NCBI GenBank assembly: GCA_937950565.1
Contig: CALFCS010000190.1
Coordinates: forward strand, 1,048 to 65,047
Direction: 5' to 3'
Length of the DNA: 64,000 bases
Source of the DNA: an uncultured Lachnospiraceae bacterium
GTDB lineage: Bacteria > Bacillota > Clostridia > Lachnospirales > Lachnospiraceae
Shown: in pieces, positions 1 to 64,000 of the stretch
Position numbering within the stretch: the first letter of the stretch is position 1
How the letters are laid out: every line of letters begins with the position of its first letter
Notes under the pieces: model-generated
Seen by the model: the letters and a program-made list of their open reading frames with translations, nothing else
Database searches by the model: none
Told to the model about the DNA's origin: nothing
Position numbers and translations under genes: made by a program

Positions 1-324
1 TGTGATATAACTGGTTTTAAACTCTGTCATAGGATACACTACCATTTCCAGGTTATACCGGTCACTGATTCGTCCCTCTGTTCTTTGATATTTCGCACAG
101 GATTCCTTCATTACTTTTTCCATGGATATAAGAACCCGGATATTCGCATCCAAAGCTTCCCTGCTTTTTACAAGTTCTGCTCTCACAGGTTCGGTATAAG
201 ACATATATTTTATTTTTGATTCTGCCTGTGTGATTTCATCACGCAGCAGGCGAAGCTCCATAATCTGCCAAAGCAGCCGTTCTCCGGTCGCCTGCATATG
301 CTTAAAGTCCATTTTCATTTCCAT
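1..324 (-). CDS. Partial CDS. Only the N-terminal 108 aa are visible and the gene runs off the window start. Helical protein, possibly another T7SS substrate.
   Basis: Open frame from ATG at 324 (MEMKMDFKHMQATGERLL...) with no stop before position 1. It is absent from the ORF track because it is truncated. Its helical N-terminus ends in KYQRTEGRI, which resembles YYRNADNRI in the N-domain of the 695-1666 protein. Confidence 0.45.
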   Translation of the reverse strand, partial: MEMKMDFKHMQATGERLLWQIMELRLLRDEITQAESKIKYMSYTEPVRAELVKSREALDANIRVLISMEKVMKESCAKYQRTEGRISDRYNLEMVVYPMTEFKTSYIT

Positions 325-326
325 AT

Positions 327-716
327 CTATTCCATCACCATATAAATTCGCTCACCATCTCTTGCCCCTTTACGAACTTGTTGCAAAAGAAGTTTTCTTG
401 TAAAGAAAACATAATAATCCTCTGGTTCCTCTGTTGTCATCTTTAAAACCGAATAGACTTTACTCGGCTCTTTTTGTATAGAAATAATTCTTTTCACTCC
501 AGCCAGATAACATTCTTCCGCTAAACTTTCAGCTGTTCTTTTATCACATTCAAGTAATTTGCTTATTTCACCTGCCACATTCAGATCCCCCACTATCTTT
601 TCCTCCTTATTTTCTTCTTTATTATCCTCTACCTTCTCACGGCTGTTACTGCAGCCTGCAAAAAGACAAATACTCATTAACAACAACACTCCAATTACCT
701 TTGCCCGGCAAACCAT
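327..716 (-). CDS. Small lipoprotein, candidate immunity protein for the upstream HExxH protein
   Basis: Signal peptide plus lipobox (LLLMSICLFAGC). A GGAGGA RBS lies 9 nt upstream of the ATG. It overlaps the 3' end of the upstream gene by 22 nt. Confidence 0.6.
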   Translation of the reverse strand: MVCRAKVIGVLLLMSICLFAGCSNSREKVEDNKEENKEEKIVGDLNVAGEISKLLECDKRTAESLAEECYLAGVKRIISIQKEPSKVYSVLKMTTEEPEDYYVFFTRKLLLQQVRKGARDGERIYMVME

Positions 717-1666
717 CTTGCATCTTCCTCCACACTTTGCTCCTTATATGCCCTATAAGCTTCTTCAGCATCCATCCCTTCTTCCATAAATTCATCAACC
801 CCCTTATAGCCATCAAAACTATTTTGCCACGACTGTATTGTCTCTTCTGTAACTACAAATTGTTCCGGATGTTCACATGCCGCATTTTGATATGCATGCC
901 GCATTTCATGTACAACTGTACTCAGCAATTCATATGAATCCTTAACACCATTTTTCCCTCCATTTTCTATTACCCATTCATTAATCCTTACTAAATGATA
1001 TCTCTCAGAATATGAACCCGATACATATCCATCTGGAGTACCCTCACTATATGTAAAATAAATCTCCCCTATTTGCAATCCCATGACACCTGCTACTTCT
1101 TGAAGATAGTCATTCAAAATTTCCTTTTTTTCTTCTGTAGACGCATTTTCCCAGGTCTTTTTAGAATAACGTTTCTTTTTTAAAATTGTAGAGATTTCAT
1201 TTTTCATATACTTGTCCATCTCTTTTTGCTGAGCATTTGTAACCGCTTTCCCTGGAGTCCGCACCTGCTTTTCTGCTTTGATAATCCCCCACGAAACAAA
1301 AAGACTTCGTATTCCCTGACAAATCCCCTCAACAAAAGATTCATTACCGGAATTGTTCTCAGTATTTTCCTGCATTTCTTTGACATTCGCATTCACTGAT
1401 AAAATGCGATTATCAGCATTCCGATAATATGAACTGATTTTTTCCAACGCACCTGACAGACTCCGCATCCCAAGTGCTTCATCCATTACATTCTTTTCAA
1501 TATGCATCAATACACTATTGATTCGATAAGAAGAACTCCCCATTCCTATTATATTTCTTCTTACGGATAATACTTCCTGTTGAACTTGATTTAATTGTAT
1601 CGCATAATGAGACAAAACTTCAACGGTATTTTCTATATCCGAAAGCTTTACACTAAACTCTGCCAT
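695..1666 (-). CDS. Putative T7SS-secreted toxin: N-terminal helical targeting-like domain fused to a C-terminal HExxH zinc-metallopeptidase-like domain
   Basis: 323-aa ORF with an AGGAGGAG RBS. It has an HEMRH motif (VVHEMRHAYQ) in the C-terminal half. The helical ~100-aa N-terminus sits directly downstream of the WXG100 genes. Confidence 0.6.
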   Translation of the reverse strand: MAEFSVKLSDIENTVEVLSHYAIQLNQVQQEVLSVRRNIIGMGSSSYRINSVLMHIEKNVMDEALGMRSLSGALEKISSYYRNADNRILSVNANVKEMQENTENNSGNESFVEGICQGIRSLFVSWGIIKAEKQVRTPGKAVTNAQQKEMDKYMKNEISTILKKKRYSKKTWENASTEEKKEILNDYLQEVAGVMGLQIGEIYFTYSEGTPDGYVSGSYSERYHLVRINEWVIENGGKNGVKDSYELLSTVVHEMRHAYQNAACEHPEQFVVTEETIQSWQNSFDGYKGVDEFMEEGMDAEEAYRAYKEQSVEEDARWFAGQR

Positions 1667-1669
1667 CTT

Positions 1670-2374
1670 CTACTCCTCCTGATAAACCATCCGAATTGCA
1701 TTTCCATGAATTGGGGCAATGCATTTTGTAATCGTATTAACATATATCTCTTTATCAGGTTTAACGATATGCACCTTTCCTTTTGACTCCTTTATCAAAA
1801 CCTGTTCTTTTTCATCCGACAAAACAACAATACTGATTTTTTTGTCTTTCGCCAATTCTTTACCCCACATCTCCCATTGATACTTAAAGCCTTTTTTCAA
1901 ATAACAATCTATATACTTTTCTCCATCCTCCAATGTATACTCACCTATCTCTACTGCATCTCTATTTAAAAATGGAGTATGCAGATTTGCCACTTTACCA
2001 ATCGCCAATGGAAGATATGGCACCCATATAAGTTCGTAGTTCTCATCTCTTTGTTCCACTATTCCTATCACATCATTTAAGAAATAAATTACGGTTTTTG
2101 ACAATATTACATCTTGTCGTAAATTTTCCATTATAAAATATCCATATGGATTTGCTGCTGTGATTAATATCAATTCTAATGTAGAATTTATCGCATACTT
2201 CTTATGTTGTTCTGAATAAATGTAGCCCTTTTCACATAGTGTTCTCAAACATTCTTTTGCAATTTCTTCTGTCTCTATAACAGACTTTTCTCCAAATCCA
2301 CATAACCCTTGAATGTCCTCAAACATTAGCAAAAATCTTAATTCTTTATCTGTAATCTGAAATACCCTAGCCAT
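1670..2374 (-). CDS. Uncharacterised T7SS-locus protein; its N-terminal ~70 aa are paralogous to the 4465-4890 protein
   Basis: 234-aa ORF tightly packed in the operon. ITDKELRFLLMFEDIQG...EEIAKECLRTLCEKGYI aligns by eye with LTFDEVRILLHAMEVTK...DEIIRAMHHMSEAGII. Confidence 0.6.
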   Translation of the reverse strand: MARVFQITDKELRFLLMFEDIQGLCGFGEKSVIETEEIAKECLRTLCEKGYIYSEQHKKYAINSTLELILITAANPYGYFIMENLRQDVILSKTVIYFLNDVIGIVEQRDENYELIWVPYLPLAIGKVANLHTPFLNRDAVEIGEYTLEDGEKYIDCYLKKGFKYQWEMWGKELAKDKKISIVVLSDEKEQVLIKESKGKVHIVKPDKEIYVNTITKCIAPIHGNAIRMVYQEE

Positions 2375-2393
2375 TTTTAATCCCTTCTTAAAT

Positions 2394-2696
2394 CTAATAC
2401 GTCCTCTTACGCGCCAGCTCCCTTGCCCGCATCTCTGCCCGGTATGTTCGCTCTGCAGATGAGCGGATTACGGATGCTGTCCTTGATAATTCTCTTGCCA
2501 GACTGCTTATCTCACTTTTCATTTTTTCGCCTTTCTGCATATAAGCGTCTGCACTGTCACCCTTCCAATTCCCGGAGAGTTTCTGCAGTGTATCATTCAT
2601 CTGCCCCGATGCCAGACGGGACAAGCGCTCCGCCTGCTCTGAGAGTCTGTCTGCCTGTCTTTTTGCCTGTATGTAATTCCACTCGATATAATCCAT
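2394..2696 (-). CDS. WXG100-family protein (class ending in ..RTY)
   Basis: 100 aa, two-helix composition, central W-x-G (GNWKGDSADAY). The C-terminus is ..AERTYRAEM..KRTY. Confidence 0.75.
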   Translation of the reverse strand: MDYIEWNYIQAKRQADRLSEQAERLSRLASGQMNDTLQKLSGNWKGDSADAYMQKGEKMKSEISSLARELSRTASVIRSSAERTYRAEMRARELARKRTY

Positions 2697-2712
2697 ATAT
2701 GCATCTCTCCTT

Positions 2713-3039
2713 TTACAGAATTACGTCTGCCGGTAAATCTCCTGATATCCCTTTTGCCTCTTCTTCTGCCCCGGTATACACCTGAGCCATCGACTTCAAA
2801 TCTGCCGCATGCTCCGAAAATCTCTGGAAGATTTCATCTACCGTTCCCTTCATCTCCTGGTAAGACGCCCGGTGTGCCTCCGCCGCATCTCCCTGCCAAT
2901 AGCCAGAAGAACGATTTACTGCAGCCTCGATATTTGCAAAACGGTTTCGGATATCGCCTACCGCCTGCTGCACTTCCTCTGCTCCTGTAAGCAATGCCTG
3001 CGGCGATGCCTTAATTCTGATATTCTCCATTGCCCGCAC
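2713..3039 (-). CDS. WXG100-family protein, EsxA-like (start could be GTG 3039 or ATG 3030)
   Basis: ~105 aa with W-x-G (SGYWQGDAAEAH). The C-terminus GDLPADVIL parallels LSADVII of the 3432-3746 paralogue. Confidence 0.8.
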   Translation of the reverse strand: MRAMENIRIKASPQALLTGAEEVQQAVGDIRNRFANIEAAVNRSSGYWQGDAAEAHRASYQEMKGTVDEIFQRFSEHAADLKSMAQVYTGAEEEAKGISGDLPADVIL

Positions 3040-3075
3040 CGACCTTTCTTTTCATTCTCACTTTTACTTTTATTT

Positions 3076-3378
3076 CTATACCCGAATAGAGGCAATCGCC
3101 TGCTGCACCGCATTTTCACATTTCTGATATTCCTTTTGTGCATACTCCATTGTCCCTATATATTTTTCAAGTTCATTTTCAAATTCCTGTACAAATTCAT
3201 AATCTGTATTAAACTGCGCCATAAATGCATTATGTGCCGGTCCTTCCCACATAGCTCCGAGATTAACCATCTTTTCCTGAAGCTGGCTAATCCCGGAATG
3301 GACCTTCTCTAATTCAGATTGTATTGTCTGCCTGTCCCTTTCCAAAGACACAGTATCAATTTCAATATAATCTGCCAT
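3076..3378 (-). CDS. WXG100-family protein
   Basis: 100 aa with W-x-G (GAMWEGPAHNAF) and a helical hairpin composition. Confidence 0.75.
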   Translation of the reverse strand: MADYIEIDTVSLERDRQTIQSELEKVHSGISQLQEKMVNLGAMWEGPAHNAFMAQFNTDYEFVQEFENELEKYIGTMEYAQKEYQKCENAVQQAIASIRV

Positions 3379-3431
3379 CTCACGGTCCCTCTCTTCCTAC
3401 ACTTTAATATTCCACTATCACAATCTATATC

Positions 3432-3746
3432 TTATATAATCACATCTGCTGAAAGACCGTTTGCCTCTTCTGCATTTGCCATATCTGCTTCTGAATAAAT
3501 CTGTGCCATTTCCTGCAAATCTGCACTATGCTCCTGTACCATACGAATCATTCTCTGAATGTCATCTTCCAGTCCGCGGAACTTTGTAATAAATGCGGTT
3601 GCTGCCTCGCCTTCCCAGGTAGATGCCATTCCAGTAATCAGATTCAACATTTCTGCCGTAAGATTATTAATTACATTCCCCTGATTTCCAAATTCTGACG
3701 CTGTACTCGTTAATAATTGTGGTGATACCTTAATAATTCCTTCCAT
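3432..3746 (-). CDS. WXG100-family protein, EsxA-like
   Basis: 104 aa with W-x-G (ASTWEGEAATAF). The sequence is typical of EsxA (IKVSPQLLTSTASEF...). Confidence 0.85.
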   Translation of the reverse strand: MEGIIKVSPQLLTSTASEFGNQGNVINNLTAEMLNLITGMASTWEGEAATAFITKFRGLEDDIQRMIRMVQEHSADLQEMAQIYSEADMANAEEANGLSADVII

Positions 3747-3809
3747 GATTGTTCTCCTTCTCTATGTTTTCTCTATTCTTTTTTTTCCTGATATTTTTTC
3801 TACACATTC

Positions 3810-4112
3810 TTACTTATAAGTTCTCTCTGCCGCAATCTCTACGTTGGTTGCTTCTGCCTGTGCATATCTTGCCGCAATTGCCTCAAGTCTCTGTGCATAT
3901 ACTTCAACAGCATTGTAAAAATTATCCATCTGGATCTTGTCACTGCTGAACGCATTGTGGAATGTGTTTTTTGCTTCACCTTCCCACATACCATTTAAGT
4001 TTGCCTCTGTTGCCTCCAGCTCACCCACCTGGCTTTTAAACTGTGCATTTAACTGCCTGAGTGTATCCACCTTCGCTTTTAAATCATTCATTGATACGGT
4101 AAAATCTGACAT
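3810..4112 (-). CDS. WXG100-family protein (class ending in ..RTYK)
   Basis: 100 aa with W-x-G (NGMWEGEAKNTF) and an AAGGAGGAAA RBS upstream. Confidence 0.8.
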   Translation of the reverse strand: MSDFTVSMNDLKAKVDTLRQLNAQFKSQVGELEATEANLNGMWEGEAKNTFHNAFSSDKIQMDNFYNAVEVYAQRLEAIAARYAQAEATNVEIAAERTYK

Positions 4113-4238
4113 CTTTCGTTTCCTCCTTTATTTATGTTCTTGTGTCATTTCTATCTTGTGAACCCATCATAACAAACTGCCGCTGTAAATGTATTTTTTT
4201 GGACAGACGGCATATTTTCACGACCAGTGACCACTTTT

Positions 4239-4493
4239 CTACACCACCATAATCTTCCCGCCTGTCCGAAGCCCATTTTCATGCGCAGACTGTTCCTGCG
4301 TAAGCTCCCGGCCACTCTGGGTAAAGAGAAGAAGTCGCCCCGGCTCTCCCTGCAGCGGACATTGTTCTTTTCTGCATATCATTTCCGCTATCTCTTCCTT
4401 CACCTCGTAGAGCGGAACATTTTCATCTATCTGAAAATCATATTTCTTTCCCATAATCGGCACTTCAATTTCCACAATTATCACTCTGCACAT
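4239..4493 (-). CDS. esaB: YukD/EsaB-like ubiquitin-fold T7SS protein (start uncertain: ATG 4493, GTG 4484 or TTG 4511)
   Basis: Small protein next to EssC and the WXG100 genes. It has a beta-grasp-like pattern (IIVEIEVPIMGKKYDFQIDENVPL...GKIMVV). GGAGGGAGG lies just upstream of ATG 4493. Confidence 0.6.
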   Translation of the reverse strand: MCRVIIVEIEVPIMGKKYDFQIDENVPLYEVKEEIAEMICRKEQCPLQGEPGRLLLFTQSGRELTQEQSAHENGLRTGGKIMVV

Positions 4494-4890
4494 CCTCCCT
4501 CCATTTTTCAAAATTTTCTTTCTTAAATACCGTCAGCTTCAACGCTTCCTTTTTTCTCCAGAAGCGCTCGCTGACCACCACCTGTTCTTTCTTCCAATAG
4601 ACAAAGAAAGCCTGCCCATCTTCTCTTTCCGGCTTCCATACACCTGCCTGTTCCGGCTTAGACATAATCTCTAAGATCTGCCTGATATCATCTCTAATCT
4701 GAAATTTTTCTTCTCTGGCTTCGATAATACCTGCTTCGGACATATGATGCATCGCACGTATAATTTCATCTTCCCGAAAAATTTTCTCCGGCATATAGAT
4801 TCCTTCTATCTTTGTAACTTCCATTGCATGAAGCAGAATCCGCACCTCATCAAAAGTAAGAACAATTCCTTTTTCAAGCATCTCAGCCAT
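4465..4890 (-). CDS. Uncharacterised T7SS-locus protein, paralogue of the N-terminal domain of the 1670-2374 protein
   Basis: 141-aa ORF. It overlaps the LytTR gene stop by 8 nt. See the by-eye alignment given for 1670-2374. Confidence 0.6.
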   Translation of the reverse strand: MAEMLEKGIVLTFDEVRILLHAMEVTKIEGIYMPEKIFREDEIIRAMHHMSEAGIIEAREEKFQIRDDIRQILEIMSKPEQAGVWKPEREDGQAFFVYWKKEQVVVSERFWRKKEALKLTVFKKENFEKWREDVQSDNCGN

Positions 4891-5620
4891 AATCTGCCTC
4901 CCCCTTTTTCAAATACTCCTTAATTGCCGGTTTGTAGGAGCGGGACAGTGGAATCTCAAATTCACCCTGAAGCACAATCCGGTTCTGAGACAGATACACC
5001 TCCGCTATCTTTTTCTTATGGATTAGAAAGCTTCTGTGACAACGGATAAATGTCTCCTTAAGCCTTTCCTCCAGCTGGTCCAGCGTATCATAAAATCCAT
5101 ACTCTTCGGTCTCCGTATTTAAATACACCCGTTTATCTCTTGCTTCAAAGAAATAAATCCTTTCATAATCGATTAGATTTCTTCCACCACTGTTTTCCAC
5201 CACAAATACTTTCTGTTCATCCGGCTTATAAAAACGTGTCACATATACTCCAATCGCCTCCGACAATACCTCCTGAATCTGCTGTTCACTGAGAGGCTTA
5301 AGCATCAGCGACTCTGCCCCGATAGCAGGACGCATATAACTTAAGGGAGAAATTTTCGGACTGGCAATCAGTATGATGTATGCGCCCGGAGTCAGACGGC
5401 GCAGCTCCTTTACCATTTCCAGCGCACCCTTCATTGTAATATCCACACAGATAATATCCGCAGGAACTTTCTCTCGCACAATCCCTGCCAGTTCCTTCTC
5501 TGTTGCGCACTGCATCATCTTCCAGTTTTCATTTGTAAACCGCCCTGCCAGTTCCCTGGAATAATGAACAATATATTTTCTTTCCTTTTCTGATTCATCT
5601 GAAATTACCATTACAATCAT
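4883..5620 (-). CDS. LytTR-family response regulator (receiver plus LytTR DNA-binding domain) with no adjacent histidine kinase
   Basis: Receiver-like N-terminus: acidic VISDES, putative acceptor Asp in IICVDITM, and LMLKPL. The C-terminal LytTR pattern is IYFFEARDKRVYLNT...FIRCHRSFLIHKKKI. Confidence 0.75.
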   Translation of the reverse strand: MIVMVISDESEKERKYIVHYSRELAGRFTNENWKMMQCATEKELAGIVREKVPADIICVDITMKGALEMVKELRRLTPGAYIILIASPKISPLSYMRPAIGAESLMLKPLSEQQIQEVLSEAIGVYVTRFYKPDEQKVFVVENSGGRNLIDYERIYFFEARDKRVYLNTETEEYGFYDTLDQLEERLKETFIRCHRSFLIHKKKIAEVYLSQNRIVLQGEFEIPLSRSYKPAIKEYLKKGEADYG

Positions 5621-5621
5621 G

Positions 5622-8600
5622 CTATTTTTTCGCCAACGGAATCACAACTTCTACTCCATTGCCCTCCTCTTCTTCATCAGGGACATACCCCAGGCCTTTT
5701 TTCGCCAGCTTTGACTGCTGCGCATAAGAAATATTCTGGAATTGAAAGATTTTCTGTGCCACGAGATTCCCTCCCAGATGAATTCCTTTCTTATAACCGA
5801 TAAACAAATGGTATGCCCTATAAGCCGCCAGCAGCGTTTGTTCTTCCACTTTCAGGCAGCCAATAAAATAAATATGATGCAGACTTCCCTTTTCCAATAT
5901 ATTTTCCACAAATCCAGACATATTTCCCACGCCCTCATCCGGTTTATATACCATCTGCAGAAAATCACCCAGATCTGCAAGAAATATAAAAATAGGCTTC
6001 TCTTCTCTCATTTGTTTAAAAATCTCTGCTTCCTCACATCCTTCTTCCAAGAGCTTTTGCTTCTTCTTATTTCTTTTTGCAAACTCTGGCAAAAGCTCTG
6101 AAAAATACTGGAACAGCGCTTTGCTGTCTTTTACATATGACGCCCCATACTCCTCCGCAAGCTTTGGAAGTTCTGACGTACTATGTTCCACCACACAAAG
6201 GCTCCCCTTTAAAAGCCATGCACCGTGCAGGAGCATCTTTAGCATATTTGTCTTGCCTGTCCGTCCCTTGCCGGAAATAACATAACAGTAAGCCTGCATA
6301 AGATTGATGTTATAAATCTCTGCATCTTTCATATAATATCCCACAGGAAGAAATCTTTTTGTTTCTATTGACCGTTTATACCTTTCGTCTTCACTAATTA
6401 TCTTCAATGTCGGCTTTTCCGGAATCTCTGGAATCGGTGCGGCTTTAGCTCCCGTCCAGACCTCCTTCATCTGCCTGCATACAGCCTCTATCTTCTGTCC
6501 TCTCTTAAAATCATCATCCGCCGGAAGACTTAATGCTGTCTGAAACTCCAATATTCGTCCGTCCACATTTGCAAGACCTCTTCCCCGGACATCCGTCTCT
6601 GGAAGAATCCCCAGATGTGTCACCCTCAGCACTTCCATATATTTAAATTTATCTGCCTGCTCCAGGGAGAAAACAGTCCGGATATTATCCCCAATCCGGG
6701 AGGGAATTTCTGACATACCAAACCCTGCCGCCGATACAATCATAAAAATTCCATATCCCACCCCTTCTCTTGCCAGTCGGAGCAGAATATCATCATAAAG
6801 GAATTTTGTCTTTTCACGGAAAGAAGCTAGATTATCAATCACAATCAAAACAGCCGGAACGCTTACTCCATGGGCCTGTACATACTGGTTGTAATTTCCT
6901 CCCTTGAACATTGTCTTACGGGCATCCATCATCGTCTCCAGCATATGAATAAACTTCGCCAACCGCTCTTCCTGATTATCATAAATGACTCCGCCCACAT
7001 GCGGCGCTTCTTCAAATGCCGCCAGCATATGGCTGCTGAAATCAATCAGATACATCTGTAGCATGTCCGGTGCATACTTGGTCAAGAAAGAATATACCAG
7101 GCTTTGTAAAAATGTACTCTTGCCGCTGACAACAGAACCACACACTGCATGATGCCCGTCTGCCGATAACTGAACACGAAGCGGCAGCTGCGCCTGATTC
7201 TCCGGGTCATCATACAGCCCGATGACCGTATTAAGGCTCCATTTTTTCCCAGTTGTTTTTGCAGTTTCCTTCCACGGTTCTTTTTCTTCAAATGCATAAT
7301 CTTCAAATCCCGGAAGTTCCTTAAGGTGAATCTGGCTTTCCAATACTGGCAGCCATAATCTTTCAGTCTTTGAATAATGATTTTCCTTTACTACATGACC
7401 CAGATATTCAATCACCGCGTCAAGCTGTGTCTTCTCTTTCACATTACCCCGGGCGCTTCCATGGGCTTTTTTCTGTTTTCTGCCGCCTACCAGCTCTGCT
7501 TTACCAGTACGTGTCAGAAGCGCGGCTGTCTGCACAGGCTTTCCTGTATACTCCTCATAGATAGCTCCGCTGTATCCAGACTGGAACAATTCATAGATTT
7601 CGTCATTGCCCACCTGCAGATAACAGCGCCCCGCCTGTGTAAGAAATGCGGCGTCCGGTTTGTGCAGCATATCATTACTATCCTGGCGGTCCTGCACCCG
7701 CAGGCAAAGTCGGAATTTGGAATTACTCCAGATATTATCGTCAACCGTACCGCTTGGCTTCTGTGTTGCCAGAATCAAATGCACGCCCAGACTTCTTCCC
7801 ACCTGAGCAACGCTGATTAATTCCTTCATAAACTCCGGTTCTTCGCGTTTCAGCTCTGCAAACTCATCAATAATGATAAATAAATGTGGAATCGGTATTT
7901 TCGCTTCCTGGTTCTTATACAGCTTCGTATAAAGATTAATATTATTGACCCCGTACTCTGAAAACAGTCTCTGCCTCCGCATATTTTCACTTTTGATAGA
8001 AATCATGGCACGCCGCACCTGATTTCCTGACAAATTCGAGATTTGTCCGCTCAAATGCGGAAGTCCTGAGAACAGATTTGCCATACCTCCGCCTTTAAAA
8101 TCAATAATAAAGAAACTGACATCCTCCGGGCTGAAATTCACTGCCAGAGATAAAATATATGTCTGAAGCGTCTCACTCTTACCTGATCCGGTCGTCCCTG
8201 CCACAAGTCCGTGAGGACCGTGAAACTTCTCGTGAATATCCAGATAGCAGTCGGTATTGCCTGCCTTCTTTCCAACCAGCACCTTCATACTGTTGTAATT
8301 CCGGTTCTTTCTCCACCGCTCTGTCACATGCAGCTCCTCCAGCGTGTGTACACCATACATACTGAAAAAGTCCAGGGAAGCCGGTATCTCGCTTGTGCTC
8401 TCCGTCTCATTTACACGAATATTCGCAAGTACCTGTCCAAATACTGCAAGCTGCTCCGGGGATACCCGGTCCGGTACAAACGCCTGCTTTTTCTCTCCCG
8501 TATCCATCAGATTATAAAATCCCTGGAAATACTGATCATTTTCTATAATTTCCTCACATTCATTTGGCAACTCCTCCAAAGTCTCTACCATCAAAAATGT

Positions 8601-10328
8601 CGTAATGCCATATTCCGGTTTTGCCTCATAAATATATTTTGCAAGAATCTCACCCTCCAAAATAGCAGGGTCTGAAATAAAGAGGACATAATGCGGTTTT
8701 ACAAAATTCTTCTTTTTCTCCTGGCTTCTTGCCCTTATAACATTCGATAGTTCAAAGAAAATGTCATTGCTTTCCAGCTCATTGGATGCCATATACCGTG
8801 TACTCTTATCCTCCGACCATACGTGCGGAAACCAGCGCATACACTCCCACTCTTCCATCTGCCTGGAATCATCCTCCCGATATATAAATACCAGCTTCAC
8901 ATCCGTATAGCAGTGCTGTGCCGCAATTCCGGCCACTAACGTATGCATCAGTTCAACGGCGCCTTTTTTATTCCTGCCGCCGACCAGGCCAAGCAGAGAT
9001 TTCTTCATCAGAGAAATTCCTGCCGGAACCTGATGCAGTGTCTGGAATTCCTGTCGTATCATTTTCGGCTTGTCCAAAAGAGTATCGTTAATTAATGTAA
9101 ATTTTTCTTTTGGAATCTGGATATCCACCTGGAACGGCTGGTCTCCCAGCCCAATTCTCTGATAAAGGAAATCTTCATGTGTATAATTCCGGTTCCACAG
9201 CGCACTGCTGTTTTCGTTGTACTGCAGGCATTCACTTGCAGACGGATACATTTGAAGCATTGCCGCTGTATTGTGCTGATATTTTTCACGCAGGGAATCT
9301 GCAATTTGAATCAAATAATTACTATAGGCATTAAACCGGAGATTTTCTTCCTTTGCATTTTCCTTTTTGCTGTAATTCATATTCAGCACGGCCCACACAA
9401 CCCCGATTAACGCAGAGGTTACCGCTGTAATGAGTCCAGTATACATAAAAGCGCTCGAAGTATAACCGGAAAGTCTGGAACCAAAGATGGCGAAGGCACA
9501 TCCAAGCATCATGGGAATCGCCATGGTAAAGGCCGGTCCTATCGTCATATAAAGCGGCTTTTCTTTTATCACCTTCGGGTTCGGCGGCGACTCAATCTCC
9601 ACTCCTTCTTTATAAATAACCGGCAGGTTTCTTGGAGAACGGTGAAAATAAATTTCCTCTGGTTTCTTTCGGTGTTCCACAGGCTTCTCCTTCCGCTCCG
9701 GAATCTCAAGCGGTCTCAGGATATCATCTTTTACAGCCAGTTTTCCATAATAAGCGCCTGCCGCCAAAATATTTCCCAGGAAAATCAAATGCAGACCAAA
9801 GATATCAATATGGTCGCCAAATACAAGCTTCTTTCTTCCGCTGACTCTCAAATTGCTACAGAATACACCATTACTGCTAGTATCTGACAAATACCATCCA
9901 TCCGCCTCCTTCCTTAATACAGCGTGGGAAGCAGACACCAGCTCCATGAACTGATACTGAATCAAATTGCCCGCCGTCTTTCCGACCGATACCTCCTTCA
10001 TTCCGCTGATATCATATTTTTCCACAACCAGAAAATTCAAACTGCAGTCCGCCACAATAATCTGAAAGCGGTCTCCCATCTGTGTACGGATATCTATGAT
10101 ATCCTGGTGCTTCAGAACGTGCCGCTCCTGATATACCTTTTCTGCTTTGACCTGATAACTCTCATCCGCAATAATTTCCCATCTACCGGATGAATTTTCT
10201 AATTTAATCTCAATATCACACTTCAACCGGTATGTATTCTTACGCAGATAAATCGCATAATCCGCATCATGCAGATTCGGAAGCAGAAATTCTTTGCAAA
10301 TCTGCGTATTATAAACCATAAGTATCAC
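5622..10328 (-). CDS. essC: EssC/YukB-type FtsK/SpoIIIE T7SS ATPase (FHA domains, 2 TM segments, 3 P-loop domains)
   Basis: 1568 aa. The FHA pattern is VSASHAVLRKEADGWYLSDTSSNGVF. It has two TM segments and Walker A motifs GTTGSGKSE, GSVVSGKST and GKGRTGKTN. The GTG start lies 9 nt after GGGAGG. Confidence 0.92.
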   Translation of the reverse strand: MILMVYNTQICKEFLLPNLHDADYAIYLRKNTYRLKCDIEIKLENSSGRWEIIADESYQVKAEKVYQERHVLKHQDIIDIRTQMGDRFQIIVADCSLNFLVVEKYDISGMKEVSVGKTAGNLIQYQFMELVSASHAVLRKEADGWYLSDTSSNGVFCSNLRVSGRKKLVFGDHIDIFGLHLIFLGNILAAGAYYGKLAVKDDILRPLEIPERKEKPVEHRKKPEEIYFHRSPRNLPVIYKEGVEIESPPNPKVIKEKPLYMTIGPAFTMAIPMMLGCAFAIFGSRLSGYTSSAFMYTGLITAVTSALIGVVWAVLNMNYSKKENAKEENLRFNAYSNYLIQIADSLREKYQHNTAAMLQMYPSASECLQYNENSSALWNRNYTHEDFLYQRIGLGDQPFQVDIQIPKEKFTLINDTLLDKPKMIRQEFQTLHQVPAGISLMKKSLLGLVGGRNKKGAVELMHTLVAGIAAQHCYTDVKLVFIYREDDSRQMEEWECMRWFPHVWSEDKSTRYMASNELESNDIFFELSNVIRARSQEKKKNFVKPHYVLFISDPAILEGEILAKYIYEAKPEYGITTFLMVETLEELPNECEEIIENDQYFQGFYNLMDTGEKKQAFVPDRVSPEQLAVFGQVLANIRVNETESTSEIPASLDFFSMYGVHTLEELHVTERWRKNRNYNSMKVLVGKKAGNTDCYLDIHEKFHGPHGLVAGTTGSGKSETLQTYILSLAVNFSPEDVSFFIIDFKGGGMANLFSGLPHLSGQISNLSGNQVRRAMISIKSENMRRQRLFSEYGVNNINLYTKLYKNQEAKIPIPHLFIIIDEFAELKREEPEFMKELISVAQVGRSLGVHLILATQKPSGTVDDNIWSNSKFRLCLRVQDRQDSNDMLHKPDAAFLTQAGRCYLQVGNDEIYELFQSGYSGAIYEEYTGKPVQTAALLTRTGKAELVGGRKQKKAHGSARGNVKEKTQLDAVIEYLGHVVKENHYSKTERLWLPVLESQIHLKELPGFEDYAFEEKEPWKETAKTTGKKWSLNTVIGLYDDPENQAQLPLRVQLSADGHHAVCGSVVSGKSTFLQSLVYSFLTKYAPDMLQMYLIDFSSHMLAAFEEAPHVGGVIYDNQEERLAKFIHMLETMMDARKTMFKGGNYNQYVQAHGVSVPAVLIVIDNLASFREKTKFLYDDILLRLAREGVGYGIFMIVSAAGFGMSEIPSRIGDNIRTVFSLEQADKFKYMEVLRVTHLGILPETDVRGRGLANVDGRILEFQTALSLPADDDFKRGQKIEAVCRQMKEVWTGAKAAPIPEIPEKPTLKIISEDERYKRSIETKRFLPVGYYMKDAEIYNINLMQAYCYVISGKGRTGKTNMLKMLLHGAWLLKGSLCVVEHSTSELPKLAEEYGASYVKDSKALFQYFSELLPEFAKRNKKKQKLLEEGCEEAEIFKQMREEKPIFIFLADLGDFLQMVYKPDEGVGNMSGFVENILEKGSLHHIYFIGCLKVEEQTLLAAYRAYHLFIGYKKGIHLGGNLVAQKIFQFQNISYAQQSKLAKKGLGYVPDEEEEGNGVEVVIPLAKK

Positions 10329-10343
10329 AGTCTGACACCTCCC

Positions 10344-10868
10344 TTACACGTATGCCATATCAAATGTAAATACTGTCACTTTCATTTTCAAATCTCCAAC
10401 CATGATCCGGTCACCGGAATATACATATTCTGCTCCCTGTATCAGATGCCTGCCAAACCCTCGCAAAATCCATGTGCCATTTCTGGAATTCAAGTCCTGC
10501 AGGACCAACTCGCCCTGATACAAATACAGCATACAATGTGTTCCGGATACCGTTTCCTCCCGAATGCAAATATCATTGATTTCAGGGCTGCGCCCAATCC
10601 GGATTTTTTTCTCCGGATCGAACACATATCCCCGTTTTTCGCTGTCCTTCCATTTCAAATAAAGCATAATCTTCTGCCCGCCCTGTATCTGCTTGCTATG
10701 ACTGCGGATAGCATTATTCAGGCAGTTTTCTTTAATTACTTTATATGCTGCATCATAATACTTTTGTTTTTCCGCCTTCTGGTTGGCATGCACCACATAA
10801 CTAACCACACTGGTGACTGCCACACAGATAACAATAATAATTCCTATTAACATAACAATTCCGTCCAA
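10344..10868 (-). CDS. Single-pass membrane protein with a C-terminal FHA domain
   Basis: N-terminal TM segment (IVMLIGIIIVICVAVTSVV). FHA pattern IRIGRSPEINDICIREETVSGTHCMLY...LQDLNSRNGTW. Confidence 0.75.
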   Translation of the reverse strand: MDGIVMLIGIIIVICVAVTSVVSYVVHANQKAEKQKYYDAAYKVIKENCLNNAIRSHSKQIQGGQKIMLYLKWKDSEKRGYVFDPEKKIRIGRSPEINDICIREETVSGTHCMLYLYQGELVLQDLNSRNGTWILRGFGRHLIQGAEYVYSGDRIMVGDLKMKVTVFTFDMAYV

Positions 10869-10892
10869 CTCCTCTGCATGGCAGACATAATT

Positions 10893-12491
10893 TTAGAAAC
10901 CGCACCCATTTTCTGCCTGATTCAATACCTGAAGCCTTCCATGGTCAATTTTACATACCGTCCACACATTATCCACACCGGAAGAAGTATCTAACTGAAC
11001 AACCACCGGATCTTGTCCCGGAAGATAAATCTTCACGGTCGCGCCATTCTGTGCCATCGTCCCCGTACCTCCAAAATCAACAACCGAGAACGTATACACC
11101 CCGTCCAGGTTATAAATCGTCGTTGTCTCCGGTCCATATCCGTCTGTATCATCCAGATCCAGCTCCGCAATCGTTGTTCCGCCGGAAACGGCCTTCTTAT
11201 TCGTAAAAGAGACATGAATACTGCTTCCGCCATCTGGAGAGCCCGTCAGATGAGAGTCCAGATCATGCGGCTGGGAACCCCACTCAAGGACAATCCGCGC
11301 CTCGCCCGACAGTTCCGGTGAAATTACAAACTGTTCGCCACTGTATGATTTCCCTTTTTCAATCCGGAATTCAAAAACTTCTGAAATATACCCCTGGGCC
11401 TGTACCGTAATCTCGTAGTCATCTGCCTCTAACTGCACCTTGAAAGCTCCTTTGTTGTCCGTTTTTTCCGTCACGCTTTTATGAGATGCATTCCTCGGCT
11501 TGAAGATGAGCGTTGCATCCGCAACCCCTTTTCCGGTAACAGCATTCACTACAACACCCTCCAAAGTACCTTCTGAAGACTTCCTCTGATTCGCCATAGG
11601 AAGAATTAGTTCGTTCCACTTCGCAGCCGGTACAATATTTCCCGAAGCATCCGTCCCGATCCTGGCAATCAGCTCCTCTTCCTTATTCTCGATATAATAT
11701 CTGCCTTCTAATGTCTTTGCCGTCACTCTTTCACCAAACAACATCTGCATACGCTCCAGGCTTGCCCCGCCGTCAAAATTACGGAACAGAATTCCCAACG
11801 AATCCAGTACGATTTTCTCCGGCATCCCGGATGCATACGGAGTCTTTCTGCTTGTATCTACAATTTCATTATTATCAGAAGTATTTTTGTAATAGCAGAT
11901 TGCGTTCAGCTTCGCGTGCCTTACCTCCAGATATCCGTCGCTATTTGTCTGTGCGCTTACTACCTGTCCAAATTCAGACTTATAATCATCGAATGTATAG
12001 TTAACAATCTTCTGCACAAAAGAGGTATCCCATGCAATATCCTGTGAGGCTGTCGCAAGATCAATCTGTACCGCCTCATCCTCCTCACCGGCCGCCATGG
12101 AAACAAGAAGCTGCTTCTCCAGAGAATTTAACCTGCTCTGGATTCTGGCTGAACCTGTTCTCTGAAATCCCGTTCTCAAGATGGATTTCGCTTTTGAGGC
12201 ATCCTCCTGCTCCATATAAATCTCGGACAGAGCCAGATAAGCATCCTCTTTTTCCGGGTTAATTGAAATCGCATTCTCGTATTCTGCGATTGCCTGCTGC
12301 AGGTTATTTTCCGCTCTATATTTTTCGGCCTCCTCAATCGCAGCCATATAATTGCTTTCTTTCATCTTCCCGCTGACCAGCACAAAGGCTGTCCCTGCAA
12401 TAACAAGGATAAGCAGACTGATTAATACCGATAAGATAATCTTTACTTTTTTATTTTCTTTCGTTCCCATAAATGTTCCTCTCTCATTCAA
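10893..12491 (-). CDS. Membrane-anchored extracytoplasmic protein with TPR, a CarboxypepD_reg-like beta-sandwich and a C-terminal LDLDDTDGYGPE domain (alternative start 12470)
   Basis: N-terminal TM segment and TPR-like AIAEYENAISINPEKEDAYLALSEIY. NAVTGKGVADATL...TDNKGAF resembles a carboxypeptidase regulatory domain. ATG 12491 overlaps the upstream stop as ATGA. ATG 12470 has a GAGAGGAA RBS. Confidence 0.65.
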   Translation of the reverse strand: MNERGTFMGTKENKKVKIILSVLISLLILVIAGTAFVLVSGKMKESNYMAAIEEAEKYRAENNLQQAIAEYENAISINPEKEDAYLALSEIYMEQEDASKAKSILRTGFQRTGSARIQSRLNSLEKQLLVSMAAGEEDEAVQIDLATASQDIAWDTSFVQKIVNYTFDDYKSEFGQVVSAQTNSDGYLEVRHAKLNAICYYKNTSDNNEIVDTSRKTPYASGMPEKIVLDSLGILFRNFDGGASLERMQMLFGERVTAKTLEGRYYIENKEEELIARIGTDASGNIVPAAKWNELILPMANQRKSSEGTLEGVVVNAVTGKGVADATLIFKPRNASHKSVTEKTDNKGAFKVQLEADDYEITVQAQGYISEVFEFRIEKGKSYSGEQFVISPELSGEARIVLEWGSQPHDLDSHLTGSPDGGSSIHVSFTNKKAVSGGTTIAELDLDDTDGYGPETTTIYNLDGVYTFSVVDFGGTGTMAQNGATVKIYLPGQDPVVVQLDTSSGVDNVWTVCKIDHGRLQVLNQAENGCGF

Positions 12492-13920
12492 TGCTGACTA
12501 CAAATTCCTCATCTCCCAGACTTACACGGTCTCCATTTGATACAAGTGTATCGGTATCTGTCTGAACAGCCTGCCCGTTTATATACGTGCGGTTTGTCGA
12601 ATGATTATCCCTCACATAACAATTACTATTTTGAATTGTCACCAGTACGTGCCTGCGGCTAACGGCATTATTATCTTTAATACAGTAGTCTACATTTGCA
12701 GGGTCCTTTCCAATCCAGAAGGACGGCTTGCTGATACAGAACGTTTCCCCTGTTTTCTGACGGGTCATCCGCACAAGCTGCATCTTTCCCCCAGTCATAA
12801 ACTGCCCGCTCAGCACGGATGTTTCATTATAATAGGGCAACACCGTCGTTTCATTATAGGAACCTTCCTGCTGCTGATAGGATGACTGCCTCACCGGTTC
12901 CTGATAAGCTGGCTGCTGTGCCGGCTGCTGATAAGCTGGCTGCTGTACCGGCTGTTGATAGGGTGGCTGCTGCACCGGCTGTTGGTAAGATGGCTGCTGT
13001 ACCGGCTGCTGATAAGCTGGCTGCTGTACTGGCTCCTGGTAGGCTGGTTCTTGATAAACCGGCTGCTGCACTGGTTCCTGGTAAGCGTCCTGCTGTGACG
13101 CTCCATAACCATATCTCATCTGCTGCTCCATGCTTATCCGGTATTGCATTAAAAAGATTGCAAAAATAATATATGTTGCTGAAAGCGCCGCGCTGGCCAG
13201 GAATCCCCATATGTAAAGTGTAATTAAGGAAGCAATCGCTGAAATGGCATTTGTCACCCCAAAGATATAACAAAATACCTGCACATATTTCGATATCTGG
13301 TCATCTGGCCTGTCACTCGTAATCGTGCTGCGCATAACCTGGATTGTGCCGTTTAACTTCAGATAATAAACCAGCTTGAGCACAGTAACCGCTATATAGC
13401 CCAGTGCAAAAAGAATTAGCCAAACAACTGCCGACATACTGTAAACTGAAGCATTCATCCCGGCCGTTTCTCCGGCTATGACAACCAGAACAACAATGCA
13501 CAGAATCAAATAGACAGCTATTTTCACACAAGTAATTACCGCATCAATAATGATGACTACGCGGATAATCGTAAATCCTGTTATGTCCATATCTTCTCTT
13601 CTTTTGCTCTTTGCCGCTCCGAAAATTACCCAGATTCCTGCCAGAATTACAAACGCCGGAATCATTCCTATAATATTGCCTGCTATTATGGCCGCATTTA
13701 TCTTCCCAATGTACGACGCGAGCTCATAATATATGAAAGAACCTGCGTCCCTTCTGATTTCATCTAAAATAACATCCAGATAAGGAATCCCCGAAATACT
13801 GCTGAGCAGCCCAAACAATCCATATACGGAATAGGTGATTGCCCCAACCAGATATAATGGAGAACCCAGCATTGATTTCGCGGTCTTTACCGCTGAACTT
13901 TGTCCTTTTGAGTTATACAT
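12484..13920 (-). CDS. Polytopic membrane protein with a P/Q-rich repeat linker, two ET[TS]VL motifs and a C-terminal FHA domain
   Basis: Start set at ATG 13920, which has a GGAGGAGAGG RBS. The ORF-track extension to 14049 is basic, non-protein-like sequence. The protein has multiple hydrophobic segments, (VQQPxYQQP)n repeats, and the FHA pattern FWIGKDPANVDYCIKDNNAVSRRHVLV...DNHSTNRTYING. Confidence 0.75.
   Translation of the reverse strand: MYNSKGQSSAVKTAKSMLGSPLYLVGAITYSVYGLFGLLSSISGIPYLDVILDEIRRDAGSFIYYELASYIGKINAAIIAGNIIGMIPAFVILAGIWVIFGAAKSKRREDMDITGFTIIRVVIIIDAVITCVKIAVYLILCIVVLVVIAGETAGMNASVYSMSAVVWLILFALGYIAVTVLKLVYYLKLNGTIQVMRSTITSDRPDDQISKYVQVFCYIFGVTNAISAIASLITLYIWGFLASAALSATYIIFAIFLMQYRISMEQQMRYGYGASQQDAYQEPVQQPVYQEPAYQEPVQQPAYQQPVQQPSYQQPVQQPPYQQPVQQPAYQQPAQQPAYQEPVRQSSYQQQEGSYNETTVLPYYNETSVLSGQFMTGGKMQLVRMTRQKTGETFCISKPSFWIGKDPANVDYCIKDNNAVSRRHVLVTIQNSNCYVRDNHSTNRTYINGQAVQTDTDTLVSNGDRVSLGDEEFVVSIE
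12898..13086 (-). repeat. About seven tandem copies of a 27-nt coding repeat (VQQPxYQQP units)
   Basis: Direct reading shows ctgctgataagctggctgctgt(a/g)ccgg repeated with small variations. It stays in frame inside the 12484-13920 CDS. Confidence 0.85.
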
Positions 13921-13969
13921 TTCCTCTCCTCCTTCTCCTCTCTTCCATGTCTTTCTGTTTTCATAGTTT

Positions 13970-14104
13970 CTACCGATAAATGTGATAAACCTGTTCTCGT
14001 ATTCTTTTTTTCTTTTTCTGAATCGCCCATTGCGCCGCTGCCGTTCCAAGTGTAGACAAAATCAGAACACATACGCCAACAATCATAATCCCGGCTCCGC
14101 TCAT
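13970..14104 (-). CDS. Unannotated 44-aa single-TM small protein (MSGAGIMIVGVCVLILSTLGTAAAQWAIQKKKKRIREQVYHIYR)
   Basis: It falls below the ORF-track size cutoff. The ATG lies 7 nt after a GGAGGG that sits in the last codons of the kinase gene. It has a hydrophobic helix followed by a KKKKR positive-inside tail. It fills an otherwise unexplained 187-bp gap in a tightly packed operon. Confidence 0.5.
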   Translation of the reverse strand: MSGAGIMIVGVCVLILSTLGTAAAQWAIQKKKKRIREQVYHIYR

Positions 14105-14107
14105 CTC

Positions 14108-16024
14108 TTATCCCTCCAGCTCATTCATAATTTCTTTCAACTGTTCCATATGCGTATCGGAAGCGCCCTGGGAATCATAAAGATGCTTTCCGCTTTCATA
14201 GCGGAACTTCAAATCATTCCCGACATCCGCATAGCTTTTCTGCTCCTTCGCCAAATCCAGATAGTTGTAACACATCCACATAGATACCTCATACTTATCC
14301 GGATACTCCGTCAGCATCTCTTTTAAAGTAAGATTACTTCTCTCATATTTTCCCATTGCTCTTTCTACCAACGCCAGATTCAGCCTGTCCTCATATCCCG
14401 GGTGACTGCTTTGATTCAGCCATTCATAGCTTTCATAGGCTTTCGTAAGATAGGCGTTACCGTTTATCTCGCGTTCACTCTCAGTCGCCGCAAGATAAGC
14501 ACTCTTCCCAAGTCTCCTTCGTACGTCCTTGTCATCCTTCATCTTCACCGCTTTTTCCAGCACCGCAACGGCATCGGAATATGCCTGATTTTCCAGATAA
14601 ATATCCGAAAGCAGCAGATATGCATCACAAGCCAGTTCCATGTCCCCTGTCTGTATAGCTTCTTCCGCAATTGCTTCCAGCTCGCCTTGCACGCTCTCTT
14701 TTTCACCATCTGCCCAGGCGATTTCCGCCACAAGAAGATTCTGTTCTTCCGGAGAAAGTGCCTTCCGTGCTTCCAGTAACTGCACCGCCTGTCTCGCCTT
14801 CTCGGTCTGCCCGTCACGGATTAGTGCAACAATATAATTCTCACAGAAATTTCCCGATGCTTCGTTCAAATCCCATGCCTCTTTGTAATAATCTGCCGCT
14901 TCCCCGAACCGTTCCTGCCGGAAATAGCTTTCCCCCAATATATTCAGAACTTCCGCTTTCTTCTCCGTGTTCTTATCCAAATAAGAGCGATAAGTAAAGC
15001 TGTTCAAAATATCTGTCCCTTTTGCAACTACTTCCGTCTCGTTCTGATTTTCCGCCGAAATATAAAGACTCTGATATGCCTGCTGCCATTTTTCCACTGT
15101 ATTCTGCCAGTTACCATAATAAATGCACAGCGAGCCTGCTATTACACAAAGGAGCCAAGCAAATAAAATACTGATTTGCAGATAGCCATATCTCCGGTAG
15201 ACTGGATCCATTTTCCCGATATCTTCAAGCGAAGCCCTAAGCTTCTCTGCAGATGCATACCTCCCCGAAGGCCTGCGTTTTAACATCTTACAAACAATTG
15301 CCTTCAGGCCATCGCTATAAGGAATATCCATATATCTCAACTGTTCGCTCTGGTCGTCCACCGGCGACGGTAATAATCCCGTCATAAGACAATAAAAGGT
15401 AGCGCCCAGACTATAAATATCCATCCGTCCATCCAGGATAATCCTGTCCTCTTGCCCGCACAGAATGTGCTGCGCTCTTTCATATTGCTCCGGCGCCGCA
15501 TACCACGGACTGATTCCCTGCACGTCCTTCGACGTCTCCCCGTCCAGGGAAATATTAAAGTCAATCAGACAGACATCACCAGAGTCTGTAATCATAATAT
15601 TCCCCGGCTTAATATCACTGTGCAGAATCGGAGGCTGCTGCGAATGCAGATACTCCAACACTTCCGAAAGCTGCAGGAGCCACCGCCTTATCACCTCCTC
15701 CGGGAATGAATATTTCCGGTCAAGATAATACTGCAGGTCTCTGCCCTCTATGTATTCCATCACCGTATAAATACTGCTTCCGATTACCAGAAAATCGTAA
15801 ACCTGCGGAAGATAGGAGTGATGCAGCCGTTTCAGAATATCTACCTCCGCACGTCCGTTAACCTGTCCGGCAAAATGATCCTTTATCTTTTTCACAACCA
15901 CCTTTTTATGAAGGCGCAGATGCTCCGCCAGATAAATGATTCCGGTACCTCCCCGCCCGATTTCCGTGATAATCTGATAAATACCGTCCAGGATCATTCC
16001 ATTTTTTATCCCGTTCATACACAT
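14108..16024 (-). CDS. Hanks-type Ser/Thr protein kinase with one TM segment and an extracytoplasmic TPR domain
   Basis: Kinase motifs: GRGGTGIIYLA, VVVKKIK, HSDIKPGNIMI, IDFNIS and SPWYAAPE. TM segment ISILFAWLLCVIAGSLCIYY. The C-terminal half is TPR-like. Confidence 0.85.
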   Translation of the reverse strand: MCMNGIKNGMILDGIYQIITEIGRGGTGIIYLAEHLRLHKKVVVKKIKDHFAGQVNGRAEVDILKRLHHSYLPQVYDFLVIGSSIYTVMEYIEGRDLQYYLDRKYSFPEEVIRRWLLQLSEVLEYLHSQQPPILHSDIKPGNIMITDSGDVCLIDFNISLDGETSKDVQGISPWYAAPEQYERAQHILCGQEDRIILDGRMDIYSLGATFYCLMTGLLPSPVDDQSEQLRYMDIPYSDGLKAIVCKMLKRRPSGRYASAEKLRASLEDIGKMDPVYRRYGYLQISILFAWLLCVIAGSLCIYYGNWQNTVEKWQQAYQSLYISAENQNETEVVAKGTDILNSFTYRSYLDKNTEKKAEVLNILGESYFRQERFGEAADYYKEAWDLNEASGNFCENYIVALIRDGQTEKARQAVQLLEARKALSPEEQNLLVAEIAWADGEKESVQGELEAIAEEAIQTGDMELACDAYLLLSDIYLENQAYSDAVAVLEKAVKMKDDKDVRRRLGKSAYLAATESEREINGNAYLTKAYESYEWLNQSSHPGYEDRLNLALVERAMGKYERSNLTLKEMLTEYPDKYEVSMWMCYNYLDLAKEQKSYADVGNDLKFRYESGKHLYDSQGASDTHMEQLKEIMNELEG

Positions 16025-16098
16025 TTCCTCTAAGCTGTACAGAAGGCTGTCTGAATTCAGAGATTCAGGCAGCCCACTTTCAACTCTGCATTTATTTT

Positions 16099-19000
16099 TT
16101 AATTCTGTGCTTCTTCCTTATCTTTCCGTCTCTTCGCAATCAGGAAAATAATCAGGAATGCTATAGCGGCAAGGCCTACCAGTGAACCGATAAATAATGG
16201 TGTGTTCCGGTAGTACTGCAATATCCAGCTGGATGTTACCATTACTGATATCACTCCATCTTCTTTTCCGGTCTTTCCTATGGATGTATCTGTAATGTTA
16301 CCAGCAGCATCGACCGCAACTGCCTTTACATCCTGCCAGTCAGAAGAACTCTTCAATGTATAAGGAAGTTCTCCTTTATACTTTAGAATCTGTTCTGCAG
16401 TATAAGGCTTCTCCTTCATCTCACCATTTACATATACTTCTACCGTTTCCATTGCCACATTGTCAGCAACTGAGACTTTTATCTCCCGTTCATCTACCCG
16501 GTATTGTCCTTGATCTTCAATACCTGTAATAACCACACTCGGAGCGGTCTTATCAATAACAAATTCAATATCTTCATCCTTGATTTTATTATTTACTTCA
16601 TTCGTTGCACGGTCTACGGAATCAATCGTAATAGTGTATGTACCTTCTTCCTCGAAGTTTTCTTTATTGATTGTGTACTCATATTGCTTCCAGGAAACTT
16701 CACTTCCGCTTTCCTTGACCGTATAATCCGTACCTTCAACAAGATCTGTAAGCTCTCCGTCATGACCGCAGGATATTCCCCTGTGTGTCAGAGTATCGAC
16801 ATTGGTCTCTACTACAACAATATCCTCTTCTTCCCCATTATAGTAATCCTTTACGAACCGCTTTGACTCCTCACTAAGTTCAAAGTTTGAGCCAAATCTG
16901 TTGACAGAGAATGTTACCTGCTTCTCATCGGAATTTCCTGCAAGGTCTGTTACCTTTGCTACCATTGTATACACATCATCTGTCTCCGGCGTGCGTTCAA
17001 AATCAGCCATCTTAATGCTTTCACCATTTGGAATATTACTTCTTGTTCCGTCTACTGCTTTTTCTGAATGCTTGGAGCCTTTATATGTAATACTTACTCC
17101 ATTTACGTCATGATTCGTATCGCTATATCTCACACCTGGAGCAACAACATCATTATTCGCTGACTTGTCCACGATATCGAAAATCTCAATCACCGGCTTC
17201 GTCTGGTCAATAACAAATTCATTTACCGTGTATACCTGTGCGGAATTACCTGCAAGGTCCGTATAATTAACATTGAAAGAGTAATTGCCGTCTGCTGTAA
17301 ATGGTACGGTTGCAGTATGTATATTGCCTCCCATAGACCATCCATGAACACCAGGTGTTACTGTATTCGAAGTAATCGCTGTGCGCACATCGCTTCCCCT
17401 GAAATTATGCTCATTTACAGTAATCGTTGCCGTACGAGCCGCATTGTAATATTTGCCATTCAATGCATTGTTGTTATCAAATGTTACATTGATAGTCGGA
17501 GCAGTTTTATCAATGGTAAATTCTGAAACGGCTGCTGTATTCGATACATTCCCTGCACGGTCCGTACAGCTCATGGACATAGTATAGTCACCATCTGCAG
17601 AGAATGTTACTTTGCAAGTATTGACATTATCATCACTTGTTCCAGAATCATTCACATCCCATCCGCTGACTGTCGGTCTTGTACCGTCTGTATTCGTAAT
17701 ATTCAGGCGAATCTGATTTCGGTCAAAATTACGTTCCCTTACAATAATGGTCGCCGTTCTGGTAACGTTATAATATTTACCATTCAATGGGTTATTATTA
17801 TCAAATTTGATTTCTACCCTTGGCGCCGTAATATCAATCTTAATGTCCTTTGTTGCTTCAGAAATATTGCCGGCATAGTCAACTGCCTTCACATAAATCG
17901 TAACAAAATTGCTATTATTTTTCTGTGCATTAACAGTTTCCGATTTAACAAGTGTCTGCTTCCTTGCTGTCTTATCAGCAAATTCTGCATTATAATTACC
18001 CGCCTGTGTAACCGTTCCGTTATTTCTTACTTCATAATAAACTTCCTTAAGCCCGGAATATGTTCCTCCCGATGCTGGATCCTTTATATGCATTGTAAAA
18101 TCTACATTACTGCTGTAAATACCCTGTGCAGGCTGCGCAGTTGTAATCTCAATCTTTGGCGCATAAGAATCCTCTGCTCCCGGAGCTGTCTTATCCACAA
18201 TTACTCCCTCATGAGAGTTCAGATAAGTAACATTTCCCGCACGGTCAACAACTCTCATATAATATACAACCTGCTGTTCTTTCTTGAGAGTCTCCTGTGT
18301 CTCAGCTCCAGGATTTCCTTCTATCCATAGTTTTTCATCCAAGTTCTCCAAATCCTTCTTTGTTAAACCGGCAAATGTTCCTTTTTTCTCTACATTCGGA
18401 ACATATTTGTAATAATGCATGGACTTAACTCCAGAAGTCTCATCACTATTTTTCATGACAATTAATTCAGATTTATTCGTAAAGAATCCAAATGTAATTT
18501 CTTTCAGGAAGGTTTCCCATGTCGTTTCACGAATTTGAATCATACCAGTTGGCGCTTTTTCATCTTTTGTAAAGTAACGTGTTTCATGAGTCTCTGCTTT
18601 ATTACCTGCAAGGTCTGTGTAGTCAAGAGCAAAGGTGTAATTTGCATCTTTATCGAAAACAAATGTCTTCGTTTTGATATCTCCAACAGCTTCCCATTTT
18701 TGTTTCGCAAGATCTGTGTACTTAGCTGTAGCAACTGGCTTTTTCTCGTTATCTATGGCAGTATACTCAAGAGTCATCTGTTTCGAACCATCTGAAAATG
18801 AATTATCCGCATTCGTGCTAAAATTACGCTCTGTTATCTTTACATTTGCGGTTATTTGTGAAACACTTTCATAAATTCTTTCTTTTTCATTTTTTCCCGG
18901 TTCAATCTTCCCATTGCCTGCCATGTATTCCACATCTATTACAGGTATGATTTCATCAATAGTAAAAGCTTCTCCTGCTTTTGTACCATCCACATAATTA

Positions 19001-22000
19001 ACCTTTATGTCATTTGCTGTATTATCATTCGCAGCTTCATCTTTAATATACGGTATAATCTCATAATCTCTGTCTATCTTCTCATCTTCCTCACCGAAAC
19101 GAATCTTGTATGTGAATTTACGATCAACTTCTAAATTTCTAAATTCGTCACTGTCCTGTGTATATACCAGTACATCTGGTACTTCCTCAACAGAGATTCC
19201 ATATATTCCCTTTTCTTCCGCTTGTTTTTTATCTTTCAGCACACTCATAGGAACTGCCTTATTCACTGTATTATCAACGGTAATGTCGAAAGTCAGGCCC
19301 TCTTCAAAAAAGTTTCTCTCTGTATATGTGATGGTCATTACACGGTCGTTTTTAAAATAAGAATTATTTTCCACCTCATTATTATCATAAGATACATCTA
19401 TTTTCGGCGATGTTGTATCAATTGCTAAAACTTTGCTTGCCGTCTCTACGTTTCCGGCATTGTCTTCCGCAGTTACTTTAATTACAACATTATTACTATC
19501 ATTAATTTTGTTTCCTTTGTCATCTTTAGTTTTTACGGTTGGTTTTATCTTGGAATCTTGTGTCCATTTCACCATCTGTACCCGGTCTTTTGCTTCGAGT
19601 GAATTTCCATTGTCATCTTCATAAGAAACCGCTTCCTGTGTCCGTACTCCATCTGCCCAAACTTCATAGGATACTGACTTAATACCTGCATATATCTCTC
19701 CCTCTTTCACCGGGTCTGTTACAGAAATTTTAAAAGGTACATCCGAATTATATATTTCTTTCTCTCCATTTGTGATTCCCACACTCGGGGCTTCCGGTTC
19801 AATTGAAATTTCAAAAGTATCGGGTTTCTGATTATCCACAATAATTCCATCCGCTGAATAAAAAGCTACATTTCCGGCCTTATCCTGAACACGCAGGTAT
19901 GGAACTCTTCCAGTATTTTCCTTGACCGTATCACTTTGCATTTTATCATCCTTTTTATAGATACCCTCCGAATTCCAGTTTGTGATACGCTCTCCTTTTG
20001 ATGACTCTAATGTTATATCGTCCGGTGTATTATCTTTACTAACACCTAATTGTTCTTGTTCCCCATGAATATCACCCGGATTATACAATACATATCCTTG
20101 TATAAACGGAGAAACTTCATCTTTACTTTCAAATGTAACTTTCGTCTTTTCTTTATGGAAAATGCCAAATGTAATCTTTTCTAAGAATTTTTCAAATTTA
20201 GATGCTTTCTCTACCACGATACTTCCATCCGGCGCATCATTATCTATCGTAAAATAATGCGTATCATATCGAACCTCATTTCCTGCAAGATCCGTATAAT
20301 TAAGACTCAGTGTATAATTTGCATCTTTTCCAAATTCAAACAACTGGCTGTATTCATTGCTTCCACCAATTTTCCACTCACCTTTTTTGTTCGCCGACTC
20401 ACCATAACTAACTGTTTCAACTTTTTTACCCTTTGCGTTTTCTGCAGTATATATAAGATTCATCTGCCCCTCAGAAAATTCTTTTTCTTTAGCAAAATTT
20501 CTTTCGGTAATTTTTGCAGTTGCAGTAATTATATTTTTTGTATAATACCATTCCAGTTCATTGTTATTTGTTGTGATAAAATTTGTGATATTGCTATTAT
20601 TATCAGCAGCATCCTTGTAGATAACCTCCAGAACCGGAGCCAACATATCTACCGTAAATTCTTTTTCAGCCTTCGTACCTTTTGCATATGCAATACCAGC
20701 ATTTACGTTTCCAGCCTTATCTGTTACCTTCGGCGCAATATTAAAATCAAAGTCTTTTTCAGCCTCACCAAACGTAATCGTATACACATACTTATTATCA
20801 ACAGGTTCCTCGGTTGGTTTCGTTACACGAATCCCATCCATTGCATCTAACGCATCAATTGTAACAGGAGCCTCTTCATTGCCATCAACTATAAAATTCA
20901 AGTTGCTTTCATCAAAGTTTCTCTCTGTACAAGTAAGTGTCATAACACGCTGGGCTTTGAAATATTTTTCATTCTGTACATCATTATTATCATAAGAAAC
21001 TTCAATTACCGGAAGAACATTATCAATCGTAAATATCTGTTCTTCAATAGGTGTTTCATTTGTATTACCTGCTTTATCGGAAATAGACGGAACTACACTG
21101 TATGTAATATCCTTTCCATCCTGAGGTCCAAACTTCAATGTATATGCAGCTATACTTTCGTCAGAAGGCGCTTCTTCTGGTTTGCCTTCTCCTGAATCAG
21201 GTACCTTTGCCACAGTAATTCCTTCCACTTTTCCGGCATCTGACATCAATGCAGCCAATGTTGTCTCTATCCTATCATCATTTTCTTTGATTACAAATTT
21301 TGCCAGTTCCGGATCAAAATTACGCTCCTTATACTGAATTGTCATCGTACGCTCTTTATAACATCCAGTCTCATTTGTCACATCATAGGTGATTGGAAGA
21401 ATCTCTGGTTTTGTCGTATCTATTCGCAGATTTCTTTCTATTGGCTCAGTCACCTCATTACCTGCCTGATCAAAGGCTGTAATAGTAATTTTTATATTAT
21501 TGCTGTTACATACTTCTTTCAGTATCTTTCCATTGATTGTATACTCTGCTTTTGCAGCAAGTTCTTCAAATGTATATGAGCTCTTTTCCTGGTCAAGTCC
21601 TTTTAACTGGTTCAAAGCATCATTATCCAATGTATAAGTATTCGTATAACTTGCCGCATCACCTGCAACTTCTTCGCCTGCATTGGTAACAGTAACTTGT
21701 ATTTCGCTAATTCCGGAAGCAACTGTCGTTGCCGGATCTGTTACATGAATTGTATATGCAACATCCCCTGCATATTCTCCATACCCGGAAGCTTTTGTTG
21801 TAATATCCAGTGATACGGACGGTTTGTCCAAATCTACTACCACACCATTTGATGCATAGACTGCCTCATTTCCTACATTATCGACAACCTTGACAAGCAC
21901 TACATAATATCCGCTTTCTGCTGCCGGAACTGTAATCTTTCCGGTCTCCGGAAGCGCCTGCCATTCTTCGCCTGCCAGGGCGGCTGTCTTGATAATTCCA

Positions 22001-24402
22001 GATGCATCTGCATCGTTCTCAAGCTTCAATATTCTATATGATTGATTGTCCGGTGTGTATCCACTCTTTTCATCTGTAATCGTGATAATTTCTTCATGAT
22101 CTCCTGTAAGGAATTTCACAAAATTGCCAAACTCAAAGCTGTCCCCTACCAATGCTTTCAATGCATCTGTCGCCAAAGTAGAGAATTCAACCTTCGGGCT
22201 CTCATTATCAACTTTGATTTTCCCTTCCGGTATTTGGTTATCCTGATCTGCCTTTGTTTTATCTGAAGTCGTTCTTGTAGAAGGAGCTTCCATATCGCCT
22301 TCATTTACCAGATAAACCCCATTTGTCACATCAGCTTCCCCAACCGTCAGAATATTATCGTATTGATTTTCTCCCAAGGCAATCTTTACGTCTGTATATT
22401 TTGTATCTGTAGTTTCGAATTTCAAAACGTCATTTTTCTTTGCCCAGAAGACTCCGTTATTCGAATACAAGTCTGTTCCATCACTCTTCTTTACAGAAAG
22501 CTTCTTCCACAGCTCCTCATCATTTATCGATTCCTGAACAACATGAATGCTTCCGTAGTACTGCTCTTCATCTGCAAAATAAAGCGCATAGTTCCCTGTA
22601 TCTGCAGATGCTTCCCACTGAGGCTTTAATGCTTTTTTGTATGTACCGACATATGCATCATCCGCAAGTTCATTCTTAACAATAGCAACCTGTGAAGAAA
22701 GCATGGTCTTCACGGTTTCTTCCTCGCCTGTAACAACTCCCTCTGCCTTAGTCTCATCAACCTGCCCGTTTGTTCCTGCCGGAGCGGCTTCATACATATC
22801 GATTACCTTATCAATTTCTGCAGATATTTTTCCATATTCAAGATTTGTTACAGAGCCTGCATCTTTCTTCTGCACCTGTATATAAAGCGGACGTTTCTCT
22901 ATCGTTATATCAAGTCCTGTCAGTTCTGCATCCTCTGCTAATGTGACAGCATCTAATGTAACATCATAATTATCATTTACTGCTTCCACAGATACGATTT
23001 TTGCCTTGTTATAAGCGCCGATGTTAGCTTCGCCTGCCTGCACCTCAGCCTGAATCTCAATCGCATCTCCAACTTTTACTGCATTGTTCTTATTGCTTGT
23101 TACTGTGCCGACCAGTTTGATATTTGTATTTCCATCATATGTCTTCTTTGCCTGCCGCCACATAATCTGGTTTGCAAGAATAGAAACCGCCTTTTTATTT
23201 ACTGTAATTTTGTATACAGCATCTGACTTTGTATATTCATCATTCGCCGTCGCTGTTACTGTAATGTACGCTGTCCCCTGTCCGTTTATAGTAACAACTC
23301 CAGTATTATCTACAGAGGCAACTACAGGTTTATCAGATGCATAACTTAACGTCCTGCCCTGTACCGTATTCGCATCTACAGGAACAGTAATCGTCGGTAT
23401 ATCCCCATAAGTTATTTCAGAAGAACCGCTCGTAAGACCGAGCTGGCATGTCTTCTTATATGTAATCTCACCGGTACTTACATCCTTATCAAAGTAATAA
23501 TCGTTACTGCCTGCAGTATACTTTGCAATAAATGTAACCTTTCCTTTTAAAGCAGCTGCATTCTCATATTTCACGGAATCGCTGTACGGCGCTTTGATTG
23601 TACCAATCGGATTTGCTTCTCCTGATTTATAAATCTGTACATCACCTGTCGCACTCTCCATTCCTGAAACAGAAATGCTGACAGACTCAACATCTGTTGT
23701 TAAATCCTCTTTTTTTGAACCCGGCACTACAGAAATTGACATCCCGGCCAGTTCTTCCTTTACGGTTACTCCAATTTTTCTTTCTTTTCCATTTCTGGAT
23801 ACCGTAACATCTGTCTTACCTCTGCCAGCCGCTGTAATTGTTCCATCCGCTACCGTAGCAATACTTGTGTCATTTGACTTCCATACATATCCCGGCTCAG
23901 ATGTGCTTTGATTGCTGATTGCATGATTATCTGCTATTTTAACCGTCGCTGTTTTCTGACTTTCATTATCGAGATTCAGTTCAACCTCGCTTGATGATGT
24001 CTGGATATCCTCCATCTCCATCTTAACAGCAACAGCCTCAGAACCGTTAAGCTCCAATGCAGTTGAGGCTGCATCCTTATACCCCTGCTTTGTTACCGTA
24101 TAGGTATATGACTTCGTATCATCAAATGTGCCGTTAAGCTCTACTACCCCTTTTGCATTGGTCTCTCCACTGCATACTTCTGTTCCTTCACCAGATATGA
24201 CCACCTTTGCACCGCTTAATTCCAGAGCTGTTTCATTTGCCTGTCCGGCATTCAATGTCTCTGTTACCTGAAAGCGGAATGTCTTTTCAATTTCTGCTGC
24301 CTTCGCCACCAGACCCACATGTGGAAGCACACTTCCGAGAACCATTGCAAATGCAAGAACTAATGCCCATATCCTTTCTTTTAGATTTCTTCCTTTGTTC
24401 AT
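16099..24402 (-). CDS. Giant (2767 aa) surface protein: signal peptide, Big_2/MBG/Ig-like repeat modules and a C-terminal TM anchor with a short basic tail
   Basis: Signal peptide (LVLAFAMVLGSVLPHVGLVAKAAE). Big_2-like WKSNDTSIATVADGTITAAGRGKTDVTV. Many modules are delimited by D-x-[TD]-x-P and carry recurring (T/R)ERNF motifs. The C-terminus is LFIGSLVGLAAIAFLIIFLIAKRRKDKEEAQN with no LPXTG. Confidence 0.85.
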   Translation of the reverse strand: MNKGRNLKERIWALVLAFAMVLGSVLPHVGLVAKAAEIEKTFRFQVTETLNAGQANETALELSGAKVVISGEGTEVCSGETNAKGVVELNGTFDDTKSYTYTVTKQGYKDAASTALELNGSEAVAVKMEMEDIQTSSSEVELNLDNESQKTATVKIADNHAISNQSTSEPGYVWKSNDTSIATVADGTITAAGRGKTDVTVSRNGKERKIGVTVKEELAGMSISVVPGSKKEDLTTDVESVSISVSGMESATGDVQIYKSGEANPIGTIKAPYSDSVKYENAAALKGKVTFIAKYTAGSNDYYFDKDVSTGEITYKKTCQLGLTSGSSEITYGDIPTITVPVDANTVQGRTLSYASDKPVVASVDNTGVVTINGQGTAYITVTATANDEYTKSDAVYKITVNKKAVSILANQIMWRQAKKTYDGNTNIKLVGTVTSNKNNAVKVGDAIEIQAEVQAGEANIGAYNKAKIVSVEAVNDNYDVTLDAVTLAEDAELTGLDITIEKRPLYIQVQKKDAGSVTNLEYGKISAEIDKVIDMYEAAPAGTNGQVDETKAEGVVTGEEETVKTMLSSQVAIVKNELADDAYVGTYKKALKPQWEASADTGNYALYFADEEQYYGSIHVVQESINDEELWKKLSVKKSDGTDLYSNNGVFWAKKNDVLKFETTDTKYTDVKIALGENQYDNILTVGEADVTNGVYLVNEGDMEAPSTRTTSDKTKADQDNQIPEGKIKVDNESPKVEFSTLATDALKALVGDSFEFGNFVKFLTGDHEEIITITDEKSGYTPDNQSYRILKLENDADASGIIKTAALAGEEWQALPETGKITVPAAESGYYVVLVKVVDNVGNEAVYASNGVVVDLDKPSVSLDITTKASGYGEYAGDVAYTIHVTDPATTVASGISEIQVTVTNAGEEVAGDAASYTNTYTLDNDALNQLKGLDQEKSSYTFEELAAKAEYTINGKILKEVCNSNNIKITITAFDQAGNEVTEPIERNLRIDTTKPEILPITYDVTNETGCYKERTMTIQYKERNFDPELAKFVIKENDDRIETTLAALMSDAGKVEGITVAKVPDSGEGKPEEAPSDESIAAYTLKFGPQDGKDITYSVVPSISDKAGNTNETPIEEQIFTIDNVLPVIEVSYDNNDVQNEKYFKAQRVMTLTCTERNFDESNLNFIVDGNEEAPVTIDALDAMDGIRVTKPTEEPVDNKYVYTITFGEAEKDFDFNIAPKVTDKAGNVNAGIAYAKGTKAEKEFTVDMLAPVLEVIYKDAADNNSNITNFITTNNNELEWYYTKNIITATAKITERNFAKEKEFSEGQMNLIYTAENAKGKKVETVSYGESANKKGEWKIGGSNEYSQLFEFGKDANYTLSLNYTDLAGNEVRYDTHYFTIDNDAPDGSIVVEKASKFEKFLEKITFGIFHKEKTKVTFESKDEVSPFIQGYVLYNPGDIHGEQEQLGVSKDNTPDDITLESSKGERITNWNSEGIYKKDDKMQSDTVKENTGRVPYLRVQDKAGNVAFYSADGIIVDNQKPDTFEISIEPEAPSVGITNGEKEIYNSDVPFKISVTDPVKEGEIYAGIKSVSYEVWADGVRTQEAVSYEDDNGNSLEAKDRVQMVKWTQDSKIKPTVKTKDDKGNKINDSNNVVIKVTAEDNAGNVETASKVLAIDTTSPKIDVSYDNNEVENNSYFKNDRVMTITYTERNFFEEGLTFDITVDNTVNKAVPMSVLKDKKQAEEKGIYGISVEEVPDVLVYTQDSDEFRNLEVDRKFTYKIRFGEEDEKIDRDYEIIPYIKDEAANDNTANDIKVNYVDGTKAGEAFTIDEIIPVIDVEYMAGNGKIEPGKNEKERIYESVSQITANVKITERNFSTNADNSFSDGSKQMTLEYTAIDNEKKPVATAKYTDLAKQKWEAVGDIKTKTFVFDKDANYTFALDYTDLAGNKAETHETRYFTKDEKAPTGMIQIRETTWETFLKEITFGFFTNKSELIVMKNSDETSGVKSMHYYKYVPNVEKKGTFAGLTKKDLENLDEKLWIEGNPGAETQETLKKEQQVVYYMRVVDRAGNVTYLNSHEGVIVDKTAPGAEDSYAPKIEITTAQPAQGIYSSNVDFTMHIKDPASGGTYSGLKEVYYEVRNNGTVTQAGNYNAEFADKTARKQTLVKSETVNAQKNNSNFVTIYVKAVDYAGNISEATKDIKIDITAPRVEIKFDNNNPLNGKYYNVTRTATIIVRERNFDRNQIRLNITNTDGTRPTVSGWDVNDSGTSDDNVNTCKVTFSADGDYTMSMSCTDRAGNVSNTAAVSEFTIDKTAPTINVTFDNNNALNGKYYNAARTATITVNEHNFRGSDVRTAITSNTVTPGVHGWSMGGNIHTATVPFTADGNYSFNVNYTDLAGNSAQVYTVNEFVIDQTKPVIEIFDIVDKSANNDVVAPGVRYSDTNHDVNGVSITYKGSKHSEKAVDGTRSNIPNGESIKMADFERTPETDDVYTMVAKVTDLAGNSDEKQVTFSVNRFGSNFELSEESKRFVKDYYNGEEEDIVVVETNVDTLTHRGISCGHDGELTDLVEGTDYTVKESGSEVSWKQYEYTINKENFEEEGTYTITIDSVDRATNEVNNKIKDEDIEFVIDKTAPSVVITGIEDQGQYRVDEREIKVSVADNVAMETVEVYVNGEMKEKPYTAEQILKYKGELPYTLKSSSDWQDVKAVAVDAAGNITDTSIGKTGKEDGVISVMVTSSWILQYYRNTPLFIGSLVGLAAIAFLIIFLIAKRRKDKEEAQN

Positions 24403-24420
24403 TCCTTCTACTCCCTTTCT

Positions 24421-24966
24421 TTATAACATTTCTTCTGTATGAACCCACAGAATTTCCTTCTCTATCTTAAAAGCCCCCGGCAATTCCGGCTTATCCGGCT
24501 GCTTTGCTTCCTTCTCCTGATTCTGGTTTTGTGATAACAATGTTGTTTCACCACCGGAGCTTAGAAGTGTTGTCTCCGATGAACCGTCCTCCATCAGACC
24601 GTCTGTTTTTTGTGAGCCATCAGTGTAAACGTTCTCCGGTTTCCTCCTCTCAGAAACCGGCTGTGCCTGGGCAGGGGAATACACTGCTTGATTTCCAGCC
24701 TTCGGAGGTTCAATACGGTGTTCCGGCTGTTCGGCAATCGCACCGCTCGTTCCCACACTCTGCCGCAGTTTCCCGGTCTGGTCATTCATCTCCTTCATCT
24801 TCTGAATCGTCCGCTTTGCCCCACGTCCCGTCTTCATATCAAAAATACCGCGAATATTAAAACGGAAGAATAAAATAACCGAAATCACAAAAAATACAAT
24901 CGCCAATACCAGGAATATAAGAAATGCAACATGGTATATCTTAATCATCATTTCCAGCTTCTGCAT
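24421..24966 (-). CDS. Small single-TM protein with a cytoplasmic low-complexity tail carrying two ETTLL motifs
   Basis: Start set at ATG 24966 (AGGAGGT RBS 7 nt upstream). TM segment VAFLIFLVLAIVFFVISVILFF. The tail contains ..SSETTLLSSGGETTLLSQ.. Confidence 0.65.
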   Translation of the reverse strand: MQKLEMMIKIYHVAFLIFLVLAIVFFVISVILFFRFNIRGIFDMKTGRGAKRTIQKMKEMNDQTGKLRQSVGTSGAIAEQPEHRIEPPKAGNQAVYSPAQAQPVSERRKPENVYTDGSQKTDGLMEDGSSETTLLSSGGETTLLSQNQNQEKEAKQPDKPELPGAFKIEKEILWVHTEEML

Positions 24967-26710
24967 CCTTCTTACCTCCTGATTTATTATCCGTATCAAA
25001 TGCTTTCTCAGAAAATTCTTTCGAAACAGCATCCTTTGCCTGCTCTATCCTTTTCAAGACTTCTTTTTTCTTTTCTCCTATCTCATCTCCATCGTCTTCA
25101 ATGTAGGTTTCTACAAATCCCTGTACACTGTCCAGCTCGTTTTTCAATTCCGCCTGTGTAATTCCTACCTTCTTAAAATCTTTTGTATACTGATAAACCT
25201 GATAAACGAAATCCTCATACATAGCAAGCGCCATTGTAGGATTGTTATTCTGGCTGACAAGATTCTTTCCGCTAACCAATTCCATCATATCATTCCAGTA
25301 ATCCCGATAGCTTACCACACTTTCCCCCGTTTTATCCTCTACGTTCAGGCTTGCATAGTATTCTGCTATTTTGCACAGAATTCTGGAGTTTTCTACTTTG
25401 TAAGCTTCCAGACTTTCACTTTCAGCGGCTATCTCAAACCACTTCTGGGACATCTGTTTATTTCCTTTTTCTTCATAAAAGAAGTAATATGCCATCGCCA
25501 TATCATATGCAAATTCATCATATCCTTCTTCATTTGTCTCCAGGTAATCTTCATTACTCTTATTTCCATTACCTGTATAACCAAGGATTTCTTTCATTTT
25601 TTCTGCTTCTTCCTGCGTAAAATTCCCCTGGCTTCCATCACTTTCTTTATTATTCTTGAATTCGTCAAGCAATTTTATATACCCTTCACTTTCTTTCGGG
25701 TTAAGCTTGATTGCATTTGCATAATTTCTTGCTTTTTCTTCTATCGTGATTGCAGTAGCTGCATTCTTCATGTAATTGTCATAGCTTTTTCCGGTCGTAC
25801 TCGTCTCGGCAAATTTAAATCCAACACTGGCAGTCAGCGATACAACCGTCAGAATGGATGTCGTCAGAAATATTTTCCACTTGCGGTTCTGTACTTTTTT
25901 GTACTCCTGGTCCAGTTCGTCATAATGCTCCAGCGCATACATCAGTTCCGCGCAAGACTGATAGCGGTCGTCCGGATTCTTCTGCGTACATTTCAGAATG
26001 ATTTCCTCAAGACCGGAAGACAGATTGGGATTCCACTGACGAATCGGATACATCTCATAAGGAGGAAGGCACGGATTGTGTCCGGTAAGCAAATGATACA
26101 GTGTTGCGCCCAGGCAATATATATCTGTCCGCCCGTCGGTCTGCCCATGGCCTCCAAACTGCTCCGGCGCCGCATACCCCTGTGTTCCGAGACACGTGGT
26201 ATCTGCAATGCTTGCGGATTTGTACTCTCTGGCAGTACCGAAGTCAATAATCATGATATTTCCGTCCGGTCTGAGCATGACATTTGACGGCTTCATATCT
26301 CTGTAAATAATCGGTGGTTTTCTGGAATGAAGATATCCCAGCACATCACAAATCTGTTTTGCCCACTCGATTACCTTTTCCTGCGGCTGCGCTCCTTCTC
26401 TTTTCAGTGCTTCACTGAGCGGCCGCCCTTCTATGTAATCCATGACAATCAGGAACGTGTCCTCGCAGTCAATCACATCAATAATACTTGGCAGATTCGG
26501 ATGATCCAGACGTTTCAAAATATCCGTCTCAGCAATCAGATTCTGCTTGACGACCTCATAGTTAGACACTCCGTCCTTCCGGACTTCTTTAATCGCCCAC
26601 GGCTTATTGGCTCTCTCATTCATTGCAAGATAGACAATACTCATACCGCCCTGGCCTATTTTATTCAAAATCTTATATTTCCCATCTACAACGGAACCTA
26701 TTTCCAGCAT
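24941..26710 (-). CDS. Hanks-type Ser/Thr protein kinase with one TM segment and an extracytoplasmic TPR-like domain (no PASTA repeats)
   Basis: Kinase motifs: GQGGMSIVYLA, WAIKEV, YRDMKPSNVML, IDFGTA and GTQGYAAPE. TM segment IFLTTSILTVVSLTASVGF. Confidence 0.9.
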   Translation of the reverse strand: MLEIGSVVDGKYKILNKIGQGGMSIVYLAMNERANKPWAIKEVRKDGVSNYEVVKQNLIAETDILKRLDHPNLPSIIDVIDCEDTFLIVMDYIEGRPLSEALKREGAQPQEKVIEWAKQICDVLGYLHSRKPPIIYRDMKPSNVMLRPDGNIMIIDFGTAREYKSASIADTTCLGTQGYAAPEQFGGHGQTDGRTDIYCLGATLYHLLTGHNPCLPPYEMYPIRQWNPNLSSGLEEIILKCTQKNPDDRYQSCAELMYALEHYDELDQEYKKVQNRKWKIFLTTSILTVVSLTASVGFKFAETSTTGKSYDNYMKNAATAITIEEKARNYANAIKLNPKESEGYIKLLDEFKNNKESDGSQGNFTQEEAEKMKEILGYTGNGNKSNEDYLETNEEGYDEFAYDMAMAYYFFYEEKGNKQMSQKWFEIAAESESLEAYKVENSRILCKIAEYYASLNVEDKTGESVVSYRDYWNDMMELVSGKNLVSQNNNPTMALAMYEDFVYQVYQYTKDFKKVGITQAELKNELDSVQGFVETYIEDDGDEIGEKKKEVLKRIEQAKDAVSKEFSEKAFDTDNKSGGKKDAEAGNDD

Positions 26711-26721
26711 CTCTTATTCCT

Positions 26722-27504
26722 CTAATCAACTTTTATAATAATGACTGATATGTTATCATTTTCCTTGCGCTGCTTATTAAGTTCTGTGCAATAAGTAGCG
26801 GCTTCTTTCATATCCTGCTCGGTCGTCAAATTCTCCCGGTTCAGTATCTTCGAAAACTCCTCCGGTGTAATAACATGCCGGAATCCGTCTGAACAAAGCA
26901 GGAATACATCTCCTTCTTTATATGTTCCTTCATAAAAATCTGGTACTACTACCGGACTTGCACCAACGCACTGGAGCAGCACATTTTTCTGCGGATGTAC
27001 TGCGGCCTCTTCCGGGGTCATCCTTCCTTCATCTACTTCTCTCTGGACAAATGTCTGATCCTTCGTGAGACTCTTCATCCCCTCATTCACAAGGTACACA
27101 CGGGAATCCCCTACGTTAATAATGTAATAATCCCCTTCTACAAAGAGCAGCGCAGCCAATGTGGTCCCGCATGGTGCGTGACAGGTCTCCCCATACCCGG
27201 CGATTTTAACATTGATTTCATCGACCAGCTGGTTCCAGCTCTTCTGCAGTGCATTGTAGTCAATCTTGCCCTCTTTTCTTTCCTTATATAATAAGAAAGG
27301 AAATTCTTCTTCGAACCAACGAGAAAATGCCCTAATCAAAGTGGCGCTGGCGACCTCGCCTTTTGCAAGGCCGCCCATTCCGTCACAGATTACGGAAAGA
27401 TGAACCCTTCCGTAATCCGTACTTGCCTCTTTGATTAAGACAGAATCCTGATTGGTATTTTTTCTGATTCCAATATCTGTATGTGCAATACTCAAAAACC
27501 CCAT
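26722..27504 (-). CDS. PP2C-family Ser/Thr phosphatase
   Basis: Motifs TDIGIRKNTNQDS, ICDGMGG, VGDSRVYL and LLCSDG, which are typical of Stp/PrpC. It lies immediately upstream of a kinase gene. Confidence 0.9.
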   Translation of the reverse strand: MGFLSIAHTDIGIRKNTNQDSVLIKEASTDYGRVHLSVICDGMGGLAKGEVASATLIRAFSRWFEEEFPFLLYKERKEGKIDYNALQKSWNQLVDEINVKIAGYGETCHAPCGTTLAALLFVEGDYYIINVGDSRVYLVNEGMKSLTKDQTFVQREVDEGRMTPEEAAVHPQKNVLLQCVGASPVVVPDFYEGTYKEGDVFLLCSDGFRHVITPEEFSKILNRENLTTEQDMKEAATYCTELNKQRKENDNISVIIIKVD

Positions 27505-27545
27505 CTTATGTCTCCTGCCCTGATATTTTTATATCTGCCTCTTCT

Positions 27546-29273
27546 TTATGACAAATGAAATTCAAATTCTTCATCTGATAATTTCAATACTGACTGGTTC
27601 GATAAGAGCATCTCTTTATGCGGGCTTGCCTGCACGCCATTTACAAAGGTACCGTTCGCAGAACCCATATCTGCTACATAATAATCCGCACCTTTCTTAA
27701 TGATTTCGCAGTGAAGACGGCTGACAGTCGTATTATCCATAACACAGTAATTTACTTTTTTCTTCTCTTTACCGATTTTGAAATTCTGAAGATTAATCAT
27801 AATCTTCTCGCCATTTTTCTTACGGATCAAGTATGCGCTTCCTGCTCCTCCGCCGAGGAGTGTTGTCTCTCCTGCTCCTGCATCCAGAAGTGTTGTCTCT
27901 CCTGCTCCTTCCGGCATAGATGTTGATGTCGCTGTCGGTGAAGGCATGGACGGGCCGCCTGCTCCTGCCGGTGAAGACATTCCTCCCGGATAACCAGATG
28001 GTCCAACCGGCGGTTTTGCTTTTGCTGATTTTTTCTTCTTGCTTGAAGATACAACGATTACAATAATGATTATGATAATAATCACAACTGCCGCGATAAT
28101 TCCGCCGATGAGAATCATATTCGGTCCGGACTTCTCCTCCAGTTTCATTGCATCTTTTAACCTGCTGGTTGCTGAATTAATTTCTGTTGCCTCTGCATCG
28201 TCACCTTTGGCATAAACAGTTTCCGCCGCGCCGATTTCATCATTTAATTTTCCAACGCTTTCTTCTGTATATTTCTTCGCATCTTTCACAAGAGCTTTTG
28301 CCTCTTCAATCGTTGCCTGCAGGTCTGCAAGAATTTTTGAGTTATCTACCTTTTCTGGTCCTGGTGGAACGGGTGGATCTGGTATTACTTCACCCCCAGG
28401 TACATATGTAATACCAAAAGTATCCAGCCCTTTTCTCACCGCATTAATCTGAATAGAATAATTTTTCTTTCCGGCAATGAAGGAATTAATTCCGATTACA
28501 TTATCGTTTTCATCCATCAAAGGACCGCCTGAATTACCATTATTTAAGGTTGCAGTATGCTCAATAATATCTACGTCTGCCGTTGTTGCCTTTGAAATAT
28601 TTCCCACAACACTGGACACGTCATCCTTTGTATTATATTCCTTGTTGCTGATTGAATCGGAAGGATACCCCATGGCATACACCTGATCCTTTACTTCAAT
28701 CTGATCGCTGTCTCCTAATGCAACCGGCTTCCTGTCATATATCTTCTCTGCCAGTTTTACAGCTGCAAAGTCGAGATCATCACTATTTACGCTGTCATGC
28801 ATTGTCGCAGCCACACGCATATCGCGATTTACATATAAGTAGATTTTGATGTGACTGTCATTTGGTGCAAGGTTCGGAACATTAAAAAGTGTTTTGAAAT
28901 CTTGAAATTCATCATTATCCATTGTGATTACATGCTTATTTGTCAATACATATTCATCATTGATCAAAAAGCATGTACCCCATTTGAAGTCATAGAAATT
29001 ACCCGCATCATCTTCATATCCTAATGAAATCTGCATTACACTTTCTCTCGGATCGTTCGTTGCCGTCAAGAGGCCTGTATTCCCTGCGTTAGTGTTATCG
29101 TCTTCTGCTATAGTCGATATTTGAATCGGCTCTGGCGACAATGAACGTGGCTCAAGAGTATATTCTGGTTCTACTCCCTCTGCCATAACCGGCAGCACCA
29201 TCATCCACATCATGCAAATTGCTGTAAGCAGCGACAGCAGTCTGCCTGCTCTTTTTCTTGTTGTACTTCTCAT
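27546..29273 (-). CDS. Secreted/membrane-anchored trypsin-like (S1) serine protease, TM segment, two ETTLL motifs and a cytoplasmic FHA domain
   Basis: Signal peptide followed by the protease core (TNKHVI..., GNSGGPLMDENDNVIGINSF). TM segment MILIGGIIAAVVIIIIIIIVIVV followed by KKKK. Then GAGETTLLDAGAGETTLL and the FHA pattern FKIGKEKKKVNYCVMDNTTVSRLHCEI...DMGSANGTFVNG. Confidence 0.8.
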   Translation of the reverse strand: MRSTTRKRAGRLLSLLTAICMMWMMVLPVMAEGVEPEYTLEPRSLSPEPIQISTIAEDDNTNAGNTGLLTATNDPRESVMQISLGYEDDAGNFYDFKWGTCFLINDEYVLTNKHVITMDNDEFQDFKTLFNVPNLAPNDSHIKIYLYVNRDMRVAATMHDSVNSDDLDFAAVKLAEKIYDRKPVALGDSDQIEVKDQVYAMGYPSDSISNKEYNTKDDVSSVVGNISKATTADVDIIEHTATLNNGNSGGPLMDENDNVIGINSFIAGKKNYSIQINAVRKGLDTFGITYVPGGEVIPDPPVPPGPEKVDNSKILADLQATIEEAKALVKDAKKYTEESVGKLNDEIGAAETVYAKGDDAEATEINSATSRLKDAMKLEEKSGPNMILIGGIIAAVVIIIIIIIVIVVSSSKKKKSAKAKPPVGPSGYPGGMSSPAGAGGPSMPSPTATSTSMPEGAGETTLLDAGAGETTLLGGGAGSAYLIRKKNGEKIMINLQNFKIGKEKKKVNYCVMDNTTVSRLHCEIIKKGADYYVADMGSANGTFVNGVQASPHKEMLLSNQSVLKLSDEEFEFHLS

Positions 29274-29411
29274 AGCCTTTAAATCCTCCTGTTTTATACT
29301 TATATTTGAACTACATTTTTTTCAGTCTATAATTATCGACATTTTTTTACAATGTGTGTCACATTTTGTGGTCAGGCTTTTTGTATTTTCTGTCACAATT
29401 TTCCTGCCAAA

Positions 29412-29970
29412 TCATTCTTTTACGACTTTAATAGCTCCTTTGTCATCCGGCATATCTGCTTCTACCGTCCGGTAATTTGTTCCCGGAACGGTATTCAAAA
29501 GCGTCCCCACAAAACTCCATTGATAATGATCAATCTTTCCCTTTGATTTCTGAATATCACTTGCATGAGCCAAAAGATATTGTTCGGAGAATCCCGGCCC
29601 ATCCAGATTCACGCACCGGTCTATCTTCTTTCGCATATAATCCGGCGCGGTAATCGTCGCATGCTCCGCGAGATTCCCTCCCAGCGAATGTCCTGTCATT
29701 CCAAAATGCGTATATTCATCTCCATATTTCTCATACAGTTTCCGTACATATCGTTCCGCCACAGCCTGCTGCGGCGTCAGCGTACTGTTCAAAAGTCCCA
29801 AATCAGAACCAATCCAGTCTGATATTTTTCAGCTTTTCTCCGCTTGCAGATTCCTTTTCCATTTCCAGAAGCTCTTTCACCGTATAGCTTCCGGAATCTA
29901 CTGCGGCGGAATTGAAATCCATATATGCAAGCTGCGACGCAATCACCATCTGTATATCAGAATAACTCAC
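29412..29970 (-). pseudogene. GHSLGG alpha/beta-hydrolase (Mbeg1/DUF2974-like lipase fold) split by a +1 frameshift in an A5 run
   Basis: The N-terminal 55 codons (GTG 29970 ... stop 29803) read VSYSDIQMVIASQLAYMDF...GEKLKNIRLDWF*. The C-terminal part (29412-29801) continues in another frame with ..GMTGHSLGG... Deleting one A from the run at 29825-29829 restores ..GEKLKISDWIGSDLGLLNS.. Confidence 0.55.
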
Positions 29971-30599
29971 AACCGTTCACCTGCCTTTTCTGTAAAATCG
30001 ACCTCTGATATTTGAATCTGTCCATTTTGAAAAGGAATAGTAATACGCTCCACATCCTCCGTCATATCCTGGAAGGTATCATCAAGTTCCGTTACCCCGG
30101 ACAAATATTTCTGCATTTTCTTTAATTCCTCTTCCTGCATAACATATAACTGGATATTCCCGCTCATAGAGGAGAGCCCGTCAAATGTCTTTTCTATTTC
30201 TGTATACGTTTTTTCTGCATTTTTTCTTTGTGGGCAATACATCAGATATACTGCAAACCGATTTTTTGTTTTTAATTCTACAAACTCTTCCACACTCATA
30301 TCTGCATTGTCTGAATTCACGTTTCTGCTTACCGGAACCACTTTTACTAACAAATATCCGTCCATGCGCTCAAGATTTTGCTCTATCTTCTGCTCCGCCT
30401 TATGGCAGACTTTTACAGACACGTAGTCGTCCTCTATATAACTGCCGTCACACGCGATTTCAGAATCAAAAAGGAGCTGTGGGGATTCTTTTGGATAGCA
30501 TGTTATCCGGAAGAATCCTTCCAGATGCTCTGTCCCTTCATATTTCTCTACCGCGAATTCCTCTCCATACTTCTCCTCCAGCATTGTAAGCGCCTGCAT
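29967..30599 (-). CDS. Hypothetical cytoplasmic protein, translationally coupled (GTGA overlap) to the hydrolase gene
   Basis: 210-aa ORF with no recognisable motifs. Its stop overlaps the downstream GTG. Confidence 0.5.
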   Translation of the reverse strand: MQALTMLEEKYGEEFAVEKYEGTEHLEGFFRITCYPKESPQLLFDSEIACDGSYIEDDYVSVKVCHKAEQKIEQNLERMDGYLLVKVVPVSRNVNSDNADMSVEEFVELKTKNRFAVYLMYCPQRKNAEKTYTEIEKTFDGLSSMSGNIQLYVMQEEELKKMQKYLSGVTELDDTFQDMTEDVERITIPFQNGQIQISEVDFTEKAGERL

Positions 30600-30783
30600 C
30601 CGACCAACGCCCTGTTTTTCTGATAAACGACATATTTTGCCCTAATAAAAAGAACTTCGTCCAAAACTGAATTTATAACTCTTTTAGTCATATTTAAAAT
30701 TGCCTTTATCCCGGAAAATCCGGGCGTTTAAAAAGTGGCTGAGCGAAAGAAAAAGTGTTGAAAACCCGTCTGTTTTTGGTACA

Positions 30784-31194
30784 ATGGAAGAAACAACAGA
30801 TAAGGGTAAGATAGATGTGCATATCATAGGAAGAATTAACAGAGATATTTATAAGTGTATAACGGATGATATTGTGACGGATGAAGTTATTATTACGGAT
30901 AACTAGATACGGCATATAAAGGAGCGGCATCCAAATGACTACGAAAGGTTTTCACAATATTTTTCAAAAATTGTACAAGAACCGGATTATATTATTGAAT
31001 CAAAGAAGAAAAATACTGCGCTTATATTAAAAGAAATACAAGCAGAGGAAGAAGTATTTAAAACAGTGTTGCGGTTGGCAACATCAAAAGATAATCCAGA
31101 ATACAAAAATTCCATTATTACATTTATGAAGATTGACGAAAAGGAATGGAATAGATTACTGAGAAATAAAAAAATCCTTTACCAAAAGGAATAG
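30784..31194 (+). pseudogene. Small conserved gene interrupted by an in-frame TAG at 30904-30906. It tentatively resembles Barnase-EndoU-ColicinE5/D-RelE-like (PBECR) small proteins of Firmicutes mobile elements.
   Basis: The reading frame is continuous across the TAG: MEETTDKGKIDVHIIGRINRDIYKCITDDIVTDEVIITDN*IRHIKERHPNDYERF...PDYIIESKKKNTALILKE... The family assignment is from memory of the VIITDERIxHIxxRH motif and was not searched. Confidence 0.45.
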
Positions 31195-31206
31195 TTCAGT
31201 TATATT
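31178..31206 (+). promoter_or_regulatory. Candidate sigma-70 promoter for ncRNA candidate E1 (TTTACC-N17-TATATT)
   Basis: The hexamers and 17-nt spacer were read directly. The predicted TSS at about 31212-31214 coincides with the first base of the E1 outer helix. Confidence 0.35.
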
Positions 31207-31212
31207 GAGAGT

Positions 31213-31342
31213 AAGATAAGAGCAGAACTCTTTGAGGTGGAAGAATTCGTACGGTCCACACGCCGATGGTATTGACAGGGGAACCCCCCGAGAGATGCAG
31301 GAGAAGCGTACGCCTGCCAAAGAGTTCTAGTTCTTTTATCTT
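31213..31342 (+). ncRNA. Structured-RNA candidate E1 (unclassified)
   Basis: Long closing helix (AAGATAAGAGCAGAACTCTTTG ... CAAAGAGTTCTAGTTCTTTTATCTT). It encloses the core TTTGAGGTGG-hairpin-CCACAC-GGGGAACCCC hairpin-GAGATGCAGGAGAAGCGTACGCCTGCCAAA. E2 on the opposite strand is a paralogue. Confidence 0.5.
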
Positions 31343-31411
31343 TAGAAGATTGTTCGAAGTAGAAAATTTCCATATGATTTGTAAAACTGATTTCCGTAAA
31401 TGCTTTTATTG

Positions 31412-31447
31412 AAAAATCGATAGCCAGTGGCTATCGATTTGCTTTCT
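31412..31447. terminator. Bidirectional Rho-independent terminator shared by the E1 and E2 transcripts (and by read-through from the permease gene)
   Basis: Perfect 10-bp stem ATCGATAGCC-AGT-GGCTATCGAT, flanked by AAAAA on the 5' side and TTTGCTTTC on the 3' side. Confidence 0.7.
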
Positions 31448-31474
31448 CAAACAACTCTTTAATATATTGCTACT

Positions 31475-31572
31475 CCAGATAACTATTTGGCAGGCGTCGC
31501 CTCTCCTGCATCTCTTTTGACCCAAGGGGTGTGTGGTTGCAACGAAATTTACCACCTCAAATAATTATCTGG
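31475..31572 (-). ncRNA. Structured-RNA candidate E2 (paralogue of E1)
   Basis: The minus strand reads CCAGATAATTATTTGAGGTGGTAAATTTCGTTGCAACCACACACCCCTTGGGTCAAAAGAGATGCAGGAGAGGCGACGCCTGCCAAATAGTTATCTGG. The core matches E1, while the outer helix and first inner helix covary. Confidence 0.5.
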
Positions 31573-31579
31573 GTAAAGC

Positions 31580-31608
31580 CTATTACAACTTGTATATGTT
31601 GCTTATAA
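31580..31608 (-). promoter_or_regulatory. Candidate sigma-70 promoter for E2 (TTATAA-N17-TAATAG)
   Basis: Read on the minus strand just downstream of the permease stop codon. The predicted TSS at about 31572 is the first base of the E2 outer helix. Confidence 0.3.
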
Positions 31609-31614
31609 TTGTTA

Positions 31615-33183
31615 TTATATGTAATCGAACTCATCCGGGCCCTTGAACCAGGAATTGCGTCCCAGGTGAAGCAAAATTGCAAGGACTGCTATAATAAGAT
31701 ATCCGATTGCGTAACCGGAAAGCGGATAGAAACCAAGCGCCGCACTGTGAATAAATCCAAATGCTGCAAGCACATAACCAACCACCGCTGTAAGAGCAAC
31801 CTTATCCAGCCTCTTATCAATGATAAATACGGTCATCGTTCCAAGCAGGATACCAATCAGAATCGCGCCCGCCTTTGTAGCTGCTACACCATTCCACATG
31901 ACACCATTGTCAATAATCATCTGCTTAACATCCGGTGCAAAATCCTGTATTCCGGATGGAAGAACCTCTGTATATATCTCAGCTAAAGCTCCTGCAGTAC
32001 CGGTAACCTGTGTATACAGGTAATCTGCAACGGATGGAACCATTGCAATACCGATTGCCGCATAATACTTTTTCTCACATGCATGGAATGCCTGTGCAAC
32101 CATAACAATTGCGCACCACAGGAATGTAATTGCACATACTGCAGGCGGAACGAGGTTATTCAGGAATGTAAACAACCCAAAAATACCGGATACACCAAGC
32201 ACAATACCGGATACGATGGAATATCCAATACCAGCATTTGATTTCTTAAGTCCTGCATGTCCAAGCCATACGGTATTCGGGATAATACCTCCGAACATAG
32301 CAGAAATCATTGTACAGATACCATCCGCAAACTGTGCCTCACGTACATTATAATTATCGCCTGCCGCATTAGAAGCCTCAACATTATCCATTGTCTCGAT
32401 GAAGTTGTAAATCTCAACAGGAATGATAATGGTAAGGTAAGGTACAACAATTGTAAAACCATTGATCATGTACTGAATACTTGTCACTGGATTCGGGAAA
32501 TAGAATCCCACACCGCTGAAATCAATCGTCGTACGTCCAAGACAAAGTGCGTAGATCACACCGCCGACAATTGCCACAACAAGCGGCGGTATTTTCTTCG
32601 GGAAGAGATATCCTCCGAAAATACCAACGCAGGCAACAAACAGGACCGGAAGTCCGACCATCGGATCTCCCAGAATGTCAAATACACCCTGTGTAGCCAT
32701 CCAGATAAAACCGATTCCGGCTACCGTACCAAGCAACGCCGCTCTTGGGATATGCTTTTTCATCCACGGACCGATAAAACCACCACAGAATTCAACAAAA
32801 CCACCAATGAAGCAGGCTGCCATCGCTGCGGACCACGCAAGCTTTGGATCTTCAAGTGAATAACTCAGCGGCATAACAACACCGTACAAGATAACAAACA
32901 TCGCCGGGGTAGAAACGCCTGACGGAAGCGCTGTAACATCTGCACGCCCCTCTTTTTTTGACAACTTATATCCCATCCATGCATAATATAGACATCCAAG
33001 CATCAGACCGATTGACATAGCAGGTACTACATAACCGAACACAACATCATCCGGCCACCCCAGTACATAAGTCAAGGTAGCAATTACAATAAGATAGTTG
33101 ACAATATTATTTGTAACTGCATAGGAAATGCCTCCAATGTCTCCACGACGGAAAAATGGGACCACTGTCTTTTGTTCTTTCAT
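31615..33183 (-). CDS. Polytopic permease, probably a nucleobase (NCS2/AzgA-like) transporter
   Basis: 522 aa and highly hydrophobic with more than 10 predicted TM segments. It is the last gene of an operon with two adenine deaminase genes. The family assignment comes from context and composition only. Confidence 0.5.
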   Translation of the reverse strand: MKEQKTVVPFFRRGDIGGISYAVTNNIVNYLIVIATLTYVLGWPDDVVFGYVVPAMSIGLMLGCLYYAWMGYKLSKKEGRADVTALPSGVSTPAMFVILYGVVMPLSYSLEDPKLAWSAAMAACFIGGFVEFCGGFIGPWMKKHIPRAALLGTVAGIGFIWMATQGVFDILGDPMVGLPVLFVACVGIFGGYLFPKKIPPLVVAIVGGVIYALCLGRTTIDFSGVGFYFPNPVTSIQYMINGFTIVVPYLTIIIPVEIYNFIETMDNVEASNAAGDNYNVREAQFADGICTMISAMFGGIIPNTVWLGHAGLKKSNAGIGYSIVSGIVLGVSGIFGLFTFLNNLVPPAVCAITFLWCAIVMVAQAFHACEKKYYAAIGIAMVPSVADYLYTQVTGTAGALAEIYTEVLPSGIQDFAPDVKQMIIDNGVMWNGVAATKAGAILIGILLGTMTVFIIDKRLDKVALTAVVGYVLAAFGFIHSAALGFYPLSGYAIGYLIIAVLAILLHLGRNSWFKGPDEFDYI

Positions 33184-33214
33184 TTTTCTCTCTCCTTTTG
33201 TTCCTTTTTGTTAC

Positions 33215-34951
33215 TTATTGTTCTATCTCGACTGGAATAAATGAAAATTTGGTTACATCAAATAATCCCATATCTGTGAGCTTAACTTCCGGGATGACCG
33301 CAAGAGACATAAAGCAAAGCGTCATCACAGGCTCAACTGTACGGTGAATACCAAGCTGCGTATAAGCAGATTCATGAATAGCATCCAGCTTTTCAGCAAC
33401 TTGCTCGCCTGACTGATCGCTCATCAGACCGGCAATCGGCATCGGCATACTATCAATAACCTCTCCATTTTTTACCAGAACGATTCCTCCATTCTGTTTC
33501 TCCAAACATTTTACTGCAAATTCCATTTCATCATCATTGACTCCAACGACAATGATATTATGTGAATCATGTGCAATAGAAAGTGCAACTGCCCCTTCCT
33601 GAATACCATAGCCTTTCAGGAATCCACAGGCAACATTTCCTGTGCCCTGATGTCTTTCTACTACCGCAACCTTCACAATATCAACATCTTTAGACCAGAC
33701 AAATTCGCCCTGCTCATCTAATTTGACAGTTGCCTCTGCCTTCTTAGTCACAACACCGCCCGGCTGAATCTCAATCACATTTACATGTCCTGTTTTCAGG
33801 TTCATCTTGAATTTTTCTTTAGAAAAATCTTTGAGATAAACGCTCTGCATAACGCTGGAAATATCATAACGTTCAACCGGAGGTAAATACTCACCACGCT
33901 CTGCTGTCAGCTTACCTCTCATCCATACTCTGTCTACATGGAATTCACGCAGGTCATCCAGAAGAACAATATCAGCACGGTATCCCGGAGCAATTGCGCC
34001 GCGGTCATAAAGCCGGAAGCATTCTGCCGCATTAATGGTTGCCATGCGAAGAGCAGTAACCGGATCCAGTCCTTCCTCCACACAAATGCGCAGATGATTA
34101 TCCAGGTGACCTTCCTGCAAAATCGTCTTCGGCTGGCGGTCATCCGAGCAAAGCAGACATCTGCGGCTATTCTCCGGCGTTACACCCTTAAGCAGTGTGC
34201 GCAGGTCATGACACGCCGAGCCCTGACGCAGCAGTACATACATTCCACATGCAATACGTTCCTGCATATCTTCTACAGTCGCACATTCGTGATCGCCCTG
34301 GATTCTGGCTGCCGCATAACCATTGAGCGCCAGTCCTGACAGCCCCGGAGAATGTCCGTCTATCAACTTGCCTTCTTCTTTTGCTAACAATAATTTATCC
34401 AGGACACTGTCATCGGTAGAAAGCACGCCTGGGAAATTCATAAACTCGCCAAGTCCAAGAATCTTTTCCCTCTTGATTGGCTCGTCCATCTGCTCCGCCT
34501 CAATGGTTGCACCCGCATGCTCAAATGGTGTTGCCGGCACACAGGACGGTAACATATACTGAATGTCAAGTGCAGTATTTTCAGCCGCTTTCATCATATA
34601 ATCTAATCCTTTGATTCCACACACATTAACGATTTCATGCGGGTCCGCAATAATCGTTGTTCCACCGTGCGGAACTAAAAGCCGTCCTAATTCCTCCGGA
34701 CACAGATAGGAAGATTCAATATGAATATGGCTGTCAATAAATCCTGGAACTGCATAACGGCCTTCTGCATCGATTTCCGTTTCGCCATGATACTGCCCGA
34801 CACCGGCAATCTGATCTCCACAAAGCGCAATATCTCCTTCTACAAATTTTCCGGAAAATACATCCAGCACTTTACAGTTTTTAATGACTGTATCTGCCGG
34901 AATCTCGCCAGATGCAGTTTTGATTAATTTTCTAAGCATTTCTTTATTCAA
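33215..34951 (-). CDS. ade: Adenine deaminase (amidohydrolase superfamily)
   Basis: 578 aa with GFIDSHIHIESS metal-binding and DGHSPG motifs. Length and layout are typical of Ade. Confidence 0.8.
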   Translation of the reverse strand: MNKEMLRKLIKTASGEIPADTVIKNCKVLDVFSGKFVEGDIALCGDQIAGVGQYHGETEIDAEGRYAVPGFIDSHIHIESSYLCPEELGRLLVPHGGTTIIADPHEIVNVCGIKGLDYMMKAAENTALDIQYMLPSCVPATPFEHAGATIEAEQMDEPIKREKILGLGEFMNFPGVLSTDDSVLDKLLLAKEEGKLIDGHSPGLSGLALNGYAAARIQGDHECATVEDMQERIACGMYVLLRQGSACHDLRTLLKGVTPENSRRCLLCSDDRQPKTILQEGHLDNHLRICVEEGLDPVTALRMATINAAECFRLYDRGAIAPGYRADIVLLDDLREFHVDRVWMRGKLTAERGEYLPPVERYDISSVMQSVYLKDFSKEKFKMNLKTGHVNVIEIQPGGVVTKKAEATVKLDEQGEFVWSKDVDIVKVAVVERHQGTGNVACGFLKGYGIQEGAVALSIAHDSHNIIVVGVNDDEMEFAVKCLEKQNGGIVLVKNGEVIDSMPMPIAGLMSDQSGEQVAEKLDAIHESAYTQLGIHRTVEPVMTLCFMSLAVIPEVKLTDMGLFDVTKFSFIPVEIEQ

Positions 34952-35011
34952 AACAGGATTCCCCTTTCTTCTATATTTCTCTATGTTATTTTATATCTAT
35001 CTATATTTCTT

Positions 35012-36793
35012 CTATACTTCTCTCAGCTTTAAAACAGGATCAAATGTTGTTAATGCAAGATAATCAACCGGTCCTACATCCGTAACAGCATAATCCGGAA
35101 TCGCCGTAATCGGAAGGAAGAACATATACATCATCGGATTTGGCAGATCAGAACCAAGCTCACGCGTTGCAAGATCAATCCGTTTCTCCTGTTCTGCAAC
35201 CTCTTCCGGCTCGCAGTCACTTACAATACCGCCAATCGGCAATGGCAGAAATTCAATAATTTCCCCATCTGCAACAACAACCTGGCCACCGCCCTGCTCA
35301 ATCAGATAATTCGCAGCAATTGACATATCCTCAGCGCTTACACCCATAACTACAAGGTTGTTGTCATCCGGTGCGGCAGACGATGCCATTGCTCCCTTTT
35401 TCAGCTTCCATCCGGAACAAAACGCAAGCGCTTTATTTCCATTTCTTCCGAAACGCTCCAGCACGGAAACCATAGCCACATCCTGTTCCGGATCTGGTTT
35501 CACAACACCATTTTCTACTTTCAATACAACATCTCTTCTCTTGCGGACAAATGGTCCTTTTACATCGATTGCCAGGACATCAGCCTGTCCATTCTGAATT
35601 CCTACATGATATTCAAAATCCTCTTTTGTGGTCAGCGCACATTTCAAAGCGCCCTTAAGTACAGAACTTCTTTCCGGTGCGTGTAGCTCATAAGAAAGAT
35701 GTTCATTTTCCGCAACCATTTTTCCGTTTGTCATAACTTTGGCAATCTTAAATTCTTCCAGACTGTCAACAAACAGAATATCTGCAATACGTCCCGGACA
35801 GATAGAGCCAACTAAATGATCGATGCGGTATGCCTCAGCACTGTTAATCGTAGCCATCTGGATTGCGGTCATTGGATCAACGCCGGCTTTCATTGCAAGA
35901 CGTACAACATTGTCAAGATGTCCTTTCGACAAAATATCTGTTGCAGTCACATCATCCGTACAGAAGCTTACGCGGCGCGCAAATGCCGGATTCACTTCCG
36001 TTACAGCACGGATATTTTCCTCAAGGAAATGTGTAACACAAGATTCACGGATCAGCATATGCATACCTTTACGCATCTTCTCCACAACTTCCTCATGGTC
36101 ATAGCTTTCATGGTCGAGACGGACTCCCGCACACAAATATCCATTCAAATCATTGCCTCTTGCCATTGGCGCACAGCCAAATACCGGCAGACGGTTTTTA
36201 AATGCTTCAGCAATAGCGCCAAGTGTATCCTCATCTTCTTCCTGAATAAACTCACGTACCGTTTCCCAGACACCGTAACATTCCGGCCACTGCTGTACCT
36301 CTGCGTGTACTTCTTTATTAAAATTAAATGCAATCGTAGATTCTGGGATTGTATATGGAGTTTTATATGGCGCTCCCCAAAATACCTTAAGCGGACTCTT
36401 TTTGACTTCGTCCAAAACCTCCCTGAGACCTTCAAGACCCGAAACAGAAATATACTCATCAAGACCGGAAATCATGCTTGTTGTACCATGTGGTACAACC
36501 GCTTTTGCATAGCTGGTAATACTAAGCTTACTGCACTCACTGTGAATGTGTCCATCAATCATACCTGGAACCAGATAACGGCCTTCTGCATCAATAATCT
36601 CTGTGTCTGGTCCAATATATGCCTCTACGTCACCCACTGCGGCAATCATATCATTATAGATTGCCACATCCGCCGGATATATCTCGCTTGACATTACGTT
36701 AACAAGCTGTCCGCCGCGAATTACCTTGTGTGCCGGAATCGTGGCTCTGCCCGCACGGATTCTTTCTTTCAAATCAGATACACTTCTTTCCAT
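35012..36793 (-). CDS. Adenine deaminase paralogue (amidohydrolase superfamily)
   Basis: 593 aa with GMIDGHIHSECS. It is collinear with the downstream Ade but clearly diverged from it. Confidence 0.7.
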   Translation of the reverse strand: MERSVSDLKERIRAGRATIPAHKVIRGGQLVNVMSSEIYPADVAIYNDMIAAVGDVEAYIGPDTEIIDAEGRYLVPGMIDGHIHSECSKLSITSYAKAVVPHGTTSMISGLDEYISVSGLEGLREVLDEVKKSPLKVFWGAPYKTPYTIPESTIAFNFNKEVHAEVQQWPECYGVWETVREFIQEEDEDTLGAIAEAFKNRLPVFGCAPMARGNDLNGYLCAGVRLDHESYDHEEVVEKMRKGMHMLIRESCVTHFLEENIRAVTEVNPAFARRVSFCTDDVTATDILSKGHLDNVVRLAMKAGVDPMTAIQMATINSAEAYRIDHLVGSICPGRIADILFVDSLEEFKIAKVMTNGKMVAENEHLSYELHAPERSSVLKGALKCALTTKEDFEYHVGIQNGQADVLAIDVKGPFVRKRRDVVLKVENGVVKPDPEQDVAMVSVLERFGRNGNKALAFCSGWKLKKGAMASSAAPDDNNLVVMGVSAEDMSIAANYLIEQGGGQVVVADGEIIEFLPLPIGGIVSDCEPEEVAEQEKRIDLATRELGSDLPNPMMYMFFLPITAIPDYAVTDVGPVDYLALTTFDPVLKLREV

Positions 36794-37042
36794 AGCTATC
36801 TCTCCTTTTAAAGCTCTTCTTTATGTAGTTTTCGTTCATGTTGAGTAAAAATAAAGATACATCCCGGACGCACAGAACCGTCCAAAAAATAGCTGGTTCA
36901 GGTTTCTCGTCCTCAAGATATATCTAACAGAATTTCGACCACATAGTGATATTATTTTTTTCTGATTATAGATTAAACGTTCCCTTAAAAAATGTCAAGT
37001 AAATCCGCACACAAAAACACCACAAAAATAACAGTTCAGCCA

Positions 37043-37064
37043 TAAAAACGGAGCTGCTGCTCCG
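37043..37064 (-). terminator. Rho-independent terminator after the HTH regulator gene
   Basis: The minus strand reads CGGAGC-AGCA-GCTCCG followed by TTTTTAT, 8 nt after the stop codon. Confidence 0.65.
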
Positions 37065-37072
37065 GCAGATAT

Positions 37073-38548
37073 TCATCTGCTTTTGCGGCCGCCCCCTTTC
37101 AATAACTTCTTTAATATACAAATTGTTTCATCCATGCTGTAAAAATATTTTCTATCCAGGGTTTCAAAATAATCCCGAAGCGCATGCAAAAGCCCTGGTT
37201 CATGAAGCTCCAGAAAAATGCGCTCTCTCCGTATCGTCGGTATCAAAAGATACCCTTCCTGCATGGAACTGTAAAGACAAATGTCTGCAGCAGCAATCGG
37301 ACTATCCGCCCGGAGCATTTGATACTTTCCTGTCTTACACCGGTCTATCAGACGGCGGAGCAGCAACAGCCTGTCATTGTAGTCCAGCGGTCGGTAAACC
37401 GATGCAGGCAGATCAGATATCCTTCCGGACTCGGCAAACCTTTGAATACCCAATTCCGTAAAAATATAGGTTACTTCTGATCTCTCCGATACTTCAGCTG
37501 TCCGTAAAATATATTCAACAGCTCTCTCCTGAATCTGGTCCTGCAATAACAACTCCGGATACAAATACTTTCCCAAAAATTCTGTTGGAATCATAGGCAT
37601 CAGACATGCTTCCGGCTGAAAACTTATCCCTTTGTTTCCCAAATTAATGCTTTCGAAACTTTTTAATTGCTTATCTATTGAATTTAGTTTACACGCCATC
37701 AAAGAAGCATCCTTTTTTAAGGACTCAAACAAGAAATGCAAATGCTCTATCGTCTCCCTTCCCGACAGCAGCATCCCATATTTCCCTTCCATGGAAAATA
37801 CAATTGCATATTCCGATGTCAGAATCATAGAAGACAAAAAATTAAATCTGCTGTTATGAGAAACAATATTATCATAATAACAATAAGGCTGATAAGTACA
37901 TACACTCTGTATAAACATCGGAAGAATATTCTGGAGACAATACAAATTATAATCTCTCTTATCTGAAACAATATCATTTGTATTACTCAGACAAAAAATA
38001 TGTTCAATTTCCAGATTCTTTCTCTTCACTCCCGCATAGAGCAGCATATCCATAATATTATTATCCTCCGGCTGCATCAGCAATTTTATTCTTCCGGCTG
38101 ATTTATCTGCTTCTACATGAAGCACGCTGGAAATCAAATGCTTCAGCTGTCTGTCCTTCATAACAGTTCCCTGGACAGAACCCAACTCCCGCTCATTCAC
38201 TATCACAGCTTCTTCCCAAAGTGTTCCGACTCCCAGCTCCGGAACCGTTACCGGAAAAGACGTCAGGAAATCCTGCACACTTTTTCTTCGATGGTACGCA
38301 TCGTAACCCATAACCGTAATCTGATACGCTTCCATTAACCGTTTTTTCTCCATTGGCTTCAGACGCATATACTCTGAAATTCTCCCAACAATCTCCTCGG
38401 ATGCAGGATTTCGTTTCCCATTAATCAGCTTATACATATTCGAACGGTCAATCCCACAAAACTGCGCAATCGAGTAGGTCCGGATGTCTTTTTCCTTCAT
38501 ATAAAATTCCAGGACAGTAGAAAATGGTGTCATCTTATTGTTCTCCAT
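37073..38548 (-). CDS. XRE-type HTH transcriptional regulator with a large uncharacterised C-terminal domain
   Basis: The N-terminus is LEFYMKEKDIRTYSIAQFCGIDRSNMYKLINGKRNP (HTH_XRE pattern). 491 aa. Confidence 0.65.
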   Translation of the reverse strand: MENNKMTPFSTVLEFYMKEKDIRTYSIAQFCGIDRSNMYKLINGKRNPASEEIVGRISEYMRLKPMEKKRLMEAYQITVMGYDAYHRRKSVQDFLTSFPVTVPELGVGTLWEEAVIVNERELGSVQGTVMKDRQLKHLISSVLHVEADKSAGRIKLLMQPEDNNIMDMLLYAGVKRKNLEIEHIFCLSNTNDIVSDKRDYNLYCLQNILPMFIQSVCTYQPYCYYDNIVSHNSRFNFLSSMILTSEYAIVFSMEGKYGMLLSGRETIEHLHFLFESLKKDASLMACKLNSIDKQLKSFESINLGNKGISFQPEACLMPMIPTEFLGKYLYPELLLQDQIQERAVEYILRTAEVSERSEVTYIFTELGIQRFAESGRISDLPASVYRPLDYNDRLLLLRRLIDRCKTGKYQMLRADSPIAAADICLYSSMQEGYLLIPTIRRERIFLELHEPGLLHALRDYFETLDRKYFYSMDETICILKKLLKGGGRKSR

Positions 38549-38651
38549 ATCTCTTATGTATTAAAATGCAGATGCGCATCCCCTATTGTCCATTTTAACA
38601 ATACTTTTATATTTTGTAAATATACTCCTTGTTCCAAACACTCAAATTATA

Positions 38652-40451
38652 TCAAATCAATGATATGATTCCCGTAGTTCTCAAGCCATCTAACAATGCT
38701 TTGGGATTTGCCTGCTTCTTTGCAGATCTAATATCGGAATATTCTTTATAATTATCTTTTATCATTTCAAATATTTCTTCCACATCACTATTCCGATGAC
38801 TTTCCCAACATTGCACTACTTCCGATACAAATGTTGTAAGATAGTCTTCCAAATGTTCAATATATTGCAACAATGGTATAGTATCATTCAATGCGGAGTG
38901 TGCGATTTCATTTCTTATTCTATATAGACGACCTATCTGACGTTTTACGTTTATATAATGGTTATCTATTCTAGTAAACATTGCTTCCGAATCCGTTGCT
39001 AATTTCCGCATTTCTTTACATCTCTCTAGTAACAAATTATTGACGGCACATTTCGACAATATTTCTTTATACAACTGCTCATCATTTAATGCAGCAATAA
39101 CGTCTTGTACTACCTTTCTCTTGTCTGGATGTTTTAATTGGATACTTTTCGCACTTAAAGTGAAATTGACATTACATCTCAAACAGTCCTCTATGAAATT
39201 TCTAAAGCAGCGGTATATATATTTAGAACATAGTGCAGGCGGTACAGTTTCCAAAACATTACTAATTATATTTTCGTACATATCAGTACGACACAATGAC
39301 TCTAATGCCACCCAAAGATTTATAAATTTATCTTCCTGCGCATAAGAAACCTTTCCTATATTTGCATAACTATATGTCGCACGAAGTTTTGTTTTCAAAA
39401 CTCCATCAGTATTTTTATCAAGCTCTTCTGAACTTCTGAAAATTCTGTTTGCACCTTCTATGTAATCATATGTACTATACAAATCCTTTGACTTTAACAA
39501 ATTATTATATCCATTTGATATGTTAACAGCTATCCAACTAATATCTCGAATATTCCACGCCTCCACTAAATTATAGAAACTTAATTTATTCAAAACATTT
39601 GCAAATCTTGAAATTGCTCTATGAGAAGCTGTATATATATCATACGAAAATTCTCTCAAATCAACATACTCTTGATTATGCTCCACTTTGTTAGCGAAAT
39701 CTGGATATTCATCTATTATACCTTGTCCGCTAATCAATCTTATGCCCATATTTTGAATTTTTTCTTTAACTTTCTCTAATGCATTACTTTTCTTTTGACC
39801 AGGCACATTTCGAGGGCGAATTCGTAACGGTAAAAAAATACGATATTCATCCAAATTCTCATTCAGTAATCTATTTCTAAAATTCACCCAGTTATCCGGG
39901 TTTTCCTTACTTTCATTCAATATACTAACCAGTTTACCCAACGCTTTTGCAGACCAGCCTCGACTAATACAACAGCTAACCAACTGATTTGTCTTTCCGA
40001 TAATTTTAGGTATATCATTATTATCTATGCTTTTTTCAACACTTGAAATCAATTTTTCAAAATAATCTTTTTTCACTATGTTTAAACAATATTCAAGTTG
40101 ATGTATAAGCGTCCTTTGAGCCGCATCACTATCGCATTTCATTCCCAAGTGAGATAATAGCCTTGCTCTAACCGTTGGATACCGCTCCATCAAAACATAA
40201 TCTTTTTTTACTAATAAAGCTGTCTCATTTGCACACTCTTCTATATTTTTATTATTGCTATGGTATCTATTTAAACGTTGATACAATACTTTTTTCAATT
40301 CTTCTAAAGCAGAAATCGTATTCATAATCTTAAATTGATATGTATCCAATGTTTTTTCATCAGTTAATTCAAGCCATACCTGATAAAACAAATAATATTT
40401 TGAATCAACACCCTTTTTATCTAAATCTACGTTATTAAAATTATTTTTCAT
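38652..40451 (-). CDS. 599-aa protein with a C-terminal HEPN-like domain (Rx4H: RLYRIRNEIAHS); candidate abortive-infection RNase
   Basis: RNEIAH at about 38898-38915 matches the HEPN R-x4-6-H signature and is preceded by FINLWVALESL helices. The gene is very AT-rich and lies downstream of an AAA15/21 ATPase gene. Confidence 0.55.
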   Translation of the reverse strand: MKNNFNNVDLDKKGVDSKYYLFYQVWLELTDEKTLDTYQFKIMNTISALEELKKVLYQRLNRYHSNNKNIEECANETALLVKKDYVLMERYPTVRARLLSHLGMKCDSDAAQRTLIHQLEYCLNIVKKDYFEKLISSVEKSIDNNDIPKIIGKTNQLVSCCISRGWSAKALGKLVSILNESKENPDNWVNFRNRLLNENLDEYRIFLPLRIRPRNVPGQKKSNALEKVKEKIQNMGIRLISGQGIIDEYPDFANKVEHNQEYVDLREFSYDIYTASHRAISRFANVLNKLSFYNLVEAWNIRDISWIAVNISNGYNNLLKSKDLYSTYDYIEGANRIFRSSEELDKNTDGVLKTKLRATYSYANIGKVSYAQEDKFINLWVALESLCRTDMYENIISNVLETVPPALCSKYIYRCFRNFIEDCLRCNVNFTLSAKSIQLKHPDKRKVVQDVIAALNDEQLYKEILSKCAVNNLLLERCKEMRKLATDSEAMFTRIDNHYINVKRQIGRLYRIRNEIAHSALNDTIPLLQYIEHLEDYLTTFVSEVVQCWESHRNSDVEEIFEMIKDNYKEYSDIRSAKKQANPKALLDGLRTTGIISLI

Positions 40452-40642
40452 GTGTACCCCTCTTGACTTTCACGCCTGGAAAACCTATAATTATTACATA
40501 TAGATAAGGTCTATATTATTAAGAGACACGTTTAACGACATTGAGCTAAAGCCATTTCGTTTTACCTGTCTCTTTTTTTATTTTATACTTTCTAAATTCA
40601 AAAAACAATCTTTTCTACTAAATATGTTCAATGCCCGGCCAC

Positions 40643-41848
40643 TCACCTCCACTCACTACTCGTGATATTCTGCAAATACGGATCTGCACCATATCTCCCT
40701 TCCATATACTGCTTGTCAAAAGCAGCCGTGCTGTTGACTCTTTCATTATCCTCCCTTCGGATTTCATATAGAGAATAAATCTCACTGCCATGGCTTTCGT
40801 TCAATGCTGCAAACCATATTTCATCTCTACGAAATACTGTATTCTTCATAGTAGCCATATCATGAGATGTAAATAACAACTGTGCCCCATACTTATTAAT
40901 CTTCGGATTCTTAAACAAAGAAATAACATAGCGCAACAACTTCGGATGCAGCTTCGCATCCAGCTCATCGATAATAACCAGTCTCCCTTCCTGCAATGCA
41001 GCCAACAATACCGGAAGGGTAGCGATTAGCTTCTTCGTCCCATCCGACTCATGATCAAACGACAGTTCATATTCTATATCTCCGATTCTGCGCTTCAGAT
41101 ATAACTGTTTTTCTTTTTCATCAAGTCTATAATCATTTATATCTATCCCCATATCATTTAAAAGTAAAAGAATCTGCTTTTTCATTTTCTCATCATCCGA
41201 AACCATAATCTGCATCTCTGCTATAGGATTTGCATAACTACGGACGATGCAGGACTCAAACCATTCTTGCACCTCTGCAATTACAGGAATATTATAATTA
41301 ATTGCAAGGAAAGATAAAAACGGCATCTTCACATTAATGCTGGTATTCACATTTTCCTTCTTCAGAATTGTTCCGAGACTGATTTCTTCATCCCCACGAT
41401 AAAAAATATGAGCAGGTTTCTTTCCTCCGATTTTCTTTCTGTCCAGTGCTTCCGCAGATATTTCATCCTTTAAAACCGCCAGATAATAACGATATTCATA
41501 TTCTCCTGTTCGGAAAAATATCTGAAACTCCGTCGGTCCTTCTGCTGATATCTTATCAAACAAATACGGCTCTGCCACCACTCTCTGCTGCATAATTAAT
41601 GATTTCCGGTTTTTCTCCAAATCATGAATCGGTTTTACTACAGTAGAAATCAGACTTGCCAATGCCAGCAGCAGATTTGATTTCCCGCCTCCGTTAGGAC
41701 CGTACACAGCACTTACAGGTAAAAGATTGCTGCACTTATCCTTCCTAATCAGACTATCAGCAAATTCTGGAATTGATGAAGCTTGAAAATCAAACGTAGT
41801 TTCCTCCCTATAAGACTTAAAGTTCTGAAACGAAAACTGACAAAGCAT
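40643..41848 (-). CDS. AAA15/AAA21-type (ABC-like, COG1106) ATPase
   Basis: FQNFKSYREETTFDF, Walker A GPNGGGKSNLL, Walker B LVIIDELDAKLHP, LLFTSHD and a C-terminal FRRDEIWF...GRYGADP tail. All are typical of defence-associated AAA15 ATPases. Confidence 0.8.
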   Translation of the reverse strand: MLCQFSFQNFKSYREETTFDFQASSIPEFADSLIRKDKCSNLLPVSAVYGPNGGGKSNLLLALASLISTVVKPIHDLEKNRKSLIMQQRVVAEPYLFDKISAEGPTEFQIFFRTGEYEYRYYLAVLKDEISAEALDRKKIGGKKPAHIFYRGDEEISLGTILKKENVNTSINVKMPFLSFLAINYNIPVIAEVQEWFESCIVRSYANPIAEMQIMVSDDEKMKKQILLLLNDMGIDINDYRLDEKEKQLYLKRRIGDIEYELSFDHESDGTKKLIATLPVLLAALQEGRLVIIDELDAKLHPKLLRYVISLFKNPKINKYGAQLLFTSHDMATMKNTVFRRDEIWFAALNESHGSEIYSLYEIRREDNERVNSTAAFDKQYMEGRYGADPYLQNITSSEWR

Positions 41849-42069
41849 TTTGTTCCCCTCCTTTTTCCGACTAAATTCCTGGCTAAATTATATCATTATT
41901 ATTCTCACCTTTCAACTTTTATATTCGATTTCAAAAAAAATATTTTTTATTTTGATTAAAAAAATATAATTTTCTGCATTTAATTCTGTTTATGCCTTTA
42001 AGTGACCTTTAAAAAACTGCCACCTTAGCGAATAAATATTCGCAAAGTGACAGCTTTCACAAACCGACT

Positions 42070-42720
42070 TTATTTTCCCTTATCTTCATAATAATCGCAA
42101 ACTTGTTGTATATAGTAAGCAATGATCCCCATTGCAATTGACGCATTTCTGTAAAGACTGATGGTGTCTACTGTTAAAAACGCTCTTGCTATATTTCTTC
42201 TCCACCATATATTAAATACATAATTTTCTCCATAATTCACATCATATATTATGCCTTTATACAAAATAACCGGGGTGCCATCTACATCCGATGCTTTCTC
42301 TATCGTAAAACCCAGCGGCATTAATACCGGTATCAAACGATTAATGAGTTCCGGATAAGGAATCTGATTTTCAATATAAAATGTGTACTCCCTCAGCATA
42401 GGTGCAAGACCCTGTGCAATTTTATTTTTTATAATCCAGCCAAAACACAGAGCGAAGAAAAACGCAAATATTATGCCCAAGAAATTACTCCCCATTACTA
42501 TAAAAATAATTTCCATTACAATTACCATTACAACATAAATAATATTCCACTTTCTTCCGCCATCTGTAATAGGTTCTGCAGATTGTAAAACCAGCGCCTC
42601 CTTTTTATTTTGTTTCGTACTTTTTTTACCCGTTTCTGCTTTTTCGCTCAGCTCCGCCCCACAGGCCGGACAAATCTTCCATTCAGCCTTTACTTCTTTC
42701 CCACATTTACTGCAAAACAT
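42070..42720 (-). CDS. Zinc-ribbon (CxxC..CxxC) membrane protein
   Basis: MFCSKCGKEVKAEWKICPACGAEL followed by two hydrophobic segments. Confidence 0.6.
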   Translation of the reverse strand: MFCSKCGKEVKAEWKICPACGAELSEKAETGKKSTKQNKKEALVLQSAEPITDGGRKWNIIYVVMVIVMEIIFIVMGSNFLGIIFAFFFALCFGWIIKNKIAQGLAPMLREYTFYIENQIPYPELINRLIPVLMPLGFTIEKASDVDGTPVILYKGIIYDVNYGENYVFNIWWRRNIARAFLTVDTISLYRNASIAMGIIAYYIQQVCDYYEDKGK

Positions 42721-42735
42721 CCTCTCACCCTCTGT

Positions 42736-43443
42736 TTATTCTATTTTTTGTATAAAGGAACCTGCACCGACAACAGCATTCCTTGTTCCACCACTTGTAA
42801 TTTCATAATTACTCATTCCTAACGGTAAAATATCTGCTTTGATAACATCTTCTCTAAAAATATCGGTCAGCGCGCCATTGTACAGAATATAATAATACTG
42901 ATCATTGGCATCGACGGTTTCCAGTTCTGTAAATTTATGTCCATCACCCAGATCTTCTTCCGATACAGTTATAACATATAATTCCGGCAGTTCCATCAAT
43001 TTATCCCCATAACTATCCGCACTTTTTTCCACATGCTTATATTCAATACTCAAATCTATATCGTTCACAATCTGATTATAGTCTGCCGTCGGGAAATAAT
43101 TTTCATGGTCTTTCATGAACTGCTCTGCCTTCTCATTTACTACAAACGGCAGTACATCATTGTCTTCCAGCATCTTATACAAATCCGAAACAGACTCTCC
43201 TGTGCTTGTACCCGCTTCATCGGATGATACTTTCTTTTCAGTATCATCACCCCCTGAAAATATAACAACGAGAATGCCTATCACTATTACTGCGAGAAAC
43301 CAGAACCATATTTTCTTGAAAAAAGGTTTCTTCTTTTTTATTTTATAGCCATCCATTCCTTTTTCTTGTGCGACCTTTTCCCCACAATTCGGACAAACCG
43401 CCCAGTTCCCATCAATTTCCTTTCCACATTTTTTACAAAACAT
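42736..43443 (-). CDS. Zinc-ribbon (CxxC..CxxC) single-TM protein, N-terminal paralogue of the 42070-42720 protein
   Basis: MFCKKCGKEIDGNWAVCPNCGEKV followed by the TM segment IWFWFLAVIVIGILVVIF. Confidence 0.6.
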   Translation of the reverse strand: MFCKKCGKEIDGNWAVCPNCGEKVAQEKGMDGYKIKKKKPFFKKIWFWFLAVIVIGILVVIFSGGDDTEKKVSSDEAGTSTGESVSDLYKMLEDNDVLPFVVNEKAEQFMKDHENYFPTADYNQIVNDIDLSIEYKHVEKSADSYGDKLMELPELYVITVSEEDLGDGHKFTELETVDANDQYYYILYNGALTDIFREDVIKADILPLGMSNYEITSGGTRNAVVGAGSFIQKIE

Positions 43444-43642
43444 TTTTCATCCTCCTCTTTTGATTTTTTATAATAAGCTAATATTGACAATATCAATCAT
43501 TTCCTTTTCTTTCATTCACTGTCAGTGGAAATTTTTTCCAATCATCTTGCACAACATGGCACCCACAGATATAATAAAAACAGTTCCGGCAGGGATGGCG
43601 AATGAAATTTCAACTGCCGGATTTACACAGGAGGATAAACAG

Positions 43643-44080
43643 ATGGCATTAAGCACAGATGATATAGATGAACTTTTTCAAAACGGGGTGACGCCCACAG
43701 AACAGGAAATTGACTTTAATCAAAATGCAGAGCAGGACCGGAATAAAATCTGGCATGATATTAAAGCATCCGGATACAGTATGAACCGGTTTGCTGATGA
43801 ATGTTATCTGCAACATTCTCATTTATATGATTTTCTAAATGGAAAAAAGCAATTAAGCCGGGACAGGCTTTTAGTCGTATTTTTAAATCTTAACTACAGC
43901 TATAGTGATATATGCCGGATGTTCCGCCATTTTCACCAGCCACAGCTTTATCCAAAGGATAAACGGGATTACCTGATTATGAGTTGTATTCAGAAATGTC
44001 TGGCCATTGACGACATTAACCAGGAATTAGAAAGGAGCGGCTTTACCAGCTTATGTCCGGAAAAATCGAACAAACAATAG
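43643..44080 (+). CDS. Small XRE-like HTH protein
   Basis: Start set at the ATG with an AGGAGG RBS 8 nt upstream. HTH-like SGYSMNRFADECYLQHSHLYDFLNGKKQLSRDRLLVVF. Confidence 0.55.
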   Translation: MALSTDDIDELFQNGVTPTEQEIDFNQNAEQDRNKIWHDIKASGYSMNRFADECYLQHSHLYDFLNGKKQLSRDRLLVVFLNLNYSYSDICRMFRHFHQPQLYPKDKRDYLIMSCIQKCLAIDDINQELERSGFTSLCPEKSNKQ

Positions 44081-45300
44081 ACCAATATTTTCTTCCCCGT
44101 GAATTACTTGCAAAAAACAGAAAATCTGATGGGAAGTTCTATCATACCTGGAAAGCATGCCTGAAGAGGGAATACTGGCCGCAGGGGCAGCCTTTTTATG
44201 CAGTTATCAAAGAAATACCGAAGGCTCACCAGGATATTTACCGTACCCTGTCTTCTCTATCACATCCCAATCTGGAGAAAATTTATCATATCATAGAAGA
44301 TGAGGACTGCTGCTGTACTGTTAATGAATATATCATGCCGCCTTCCCGGCTGTTCACAGCCCGGACTACGGATTCATTTTGTCATGATTCTTCTCTTTCG
44401 CTGGAGCAGTTTCTGCATGATTACCAGGGAAGCTTATATGGAAAAGTTCTATCCTTTGAAGAACGGATCCGCCAGGGGCTTATCATTCTCCTGCAGCTTA
44501 CGGAGGCTTTGGAGGTTCTCCATGCACACAGACTAATTCACGGAGATATCCACCCCGGCAACATTCTTTTGACAAATGTCCCGGCCGGATATCAGCTCTC
44601 CCGTACTGTTCCCTGTGATTTTTGTGTGAAGCTTATTGACTTTGATAATACCGCTGCCCCAAAGGAAGCAGACCACATGGTGACCAGACTGATGGGTTCC
44701 AAACCATTTGCCGCGCCGGAGATTCTCGACTTCTCCCACCCGCTGGATAAGTCCGATATTTATTCACTTGGCTGCATTCTCCACTATACAATCTGTGGGG
44801 AATCCCCAAAAAGCCGTGGACTGAATCAACAGCTCCTTCAAAACAAATGGATAAACCGCATCATCCGGCGCTGCACCGCCAGCTACGAAGCAAGATACCG
44901 GAACATCACCGCATTAAAAAAAGACCTTTTACAGGCATTACGGATTCCTTCTACCCCATTTACCAGAGTTTTATATAAAATCCCTGGTTTCCGCAGCCAC
45001 ACCCCGTGGAAAATGGGCGTTGCTTCCTATATTTATTTCTCATTGATTTTAACAGCTACAGTGACTTTTATATCTATCATCCAGGAAGGACTGCCCTTAC
45101 AGGAATGGCAGAAATTAAATCTGTATACCATACTACTTTTTATCATAGAAATTATAATACTGACGGATGCATTTCAGACAGGGAGGCATTCTTCCTCCTA
45201 CCATTACTTTAAAAACTCCCACATGTTTCTGCATATCTGTCTGAAAATAATAGCGGCGATATTTGTTTTCCTTTTATTTGCACTGCTGATATCGCTTTAG
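44053..45300 (+). CDS. Atypical protein-kinase-like protein with C-terminal TM segments
   Basis: Catalytic-loop-like LIHGDIHPGNILL, LIDFDNT and PFAAPE, with AVIKEI for the VAIK Lys. No clear Gly-rich loop is present. It has 3-4 C-terminal hydrophobic segments and overlaps the HTH gene by 28 nt. Confidence 0.6.
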   Translation: MSGKIEQTIDQYFLPRELLAKNRKSDGKFYHTWKACLKREYWPQGQPFYAVIKEIPKAHQDIYRTLSSLSHPNLEKIYHIIEDEDCCCTVNEYIMPPSRLFTARTTDSFCHDSSLSLEQFLHDYQGSLYGKVLSFEERIRQGLIILLQLTEALEVLHAHRLIHGDIHPGNILLTNVPAGYQLSRTVPCDFCVKLIDFDNTAAPKEADHMVTRLMGSKPFAAPEILDFSHPLDKSDIYSLGCILHYTICGESPKSRGLNQQLLQNKWINRIIRRCTASYEARYRNITALKKDLLQALRIPSTPFTRVLYKIPGFRSHTPWKMGVASYIYFSLILTATVTFISIIQEGLPLQEWQKLNLYTILLFIIEIIILTDAFQTGRHSSSYHYFKNSHMFLHICLKIIAAIFVFLLFALLISL

Positions 45301-45322
45301 AAACGAAGTTTTCGTATATAAC

Positions 45323-45367
45323 AAAAAATGTTCTTTGCAATGGCTTACCACCGCAAAGAACATTTTT
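45323..45367. terminator. Bidirectional Rho-independent terminator between convergent genes
   Basis: Stem AATGTTCTTTGC ... GCAAAGAACATT (12 bp), flanked by A6 and T5. Confidence 0.75.
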
Positions 45368-45389
45368 ATCATACACATTTTCCTTTTTA

Positions 45390-46250
45390 TTATAATTCTA
45401 ATTTTACATCCTTTTTGTATTTCTCTGTGTAAGCATCCTGCAGAATCTTCAGATTCTTTGGATCCTTACCACCTACCGGCTGACCGTCCAGCTCAACTGC
45501 CTGAATACACAAGCCACCGGAACTGCTGACGATAATCTCATCTGCCGCTTTCAGCTCTTCCATCGTAAATGGCTCCTCTTTCACCGGAATCCCATTCTCC
45601 ACTGCAAGCTCCAGAAGATGCTTCAATGTAATTCCCGGCAGAATCAGGTTATCTCTTGGCGGTGTACATAAAACACCATCCTTGATCATCAGAATATTAC
45701 TGTGAGCACACTCTGTCACCCTCTCGCCCCTGTGGAATACCGTTTCCTGGCATCCCTGCTCGATGCAGCGCTGATAAGCAATCACGCTTGGAATCAGATT
45801 CAGCGTCTTAATATTGCAGTGAAGGAAACGAGTATCCTCCATGGAAATCAACCGCATGGTAGAATCCATAGGAAGCAGTTCACAAGGAACCGTATAAATC
45901 ATCAGATTAGGCTTCACATCCTCCGGCAGGAAATTATGCTGGCGGAAGCCCGTTCCTCTGGAACACTGCCAATACAGCATACCGTGATCCATTTCATTCA
46001 TATCAATACACTTCTGCAATGCCTCTCGAAGCTCTTCTCTTGGCATATCGAAAGGAATCTCAAGCAGCTTGCAACTGTTATAAAACCGGTCCAGATGATC
46101 CTCTGCCGCAAAAATATGATTATTCGCAAAGGTAGTTGCATCGTAACAGCCATCTCCAAAATAAACGGCACGGTCGAGCATCGGAATCTTCATTTCCCGC
46201 AAATCTCCAATTTCTCCATTATAATATCCTACATATTGCATATTATTCAC
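45390..46250 (-). CDS. Class IV (D-amino-acid/branched-chain) aminotransferase
   Basis: 286 aa. YYNGEIGDLREMKIPMLDRAVYFGDGCYD and the overall length and layout fit fold-type IV PLP enzymes. Confidence 0.7.
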   Translation of the reverse strand: MNNMQYVGYYNGEIGDLREMKIPMLDRAVYFGDGCYDATTFANNHIFAAEDHLDRFYNSCKLLEIPFDMPREELREALQKCIDMNEMDHGMLYWQCSRGTGFRQHNFLPEDVKPNLMIYTVPCELLPMDSTMRLISMEDTRFLHCNIKTLNLIPSVIAYQRCIEQGCQETVFHRGERVTECAHSNILMIKDGVLCTPPRDNLILPGITLKHLLELAVENGIPVKEEPFTMEELKAADEIIVSSSGGLCIQAVELDGQPVGGKDPKNLKILQDAYTEKYKKDVKLEL

Positions 46251-47391
46251 CCCTGTTTTTATATTTTATAATCTTATATCCACCGATAAGAAGCGTTGGC
46301 AACAGATAGAACAGGATAAAGCCGTAGGACAATACAGAGTAACCTTTTTCAATCAAAGTAACCACGCCAATCCTGGAAAGAATCAGGGCCGCTACAAGAG
46401 TTATCACGGTCACCATGCCACGCTTGCTGTCTGTCAGTCTCTCATGTCCCTTCTCTTCGAGCGCTACGTCAAAACGGTCAATAATCATATGAATACAGCC
46501 CGTAGCTGTCTCCACAAGCGTCCAGCCCATAACCACGCTGAAAAGCACCATCAAAGGTACGCCGCCGTGAATTGCCTTAATCATCTCCATCCATGGAGTC
46601 GCCACATCCGCACCTACAATCGTAGTATCTCCATAGAAACACATCATGGCAAAATAAGATAGAAACCACGGAATCGTCATTAAAAGTCCCGCAACCAGTC
46701 CGGAAACCACTGTCTCTTTCCTCTTCTTCTGTCTCGTCAGCGAGAACATTCCCATCGGAATCGCATTAATATTATACGCCACATACAGGATACCTGTCCA
46801 GATACAAAGCCCAATTGTTACACGCCCGTCATAAGCGCTGGTATCCATATTTGCAAAAACCGTAGAAATATTGCCACCCTTATTCACCAATACAAGAATG
46901 GTAAATAAAATATATCCTCCATACAGCAATATTGTTCCAATCGTCTCAAATTTCTCGATAATCGCAGAACCCTTGAAGTTCAAAAGTCCGCAAAGCAGGA
47001 CAATAACTACAGAACCAAGAATATTCGGAAGCCCTACCTGTTCAAAAATACTTCCCGTAGCCGCCGCCATTACGGCGATCAGCATAATGGCAATCAATAC
47101 CGTTAACACATCCATTACCGGCCATAACGGTCCGATGACCTTCTTAATATAATTTTTGTAATCATATACCTTGTAAATTCTACAGATTTCAAAAGTTAAA
47201 AATGCAAACAGCGCAAATCCAATCCCTATTGTAAGACCGGAAATCCAGCCATAGGCTCCGAATTTTGCTCCATAAGAATAAATCTCTCTTCCTGTCGCAT
47301 AACCGCCGCCAATCAACACCGACTGCAGCAGGACACCCGGCAAAATATACCTGGCATAAGTACCCTCGTAAAATTTCTTTAATTTTCCCAT
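46243..47391 (-). CDS. YkvI-like polytopic membrane transporter
   Basis: 382 aa with about 11 hydrophobic segments. The N-terminus is LLQSVLIGGGYATGREIYSY. It overlaps the aminotransferase start by 8 nt. Confidence 0.55.
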   Translation of the reverse strand: MGKLKKFYEGTYARYILPGVLLQSVLIGGGYATGREIYSYGAKFGAYGWISGLTIGIGFALFAFLTFEICRIYKVYDYKNYIKKVIGPLWPVMDVLTVLIAIMLIAVMAAATGSIFEQVGLPNILGSVVIVLLCGLLNFKGSAIIEKFETIGTILLYGGYILFTILVLVNKGGNISTVFANMDTSAYDGRVTIGLCIWTGILYVAYNINAIPMGMFSLTRQKKRKETVVSGLVAGLLMTIPWFLSYFAMMCFYGDTTIVGADVATPWMEMIKAIHGGVPLMVLFSVVMGWTLVETATGCIHMIIDRFDVALEEKGHERLTDSKRGMVTVITLVAALILSRIGVVTLIEKGYSVLSYGFILFYLLPTLLIGGYKIIKYKNRGE

Positions 47392-47557
47392 TGTATCCTC
47401 CTCATTCTCATTCGTATTCTCCTGGTGTTTGAATCACCATGAAATTTATTATATCAGCGGGGAAAAAAAGTTGCCAATTCATATATCCTATTTTATAATT
47501 AACTAAAACTTATTACCAAATATCACTTAAGGTCAAAATACCGGAAATGAGGAAATT

Positions 47558-48460
47558 ATGAATTTCAGACAATTAGAATATTTTGTAGCAGTGGCAGAGC
47601 TGCTCAATTTTACAAAAGCAGCAAAAAAATGCTACATTTCACAGACTGCCATGTCACTGCAGATACAATCTCTGGAGGAAAAAGTAGGCGTCCCTCTGTT
47701 CCTCAGAGATAAACACCATGTAGAATTAACGGCAGCCGGAAAAATATACTACCAGGAGTGTAAGGCAATCCTTTCCCGTCTGGAGGATGCTACCAAGTTA
47801 GCCCTCACTGCATCGGAAGGCTTCAGCGGTACACTTCACATCGGCTTCATCCGGGGCTATGAGTACAGCCATCTCTCCGGAATCCTGAAAAATTTCCATT
47901 CCCTGTACCCGAATATCTCTCTCCGCTTCACACGGGATAACATGAGCGCCCTTTATACAGCACTCGAAGAAGGAAAATGTGATATCATCTATAATCTCTC
48001 TACCTATTCTCGTCCTCATCCGGAAACTGTCTGCCAATACTTTCTGAAAGAATATCCGCTCCTGGCAGTCATGTCTACGGAACACCCCTTTGCCAGCCGC
48101 TTTACCCTGACCTACCGGGATCTCAAGGATTCACATTTTGTAATTATGCAGCCGGAAGGCCGCCCCATCGAAGAGACGGAAGAAGCGCTGCTCTGTTACC
48201 ATCGGGGAGGCTTCTTTCCTCATATCGTCAGCTGGGAACGGGAGGTTCATCTGGTCATCCTGGAGGCTTCCATCGGCGCGGGTATTGCAATTCTACCCGA
48301 ATATGCCCTGCGCCTTTACCGGAATACAGAGAATCTTTCCATCCTTCCCCTCGTAAAACAGGACGGCTCCGCTGAGACAGTAAATTTTGCCCTCAGCTGG
48401 AAAACAAACCACAGCAATCCTGCCATTGACAAATATCTGGAATGGCTTCAAATCCGATAG
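47558..48460 (+). CDS. LysR-family transcriptional regulator, divergent from the transporter/aminotransferase operon
   Basis: The N-terminus MNFRQLEYFVAVAELLNFTKAAKKCYISQTAMSLQIQSLEE is the canonical LysR HTH. 300 aa. Confidence 0.9.
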   Translation: MNFRQLEYFVAVAELLNFTKAAKKCYISQTAMSLQIQSLEEKVGVPLFLRDKHHVELTAAGKIYYQECKAILSRLEDATKLALTASEGFSGTLHIGFIRGYEYSHLSGILKNFHSLYPNISLRFTRDNMSALYTALEEGKCDIIYNLSTYSRPHPETVCQYFLKEYPLLAVMSTEHPFASRFTLTYRDLKDSHFVIMQPEGRPIEETEEALLCYHRGGFFPHIVSWEREVHLVILEASIGAGIAILPEYALRLYRNTENLSILPLVKQDGSAETVNFALSWKTNHSNPAIDKYLEWLQIR

Positions 48461-48542
48461 TTGCTGTACAAATACAGAAATGATATATTATAAATAGTGC
48501 TATATTTTTTTACAATGCAATATGTAATAAGGAGGGAAGCAA

Positions 48543-51500
48543 ATGAAAAAGAAAATAATAGCTTTTGCAACGGTTCTTGCATTGATTCTGCAACCGGTCA
48601 TACTGCCGGAATCACATGTGCAGGCCGCGGAAGGAACCTGTACCGTATATAACGGTTCTAATGCAGGGACCCAAAATTATTCCCGCTGGGCATCCCCTAT
48701 CTCTTCCTATCTTGTACCGTGTACAGATGGAAACCTGATGCGTGTCCAGGGAGATGCTTTGGAAAACGATATTCTGGTAGAATATTATGACAGCGCATAT
48801 AATTTAAAGAGTACAAAGACCATTGCCGGGGAACTTCCGTTATTTGGAGGATTTTATGCATCTGACACGAATTATTATCTGCTTACAGGACAGCAGAACA
48901 GCGCGGAATCTGCCGATGTTGAGGTATACCGGATTACGAAATACGACAAAAACTGGAACCGTCTTGGTTCTGCCGGGCTTTATGACTGTAATACAACCAT
49001 ACCTTTTGATGCCGGCTCCGCCCGGATGGATATGTATGGGAAATATCTATTTGTCCGGACCTGCCATGAGATGTATGCATCCGATGACGGATACAATCAT
49101 CAGGCAAATGTGACAATACAGATAGACACGGAGACGATGACCATCACAGACTCTTATACAGATATAATGAATGTGAATTATGGATATGTCAGCCATTCCT
49201 TCAACCAATTTATAAAAGTAGAAAATGGAAAACTGGTTACTTTAGATCATGGAGATGCGCACCCGAGGTCTTTGGTATTGCTAAAATACCAGACGGATGT
49301 TACTACGGGAAAATTTGTGCCCTCCTATTATACTGGCTGCGAGCAGATAAATGTATTGGAATTCCCAGGGGCTACCGGCAATAACTCTACTGGTGCATCT
49401 GCAGGAGGATTCGAAATCTCCGGTTCTCATTATCTGGCAGCAGGAAATTCTGTTGTACAGGATGATACAAACCTGACACAAAAAACAAGAAATGTATTCG
49501 TTGCAGCAGTAGATAAAAGTACTTCTCAGGTGCAGATAAACTGGATTACTTCTTATGCAGAAGGAGAATCTACCGCTTCAACACCACAATTTGTAAAAAT
49601 AAACGACAACCGCTACATTTTGCTCTGGACAAAAGATGGTTCCGTATATTATACCGAGATTGATGGTTCCGGCAAATCCTCTGGAACCATATACAGCTTG
49701 AAGGGCAATTTATCAGACTGCGTTCCGGTTATATCCGAAAATAAGCTTATCTGGTATACATGGGATGATAAAGTGAATACCTTTTACGATATTCATTTAA
49801 ACGACCTGTCTCAATCCTCTTCTACGGTAATTGAAAATGGTCACCAATATGAGAATCTTGGTGTAGCAGATGGCTATGCAAATCTGTTATGCACACGGTG
49901 TAGGGAAAACAAACAGGAAAAAGTAATCACATCCATGATGGTACTTTGGAGAATACCAGGAACTAACTCTTATGGTCCTTCATTAGATACTGCTAAGTCT
50001 GTCGGCGATGTTGTGAATTATTGGATATATGAAACAACACCCTCTGATGCAAATTCAGAAATAGAGATTATTTCATCCGACCCGGAGAGAATAGAAGTCA
50101 ATGCTGCGAGCGAAGCGCTGATAATAAAGAAACCTGGAACCGCTTCTGTTACAATCAGCCCAAAATATAATCCGGATTATGCTTTGACATACACATTTCA
50201 TATACCTTGCGGTGATAATCATGAATGGGAGACAAAAGCCACTGCAGATAAAGAGCCGACCTGCACAGAAGCCGGAAACCAGTCCGTTCACTGCAAGAAC
50301 TGTACGGAAATAAAGGATATAGCCGAGATACCCGCTTTGGGCCATGACTGGAGCAATACACTCTCCCATGACGGAGAAAAACACTGGTACGCCTGCGGCC
50401 GGTGCGACACACGGAAAGACGAAGCCACACACAGCAGCAATACCACCCCGTGTATGCAGAAACCTGTATGTGATATCTGCGGTATTACCTATGGTAATGT
50501 AAAACAGCATGACTGGGATGCACAACCCACAGTAGATAAAGAACCGACCTGTACAGAAACCGGAAGCCAGTCTGTTCACTGTAAGAACTGTACGGAAATA
50601 AAGGATGTAACCGAGATACCGACCTTAGAACACAACTGGAGCGAAACAATTTCACACGATGCTGAGAAACACTGGTACACCTGCAGCTGGTGCGGCGAAA
50701 GAAAAGAAGAACCCCACAGCTGTAAAGAAACAAATTGTGCAGAACTTCCTATTTGTGATATCTGCGGCATTTCCTATGGCGAAATCAAAGAACACAGCTG
50801 GGATACACAAAGTACAGTAGATAAAGAGCCGACCTGCACAGAAGCTGGAAGCCAGTCCGTTCACTGCAAGAACTGTACAAAGACAAAAGACATCACCGAA
50901 ATACCCGCTCTGGGCCATGACTGGAGCAATACATTCTCCCATGATACCGAAAAACACTGGTACGCCTGCGGCCGGTGCGACACACGGAAAGACGAAGCCA
51001 CACACAGCGGAGGAACCGCAACCGAATCAGAAAAAGCCATCTGTGACGTATGCGGTGCTTCCTATGGCGAACTGCTGACACCTGATATACCGGCAGAAAG
51101 AAGATTTGTAGATGTATTGGAAGGAGACTGGTTTGAGCCTTATGTAAATTACGTAGCTGACAGAAACATCATGACAGGTCTCCGCGATAAATACTTCGGT
51201 CCATCCGAAAACATTGTCCGCGCACAGTTTGCAGTTATCCTGCACCGAATGGAAGGAACACCGGCTATCGCCTATACAGACAGATTCCCGGACGTACAGG
51301 ATGAAATATGGTACACAGATGCAATTCTCTGGGCCGCAAGCACAGGCGTAGTTACCGGCTATACAGCTACCAATTGCTTTGGTCCAAGTGATAACATTAA
51401 CCGCGAACAAATGGCAGTCATGATGTACCGCTATGCAAAATACAAAAAATATGACTTATCTGACACTGCAGATTACAGCAGCTATGAAGATGCCGCCAAT

Positions 51501-51668
51501 GTTCAGGAATACGCAAAAGAAGCTATGAGTTGGGCAGTTGGGGCAAAAATCATAACAGGAAAAACAAAACCTGGAGAGAACACTCCAACAATGCTTGATC
51601 CGCAAGGTTACGCGATTCGTGCCGAATGCGCGGCAATCATCCAAAGATTTTTAGAAAAATATAATTGA
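48543..51668 (+). CDS. Cell-surface protein: signal peptide, N-terminal beta-rich region, three Cys-rich ~95-aa repeats and three C-terminal SLH domains
   Basis: Signal peptide (FATVLALILQPVILPESHVQAAE). Repeats read DKEPTCTE.G.QSVHCKNCT..KD..EIP.L.H.WS...SHD.EKHWY.C..C. SLH-like FVDVLEGDWFEPYVNYVADRNIMTG, FPDVQDEIWYTDAILWA and AKEAMSWAVGAKIITG. Confidence 0.85.
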   Translation: MKKKIIAFATVLALILQPVILPESHVQAAEGTCTVYNGSNAGTQNYSRWASPISSYLVPCTDGNLMRVQGDALENDILVEYYDSAYNLKSTKTIAGELPLFGGFYASDTNYYLLTGQQNSAESADVEVYRITKYDKNWNRLGSAGLYDCNTTIPFDAGSARMDMYGKYLFVRTCHEMYASDDGYNHQANVTIQIDTETMTITDSYTDIMNVNYGYVSHSFNQFIKVENGKLVTLDHGDAHPRSLVLLKYQTDVTTGKFVPSYYTGCEQINVLEFPGATGNNSTGASAGGFEISGSHYLAAGNSVVQDDTNLTQKTRNVFVAAVDKSTSQVQINWITSYAEGESTASTPQFVKINDNRYILLWTKDGSVYYTEIDGSGKSSGTIYSLKGNLSDCVPVISENKLIWYTWDDKVNTFYDIHLNDLSQSSSTVIENGHQYENLGVADGYANLLCTRCRENKQEKVITSMMVLWRIPGTNSYGPSLDTAKSVGDVVNYWIYETTPSDANSEIEIISSDPERIEVNAASEALIIKKPGTASVTISPKYNPDYALTYTFHIPCGDNHEWETKATADKEPTCTEAGNQSVHCKNCTEIKDIAEIPALGHDWSNTLSHDGEKHWYACGRCDTRKDEATHSSNTTPCMQKPVCDICGITYGNVKQHDWDAQPTVDKEPTCTETGSQSVHCKNCTEIKDVTEIPTLEHNWSETISHDAEKHWYTCSWCGERKEEPHSCKETNCAELPICDICGISYGEIKEHSWDTQSTVDKEPTCTEAGSQSVHCKNCTKTKDITEIPALGHDWSNTFSHDTEKHWYACGRCDTRKDEATHSGGTATESEKAICDVCGASYGELLTPDIPAERRFVDVLEGDWFEPYVNYVADRNIMTGLRDKYFGPSENIVRAQFAVILHRMEGTPAIAYTDRFPDVQDEIWYTDAILWAASTGVVTGYTATNCFGPSDNINREQMAVMMYRYAKYKKYDLSDTADYSSYEDAANVQEYAKEAMSWAVGAKIITGKTKPGENTPTMLDPQGYAIRAECAAIIQRFLEKYN
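50215..51075 (+). repeat. Three tandem ~285-288-bp coding repeats (Cys-rich modules) within the SLH protein gene
   Basis: gataaaga(g/a)ccgacctg(c/t)acagaa recurs at about 50248, 50536 and 50821 with high nucleotide identity. Confidence 0.8.
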
Positions 51669-51684
51669 GGTATTAAGAATTATA

Positions 51685-51729
51685 AAAATAACTGCCCGGT
51701 TCGTTCAAGAACCGGGGCAGTTATTTTTT
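51685..51729 (+). terminator. Rho-independent terminator of the SLH protein gene
   Basis: ATAACTGCCCGGTTC-GTTCAA-GAACCGGGGCAGTTAT followed by a T6 run. Confidence 0.85.
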
Positions 51730-51787
51730 ATGCTTGTCTATGTAGACGGGTGACCTTTACCAATCTTGGACAAATTCCGGACAAACC

Positions 51788-51816
51788 TTGATTTTCTTAC
51801 TTCTTCATGCTATACT
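51788..51816 (+). promoter_or_regulatory. Candidate sigma-70 promoter upstream of queT (TTGATT-N17-TATACT)
   Basis: Hexamers and spacing were read directly. Confidence 0.45.
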
Positions 51817-51931
51817 CTCCCCTGTAGCAAAGCCCACGAAAACCAAGGTCTTATGGGGCTTGCCGCCGATTCCCGGCGTTATGGGAAGACATAAAAGCCG
51901 TCCACTGGAAGCCTTTTATGTCCGCTTAGGC

Positions 51932-51975
51932 GCGTGTGTTCGAGACCTTCCACACGTAAAACAAAACTAAAGGAG
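51932..51975 (+). promoter_or_regulatory. preQ1-I riboswitch aptamer overlapping the queT Shine-Dalgarno
   Basis: GUGUG-UUCGAGACCUUC-CACAC-GUAAAACAAAACUAAAGGAG mirrors the B. subtilis queC aptamer AGAGG-UUCUAGCUACAC-CCUCU-AUAAAAAACUAAGG. Both have a 5-bp P1, a 12-nt loop and an A-rich tail. The loop CCUU can pair with the AAGG of the SD. The downstream gene is QueT, a classic preQ1-regulated gene. Confidence 0.65.
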
Positions 51976-51984
51976 AGAAAAATC

Positions 51985-52473
51985 ATGAAAAACAAAAACG
52001 TCGCGTTCTTAACGCAGGCAGCTATGATTGCTGCCATCTATGTCGTGCTCACTTATGTGTTTGCACCATTTTCTTTTGGGGAAGTTCAAGTAAGAATTGC
52101 AGAAACGCTTACGATTCTTCCGGTATTCACCCCGGCTGCTGTTCCGGGACTATTCATCGGATGCTTAATTGGTAATATTTTAGGTGGCGCTATCCTTCCG
52201 GATATTATTTGCGGAAGCATCGCAACCCTGATCGGAGCTGTTTTTACATATCTGCTCCGGAAAAAAAGTCCATATCTGGCGCCGATTCCGCCAATTGCAG
52301 CAAATACTATAATCGTTCCATTTGTACTCAGATTCGGCTACGGAGTCACTCTTCCCATCCCATTTATGATGCTCACGGTAGGCATTGGGGAAGTGGTATC
52401 CTGCGGCATACTTGGACTGATTGTGTATTTTGCACTGAATCGTTACAGAAACACAGTCTTCAAGACAGCCTGA
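51985..52473 (+). CDS. queT: Queuosine-precursor transporter QueT (ECF S-component-like)
   Basis: Start at the ATG after AAAGGAGAG. The 162-aa hydrophobic protein begins MKNKNVAFLTQAAMIAAIYVVLTYVFAPFSFGEVQVRIAE. The ORF-track N-terminal extension covers the riboswitch and is rejected. Confidence 0.75.
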   Translation: MKNKNVAFLTQAAMIAAIYVVLTYVFAPFSFGEVQVRIAETLTILPVFTPAAVPGLFIGCLIGNILGGAILPDIICGSIATLIGAVFTYLLRKKSPYLAPIPPIAANTIIVPFVLRFGYGVTLPIPFMMLTVGIGEVVSCGILGLIVYFALNRYRNTVFKTA

Positions 52474-52554
52474 AACAAAGTAGTTTTATTAATAACCTGT
52501 AAAAATACAGAGCCTCCTGCCACTATCTAACCTGTGACATGAGGCTCTTCGTGG

Positions 52555-52580
52555 GAATGTACGCTGCACATTCTTTTTAT
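52555..52580 (+). terminator. Candidate Rho-independent terminator for queT
   Basis: GAATGT-ACGCTGC-ACATTC followed by TTTTTATTTT. The U-tract overlaps the stop of the convergent gene. Confidence 0.5.
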
Positions 52581-55027
52581 TTTGCATATCCTACATACGC
52601 GTGTCCGCTTCCCTGCGTCATATTGTCCATTTCCTCATAAGAAACGCTGTGCCGTTCTCCGGTCTGTACATCAACATAAGTCACAAAGGCTTCACCATAG
52701 CCTACAAGAATAACTGCTCTGCTAATATCCAGCATACCGATAACCGGAATGTCCTGATTTACAATATACAGAAGCTGCTCCGCCGTACAGCCGGTAAGGT
52801 CTGTGCTCTTTCCATCTGATATCTGATTCATAATCTCTACCGGAGTTTTTCCGCTGTTTAACTCATTACAAATCCCGTCTATCTCACCATCTTTTCCTTC
52901 CATACTGTATTTTAAATCTCTGTTTCCGCGGACCCATATATAGGACTGTCTGTCCGACACAACAACTCCTCCCATTTCATCCGCCTTCTGAATCGCTTTG
53001 CCCGCACTGTCGCAAATATCCTGAAGTTCACCATGACCGTAAACATAATATTTTTCTTTTGCATTCTCGTTGTCAAATACAATTTCCTTCGAATTTTCAC
53101 GCAGCACCTGCTTCGGCTTCAATAATTTCGGATTCTTATCTGAAATTCCGTCCACATAAATCAGCCGCACCTGTGTCTCCTTAAGCTCTGTCACATATGT
53201 TTCCGCATAAATATTACTTTCATCTTTTTCTTCATTATTGGTTATATAATCCTCCGGTGCACGAGTATAAGACGCGCCTTCTTTGGTCACTCTGTTAAGC
53301 GTAATCATATCATCAGCAAATTCTGCATTCAAAATATAAAAACCATTCTGCTCATACGTTTTTACCTTTTTCCCTTTGCTATTCTGGATTTCAATCTTAT
53401 ACATCGGAATGACATCCTGCCCGGACACCGTCTTTCCCGAATCTTCATCTCTGGCTGTGCCATATACGAAATCATTCTTGATAAAACCAAGGGGATGAAT
53501 ACTTTCTCCATCTTTACACTCGATACTCCGTTCCTCCCCGGTAATAAAATCCTTTACAATAATCTGCTCATTTTCCCCGGAACCTCCGGTTGTCTGATAC
53601 GCTGCAATATGTCCATCCTTCGACACAACATACTGGCTGTCTGAAAGTCCCGACACCAGTTCCTTCATGCTTCCGGTTTTTGCCTTCACTTCATATAAGG
53701 CTCCTTCAGACAATACATACAACATATCCCTGTCTACATTATAATATACTAGTTCACCGAGTTCATGTATGGTTCTTCCATAAGACTTATCCGTAGAAAT
53801 AAATGCCTTCTCTTCTACTGTATTCTTCTCAATATTGTAATAATAAACTGCAACCCCGACTTCTCCCTCATGGGCGCCACGGTTCATATAACCATACACA
53901 GCAAACGTTGTATTGCCCTTTTTATCAACCTCAATCAGCTTCACCTCATGTTGGGAAAAAGCATTTCTTGCATCCGTATTTTCAGCGTTGGAAAAGCTGA
54001 ATACAAGAGAGATTTCATCCGCATCCTTATTATAATTCCATAATTCATTCGCCTGTACAAAAGAAACTACCGTACCATCATCATTTACCATATATGGAAT
54101 ATCCTTATCTGTAATTCCAAGCAAAATCCCCTTATTGCTTAGAACCTGCTTTGATGTATCAAAAATCTGCTCCATCGTCCTGTCATAATCCAGAAGATAA
54201 GTCTTATTTCCAGATGCTATATGACGTACGCGGAAAAACTCCTTTACTTGATAGATATCATCTTCATTTTCCTCACCCTTACAGCGCACACGGTACTCCA
54301 GCAGCACAGCCGTATACGTACTGTTCATTTCCTGAATGCTCCAGCGTTCGCCGCCTTCTACTACCGGCTCCAAGTCTCCCCATGTTACATGGTTATAATC
54401 TGAATGTATCGTCACATGCTGAAGCGTCGTATTATTGCCCTCATTACTTGGCTCAATCGCCTTTCCGATGCCGACACCTTCTGCCTTATCCAGAGCATTT
54501 TCATGAAATGCTCTGATATAATCCAGACATTCCAGTACATTTAAGCCTGAGGCATCCAGAATACGCGTATACAGATAGGCCTTCTCTTCATTCTCAAATT
54601 CCAGTACAACCTCAAGCACCCGCTCTTCACTCAAGAGGCCTTCTTCCTCAAATTTTAGTGTCACACTTTCTTCCGGCTCTCCAGTCTTTCTTTCATAAAG
54701 CTTATTTTTCCCATCCAGCGTATACACACGATATGTCATCTGCATAACCGGGTTATCATAATTCTTAAGATTCATAATCAGGCTGCCGTCGGCAACGGGA
54801 GTCACCGTATCCCGCACAGCCGGAATATCCATCTCCGCCGCATATACCGGAACATAATTAAACCCATATCCATTATAGGAAAATGATACCTGCGGTCTCG
54901 TTGCTGTCCCCATGTCCGCCGTCATGTCACTGTTCTCTTTGTTCGTAATATAGCTAAATATAATAACCGCAAGGATAAAGACCAATATCAATATCCCCAC
55001 GTGAATGAACTGTTTTTTTCCTTTCAT
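52577..55027 (-). CDS. Large N-terminally anchored extracytoplasmic protein of unknown function
   Basis: Start set at ATG 55027 (AAGGGG RBS). TM segment FIHVGILILVFILAVIIFSYI. About 815 aa with no motif I can name. Confidence 0.6.
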   Translation of the reverse strand: MKGKKQFIHVGILILVFILAVIIFSYITNKENSDMTADMGTATRPQVSFSYNGYGFNYVPVYAAEMDIPAVRDTVTPVADGSLIMNLKNYDNPVMQMTYRVYTLDGKNKLYERKTGEPEESVTLKFEEEGLLSEERVLEVVLEFENEEKAYLYTRILDASGLNVLECLDYIRAFHENALDKAEGVGIGKAIEPSNEGNNTTLQHVTIHSDYNHVTWGDLEPVVEGGERWSIQEMNSTYTAVLLEYRVRCKGEENEDDIYQVKEFFRVRHIASGNKTYLLDYDRTMEQIFDTSKQVLSNKGILLGITDKDIPYMVNDDGTVVSFVQANELWNYNKDADEISLVFSFSNAENTDARNAFSQHEVKLIEVDKKGNTTFAVYGYMNRGAHEGEVGVAVYYYNIEKNTVEEKAFISTDKSYGRTIHELGELVYYNVDRDMLYVLSEGALYEVKAKTGSMKELVSGLSDSQYVVSKDGHIAAYQTTGGSGENEQIIVKDFITGEERSIECKDGESIHPLGFIKNDFVYGTARDEDSGKTVSGQDVIPMYKIEIQNSKGKKVKTYEQNGFYILNAEFADDMITLNRVTKEGASYTRAPEDYITNNEEKDESNIYAETYVTELKETQVRLIYVDGISDKNPKLLKPKQVLRENSKEIVFDNENAKEKYYVYGHGELQDICDSAGKAIQKADEMGGVVVSDRQSYIWVRGNRDLKYSMEGKDGEIDGICNELNSGKTPVEIMNQISDGKSTDLTGCTAEQLLYIVNQDIPVIGMLDISRAVILVGYGEAFVTYVDVQTGERHSVSYEEMDNMTQGSGHAYVGYAK

Positions 55028-55037
55028 AAAGCGCCCC

Positions 55038-56177
55038 TTACACATCTAATAACTTCCCAAGTGTCGGTGACACATGGAGAAATTCTTCACACCGCTTAAT
55101 CTCCTGTACGTGATTCCCCTTTTTCCCGGTTCTGACCGCCCGGATCAAAATATTCTTCGGCGTATGCTCCATATCGATAAATTCCAGAAGCTGTACCTCG
55201 TACCCCTCACACTCCAGGTACTGTGCCCTGAGGCCGTCCGTAATCAATGCCGCCATCCGTTCCTTCAGAATCCCATATTTTAATACCGGCTTCAATATAT
55301 CATTCTCAATCTGCTGATTCAACTCATGCTGGCAGCACGGCACAGACAAAATGACTTTCGCATTCCATCCGGCCGCCTTAGCAAGCGCAAAATCTGTCGC
55401 CGTATCACAGGCATGAAGCGTAACAACCATGTCTACCTCTTCCGCGCCTGTGTAATCTGCAATATTTCCCTCCATAAACCGAAGCTTCTCATAACCATAT
55501 TTCTCACTCAGCTCATTACATTTCTGAATGACATCACTCTTCAAATCCAGCCCGATAATACGGATATCATATCCTTTCAGCTCATGAAGATAATAATACA
55601 TGGCAAATGTCAAATAAGACTTCCCACAACCAAAATCCAGAATTGTAAGCTCTCTGTCACGGGGAAGCTCCGGAAGGATGTCCTCAATAAATTCAAGGAA
55701 ACGGTTAATCTGACGAAATTTGTCAAATTTTGCATGAACCACCCTTCCTTCTTCCGTCATAACACCCAAATCCTTCAAAAATGGGACTGGAACCCCCTCC
55801 TCAAGGATATATCGTTTCTTTCTGTTATGCTCAAGCGTTCCCTGTTCTCTCACATTTCTCTGTGCTCTTCTCTTAATCGTAACCTTTCCTTTCTTACTTA
55901 CAAGCACAGTGTAAGAAAACCTCCTTGTCTCAAGCTGCATCTGTCTCATATTCTGCATCATTTCCGCCAGCTTTTCCACGGATTCCCCGGCAGACAGATT
56001 CTCATGAAATGCCTGATTATTCCGGAACACCTCTGTCTGAAATACCAGTTTCTCTTTTACCAGAACCGGACGCACCTTCACCTTTGTCATTGTCTCTTTT
56101 TCTCGTGGGTTGCTCAGTACCGCAGATATAAATTCGTTATTTAAATTTTCCTGTAATAATTTTCTTAATTCATCCAT
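55038..56177 (-). CDS. Class I SAM-dependent methyltransferase
   Basis: Motif I ILDFGCGKSYLTFAMY and an acidic loop IIGLDLK. 379 aa. Confidence 0.75.
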   Translation of the reverse strand: MDELRKLLQENLNNEFISAVLSNPREKETMTKVKVRPVLVKEKLVFQTEVFRNNQAFHENLSAGESVEKLAEMMQNMRQMQLETRRFSYTVLVSKKGKVTIKRRAQRNVREQGTLEHNRKKRYILEEGVPVPFLKDLGVMTEEGRVVHAKFDKFRQINRFLEFIEDILPELPRDRELTILDFGCGKSYLTFAMYYYLHELKGYDIRIIGLDLKSDVIQKCNELSEKYGYEKLRFMEGNIADYTGAEEVDMVVTLHACDTATDFALAKAAGWNAKVILSVPCCQHELNQQIENDILKPVLKYGILKERMAALITDGLRAQYLECEGYEVQLLEFIDMEHTPKNILIRAVRTGKKGNHVQEIKRCEEFLHVSPTLGKLLDV

Positions 56178-56233
56178 AATAGTAACATTGTAATGTTTTT
56201 TTACAGGATGTGCAAGTAGCTGTGAGACAAATA

Positions 56234-58789
56234 TCAGTTCTTCACTCTCGGAAATGTCACTGTTGCCTTAAACAAATCTCCATCCAGGTACAGTTCGAAT
56301 TTCCCTCCCTGCATCTCTGTAAGGGTTTTTGCAATTGACAGTCCAAGCCCGCTTCCTTCTGTACTTCTTGATACATCACCGCGAATAAAACGCTCCGTCA
56401 GCTCATCTGCAGATATATTCAGCGGCTGTTCGGATATATTTTTCAAACGGAAGCTTACTTCCTGCTCATTCACAATCAGATCCGCATATACCCTTGTACC
56501 TTCCATCGCGTATTTTGCGGCATTATTATAAATATTTTCAAGAACTCTCCACGTACGCCGCCCATCGACATAAATAAGTGCGTCCTCCTCTGGAAGTGTC
56601 AGAACCTCTTTCAGATTCCGCTTTCTAAATTTTTCCTCGAATTCACCGCTTGTCTGCTGAATCATTTCAACAAGATTAATATTCATATATTCCAGAGTAA
56701 TATTTCCGGAACTCACTTTTGAAGCTTCCACCACATCCTCTGTTAACGTTTTCAATCTCTGGGACTTCTGCTCCAGCACCTCAATATATCTCTGAATCTT
56801 CGGGTCTTCAAAATTCTCCTGTTTCAGAAGCTCAACATAATTAATAATAGAAGTAAGCGGCGTCTTGATATCGTGAGATACATTTGTAATCAAATCCGTC
56901 TTAAGCCGTTCGCTCTTCATACTTTTTTCTACCGCCGCATCCAGTCCTTCTCCAATGCAATTAATTTCCTGCGCGATAATTCGCTGTTCTCCCCGCAGCA
57001 GCTCAAGAGGAATCTTATATTCCAGCTCTCCCCCTGCAATCTTCTTAATTCCCTGACCAATGATTTTTCTTCCAACTGCCTTGTAAACCAGATATACAAA
57101 TGCTGCGACATCCGCCAGGAACATCAGCAATACCCACAAATAATCCCTGCCTCTGCCACCCAGCAAAAACAGCAGTTGTATAAATGCAAATGCACCGAAA
57201 AGAACAATCGTTTTCCACACACTATTTAAATTCCGGAATATCATACAAATGAATTCAAACAACCATTTCAGGACACTGTTTTTCCATACAGTCCGCGCCT
57301 TTATCCTTCTTACCAGACTTAATATTCCAATGAGGAACATCAAACAAGTAAATACCGCAAATGCAGAAAAAGCTGCAATATAAGGAATTGAATTTTCTAC
57401 ATAAGAAGCAGTTTCAACCCACTTCGTGCCGATTCTTGTCACGGAAGAAACGGCTCCCGAAGAAACCACTTTGCAAAAAACCACAAACGGCACCAGCCAT
57501 CCTAATATAACACTGCCGGCGGCAAGTTCTGTCTTCCACTTGTCAAACCAGTTCAGATGCAGTTCTTCATCCTTATTACTCCGTCCCGCAACTGCTATCA
57601 ACCACAGAACACATACCAGAAGCAGAATACCTGCCATGATGAACAGAATACCTGTCTGTCTTGCTCCGGAGCCGTATTTCTCATACAACTGATTCTCCGT
57701 ATAAAAATTATCCCGGACAGGATAACTCGTATCTACCGCCGCGATAAAAACAAAATTATCTATGTTGCATCCTGTATATTTAATCTCATCCCGCCATTCT
57801 GAAGCATTCAGTTCCATGTTGCTTTCAAAATCTGCAAGCAGCGGGGACACAACAACATATTTCCCAAGAGACTTCATTTTTTCTATATTTTTATCCAGGT
57901 CTTCATATCTTTCATATGCTTTCTTGTTCGTATAGACACACTGCTGTTCTTTATCTGCATAAAGATAGAAAAAGTTCGTATCCCCTTCCTGTATCCCCTG
58001 GTTGAGCATCTCATAATTTTCATAATAGTCCCCTATATTTTCAATCGCAAACCGAAGCATGTTATACACTTCATTCAACCTGCCATTCCACCTCATATCT
58101 GTATTTACCAGGTCGAGAATACTTCCTGCTTCCAGGGGACTGTATTCCTCATGCAGAAGTGTGCCGTCATAAATCCAACAGTCAGAATATAACATCATGC
58201 CGTCCGGAGTCTGGATTCCACGAAATCTGTCTTCTGGCATCTCATCTCCATATTCCAGGGCATATAAAATTTCTGTCGTGTATTCCCCGTCAAAAGCAAT
58301 AAACAGCAATTCTTTATTTTCTATAAGCTTCATAAATTCCGATATCCGGTAATAATAAAATGTGCCGTCCGTTTTCTTGCACACAATGATTTTCTCTTCC
58401 GGTTCTGTCTCATTATTCAACTCATATTTCCAGTCAATCAAATCACCCAGACGATAGGAAACTCCGTTTAATGCTTCCCCGCTGACTTCTGCAGTATCAT
58501 AAAATTCTTCCAAATCCACTAATTTATCCGGATTATAGTTCCCATCTGTCTCCAGAATCTGTTTCGCTCCGATACCTGCAACCGCCCGGCTGCTATATAT
58601 ACGCATCTGTTCGGCGAAATTTCCAGAATCGCAATATTCCTCCGCCGGATTTCCTTCGAATAACTCAATACGCAGCGCCGGATATGCCATGATCCACAGG
58701 AAGCTTACCGTCATTACAACAACCATAAGATGAGCCGTCAGAATCAAACCCGTTTTTGCAATATTTGATTTATACCATTTTCGCTTCAT
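56234..58789 (-). CDS. Sensor histidine kinase with a large extracytoplasmic/TM N-terminal region
   Basis: H-box SHDIKTPLTSIINYVELL. N/G boxes NIYNNAAKYA and GSGLGLSIAK. Multiple TM segments. Confidence 0.9.
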   Translation of the reverse strand: MKRKWYKSNIAKTGLILTAHLMVVVMTVSFLWIMAYPALRIELFEGNPAEEYCDSGNFAEQMRIYSSRAVAGIGAKQILETDGNYNPDKLVDLEEFYDTAEVSGEALNGVSYRLGDLIDWKYELNNETEPEEKIIVCKKTDGTFYYYRISEFMKLIENKELLFIAFDGEYTTEILYALEYGDEMPEDRFRGIQTPDGMMLYSDCWIYDGTLLHEEYSPLEAGSILDLVNTDMRWNGRLNEVYNMLRFAIENIGDYYENYEMLNQGIQEGDTNFFYLYADKEQQCVYTNKKAYERYEDLDKNIEKMKSLGKYVVVSPLLADFESNMELNASEWRDEIKYTGCNIDNFVFIAAVDTSYPVRDNFYTENQLYEKYGSGARQTGILFIMAGILLLVCVLWLIAVAGRSNKDEELHLNWFDKWKTELAAGSVILGWLVPFVVFCKVVSSGAVSSVTRIGTKWVETASYVENSIPYIAAFSAFAVFTCLMFLIGILSLVRRIKARTVWKNSVLKWLFEFICMIFRNLNSVWKTIVLFGAFAFIQLLFLLGGRGRDYLWVLLMFLADVAAFVYLVYKAVGRKIIGQGIKKIAGGELEYKIPLELLRGEQRIIAQEINCIGEGLDAAVEKSMKSERLKTDLITNVSHDIKTPLTSIINYVELLKQENFEDPKIQRYIEVLEQKSQRLKTLTEDVVEASKVSSGNITLEYMNINLVEMIQQTSGEFEEKFRKRNLKEVLTLPEEDALIYVDGRRTWRVLENIYNNAAKYAMEGTRVYADLIVNEQEVSFRLKNISEQPLNISADELTERFIRGDVSRSTEGSGLGLSIAKTLTEMQGGKFELYLDGDLFKATVTFPRVKN

Positions 58790-58803
58790 TTTATCTCCTT
58801 CTT

Positions 58804-59499
58804 CTATAATTTCTCCACTTTATACCCGACTCCCCATACAACCTTCAGATATCTTGGTTCTTTGGGATTAATCTCTATCTTCTCCCGAATATGCCTGATA
58901 TGTACCGCCACTGTATTATCCACCCCAATGGCATTCTCATTCCATATTCTTTCATATATCTGGTCAATCGAAAATACTTTCCCCTGGTTTTTCACAAGCA
59001 GGAGTAAGATATTATATTCTATTGGCGTAAGCTTCACAATCTCCCCATCCACCGTGACCTCCTTCAGATCATCATCAATGGACAAGCCTCCTACGGTATA
59101 TACCGACTGCTTTTCCTGCTGCGCCGTACTTCCAAGCTTTGTGTAACGTCTGATCTGGGATTTCACTCGTGCCACCAGCTCCAATGGATTAAACGGTTTT
59201 GTCACATAATCATCTGCTCCCACGTTTAATCCGAGTATCTTGTCCGCATCTTCTGATTTTGCAGACAAAATAATAATCGGTATATTATTCATTTCCCGTA
59301 TTTTAAGCGTAGCACGTATGCCGTCAAGCCTCGGCATCATCACATCAATAATAAGAAGGTCTACCTCCTCCTTTTCAAGCACATGCATTGCCTCTATCCC
59401 GTCATAAGCCTTTAATACTTCATATCCCTCCTGGGAAAGATAAATTTCTATTGCTTCTACGATTTCTTTATCATCATCACATACTAATATTTTTGCCAT
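58804..59499 (-). CDS. OmpR/PhoB-family response regulator
   Basis: Start at the ATG after GGAGGTGATAAT. Receiver MAKILVCDDD...DLLIIDVMMP...SAKSE...KPF. Winged-helix C-terminus LTPIEYNILLLL...YLKVVWGVGYK. Confidence 0.9.
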   Translation of the reverse strand: MAKILVCDDDKEIVEAIEIYLSQEGYEVLKAYDGIEAMHVLEKEEVDLLIIDVMMPRLDGIRATLKIREMNNIPIIILSAKSEDADKILGLNVGADDYVTKPFNPLELVARVKSQIRRYTKLGSTAQQEKQSVYTVGGLSIDDDLKEVTVDGEIVKLTPIEYNILLLLVKNQGKVFSIDQIYERIWNENAIGVDNTVAVHIRHIREKIEINPKEPRYLKVVWGVGYKVEKL

Positions 59500-59632
59500 T
59501 ATTATCACCTCCTCTATACTATACAAGAATATCAGACTTTTTTTAAGACTAATTGGGGAAATTCTTAAGAATTCATGAATCCGGGTGCAGTTTATCCCAC
59601 ACCCGGATTCCGGTCTCCAAAAAACTATTTCT

Positions 59633-60613
59633 TTAATTTATCCGAAGCGCCTGACCTGCATAAATCAAATTCGGATTCTCAATATTATTGAGCTGCTGCA
59701 GACTCTGTACTGTCGTGCCAAAACGAAGTGCAATCTCACTTAACGTATCTCCTGACCTTACCGTATAATAACGGCTTCCGGTTACATTACCGCCAATCGG
59801 AATCCGGATGTTCTCACCTGCATAAATCAAATTCGGATTCCCAATCCCATTATATAACGCAATCCTCTGATAAGAGGTTCCGTACTTCGCCGCAATCTCA
59901 CTTAACGTATCTCCCGGACGAATGGTGTAGGTAATTACATCTACCGGTTCTGTTACCGGCGGCTCTGGTGTTGTATGCTCTTCCCGCAGTTTATTTAATC
60001 CGGCCTTCGATATAACATTTGCAATATCATAAAATGCAATGTCCATATCTACATTTCCCCTGATTCCATCTATTCTGCCATTGCTGCGGTACTGCCACAT
60101 TGCAAGACCTGAAAGTCCGGCCTCAGACTGGTATCTTGCGTACCATAATGCATATTTTGAGCGAAGAGAATTATCAAAATAACGATTCAGAAAATCCAGA
60201 TTTCCATAATACATCGCAAAATACCCCAGCTCCTCTACTCGTCTGCAAAATGCATTTACCAAAGCTGTGGCCAGCTCCCGGTTAACAACTGCGCCATAGG
60301 ACTCTCCATAATGAATAGACGCGTATTCATAATCATATGCTACCGGATACTGCACCGTATAGTCGCTCAATGCCTCAATGCAATAATCCGCTTCCCTTGC
60401 CGCTCCTTCTTCTGTATATGCATAAGAAAACCAGTATACTCCAAAAGGAATGCCTACACGGTTACATTCTTCGGCATTTCTCCGGAATTGTTCATCAATA
60501 TTTCCCGCTCCATATCCTGCACGCAGCATGGCAAACTGCACTCCCGCAGCCTTTACTGCATCCCAGTTTACTTCTCCCTGGAACTGGCTTACATCGATTC
60601 CATGGATACTCAT
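59633..60613 (-). CDS. GH25 muramidase with two C-terminal LysM domains
   Basis: Start set at [17 protein letters not shown] (GH25 signature). Two LysM repeats read [17 protein letters not shown] and [17 protein letters not shown]. The upstream ORF-track extension is discarded. Confidence 0.85.
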
Positions 60614-60827
60614 TTTATTTTCCCCTTTTTCTTTTAATATATGAAAAAATTCCGGTCTGTTAATAAGTTTTGCGCATTTTCCTTTCCCCCTATTGCCGAA
60701 TTTTGTCGAATAGCTTCTTATTGTGACTTCTAATTCGACAAGGTGCATTTTTCCAGTATAATAAGACTGCTTATTGTTTTTCAATTAAATAAGTTAAATC
60801 TCATATACAAACAGGAGGAGCACTTCT

Positions 60828-61178
60828 ATGCACGATTTAGAAATCGAATATCTTATTCGTTCCCTTGGTATTGGTGCTACCTACCGTGGTTATCGTTATT
60901 TAAGCTATGCAGTCAAACTTTGTCTCAAAGACGAGGATTACTTATTATCTGTAAGTAAACTATTATATCCTGAAATAGCAAATAAATTTTGTACAACCTG
61001 CAGCAGTGTAGAAAGGGACCTGCGCACGGTTGTTAAGGTCTGCTGGGAACGTGGAAATCGTAAGTACCTTCAGGATATCGCCCTGCATCCACTGTCATTC
61101 AAGCCTACATCCAGTGAATTTTTAGATATTTTAGTCGGCCATCTGCTGCGATGTAATATGCAGGAAATGATTCCTTAA
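60828..61178 (+). CDS. Spo0A C-terminal (DNA-binding) domain-only protein
   Basis: LGIGATYRGYRYLSYAV...LLYPEIANKFCTTCSSVERDLRTVVKVCWERGN...KPTSSEFLDIL parallels Spo0A's GVPAHIKGYLYLREAI...LYPDIAKKF.TTASRVERAIRHAIEVAW...KPTNSEFI. There is no receiver domain. Confidence 0.75.
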   Translation: MHDLEIEYLIRSLGIGATYRGYRYLSYAVKLCLKDEDYLLSVSKLLYPEIANKFCTTCSSVERDLRTVVKVCWERGNRKYLQDIALHPLSFKPTSSEFLDILVGHLLRCNMQEMIP

Positions 61179-61381
61179 CCTTTTCTCCCCGACTTCTTAA
61201 GCTCTCCTTAAGAAATTTTCTTTTTCTTTTATAGATTCAACATATTTTGGACACATTTATTTCCTATACTAGTCTTAGATAGTTGATGAACAATCACTAT
61301 CTTCCCCCTCATAAAGTAATACATCAATAAAATGATGTACACTTTACTCTCATTCCTTTAGATAACTATAAAACAACGAAG

Positions 61382-61410
61382 CCCGTTAGCCCTTGTGGTT
61401 AGCGGGTTTT
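61382..61410 (+). terminator. Candidate Rho-independent terminator
   Basis: CCCGTTAGCC-CTTGT-GGTTAGCGGG (10 bp including two G-U pairs) followed by TTTT. Confidence 0.5.
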
Positions 61411-61440
61411 CGCTGTTCTGTACTTGTTGCAAAATCCGCT

Positions 61441-61461
61441 TCGGTCAAATCTCGGTCAAAT
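61441..61461. repeat. Tandem direct repeat TCGGTCAAAT x2 (11-nt register) next to the integrase gene end; candidate arm-type recombinase binding sites
   Basis: Read directly: tcggtcaaatc tcggtcaaat, about 55 bp beyond the int stop codon. Confidence 0.35.
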
Positions 61462-61516
61462 AATTTTCTAAAGAAATGTTGCACCTTTTCTATTCTCTTT
61501 CTTATTCTTGTTCTGA

Positions 61517-62722
61517 TTATATGATTTCCTTATACAAATTCTGTAATTTATCCATTTCCGATTTTGCTTTATCATCTGTGACGTGCGTATACAAATCCAG
61601 TGTGATTGCTATGGAATAATGTCCGAGGAATCCTTGTACTACCTTTGCGTCAATCCCGGCTTCAAAACAACGCGTTGCAAAAGTATGACGAAGTGCATGT
61701 GGATAAAAATGCGGAATCGGTATAAACACTGTCTTGTTTTTCTCTGCCTGCTTTTTTCGTTCCTTATTGATAGATTTTTCTATCCAGTCTAACGTCACTT
61801 GAAAGGTGTGTTCTGTAATCGGTTTTCCGTTCTTTCCAACAAACACAAGATTTTCAAATCCCTCTAATGGTTGCCATTCACTAGCTGACAACTGCATTTC
61901 TTTCAACTGAATCCACTGACGTTTTAAAGCCTTATACACACTGTCCTGCATGGGAATCGTCCGTATACTGTTCTTTGTCTTTGGTGTCTGGTACTTGAAT
62001 ACATACTTCTTTGTTTCCTTATCTTTGATATACACCAACGTTTTATTTACAGAAATTTCCCGTTTCCGAAAATCTACATCATCCCATGTAAGCCCAAGCA
62101 GTTCTCCGCCACGCATTCCCGTTCCGAGTGCTACCTGTATGAGATTCTCGTGTATTCTCTCCTTTGCGTGTTCCAATACTTCCCGTTGTTCTTTCACAGT
62201 CAGTACCCGTATCTGTTTTGTCTTTGTTTTGGGAACTTCCACTCCTGCACATGGGTTGAATGTAAGAATCCTGTTATGCACTGCATATTTGAACATAGCA
62301 TTGAGAATATTATACACATCCCGTATAGTCTTTGTGCTGTAATCATCATCTGCCATATTCTGAAGCAGACGTTCCAAAATAATCGGATTAAAATCTGCCA
62401 CACGTTGTTTTCCTATCTGCTTCTTTATGTAACGTCTGTAAAAATCATCATAACGTACTTGTGTACTCTCCTTGATAGTCCGCTTCTTATGGGTATTCAG
62501 CCAGATATCAAACCATGTATCCAGAGTGATATTATCGCCCTTTCCTTTCAACCCATGCTTGACTTCATAGCGTAAATCTTCCATTTCTTGAACTAACTTT
62601 TTTAAGTCCGCATTATCTTTTGTATACGTTTCTCCTTTGTAATAAAACCGCCCTCTGTAAATTCCGCTTTTTCTCTGCATAATTCCCGGCGGTAATGGAT
62701 TTCCTTTTAAGTCCTTGCCCAA
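61517..62722 (-). CDS. int: Tyrosine recombinase/integrase (Tn916-Int-like)
   Basis: 401 aa with a C-terminal catalytic region: HALRHTFATRCFEAGIDAKVVQGFLGHYSIAITLDLYTHV (R..HxxR..Y). Confidence 0.9.
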   Translation of the reverse strand: MGKDLKGNPLPPGIMQRKSGIYRGRFYYKGETYTKDNADLKKLVQEMEDLRYEVKHGLKGKGDNITLDTWFDIWLNTHKKRTIKESTQVRYDDFYRRYIKKQIGKQRVADFNPIILERLLQNMADDDYSTKTIRDVYNILNAMFKYAVHNRILTFNPCAGVEVPKTKTKQIRVLTVKEQREVLEHAKERIHENLIQVALGTGMRGGELLGLTWDDVDFRKREISVNKTLVYIKDKETKKYVFKYQTPKTKNSIRTIPMQDSVYKALKRQWIQLKEMQLSASEWQPLEGFENLVFVGKNGKPITEHTFQVTLDWIEKSINKERKKQAEKNKTVFIPIPHFYPHALRHTFATRCFEAGIDAKVVQGFLGHYSIAITLDLYTHVTDDKAKSEMDKLQNLYKEII

Positions 62723-62789
62723 TCTGCACGCTCCTTTCCGTGCAAGGACTATCAGAACTGGTCTGACAGTATTATATGCTTATTTGTGT

Positions 62790-63023
62790 TTATACTGCAA
62801 TTACTTCATATTTATTTTTCAGATTATGCCCTTCGTTTTTCTTCAAAAACTGGTCTAAAACCTCAGAGAGTATAAGAATCTTATTTCCAATCCTTATGAC
62901 CGGAATCTTCTGCCATGTAATCAGCTTTCGCAGATTATTTCTTCCAATTCCCGTATACTCTGACGCTTCATTCACTGTAAGGGCTTTCTTTGTCTGTATC
63001 GTTTTCTGTGTATGTTCTGTCAA
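62790..63023 (-). CDS. xis: Excisionase-family DNA-binding protein
   Basis: 77 aa. LTVNEASEYTGIGRNNLRKLITWQKIPVIRIGNKILI is the excisionase/MerR-like HTH pattern. It lies immediately upstream of int. Confidence 0.75.
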   Translation of the reverse strand: MTEHTQKTIQTKKALTVNEASEYTGIGRNNLRKLITWQKIPVIRIGNKILILSEVLDQFLKKNEGHNLKNKYEVIAV

Positions 63024-64000
63024 AGATTCTCCTTTCTTCTTCCCTCAAAAGGAAAGATTTTTTATAGTCCTCATATATGCGTTGTTGTTCTTCGTTCATC
63101 TGCCCCCGTTCTATTAGCTGGCGGATATAATCTCTGTTATCCAGTTTTCCGATTTTATCCATTAGCTTTAAAGAGGGCGAAACTGCTACGTTCAGCCACT
63201 GCCATGTTCGTTCCAGTGTCTTTTTCTCTGGATTCATGGTCAACTTTATCTTCCCTACATCCTGCATGAGTTCTTCCCACGGGGGATAAGTAGGATAAAG
63301 CCGTTTTCTTGTAACCGTGCTGTTTTCCGGCTTCTGTAAAAACCGCACTTTCTCGTTTAATACAGACAACGCAATCCGTGCCACATCCCTGTCTTTCAGA
63401 AGTTCTTCTACTAATCTGACCGCTTTTTTGTGCCGGAATCGAAGTTCATATCTGTTCCAGTCCGGGTTGAGTTCTTTTCCGAACTTTTCTGCCTGTTCAT
63501 ATCCCTTTTCATAGAATGTAATCCGAAAATCACTGTGTTTACTGCCGAGATATAGTGTTTTTCCCTGCGCTTCTATTTCATCCTCTTTCAGTCTATCAGA
63601 ACGATTCTCTGCTGTATCACGCAACTGACTAGATATCAGCCCCTCGTTTTTCAGACGAATCAATTCCGGGATAGACAGATAAGGCTTTGTATCGTCGATT
63701 GCCAAGTCTATCCTCGGAAAATTCACCGGGTATCTGCAAACTCTTTCCAGAAAATCAAACCATGTTTCCTTATTCATCATAAGGAAATTTTCATAATTCC
63801 TGCACCCCGAACCACTCATAAGAATCTGAAATCCCTCATACTGTGCATTTCCTGTCGGTTTCAGAATCTTGATATTGTCAAATCTTGCTATCAGTTCGTG
63901 TCCAGCAATTCCTTTTTCCTTACCATGCAGTTCCATAAAACTCAGTGGAATCCGCAAGATATCTTCTATGATTATGAACACGTCTACACCTTTGACAGTA
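62968..64000 (-). CDS. Rep_trans-type replication initiation protein of an integrative element (partial; the frame stays open to the window end)
   Basis: GFQILMSGSGCRNYE, IDLAIDD and YLGSKHSDFRITFYEKGYEQ are typical of Rep_trans/Tn916 Orf20-like relaxase-replicases. No stop lies upstream of the GTG listed in the ORF track. Confidence 0.7.
   Translation of the reverse strand, partial: TVKGVDVFIIIEDILRIPLSFMELHGKEKGIAGHELIARFDNIKILKPTGNAQYEGFQILMSGSGCRNYENFLMMNKETWFDFLERVCRYPVNFPRIDLAIDDTKPYLSIPELIRLKNEGLISSQLRDTAENRSDRLKEDEIEAQGKTLYLGSKHSDFRITFYEKGYEQAEKFGKELNPDWNRYELRFRHKKAVRLVEELLKDRDVARIALSVLNEKVRFLQKPENSTVTRKRLYPTYPPWEELMQDVGKIKLTMNPEKKTLERTWQWLNVAVSPSLKLMDKIGKLDNRDYIRQLIERGQMNEEQQRIYEDYKKSFLLREEERRIFDRTYTENDTDKESPYSE

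Follow-up and report, generated by a model that had tools for sequence, protein, structure and literature searches.

Within the 64-kb stretch of DNA analysed here (the window), two neighbouring genes encode an ATPase and a larger protein with a HEPN-type motif, and a preliminary description of the sequence proposed that they form a two-gene anti-phage system, either split PrrC-like or an otherwise undescribed ATPase-HEPN module. The question raised by this locus is whether the two genes belong together or are members of two separate defence cassettes that came to lie side by side.

Gene organization and low-GC setting

The two ORFs are as follows:

40643..41848, minus strand: AbiLi-type AAA_21/ABC ATPase, 401 aa, without a RloB/AbiLii partner (PADLOC AbiLi, 9e-78)
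38652..40451, minus strand: ApeA-family defence protein, 599 aa (profile and single-sequence match to Ec2ApeA; AF2 model)

They are read from the same strand, as first described, and the spacer between them, given earlier as 190 bp, measures 191 bp (40452..40642). Both ORFs and every motif attributed to them were recovered in the translations, namely FKSY (residue 10), GPNGGGKSNLL (50), IIDELDAKLHP (292), TSHD (327), FRRDEIWF (339), and GRYGADP (384) in the ATPase, and FINLWVALESL (376–386) and RLYRIRNEIAHS (508–519) in the large protein. The AT-richness reported for the region was confirmed as well, with a GC content of 0.33 at 39–41 kb versus 0.41–0.46 in the neighbouring housekeeping genes, and the stretch of low GC extends from ~38 to 44 kb. 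A search for island boundaries (direct or inverted repeats, tRNA genes, and an integrase) returned only short low-complexity matches and zero tRNA genes, and no terminator-like site was found between the ATPase gene and the large-protein gene.

The 599-aa protein is a divergent ApeA homologue

ApeA is a single-protein HEPN anti-phage system with cryo-EM structures 9HXB-9HXN; the characterised proteins form a decameric or dodecameric ring, are activated by a ligand, and confer protection against phages (bioRxiv 10.64898/2026.01.26.701840, 10.64898/2026.03.20.713152). The family profile of the 599-aa protein matched Ec2ApeA (PDB 9hxd) with E = 5e-35, profile positions 18–578 being aligned with chain residues 17–570, and the single 599-aa sequence matched it with E = 1.7e-11 across residues 22–574, the identity being 22%. 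The profile matches to Ec2, Ec3, Ec1, and Ec4ApeA ranged from 5e-35 to 1.4e-23 and were nearly end to end for the first three, the best stretch in Ec4ApeA being the HEPN half. The PADLOC ApeA model matched 7 of the 30 family members (best 3.9e-12) and the Pfam models HEPN_Apea/ApeA_NTD1 matched none of the 30; for the 599-aa protein itself, no match to the PADLOC or Pfam ApeA models was obtained at E <= 1, and no meaningful match came from single-sequence scans of Pfam, NCBIfam, PADLOC, and PHROGs. An exhaustive profile search collected 2,124 representatives at E <= 1e-3, mostly proteins of ~580–600 aa, whose scores formed a gap-free range, and the Clostridia ApeA-like clade, clustered at 90% identity, comprised no fewer than 111 clusters. 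Judged by this homology, the 599-aa protein is a divergent full-length ApeA homologue and not an undescribed family. The preliminary description had seen in it the HEPN part of a possible PrrC-like or undescribed defence module; the HEPN-type RNase assignment agrees with the alignment to Ec2ApeA, and the protein belongs to the ApeA family.

Domain architecture, catalytic motif, and predicted pocket

The AF2 model of the 599-aa protein (pLDDT 88.8, pTM 0.88) was composed of three domains, in agreement with the domain limits of the Ec2ApeA cryo-EM structure (1–198, 199–309, and 335–583). These domains and the catalytic motif are encoded by the following segments:

39864..40451, minus strand: N-terminal all-helical domain, residues 1–196, with pocket residues Y38, I42, M43, and E76 (model secondary structure; Ec2ApeA counterpart 1–198)
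39477..39854, minus strand: Mid alpha/beta domain, residues ~200–325 (model strands at 201–208, 238–241, 261–269, 305–310, and 316–320; Ec2ApeA counterpart 199–309)
38655..39464, minus strand: split HEPN_ApeA domain, residues ~330–599 (aligned with Ec2ApeA HEPN_ApeA 335–583)
38898..38930, minus strand: catalytic HEPN motif RLYRIRNEIAH, R508–H518 (no variation of R513, N514, and H518 among the 30 family members)

The HEPN domain was helical in the full model (330–599) and reached a pLDDT of 87.9 when modelled by itself. Foldseek searches of the PDB (library up to April 2026), one of the checks suggested in the preliminary description, gave nothing significant for the full 599-aa model (best E 0.14) or for the HEPN domain alone (best E 0.35), and no ApeA entries were among the results; the HEPN fold thus rests on sequence homology to the solved ApeA structures. 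The ApeA authors needed GT-align to detect HepT (bioRxiv 10.64898/2026.01.26.701840, 10.64898/2026.03.20.713152).

The RNxxxH signature of HEPN proteins pointed out earlier was borne out: R513, N514, and H518 were invariant in all 30 members of the family alignment, which reaches down to 32% identity, and align with Ec2ApeA R502, N503, and H507. R508, L509, Y510, R511, and I516 of the same motif, as well as N378, W380, and A382–L386, were invariant across these members, and such invariance at this depth places the motifs of the large protein beyond chance. In the characterised proteins, R502A in Ec2ApeA and R521A in Ec1ApeA destroy defence, and the oligomer interface has been termed less conserved (bioRxiv 10.64898/2026.01.26.701840, 10.64898/2026.03.20.713152); the counterparts of the published Ec2ApeA oligomer-interface and regulatory-loop residues were not conserved in the 599-aa protein.

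The core of the predicted pocket (Y38, E76, Y411, H498, Q505, H533, and Y537) was conserved in 29–30 of the 30 members, E76 being the counterpart of the guanine-reading E74. Five ligand-contact residues were replaced relative to Ec2ApeA (S40 by K41, R148 by I151, R152 by N155, Y469 by E480, and R490 by N501), and the pocket differs from both the Ec2 and the Ec1 type. Ec2ApeA is activated by a 5'-phosphorylated deoxydinucleotide (bioRxiv 10.64898/2026.01.26.701840, 10.64898/2026.03.20.713152). Together, the conserved core including E76 and the five changed contacts suggest that the activator of the ApeA-like protein is probably nucleotide-like and need not be this deoxydinucleotide.

A predicted structured leader RNA upstream of the ApeA-like gene

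Two potential RNA structures were observed upstream of the ApeA-like gene:

40518..40577, minus strand: conserved structured leader hairpin, a 5' UTR element or upstream ncRNA (covariance model)
40498..40516, minus strand: second small hairpin/palindrome, ATATAGA-N5-TCTATAT (single-sequence fold; stem conserved and loop variable by eye in alignment A2)

The leader hairpin scored 77.3 bits with the covariance model. Every sense-strand match in 1.16 Mb was located upstream of an ApeA-like gene, including matches in non-seed members at 31–36% protein identity, and within the clade the hairpin lies about 70–190 nt upstream of the gene. Compensatory changes were found in 12 of the 20 pairs, 91% of the hairpin cells were paired versus 33–48% in slid controls, one G-U pair was invariant, and the fold z-score was -3.0. 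Rfam gave no match to the leader at the gathering threshold or at E <= 1. By eye, a promoter-like TTGnnn-17-TAAAAT was seen upstream of the hairpin and an invariant ATTATA downstream of it, ahead of the start codon. A structured leader of this kind, present in part of the Clostridia clade, is unreported for ApeA.

The hairpin RNA might be a second component of the ApeA-like RNase, acting as an AbiF-like antitoxin inhibitor or as a cis-regulator (autoregulatory switch), an idea in keeping with its moving with the gene, its strong covariation, and the promoter-like and ATTATA sequences on its two sides. AbiF, itself a HEPN protein neutralised by an upstream ncRNA, offers a precedent, and in AbiF/AbiD (type III toxin-antitoxin) the HEPN RNase gene is likewise preceded by a mobile conserved RNA element; this likeness concerns the gene arrangement, and the leader in the window, unlike theirs, is a single hairpin with no repeat array and possibly a plain 5' UTR. 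However, of the ApeA-like contexts searched, only about a third yielded the hairpin, E. coli ApeA proteins function from bare plasmid ORFs, and the element could equally be a DNA operator or a 5' stem-loop that stabilises the mRNA, so that a role of the hairpin as partner of the RNase appears rather unlikely.

The AbiLi-type ATPase and its usual partner

The 401-aa protein matched PADLOC AbiLi (PDLC02335) with 9e-78 (259.6 bits) and, more weakly, AriA with 4.4e-31; in Pfam, AAA_21 (6.6e-30) and AAA_15 were matched. Its earlier assignment to the defence-type ATPases is therefore well founded. PADLOC, which had been suggested for the region, named this protein and gave no match for its 599-aa neighbour. 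AbiL (AbiLi + AbiLii), Campylobacter RloAB, and PARIS (AriA + AriB) are pairs of an ABC ATPase with a TOPRIM/OLD nuclease; the ATPase of the window resembles those of AbiL and PARIS, whereas the nuclease gene is missing here. In 82 of the 87 loci of its relatives, a RloB (TOPRIM-type) gene lies directly 3' of the ATPase gene, usually with a 4-bp overlap, and the relatives with a directly adjoining RloB-domain gene shared 66–90% identity. No RloB was found anywhere in the 64-kb window (tblastn, best E 0.72), nor a RloB remnant by blastn of the window against RloB-linked loci, nor a match to AriB among the neighbouring genes. With the RloB nuclease gene absent, the AbiL-type system in the window is incomplete.

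Loci of relatives lacking RloB were inspected for an alternative effector. The IS66 transposase in one of them (L151) represents a disruption rather than a partner; a second (L088) held two small ORFs with no Pfam match, and the sequence of a third (L150) was short. The ATPase of the window retained intact motifs, with one conservative private substitution and no decay, and is preceded by a promoter-like site, which falls in a region of ~100 bp conserved with the RloB-linked loci:

41887..41915, minus strand: promoter-like site for the ATPase gene, TTGAAA-17-TATAAT with TG extension (11 of 12 consensus positions)

Two abutting cassettes, probably not one system

The boundary between the two genes was located by comparison with loci in which each occurs in other surroundings:

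40626..40642, unstranded: junction of the two cassettes (site of the RloB gene start in relatives)

Homology of the ApeA-like cassette in other contexts extends to 40592–40625 and that of the ATPase module stops at 40639–40664; the two cassettes thus adjoin within about 20 bp, at the expected RloB start, and ~175 bp of the 191-bp spacer belongs to the ApeA-like gene as its leader.

Of 52 species-representative loci, not one had an ATPase homologue at a distance of up to 7 kb from the ApeA-like gene, and all 87 loci of ATPase relatives were free of ApeA-like genes. Further contexts of six family members, the three closest relatives included, held no ATPase homologue except in one lineage, in which a separate complete AAA_21+RloB pair lies 1.2 kb downstream of the ApeA-like gene. 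The relatives at 82%, 76%, and 74% identity were solo in unrelated gene contexts, and the ApeA-like gene had no conserved protein partner, no neighbour family being found in more than 4 of the 52 independent contexts. A 326-aa gene upstream of one family member (P0098), considered as a cryptic ATPase, was rejected, being unlike the ATPase in sequence and without a Pfam match. The arrangement of the ATPase with the ApeA-like gene was observed in one lineage only, with identical flanking genes, in at least four gut metagenome samples.

Co-occurrence of the two families had been named in the preliminary description as a check on its proposal; the comparison was negative (0/52 and 0/87 loci) and speaks against a two-gene ATPase-HEPN system, whether split PrrC-like or undescribed. 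As its distribution indicates, the ApeA-like protein is a stand-alone single-gene system, and the ATPase is most likely what remains of an AbiL/RloAB-type pair, functionally unconnected with it. With the one a probable leftover of another pair and ApeA working as a single protein, the locus is probably two abutting independent defence cassettes, neighbours and not a new two-gene system. As a whole, it is probably explained by a solo ApeA-type RNase beside an orphaned AbiLi-type ATPase, the two cassettes lying head to tail in a small, low-GC variable region in the genome of a gut member of the Clostridia, probably of the Lachnospiraceae.

Alternatively, the effector might have been exchanged, the AbiLi-type ATPase having lost its TOPRIM partner and now sensing for, or gating, the ApeA-like HEPN RNase. 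Such an exchange would be consistent with the shared strand, a 191-bp spacer free of terminator-like sites, the exact RloB position taken by the ApeA-like cassette, the intact ATPase with its strong predicted promoter, and an arrangement stable in at least four metagenome samples; moreover, ABC ATPases pair with varied effectors and ABC ATPase-HEPN fusions exist. It is, however, made very improbable by a pairing confined to one lineage with the same flanking genes, the zero co-occurrence in 52 + 87 other loci, the solo state of the ApeA-like proteins at 74–82% identity, a gene that came with its own leader, and the working of characterised ApeA proteins without a partner. Very improbable too is an AbiL-type system that still functions with a TOPRIM/RloB partner encoded elsewhere in the genome, which the intact, apparently constrained ATPase and a RloB search covering the 64-kb window would allow, but which conflicts with the position of RloB directly 3' in 82/87 loci, no split arrangement having been seen.

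Against the reading of the large protein as ApeA speak its low identity to Ec2ApeA, the missing matches to the family models and in Foldseek, and the unconserved counterparts of the interface and regulatory-loop residues. The lack of decay in the ATPase, its promoter, the missing terminator-like site, and the occurrence in several gut samples also run counter to the orphan reading as such, and the ATPase may still be in use, even together with the ApeA-like protein.

Proposed mode of action and relation to known systems

Characterised ApeA homologues cut tRNA anticodon loops, whereby translation and phage growth are halted (bioRxiv 10.64898/2026.01.26.701840, 10.64898/2026.03.20.713152). Under the reading as a solo ApeA-type RNase and by analogy with Ec1ApeA and Ec2ApeA, the ApeA-like protein would dimerise via its split HEPN domain, and the dimers would probably assemble into a ring. 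It would be inactive until an infection-derived ligand fills the pocket, which would lie between the N-terminal domain and the HEPN domain, and would then cut RNA with R513/N514/H518; the RNA target and an abortive outcome are likewise those that we infer from the homologues. The ATPase would be a recently orphaned remnant, presumably no longer functional, with the place of RloB taken by the ApeA-like cassette.

With ApeA, the protein shares the length of ~600 aa, the order of N-terminal, Mid, and split HEPN domains, full-length homology, the catalytic R/N/H, the residues Y, E, Y, H, Q, H, and Y of the predicted pocket core, and a stand-alone gene in variable, defence-island-like contexts; unlike known ApeA, its Clostridia clade is missed by Pfam and the protein itself by PADLOC as well. 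PrrC and RloC are similar in that here an ABC-type ATPase adjoins a HEPN RNase and that ApeA, as PrrC, cleaves tRNA anticodon loops. They differ in that the window shows neither fusion nor conserved linkage, that its HEPN domain is an ApeA-type one and comes with a predicted sensor pocket of its own, and that its ATPase falls in the AbiLi/RloA clade, the partners of which are TOPRIM nucleases.

Implications

Adjacency in a defence island does not make a system, and in this locus it was the co-occurrence test that separated a solo ApeA from a broken AbiL-type pair. The ATPase, seen soon after its orphaning, would illustrate how one cassette gives way to another in defence islands, and the leader hairpin is a candidate regulatory element for a toxic RNase. 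The ApeA proteins characterised to date are E. coli homologues, one Pa1ApeA, and one from an actinomycete (bioRxiv 10.64898/2026.01.26.701840, 10.64898/2026.03.20.713152). The range of ApeA is here extended to gut Clostridia, and since the Pfam and PADLOC models largely miss this clade, ApeA would be under-counted in defence inventories of gut Firmicutes. With its changed ligand contacts and its retained catalytic site and predicted pocket core, the clade may serve as a natural panel for the activator specificity of ApeA.

Organization of the locus

Two ORFs were read in a low-GC stretch spanning approximately 38-44 kb of the window, with a gap of 191 bp between them:

40643..41848, minus strand: ATPase ORF, 401 aa
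38652..40451, minus strand: ApeA-like ORF, 599 aa

All motifs cited in the preliminary description, which had proposed the pair as a split PrrC-like or otherwise undescribed two-gene defence module, were found in the two translations, and the region was indeed AT-rich (GC of 0.33 at 39-41 kb, compared with about 0.41-0.46 for the adenine deaminase and aminotransferase genes on its flanks).

Immediately upstream of the ATPase gene were two tandem genes (42070-42720 and 42736-43443, both minus strand), also present in L161, L162 and L164 of the same lineage, whose products of 216 and 235 aa possessed an N-terminal zinc-ribbon and, by eye, apparently hydrophobic, membrane-like stretches. In the same low-GC stretch, a gene for a 206-aa protein without a family match (43460-44080, plus strand) overlapped a 415-aa Ser/Thr protein kinase gene (44053-45300, plus strand); the kinase gave generic PADLOC kinase-model matches (mad6, 6.5e-25; PD-T4-6), its C-terminal sequence was hydrophobic and membrane-like by eye, and the pair could form a further defence or signalling module. 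A 491-aa protein encoded 103 bp downstream of the ApeA-like gene (37073-38548, minus strand) and kept in the same lineage had an N-terminal Cro/C1-type HTH (HTH_26, 1.6e-4) as its sole family match; its gene was not found within 3 kb of ApeA-like genes outside the window lineage by neighbour clustering of 52 contexts. The skipping-rope RNA of Rfam (RF02924) occurred twice, in opposite orientations (31227-31325, plus strand, 51 bits; 31482-31565, minus strand, 65.8 bits), just past the 3' end of a 522-aa gene (31615-33183), near tandem adenine deaminase genes.

The large protein is a divergent ApeA

The 599-aa protein alone matched nothing in Pfam, PADLOC, NCBIfam or PHROGs. Its homologues formed 111 clusters at 90% identity, mostly full-length at about 600 aa with some truncated fragments; all were unnamed, and precomputed Pfam domains occurred on just two, unrelated in both. 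Among species-representative genomes the family was almost confined to Clostridia (Lachnospiraceae, Oscillospiraceae and relatives), with a few Bacilli. An alignment of 30 members, with identity down to 32%, contained four segments with invariant residues, NxWxALESL (378-386), RNFxEDCxRC (417-426), RLYRxRNxIxH (508-518) and HLxxYL (533-538), and invariant N-terminal residues including Q24, W26, E28, T34, D36, Q39, E76 and G165-W166-S167. The invariant residues at 508-518 show that the HEPN motif noticed earlier is real and under strong constraint.

When the profile of this alignment was searched against all PDB sequences, the matches were "bacterial antiviral defense protein ApeA" of E. coli: Ec2ApeA (9hxd_A, 5e-35), Ec3ApeA (9hxj_A, 4.5e-33), Ec1ApeA (9hxn_A, 1.2e-23) and Ec4ApeA (9hxm_A, 1.4e-23). 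Ec2ApeA aligned end to end (chain residues 17-570 with profile positions 18-578), and the single window sequence matched it at 1.7e-11 over residues 22-574. The PADLOC ApeA model matched 7 of the 30 members (best 3.9e-12) and missed the window protein, while the Pfam ApeA models matched none of the 30. When 1.84 billion representatives were searched exhaustively with the profile, 2,124 proteins were returned at E <= 1e-3 (280 at <= 1e-30), mostly full-length at about 580-600 aa, with scores declining without a gap; thus, the window clade merges gradually into the rest of the ApeA family. The large protein belongs to the known single-gene ApeA system, as a divergent member with poor annotation.

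A 2013 HEPN survey (PMC3710099) had already included the family "ApeA/BMEI1217". ApeA is a single-protein defence system, in which HEPN-mediated dimers assemble into decameric or dodecameric rings that cleave tRNA anticodon loops, acting abortively against DNA phages, upon binding of a ligand in a conserved pocket at the interface of the N-terminal and HEPN domains (bioRxiv 10.64898/2026.01.26.701840; 10.64898/2026.03.20.713152). The ligand of Ec2ApeA is a 5'-phosphorylated deoxydinucleotide with G last; Ec1ApeA, whose pocket differs and whose activator is not known, can also cleave ssRNA phage genomes, the cell not being killed (same two sources). In the Ec2ApeA monomer, residues 1-198 form the N-terminal domain, 199-309 the Mid domain and 335-583 the split HEPN domain, and defence is abolished by R502A in Ec2ApeA and R521A in Ec1ApeA (bioRxiv 10.64898/2026.01.26.701840).

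Predicted structure and ligand pocket

In the AF2 model of the window protein, which was confident (pLDDT 88.8, pTM 0.88), residues 1-196 formed a helical N-terminal domain, 200-325 an alpha/beta middle domain and 330-599 a C-terminal domain that was again helical, matching the Ec2ApeA cryo-EM domain boundaries. Since Foldseek against PDB (library to April 2026, no ApeA entries returned) gave nothing significant, whether the query was the whole model or just its C-terminal domain, the predicted HEPN fold of the C-terminal domain rests on homology to the solved ApeA structures; weak, scattered matches of family members to Csx1, CARF-HEPN and Swt1-HEPN models were consistent with it. For residue mapping, Ec2ApeA 17-570, rebuilt from the profile-search alignment, was added to the family alignment; it was 22% identical to the window protein, and HMMER and MAFFT alignments agreed at the mapped catalytic and pocket positions.

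Ec2ApeA residues and their equivalents in the window protein and in the 30-member family

Catalytic: R502, window R513, 30/30
Catalytic: N503, window N514, 30/30
Catalytic: H507, window H518, 30/30
Pocket core: Y37, window Y38, 29/30
Pocket core, guanine-reading: E74, window E76, 30/30
Pocket core: Y401, window Y411, 30/30
Pocket core: H487, window H498, 30/30
Pocket core: Q494, window Q505, 29/30
Pocket core: H521, window H533, 30/30
Pocket core: Y525, window Y537, 30/30
Ligand contact, changed: S40, window K41, family R/K (as in Ec1ApeA)
Ligand contact, changed: R148, window I151, family variable
Ligand contact, changed: R152, window N155, family mostly N
Ligand contact, changed: Y469, window E480, family variable
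Ligand contact, changed: R490, window N501, family N/R/T/K

With full-length homology to ApeA and an invariant catalytic R/N/H set, the HEPN call was borne out. Judged from these residues, the pocket appears to be a third flavour, and the activating ligand may therefore differ from those of both characterised ApeA types. Equivalents of the published oligomer-interface and regulatory-loop residues were not conserved; the interface is described by its authors as poorly conserved (bioRxiv 10.64898/2026.01.26.701840).

The ATPase lacks its usual neighbouring partner

The ATPase matched AAA_21 (6.6e-30) and AAA_15 in Pfam, and its top PADLOC match by far was AbiLi (PDLC02335, 9e-78, 259.6 bits), followed by AriA (4.4e-31) and, weakly, PtuA. 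Its family, made up of proteins of about 402 aa, is very large and tightly conserved (more than 7,000 matches at E <= 1e-20, the best 120 all at least 77% identical). A match to phrog_5836, of unknown function (7.3e-55), indicates that phages or prophages, too, carry relatives of this ATPase.

In relatives at 87% and 78% identity, the ATPase gene was followed by a gene for RloB (PF13707, about 222 aa), overlapping it by 4 bp in most places shown. Among 87 loci of relatives (66-89% identity), RloB was directly downstream in 82, two ran off the contig edge and three lacked RloB, one of these having an IS66 transposase in its position. Systems of the AbiL/RloAB/PARIS architecture combine an ABC ATPase with a TOPRIM/OLD-type nuclease (PMC13064643), whereas the locus studied has the ATPase and RloB was not found anywhere within the 64-kb window. 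The ATPase is most likely an orphan, the sensor half of a pair of the AbiL/RloAB type; it carried one private substitution at near-invariant positions, the conservative F95Y, and otherwise departed from its relatives only across the last 7 or so residues.

The two genes do not form a conserved pair

The two-gene system was contradicted from both sides, as no ATPase relative (phmmer, E <= 1e-3) lay within 7 kb of the ApeA-like gene in any of 52 species-representative loci, and the ApeA-like gene was absent from all 87 loci of ATPase relatives. When all ORFs up to 3 kb from the ApeA-like gene were clustered (70 loci, 52 independent contexts), no neighbour family recurred in more than 4 contexts. 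Co-occurrence was not seen beyond one lineage: the arrangement recurred only in contigs from several human-gut samples with identical flanking genes, which therefore represent one lineage rather than independent occurrences.

Nor was the ATPase seen beside the closest relatives, whose neighbours varied: P0001 (82% identity) adjoined an AbiJ-NTD protein, an integrase and PemK; P0004 (76%) an HTH_38 gene, BrxA and BrxB being at a distance of 3 kb; and P0005 (74%) VanZ and radical-SAM genes. P0046 and P0091 were solo, and P0098 had an unrelated 326-aa neighbour. The closest relative (82%; L073, 168-4755) was on an apparent integrative element with a PemK toxin, three HTH_17 proteins, a tyrosine integrase and a 426-aa AbiJ_NTD3/NTD4 protein, a context consistent with horizontal movement of the ApeA-like cassette. 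In the P0004 lineage, with an ApeA-like product of 592 rather than 599 aa, a 437-aa HTH_38 gene, presumably an IS30-type transposase, separated the conserved leader from the ApeA-like CDS (L065, 5125-7000; L067, L068), which may be insertional inactivation or a promoter swap; L066 had the same gene order, the leader fragment not being recovered.

In the P0098 lineage, a complete separate AAA_21 (452 aa) and RloB pair lay 1.2 kb downstream in 5 of 6 places shown (9004-11054 in L001, L002 and L004-L006; absent in L003). Thus, ApeA-like genes can be found in the same defence islands as AbiL-type pairs, which shows a route to the adjacency in the window.

The limits of DNA homology located the junction. 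Homology to RloB-linked loci began about 100 bp upstream of the ATPase gene, taking in a strong promoter-like site (41915..41887), and ended where the ATPase gene does at its 3' side (40639-40664), the point at which RloB would be expected to start. Homology to ApeA-like loci in unrelated contexts covered 38646..40625 (L073, 81.5% identity) and 38654..40592 (L070-72), taking in the gene together with some 140-175 bp of the 191-bp "spacer". The two cassettes therefore meet within about 20 bp, and the genes would be neighbours because the ApeA-like cassette fills the slot of the lost RloB gene. That the ATPase has since been co-opted to work with the ApeA-like protein would suit an intact ATPase with a promoter and the absence of a terminator between the genes, but no comparative evidence supports it.

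A conserved leader upstream of the ApeA-like gene

The segment travelling with the ApeA-like gene contained two hairpins:

40518-40577, minus strand: imperfect hairpin of about 55 nt
40498-40516, minus strand: second, smaller hairpin

A covariance model built from nine sequences, run over 1.16 Mb of loci, placed the larger hairpin nowhere but upstream of ApeA-like genes, on the gene's strand and at 70-190 nt from the start codon (L007, L009, L011-L014, L028, L032, L035, L036, L056, L063, L065, L067, L068 and L070-L073), among them members at 31-36% protein identity that the seed alignment had not contained; none occurred in about 30 ATPase/RloB control loci. In an alignment fitted to the model, 91% of cells were paired versus 33-48% with slid partners, compensatory double changes affected 12 of 20 pairs versus 3-6 in slid controls, and the covariation score was 0.41 versus 0.06-0.08. 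One invariant G-U pair favours a sense-strand RNA, and Rfam gave no match for the element. The element shows that the ApeA-like gene moves together with an upstream control region of its own. The element may be a 5' UTR regulator or an AbiF-type upstream ncRNA; AbiF is likewise a HEPN toxin, and an ncRNA encoded upstream neutralises it, a precedent by which the ApeA-like protein might have an RNA partner.

The preliminary description was right in what it observed, in its HEPN assignment and in the link to defence, and wrong on the pairing; modest extra interest attaches to the altered ligand pocket and to the leader RNA with its conserved hairpin.
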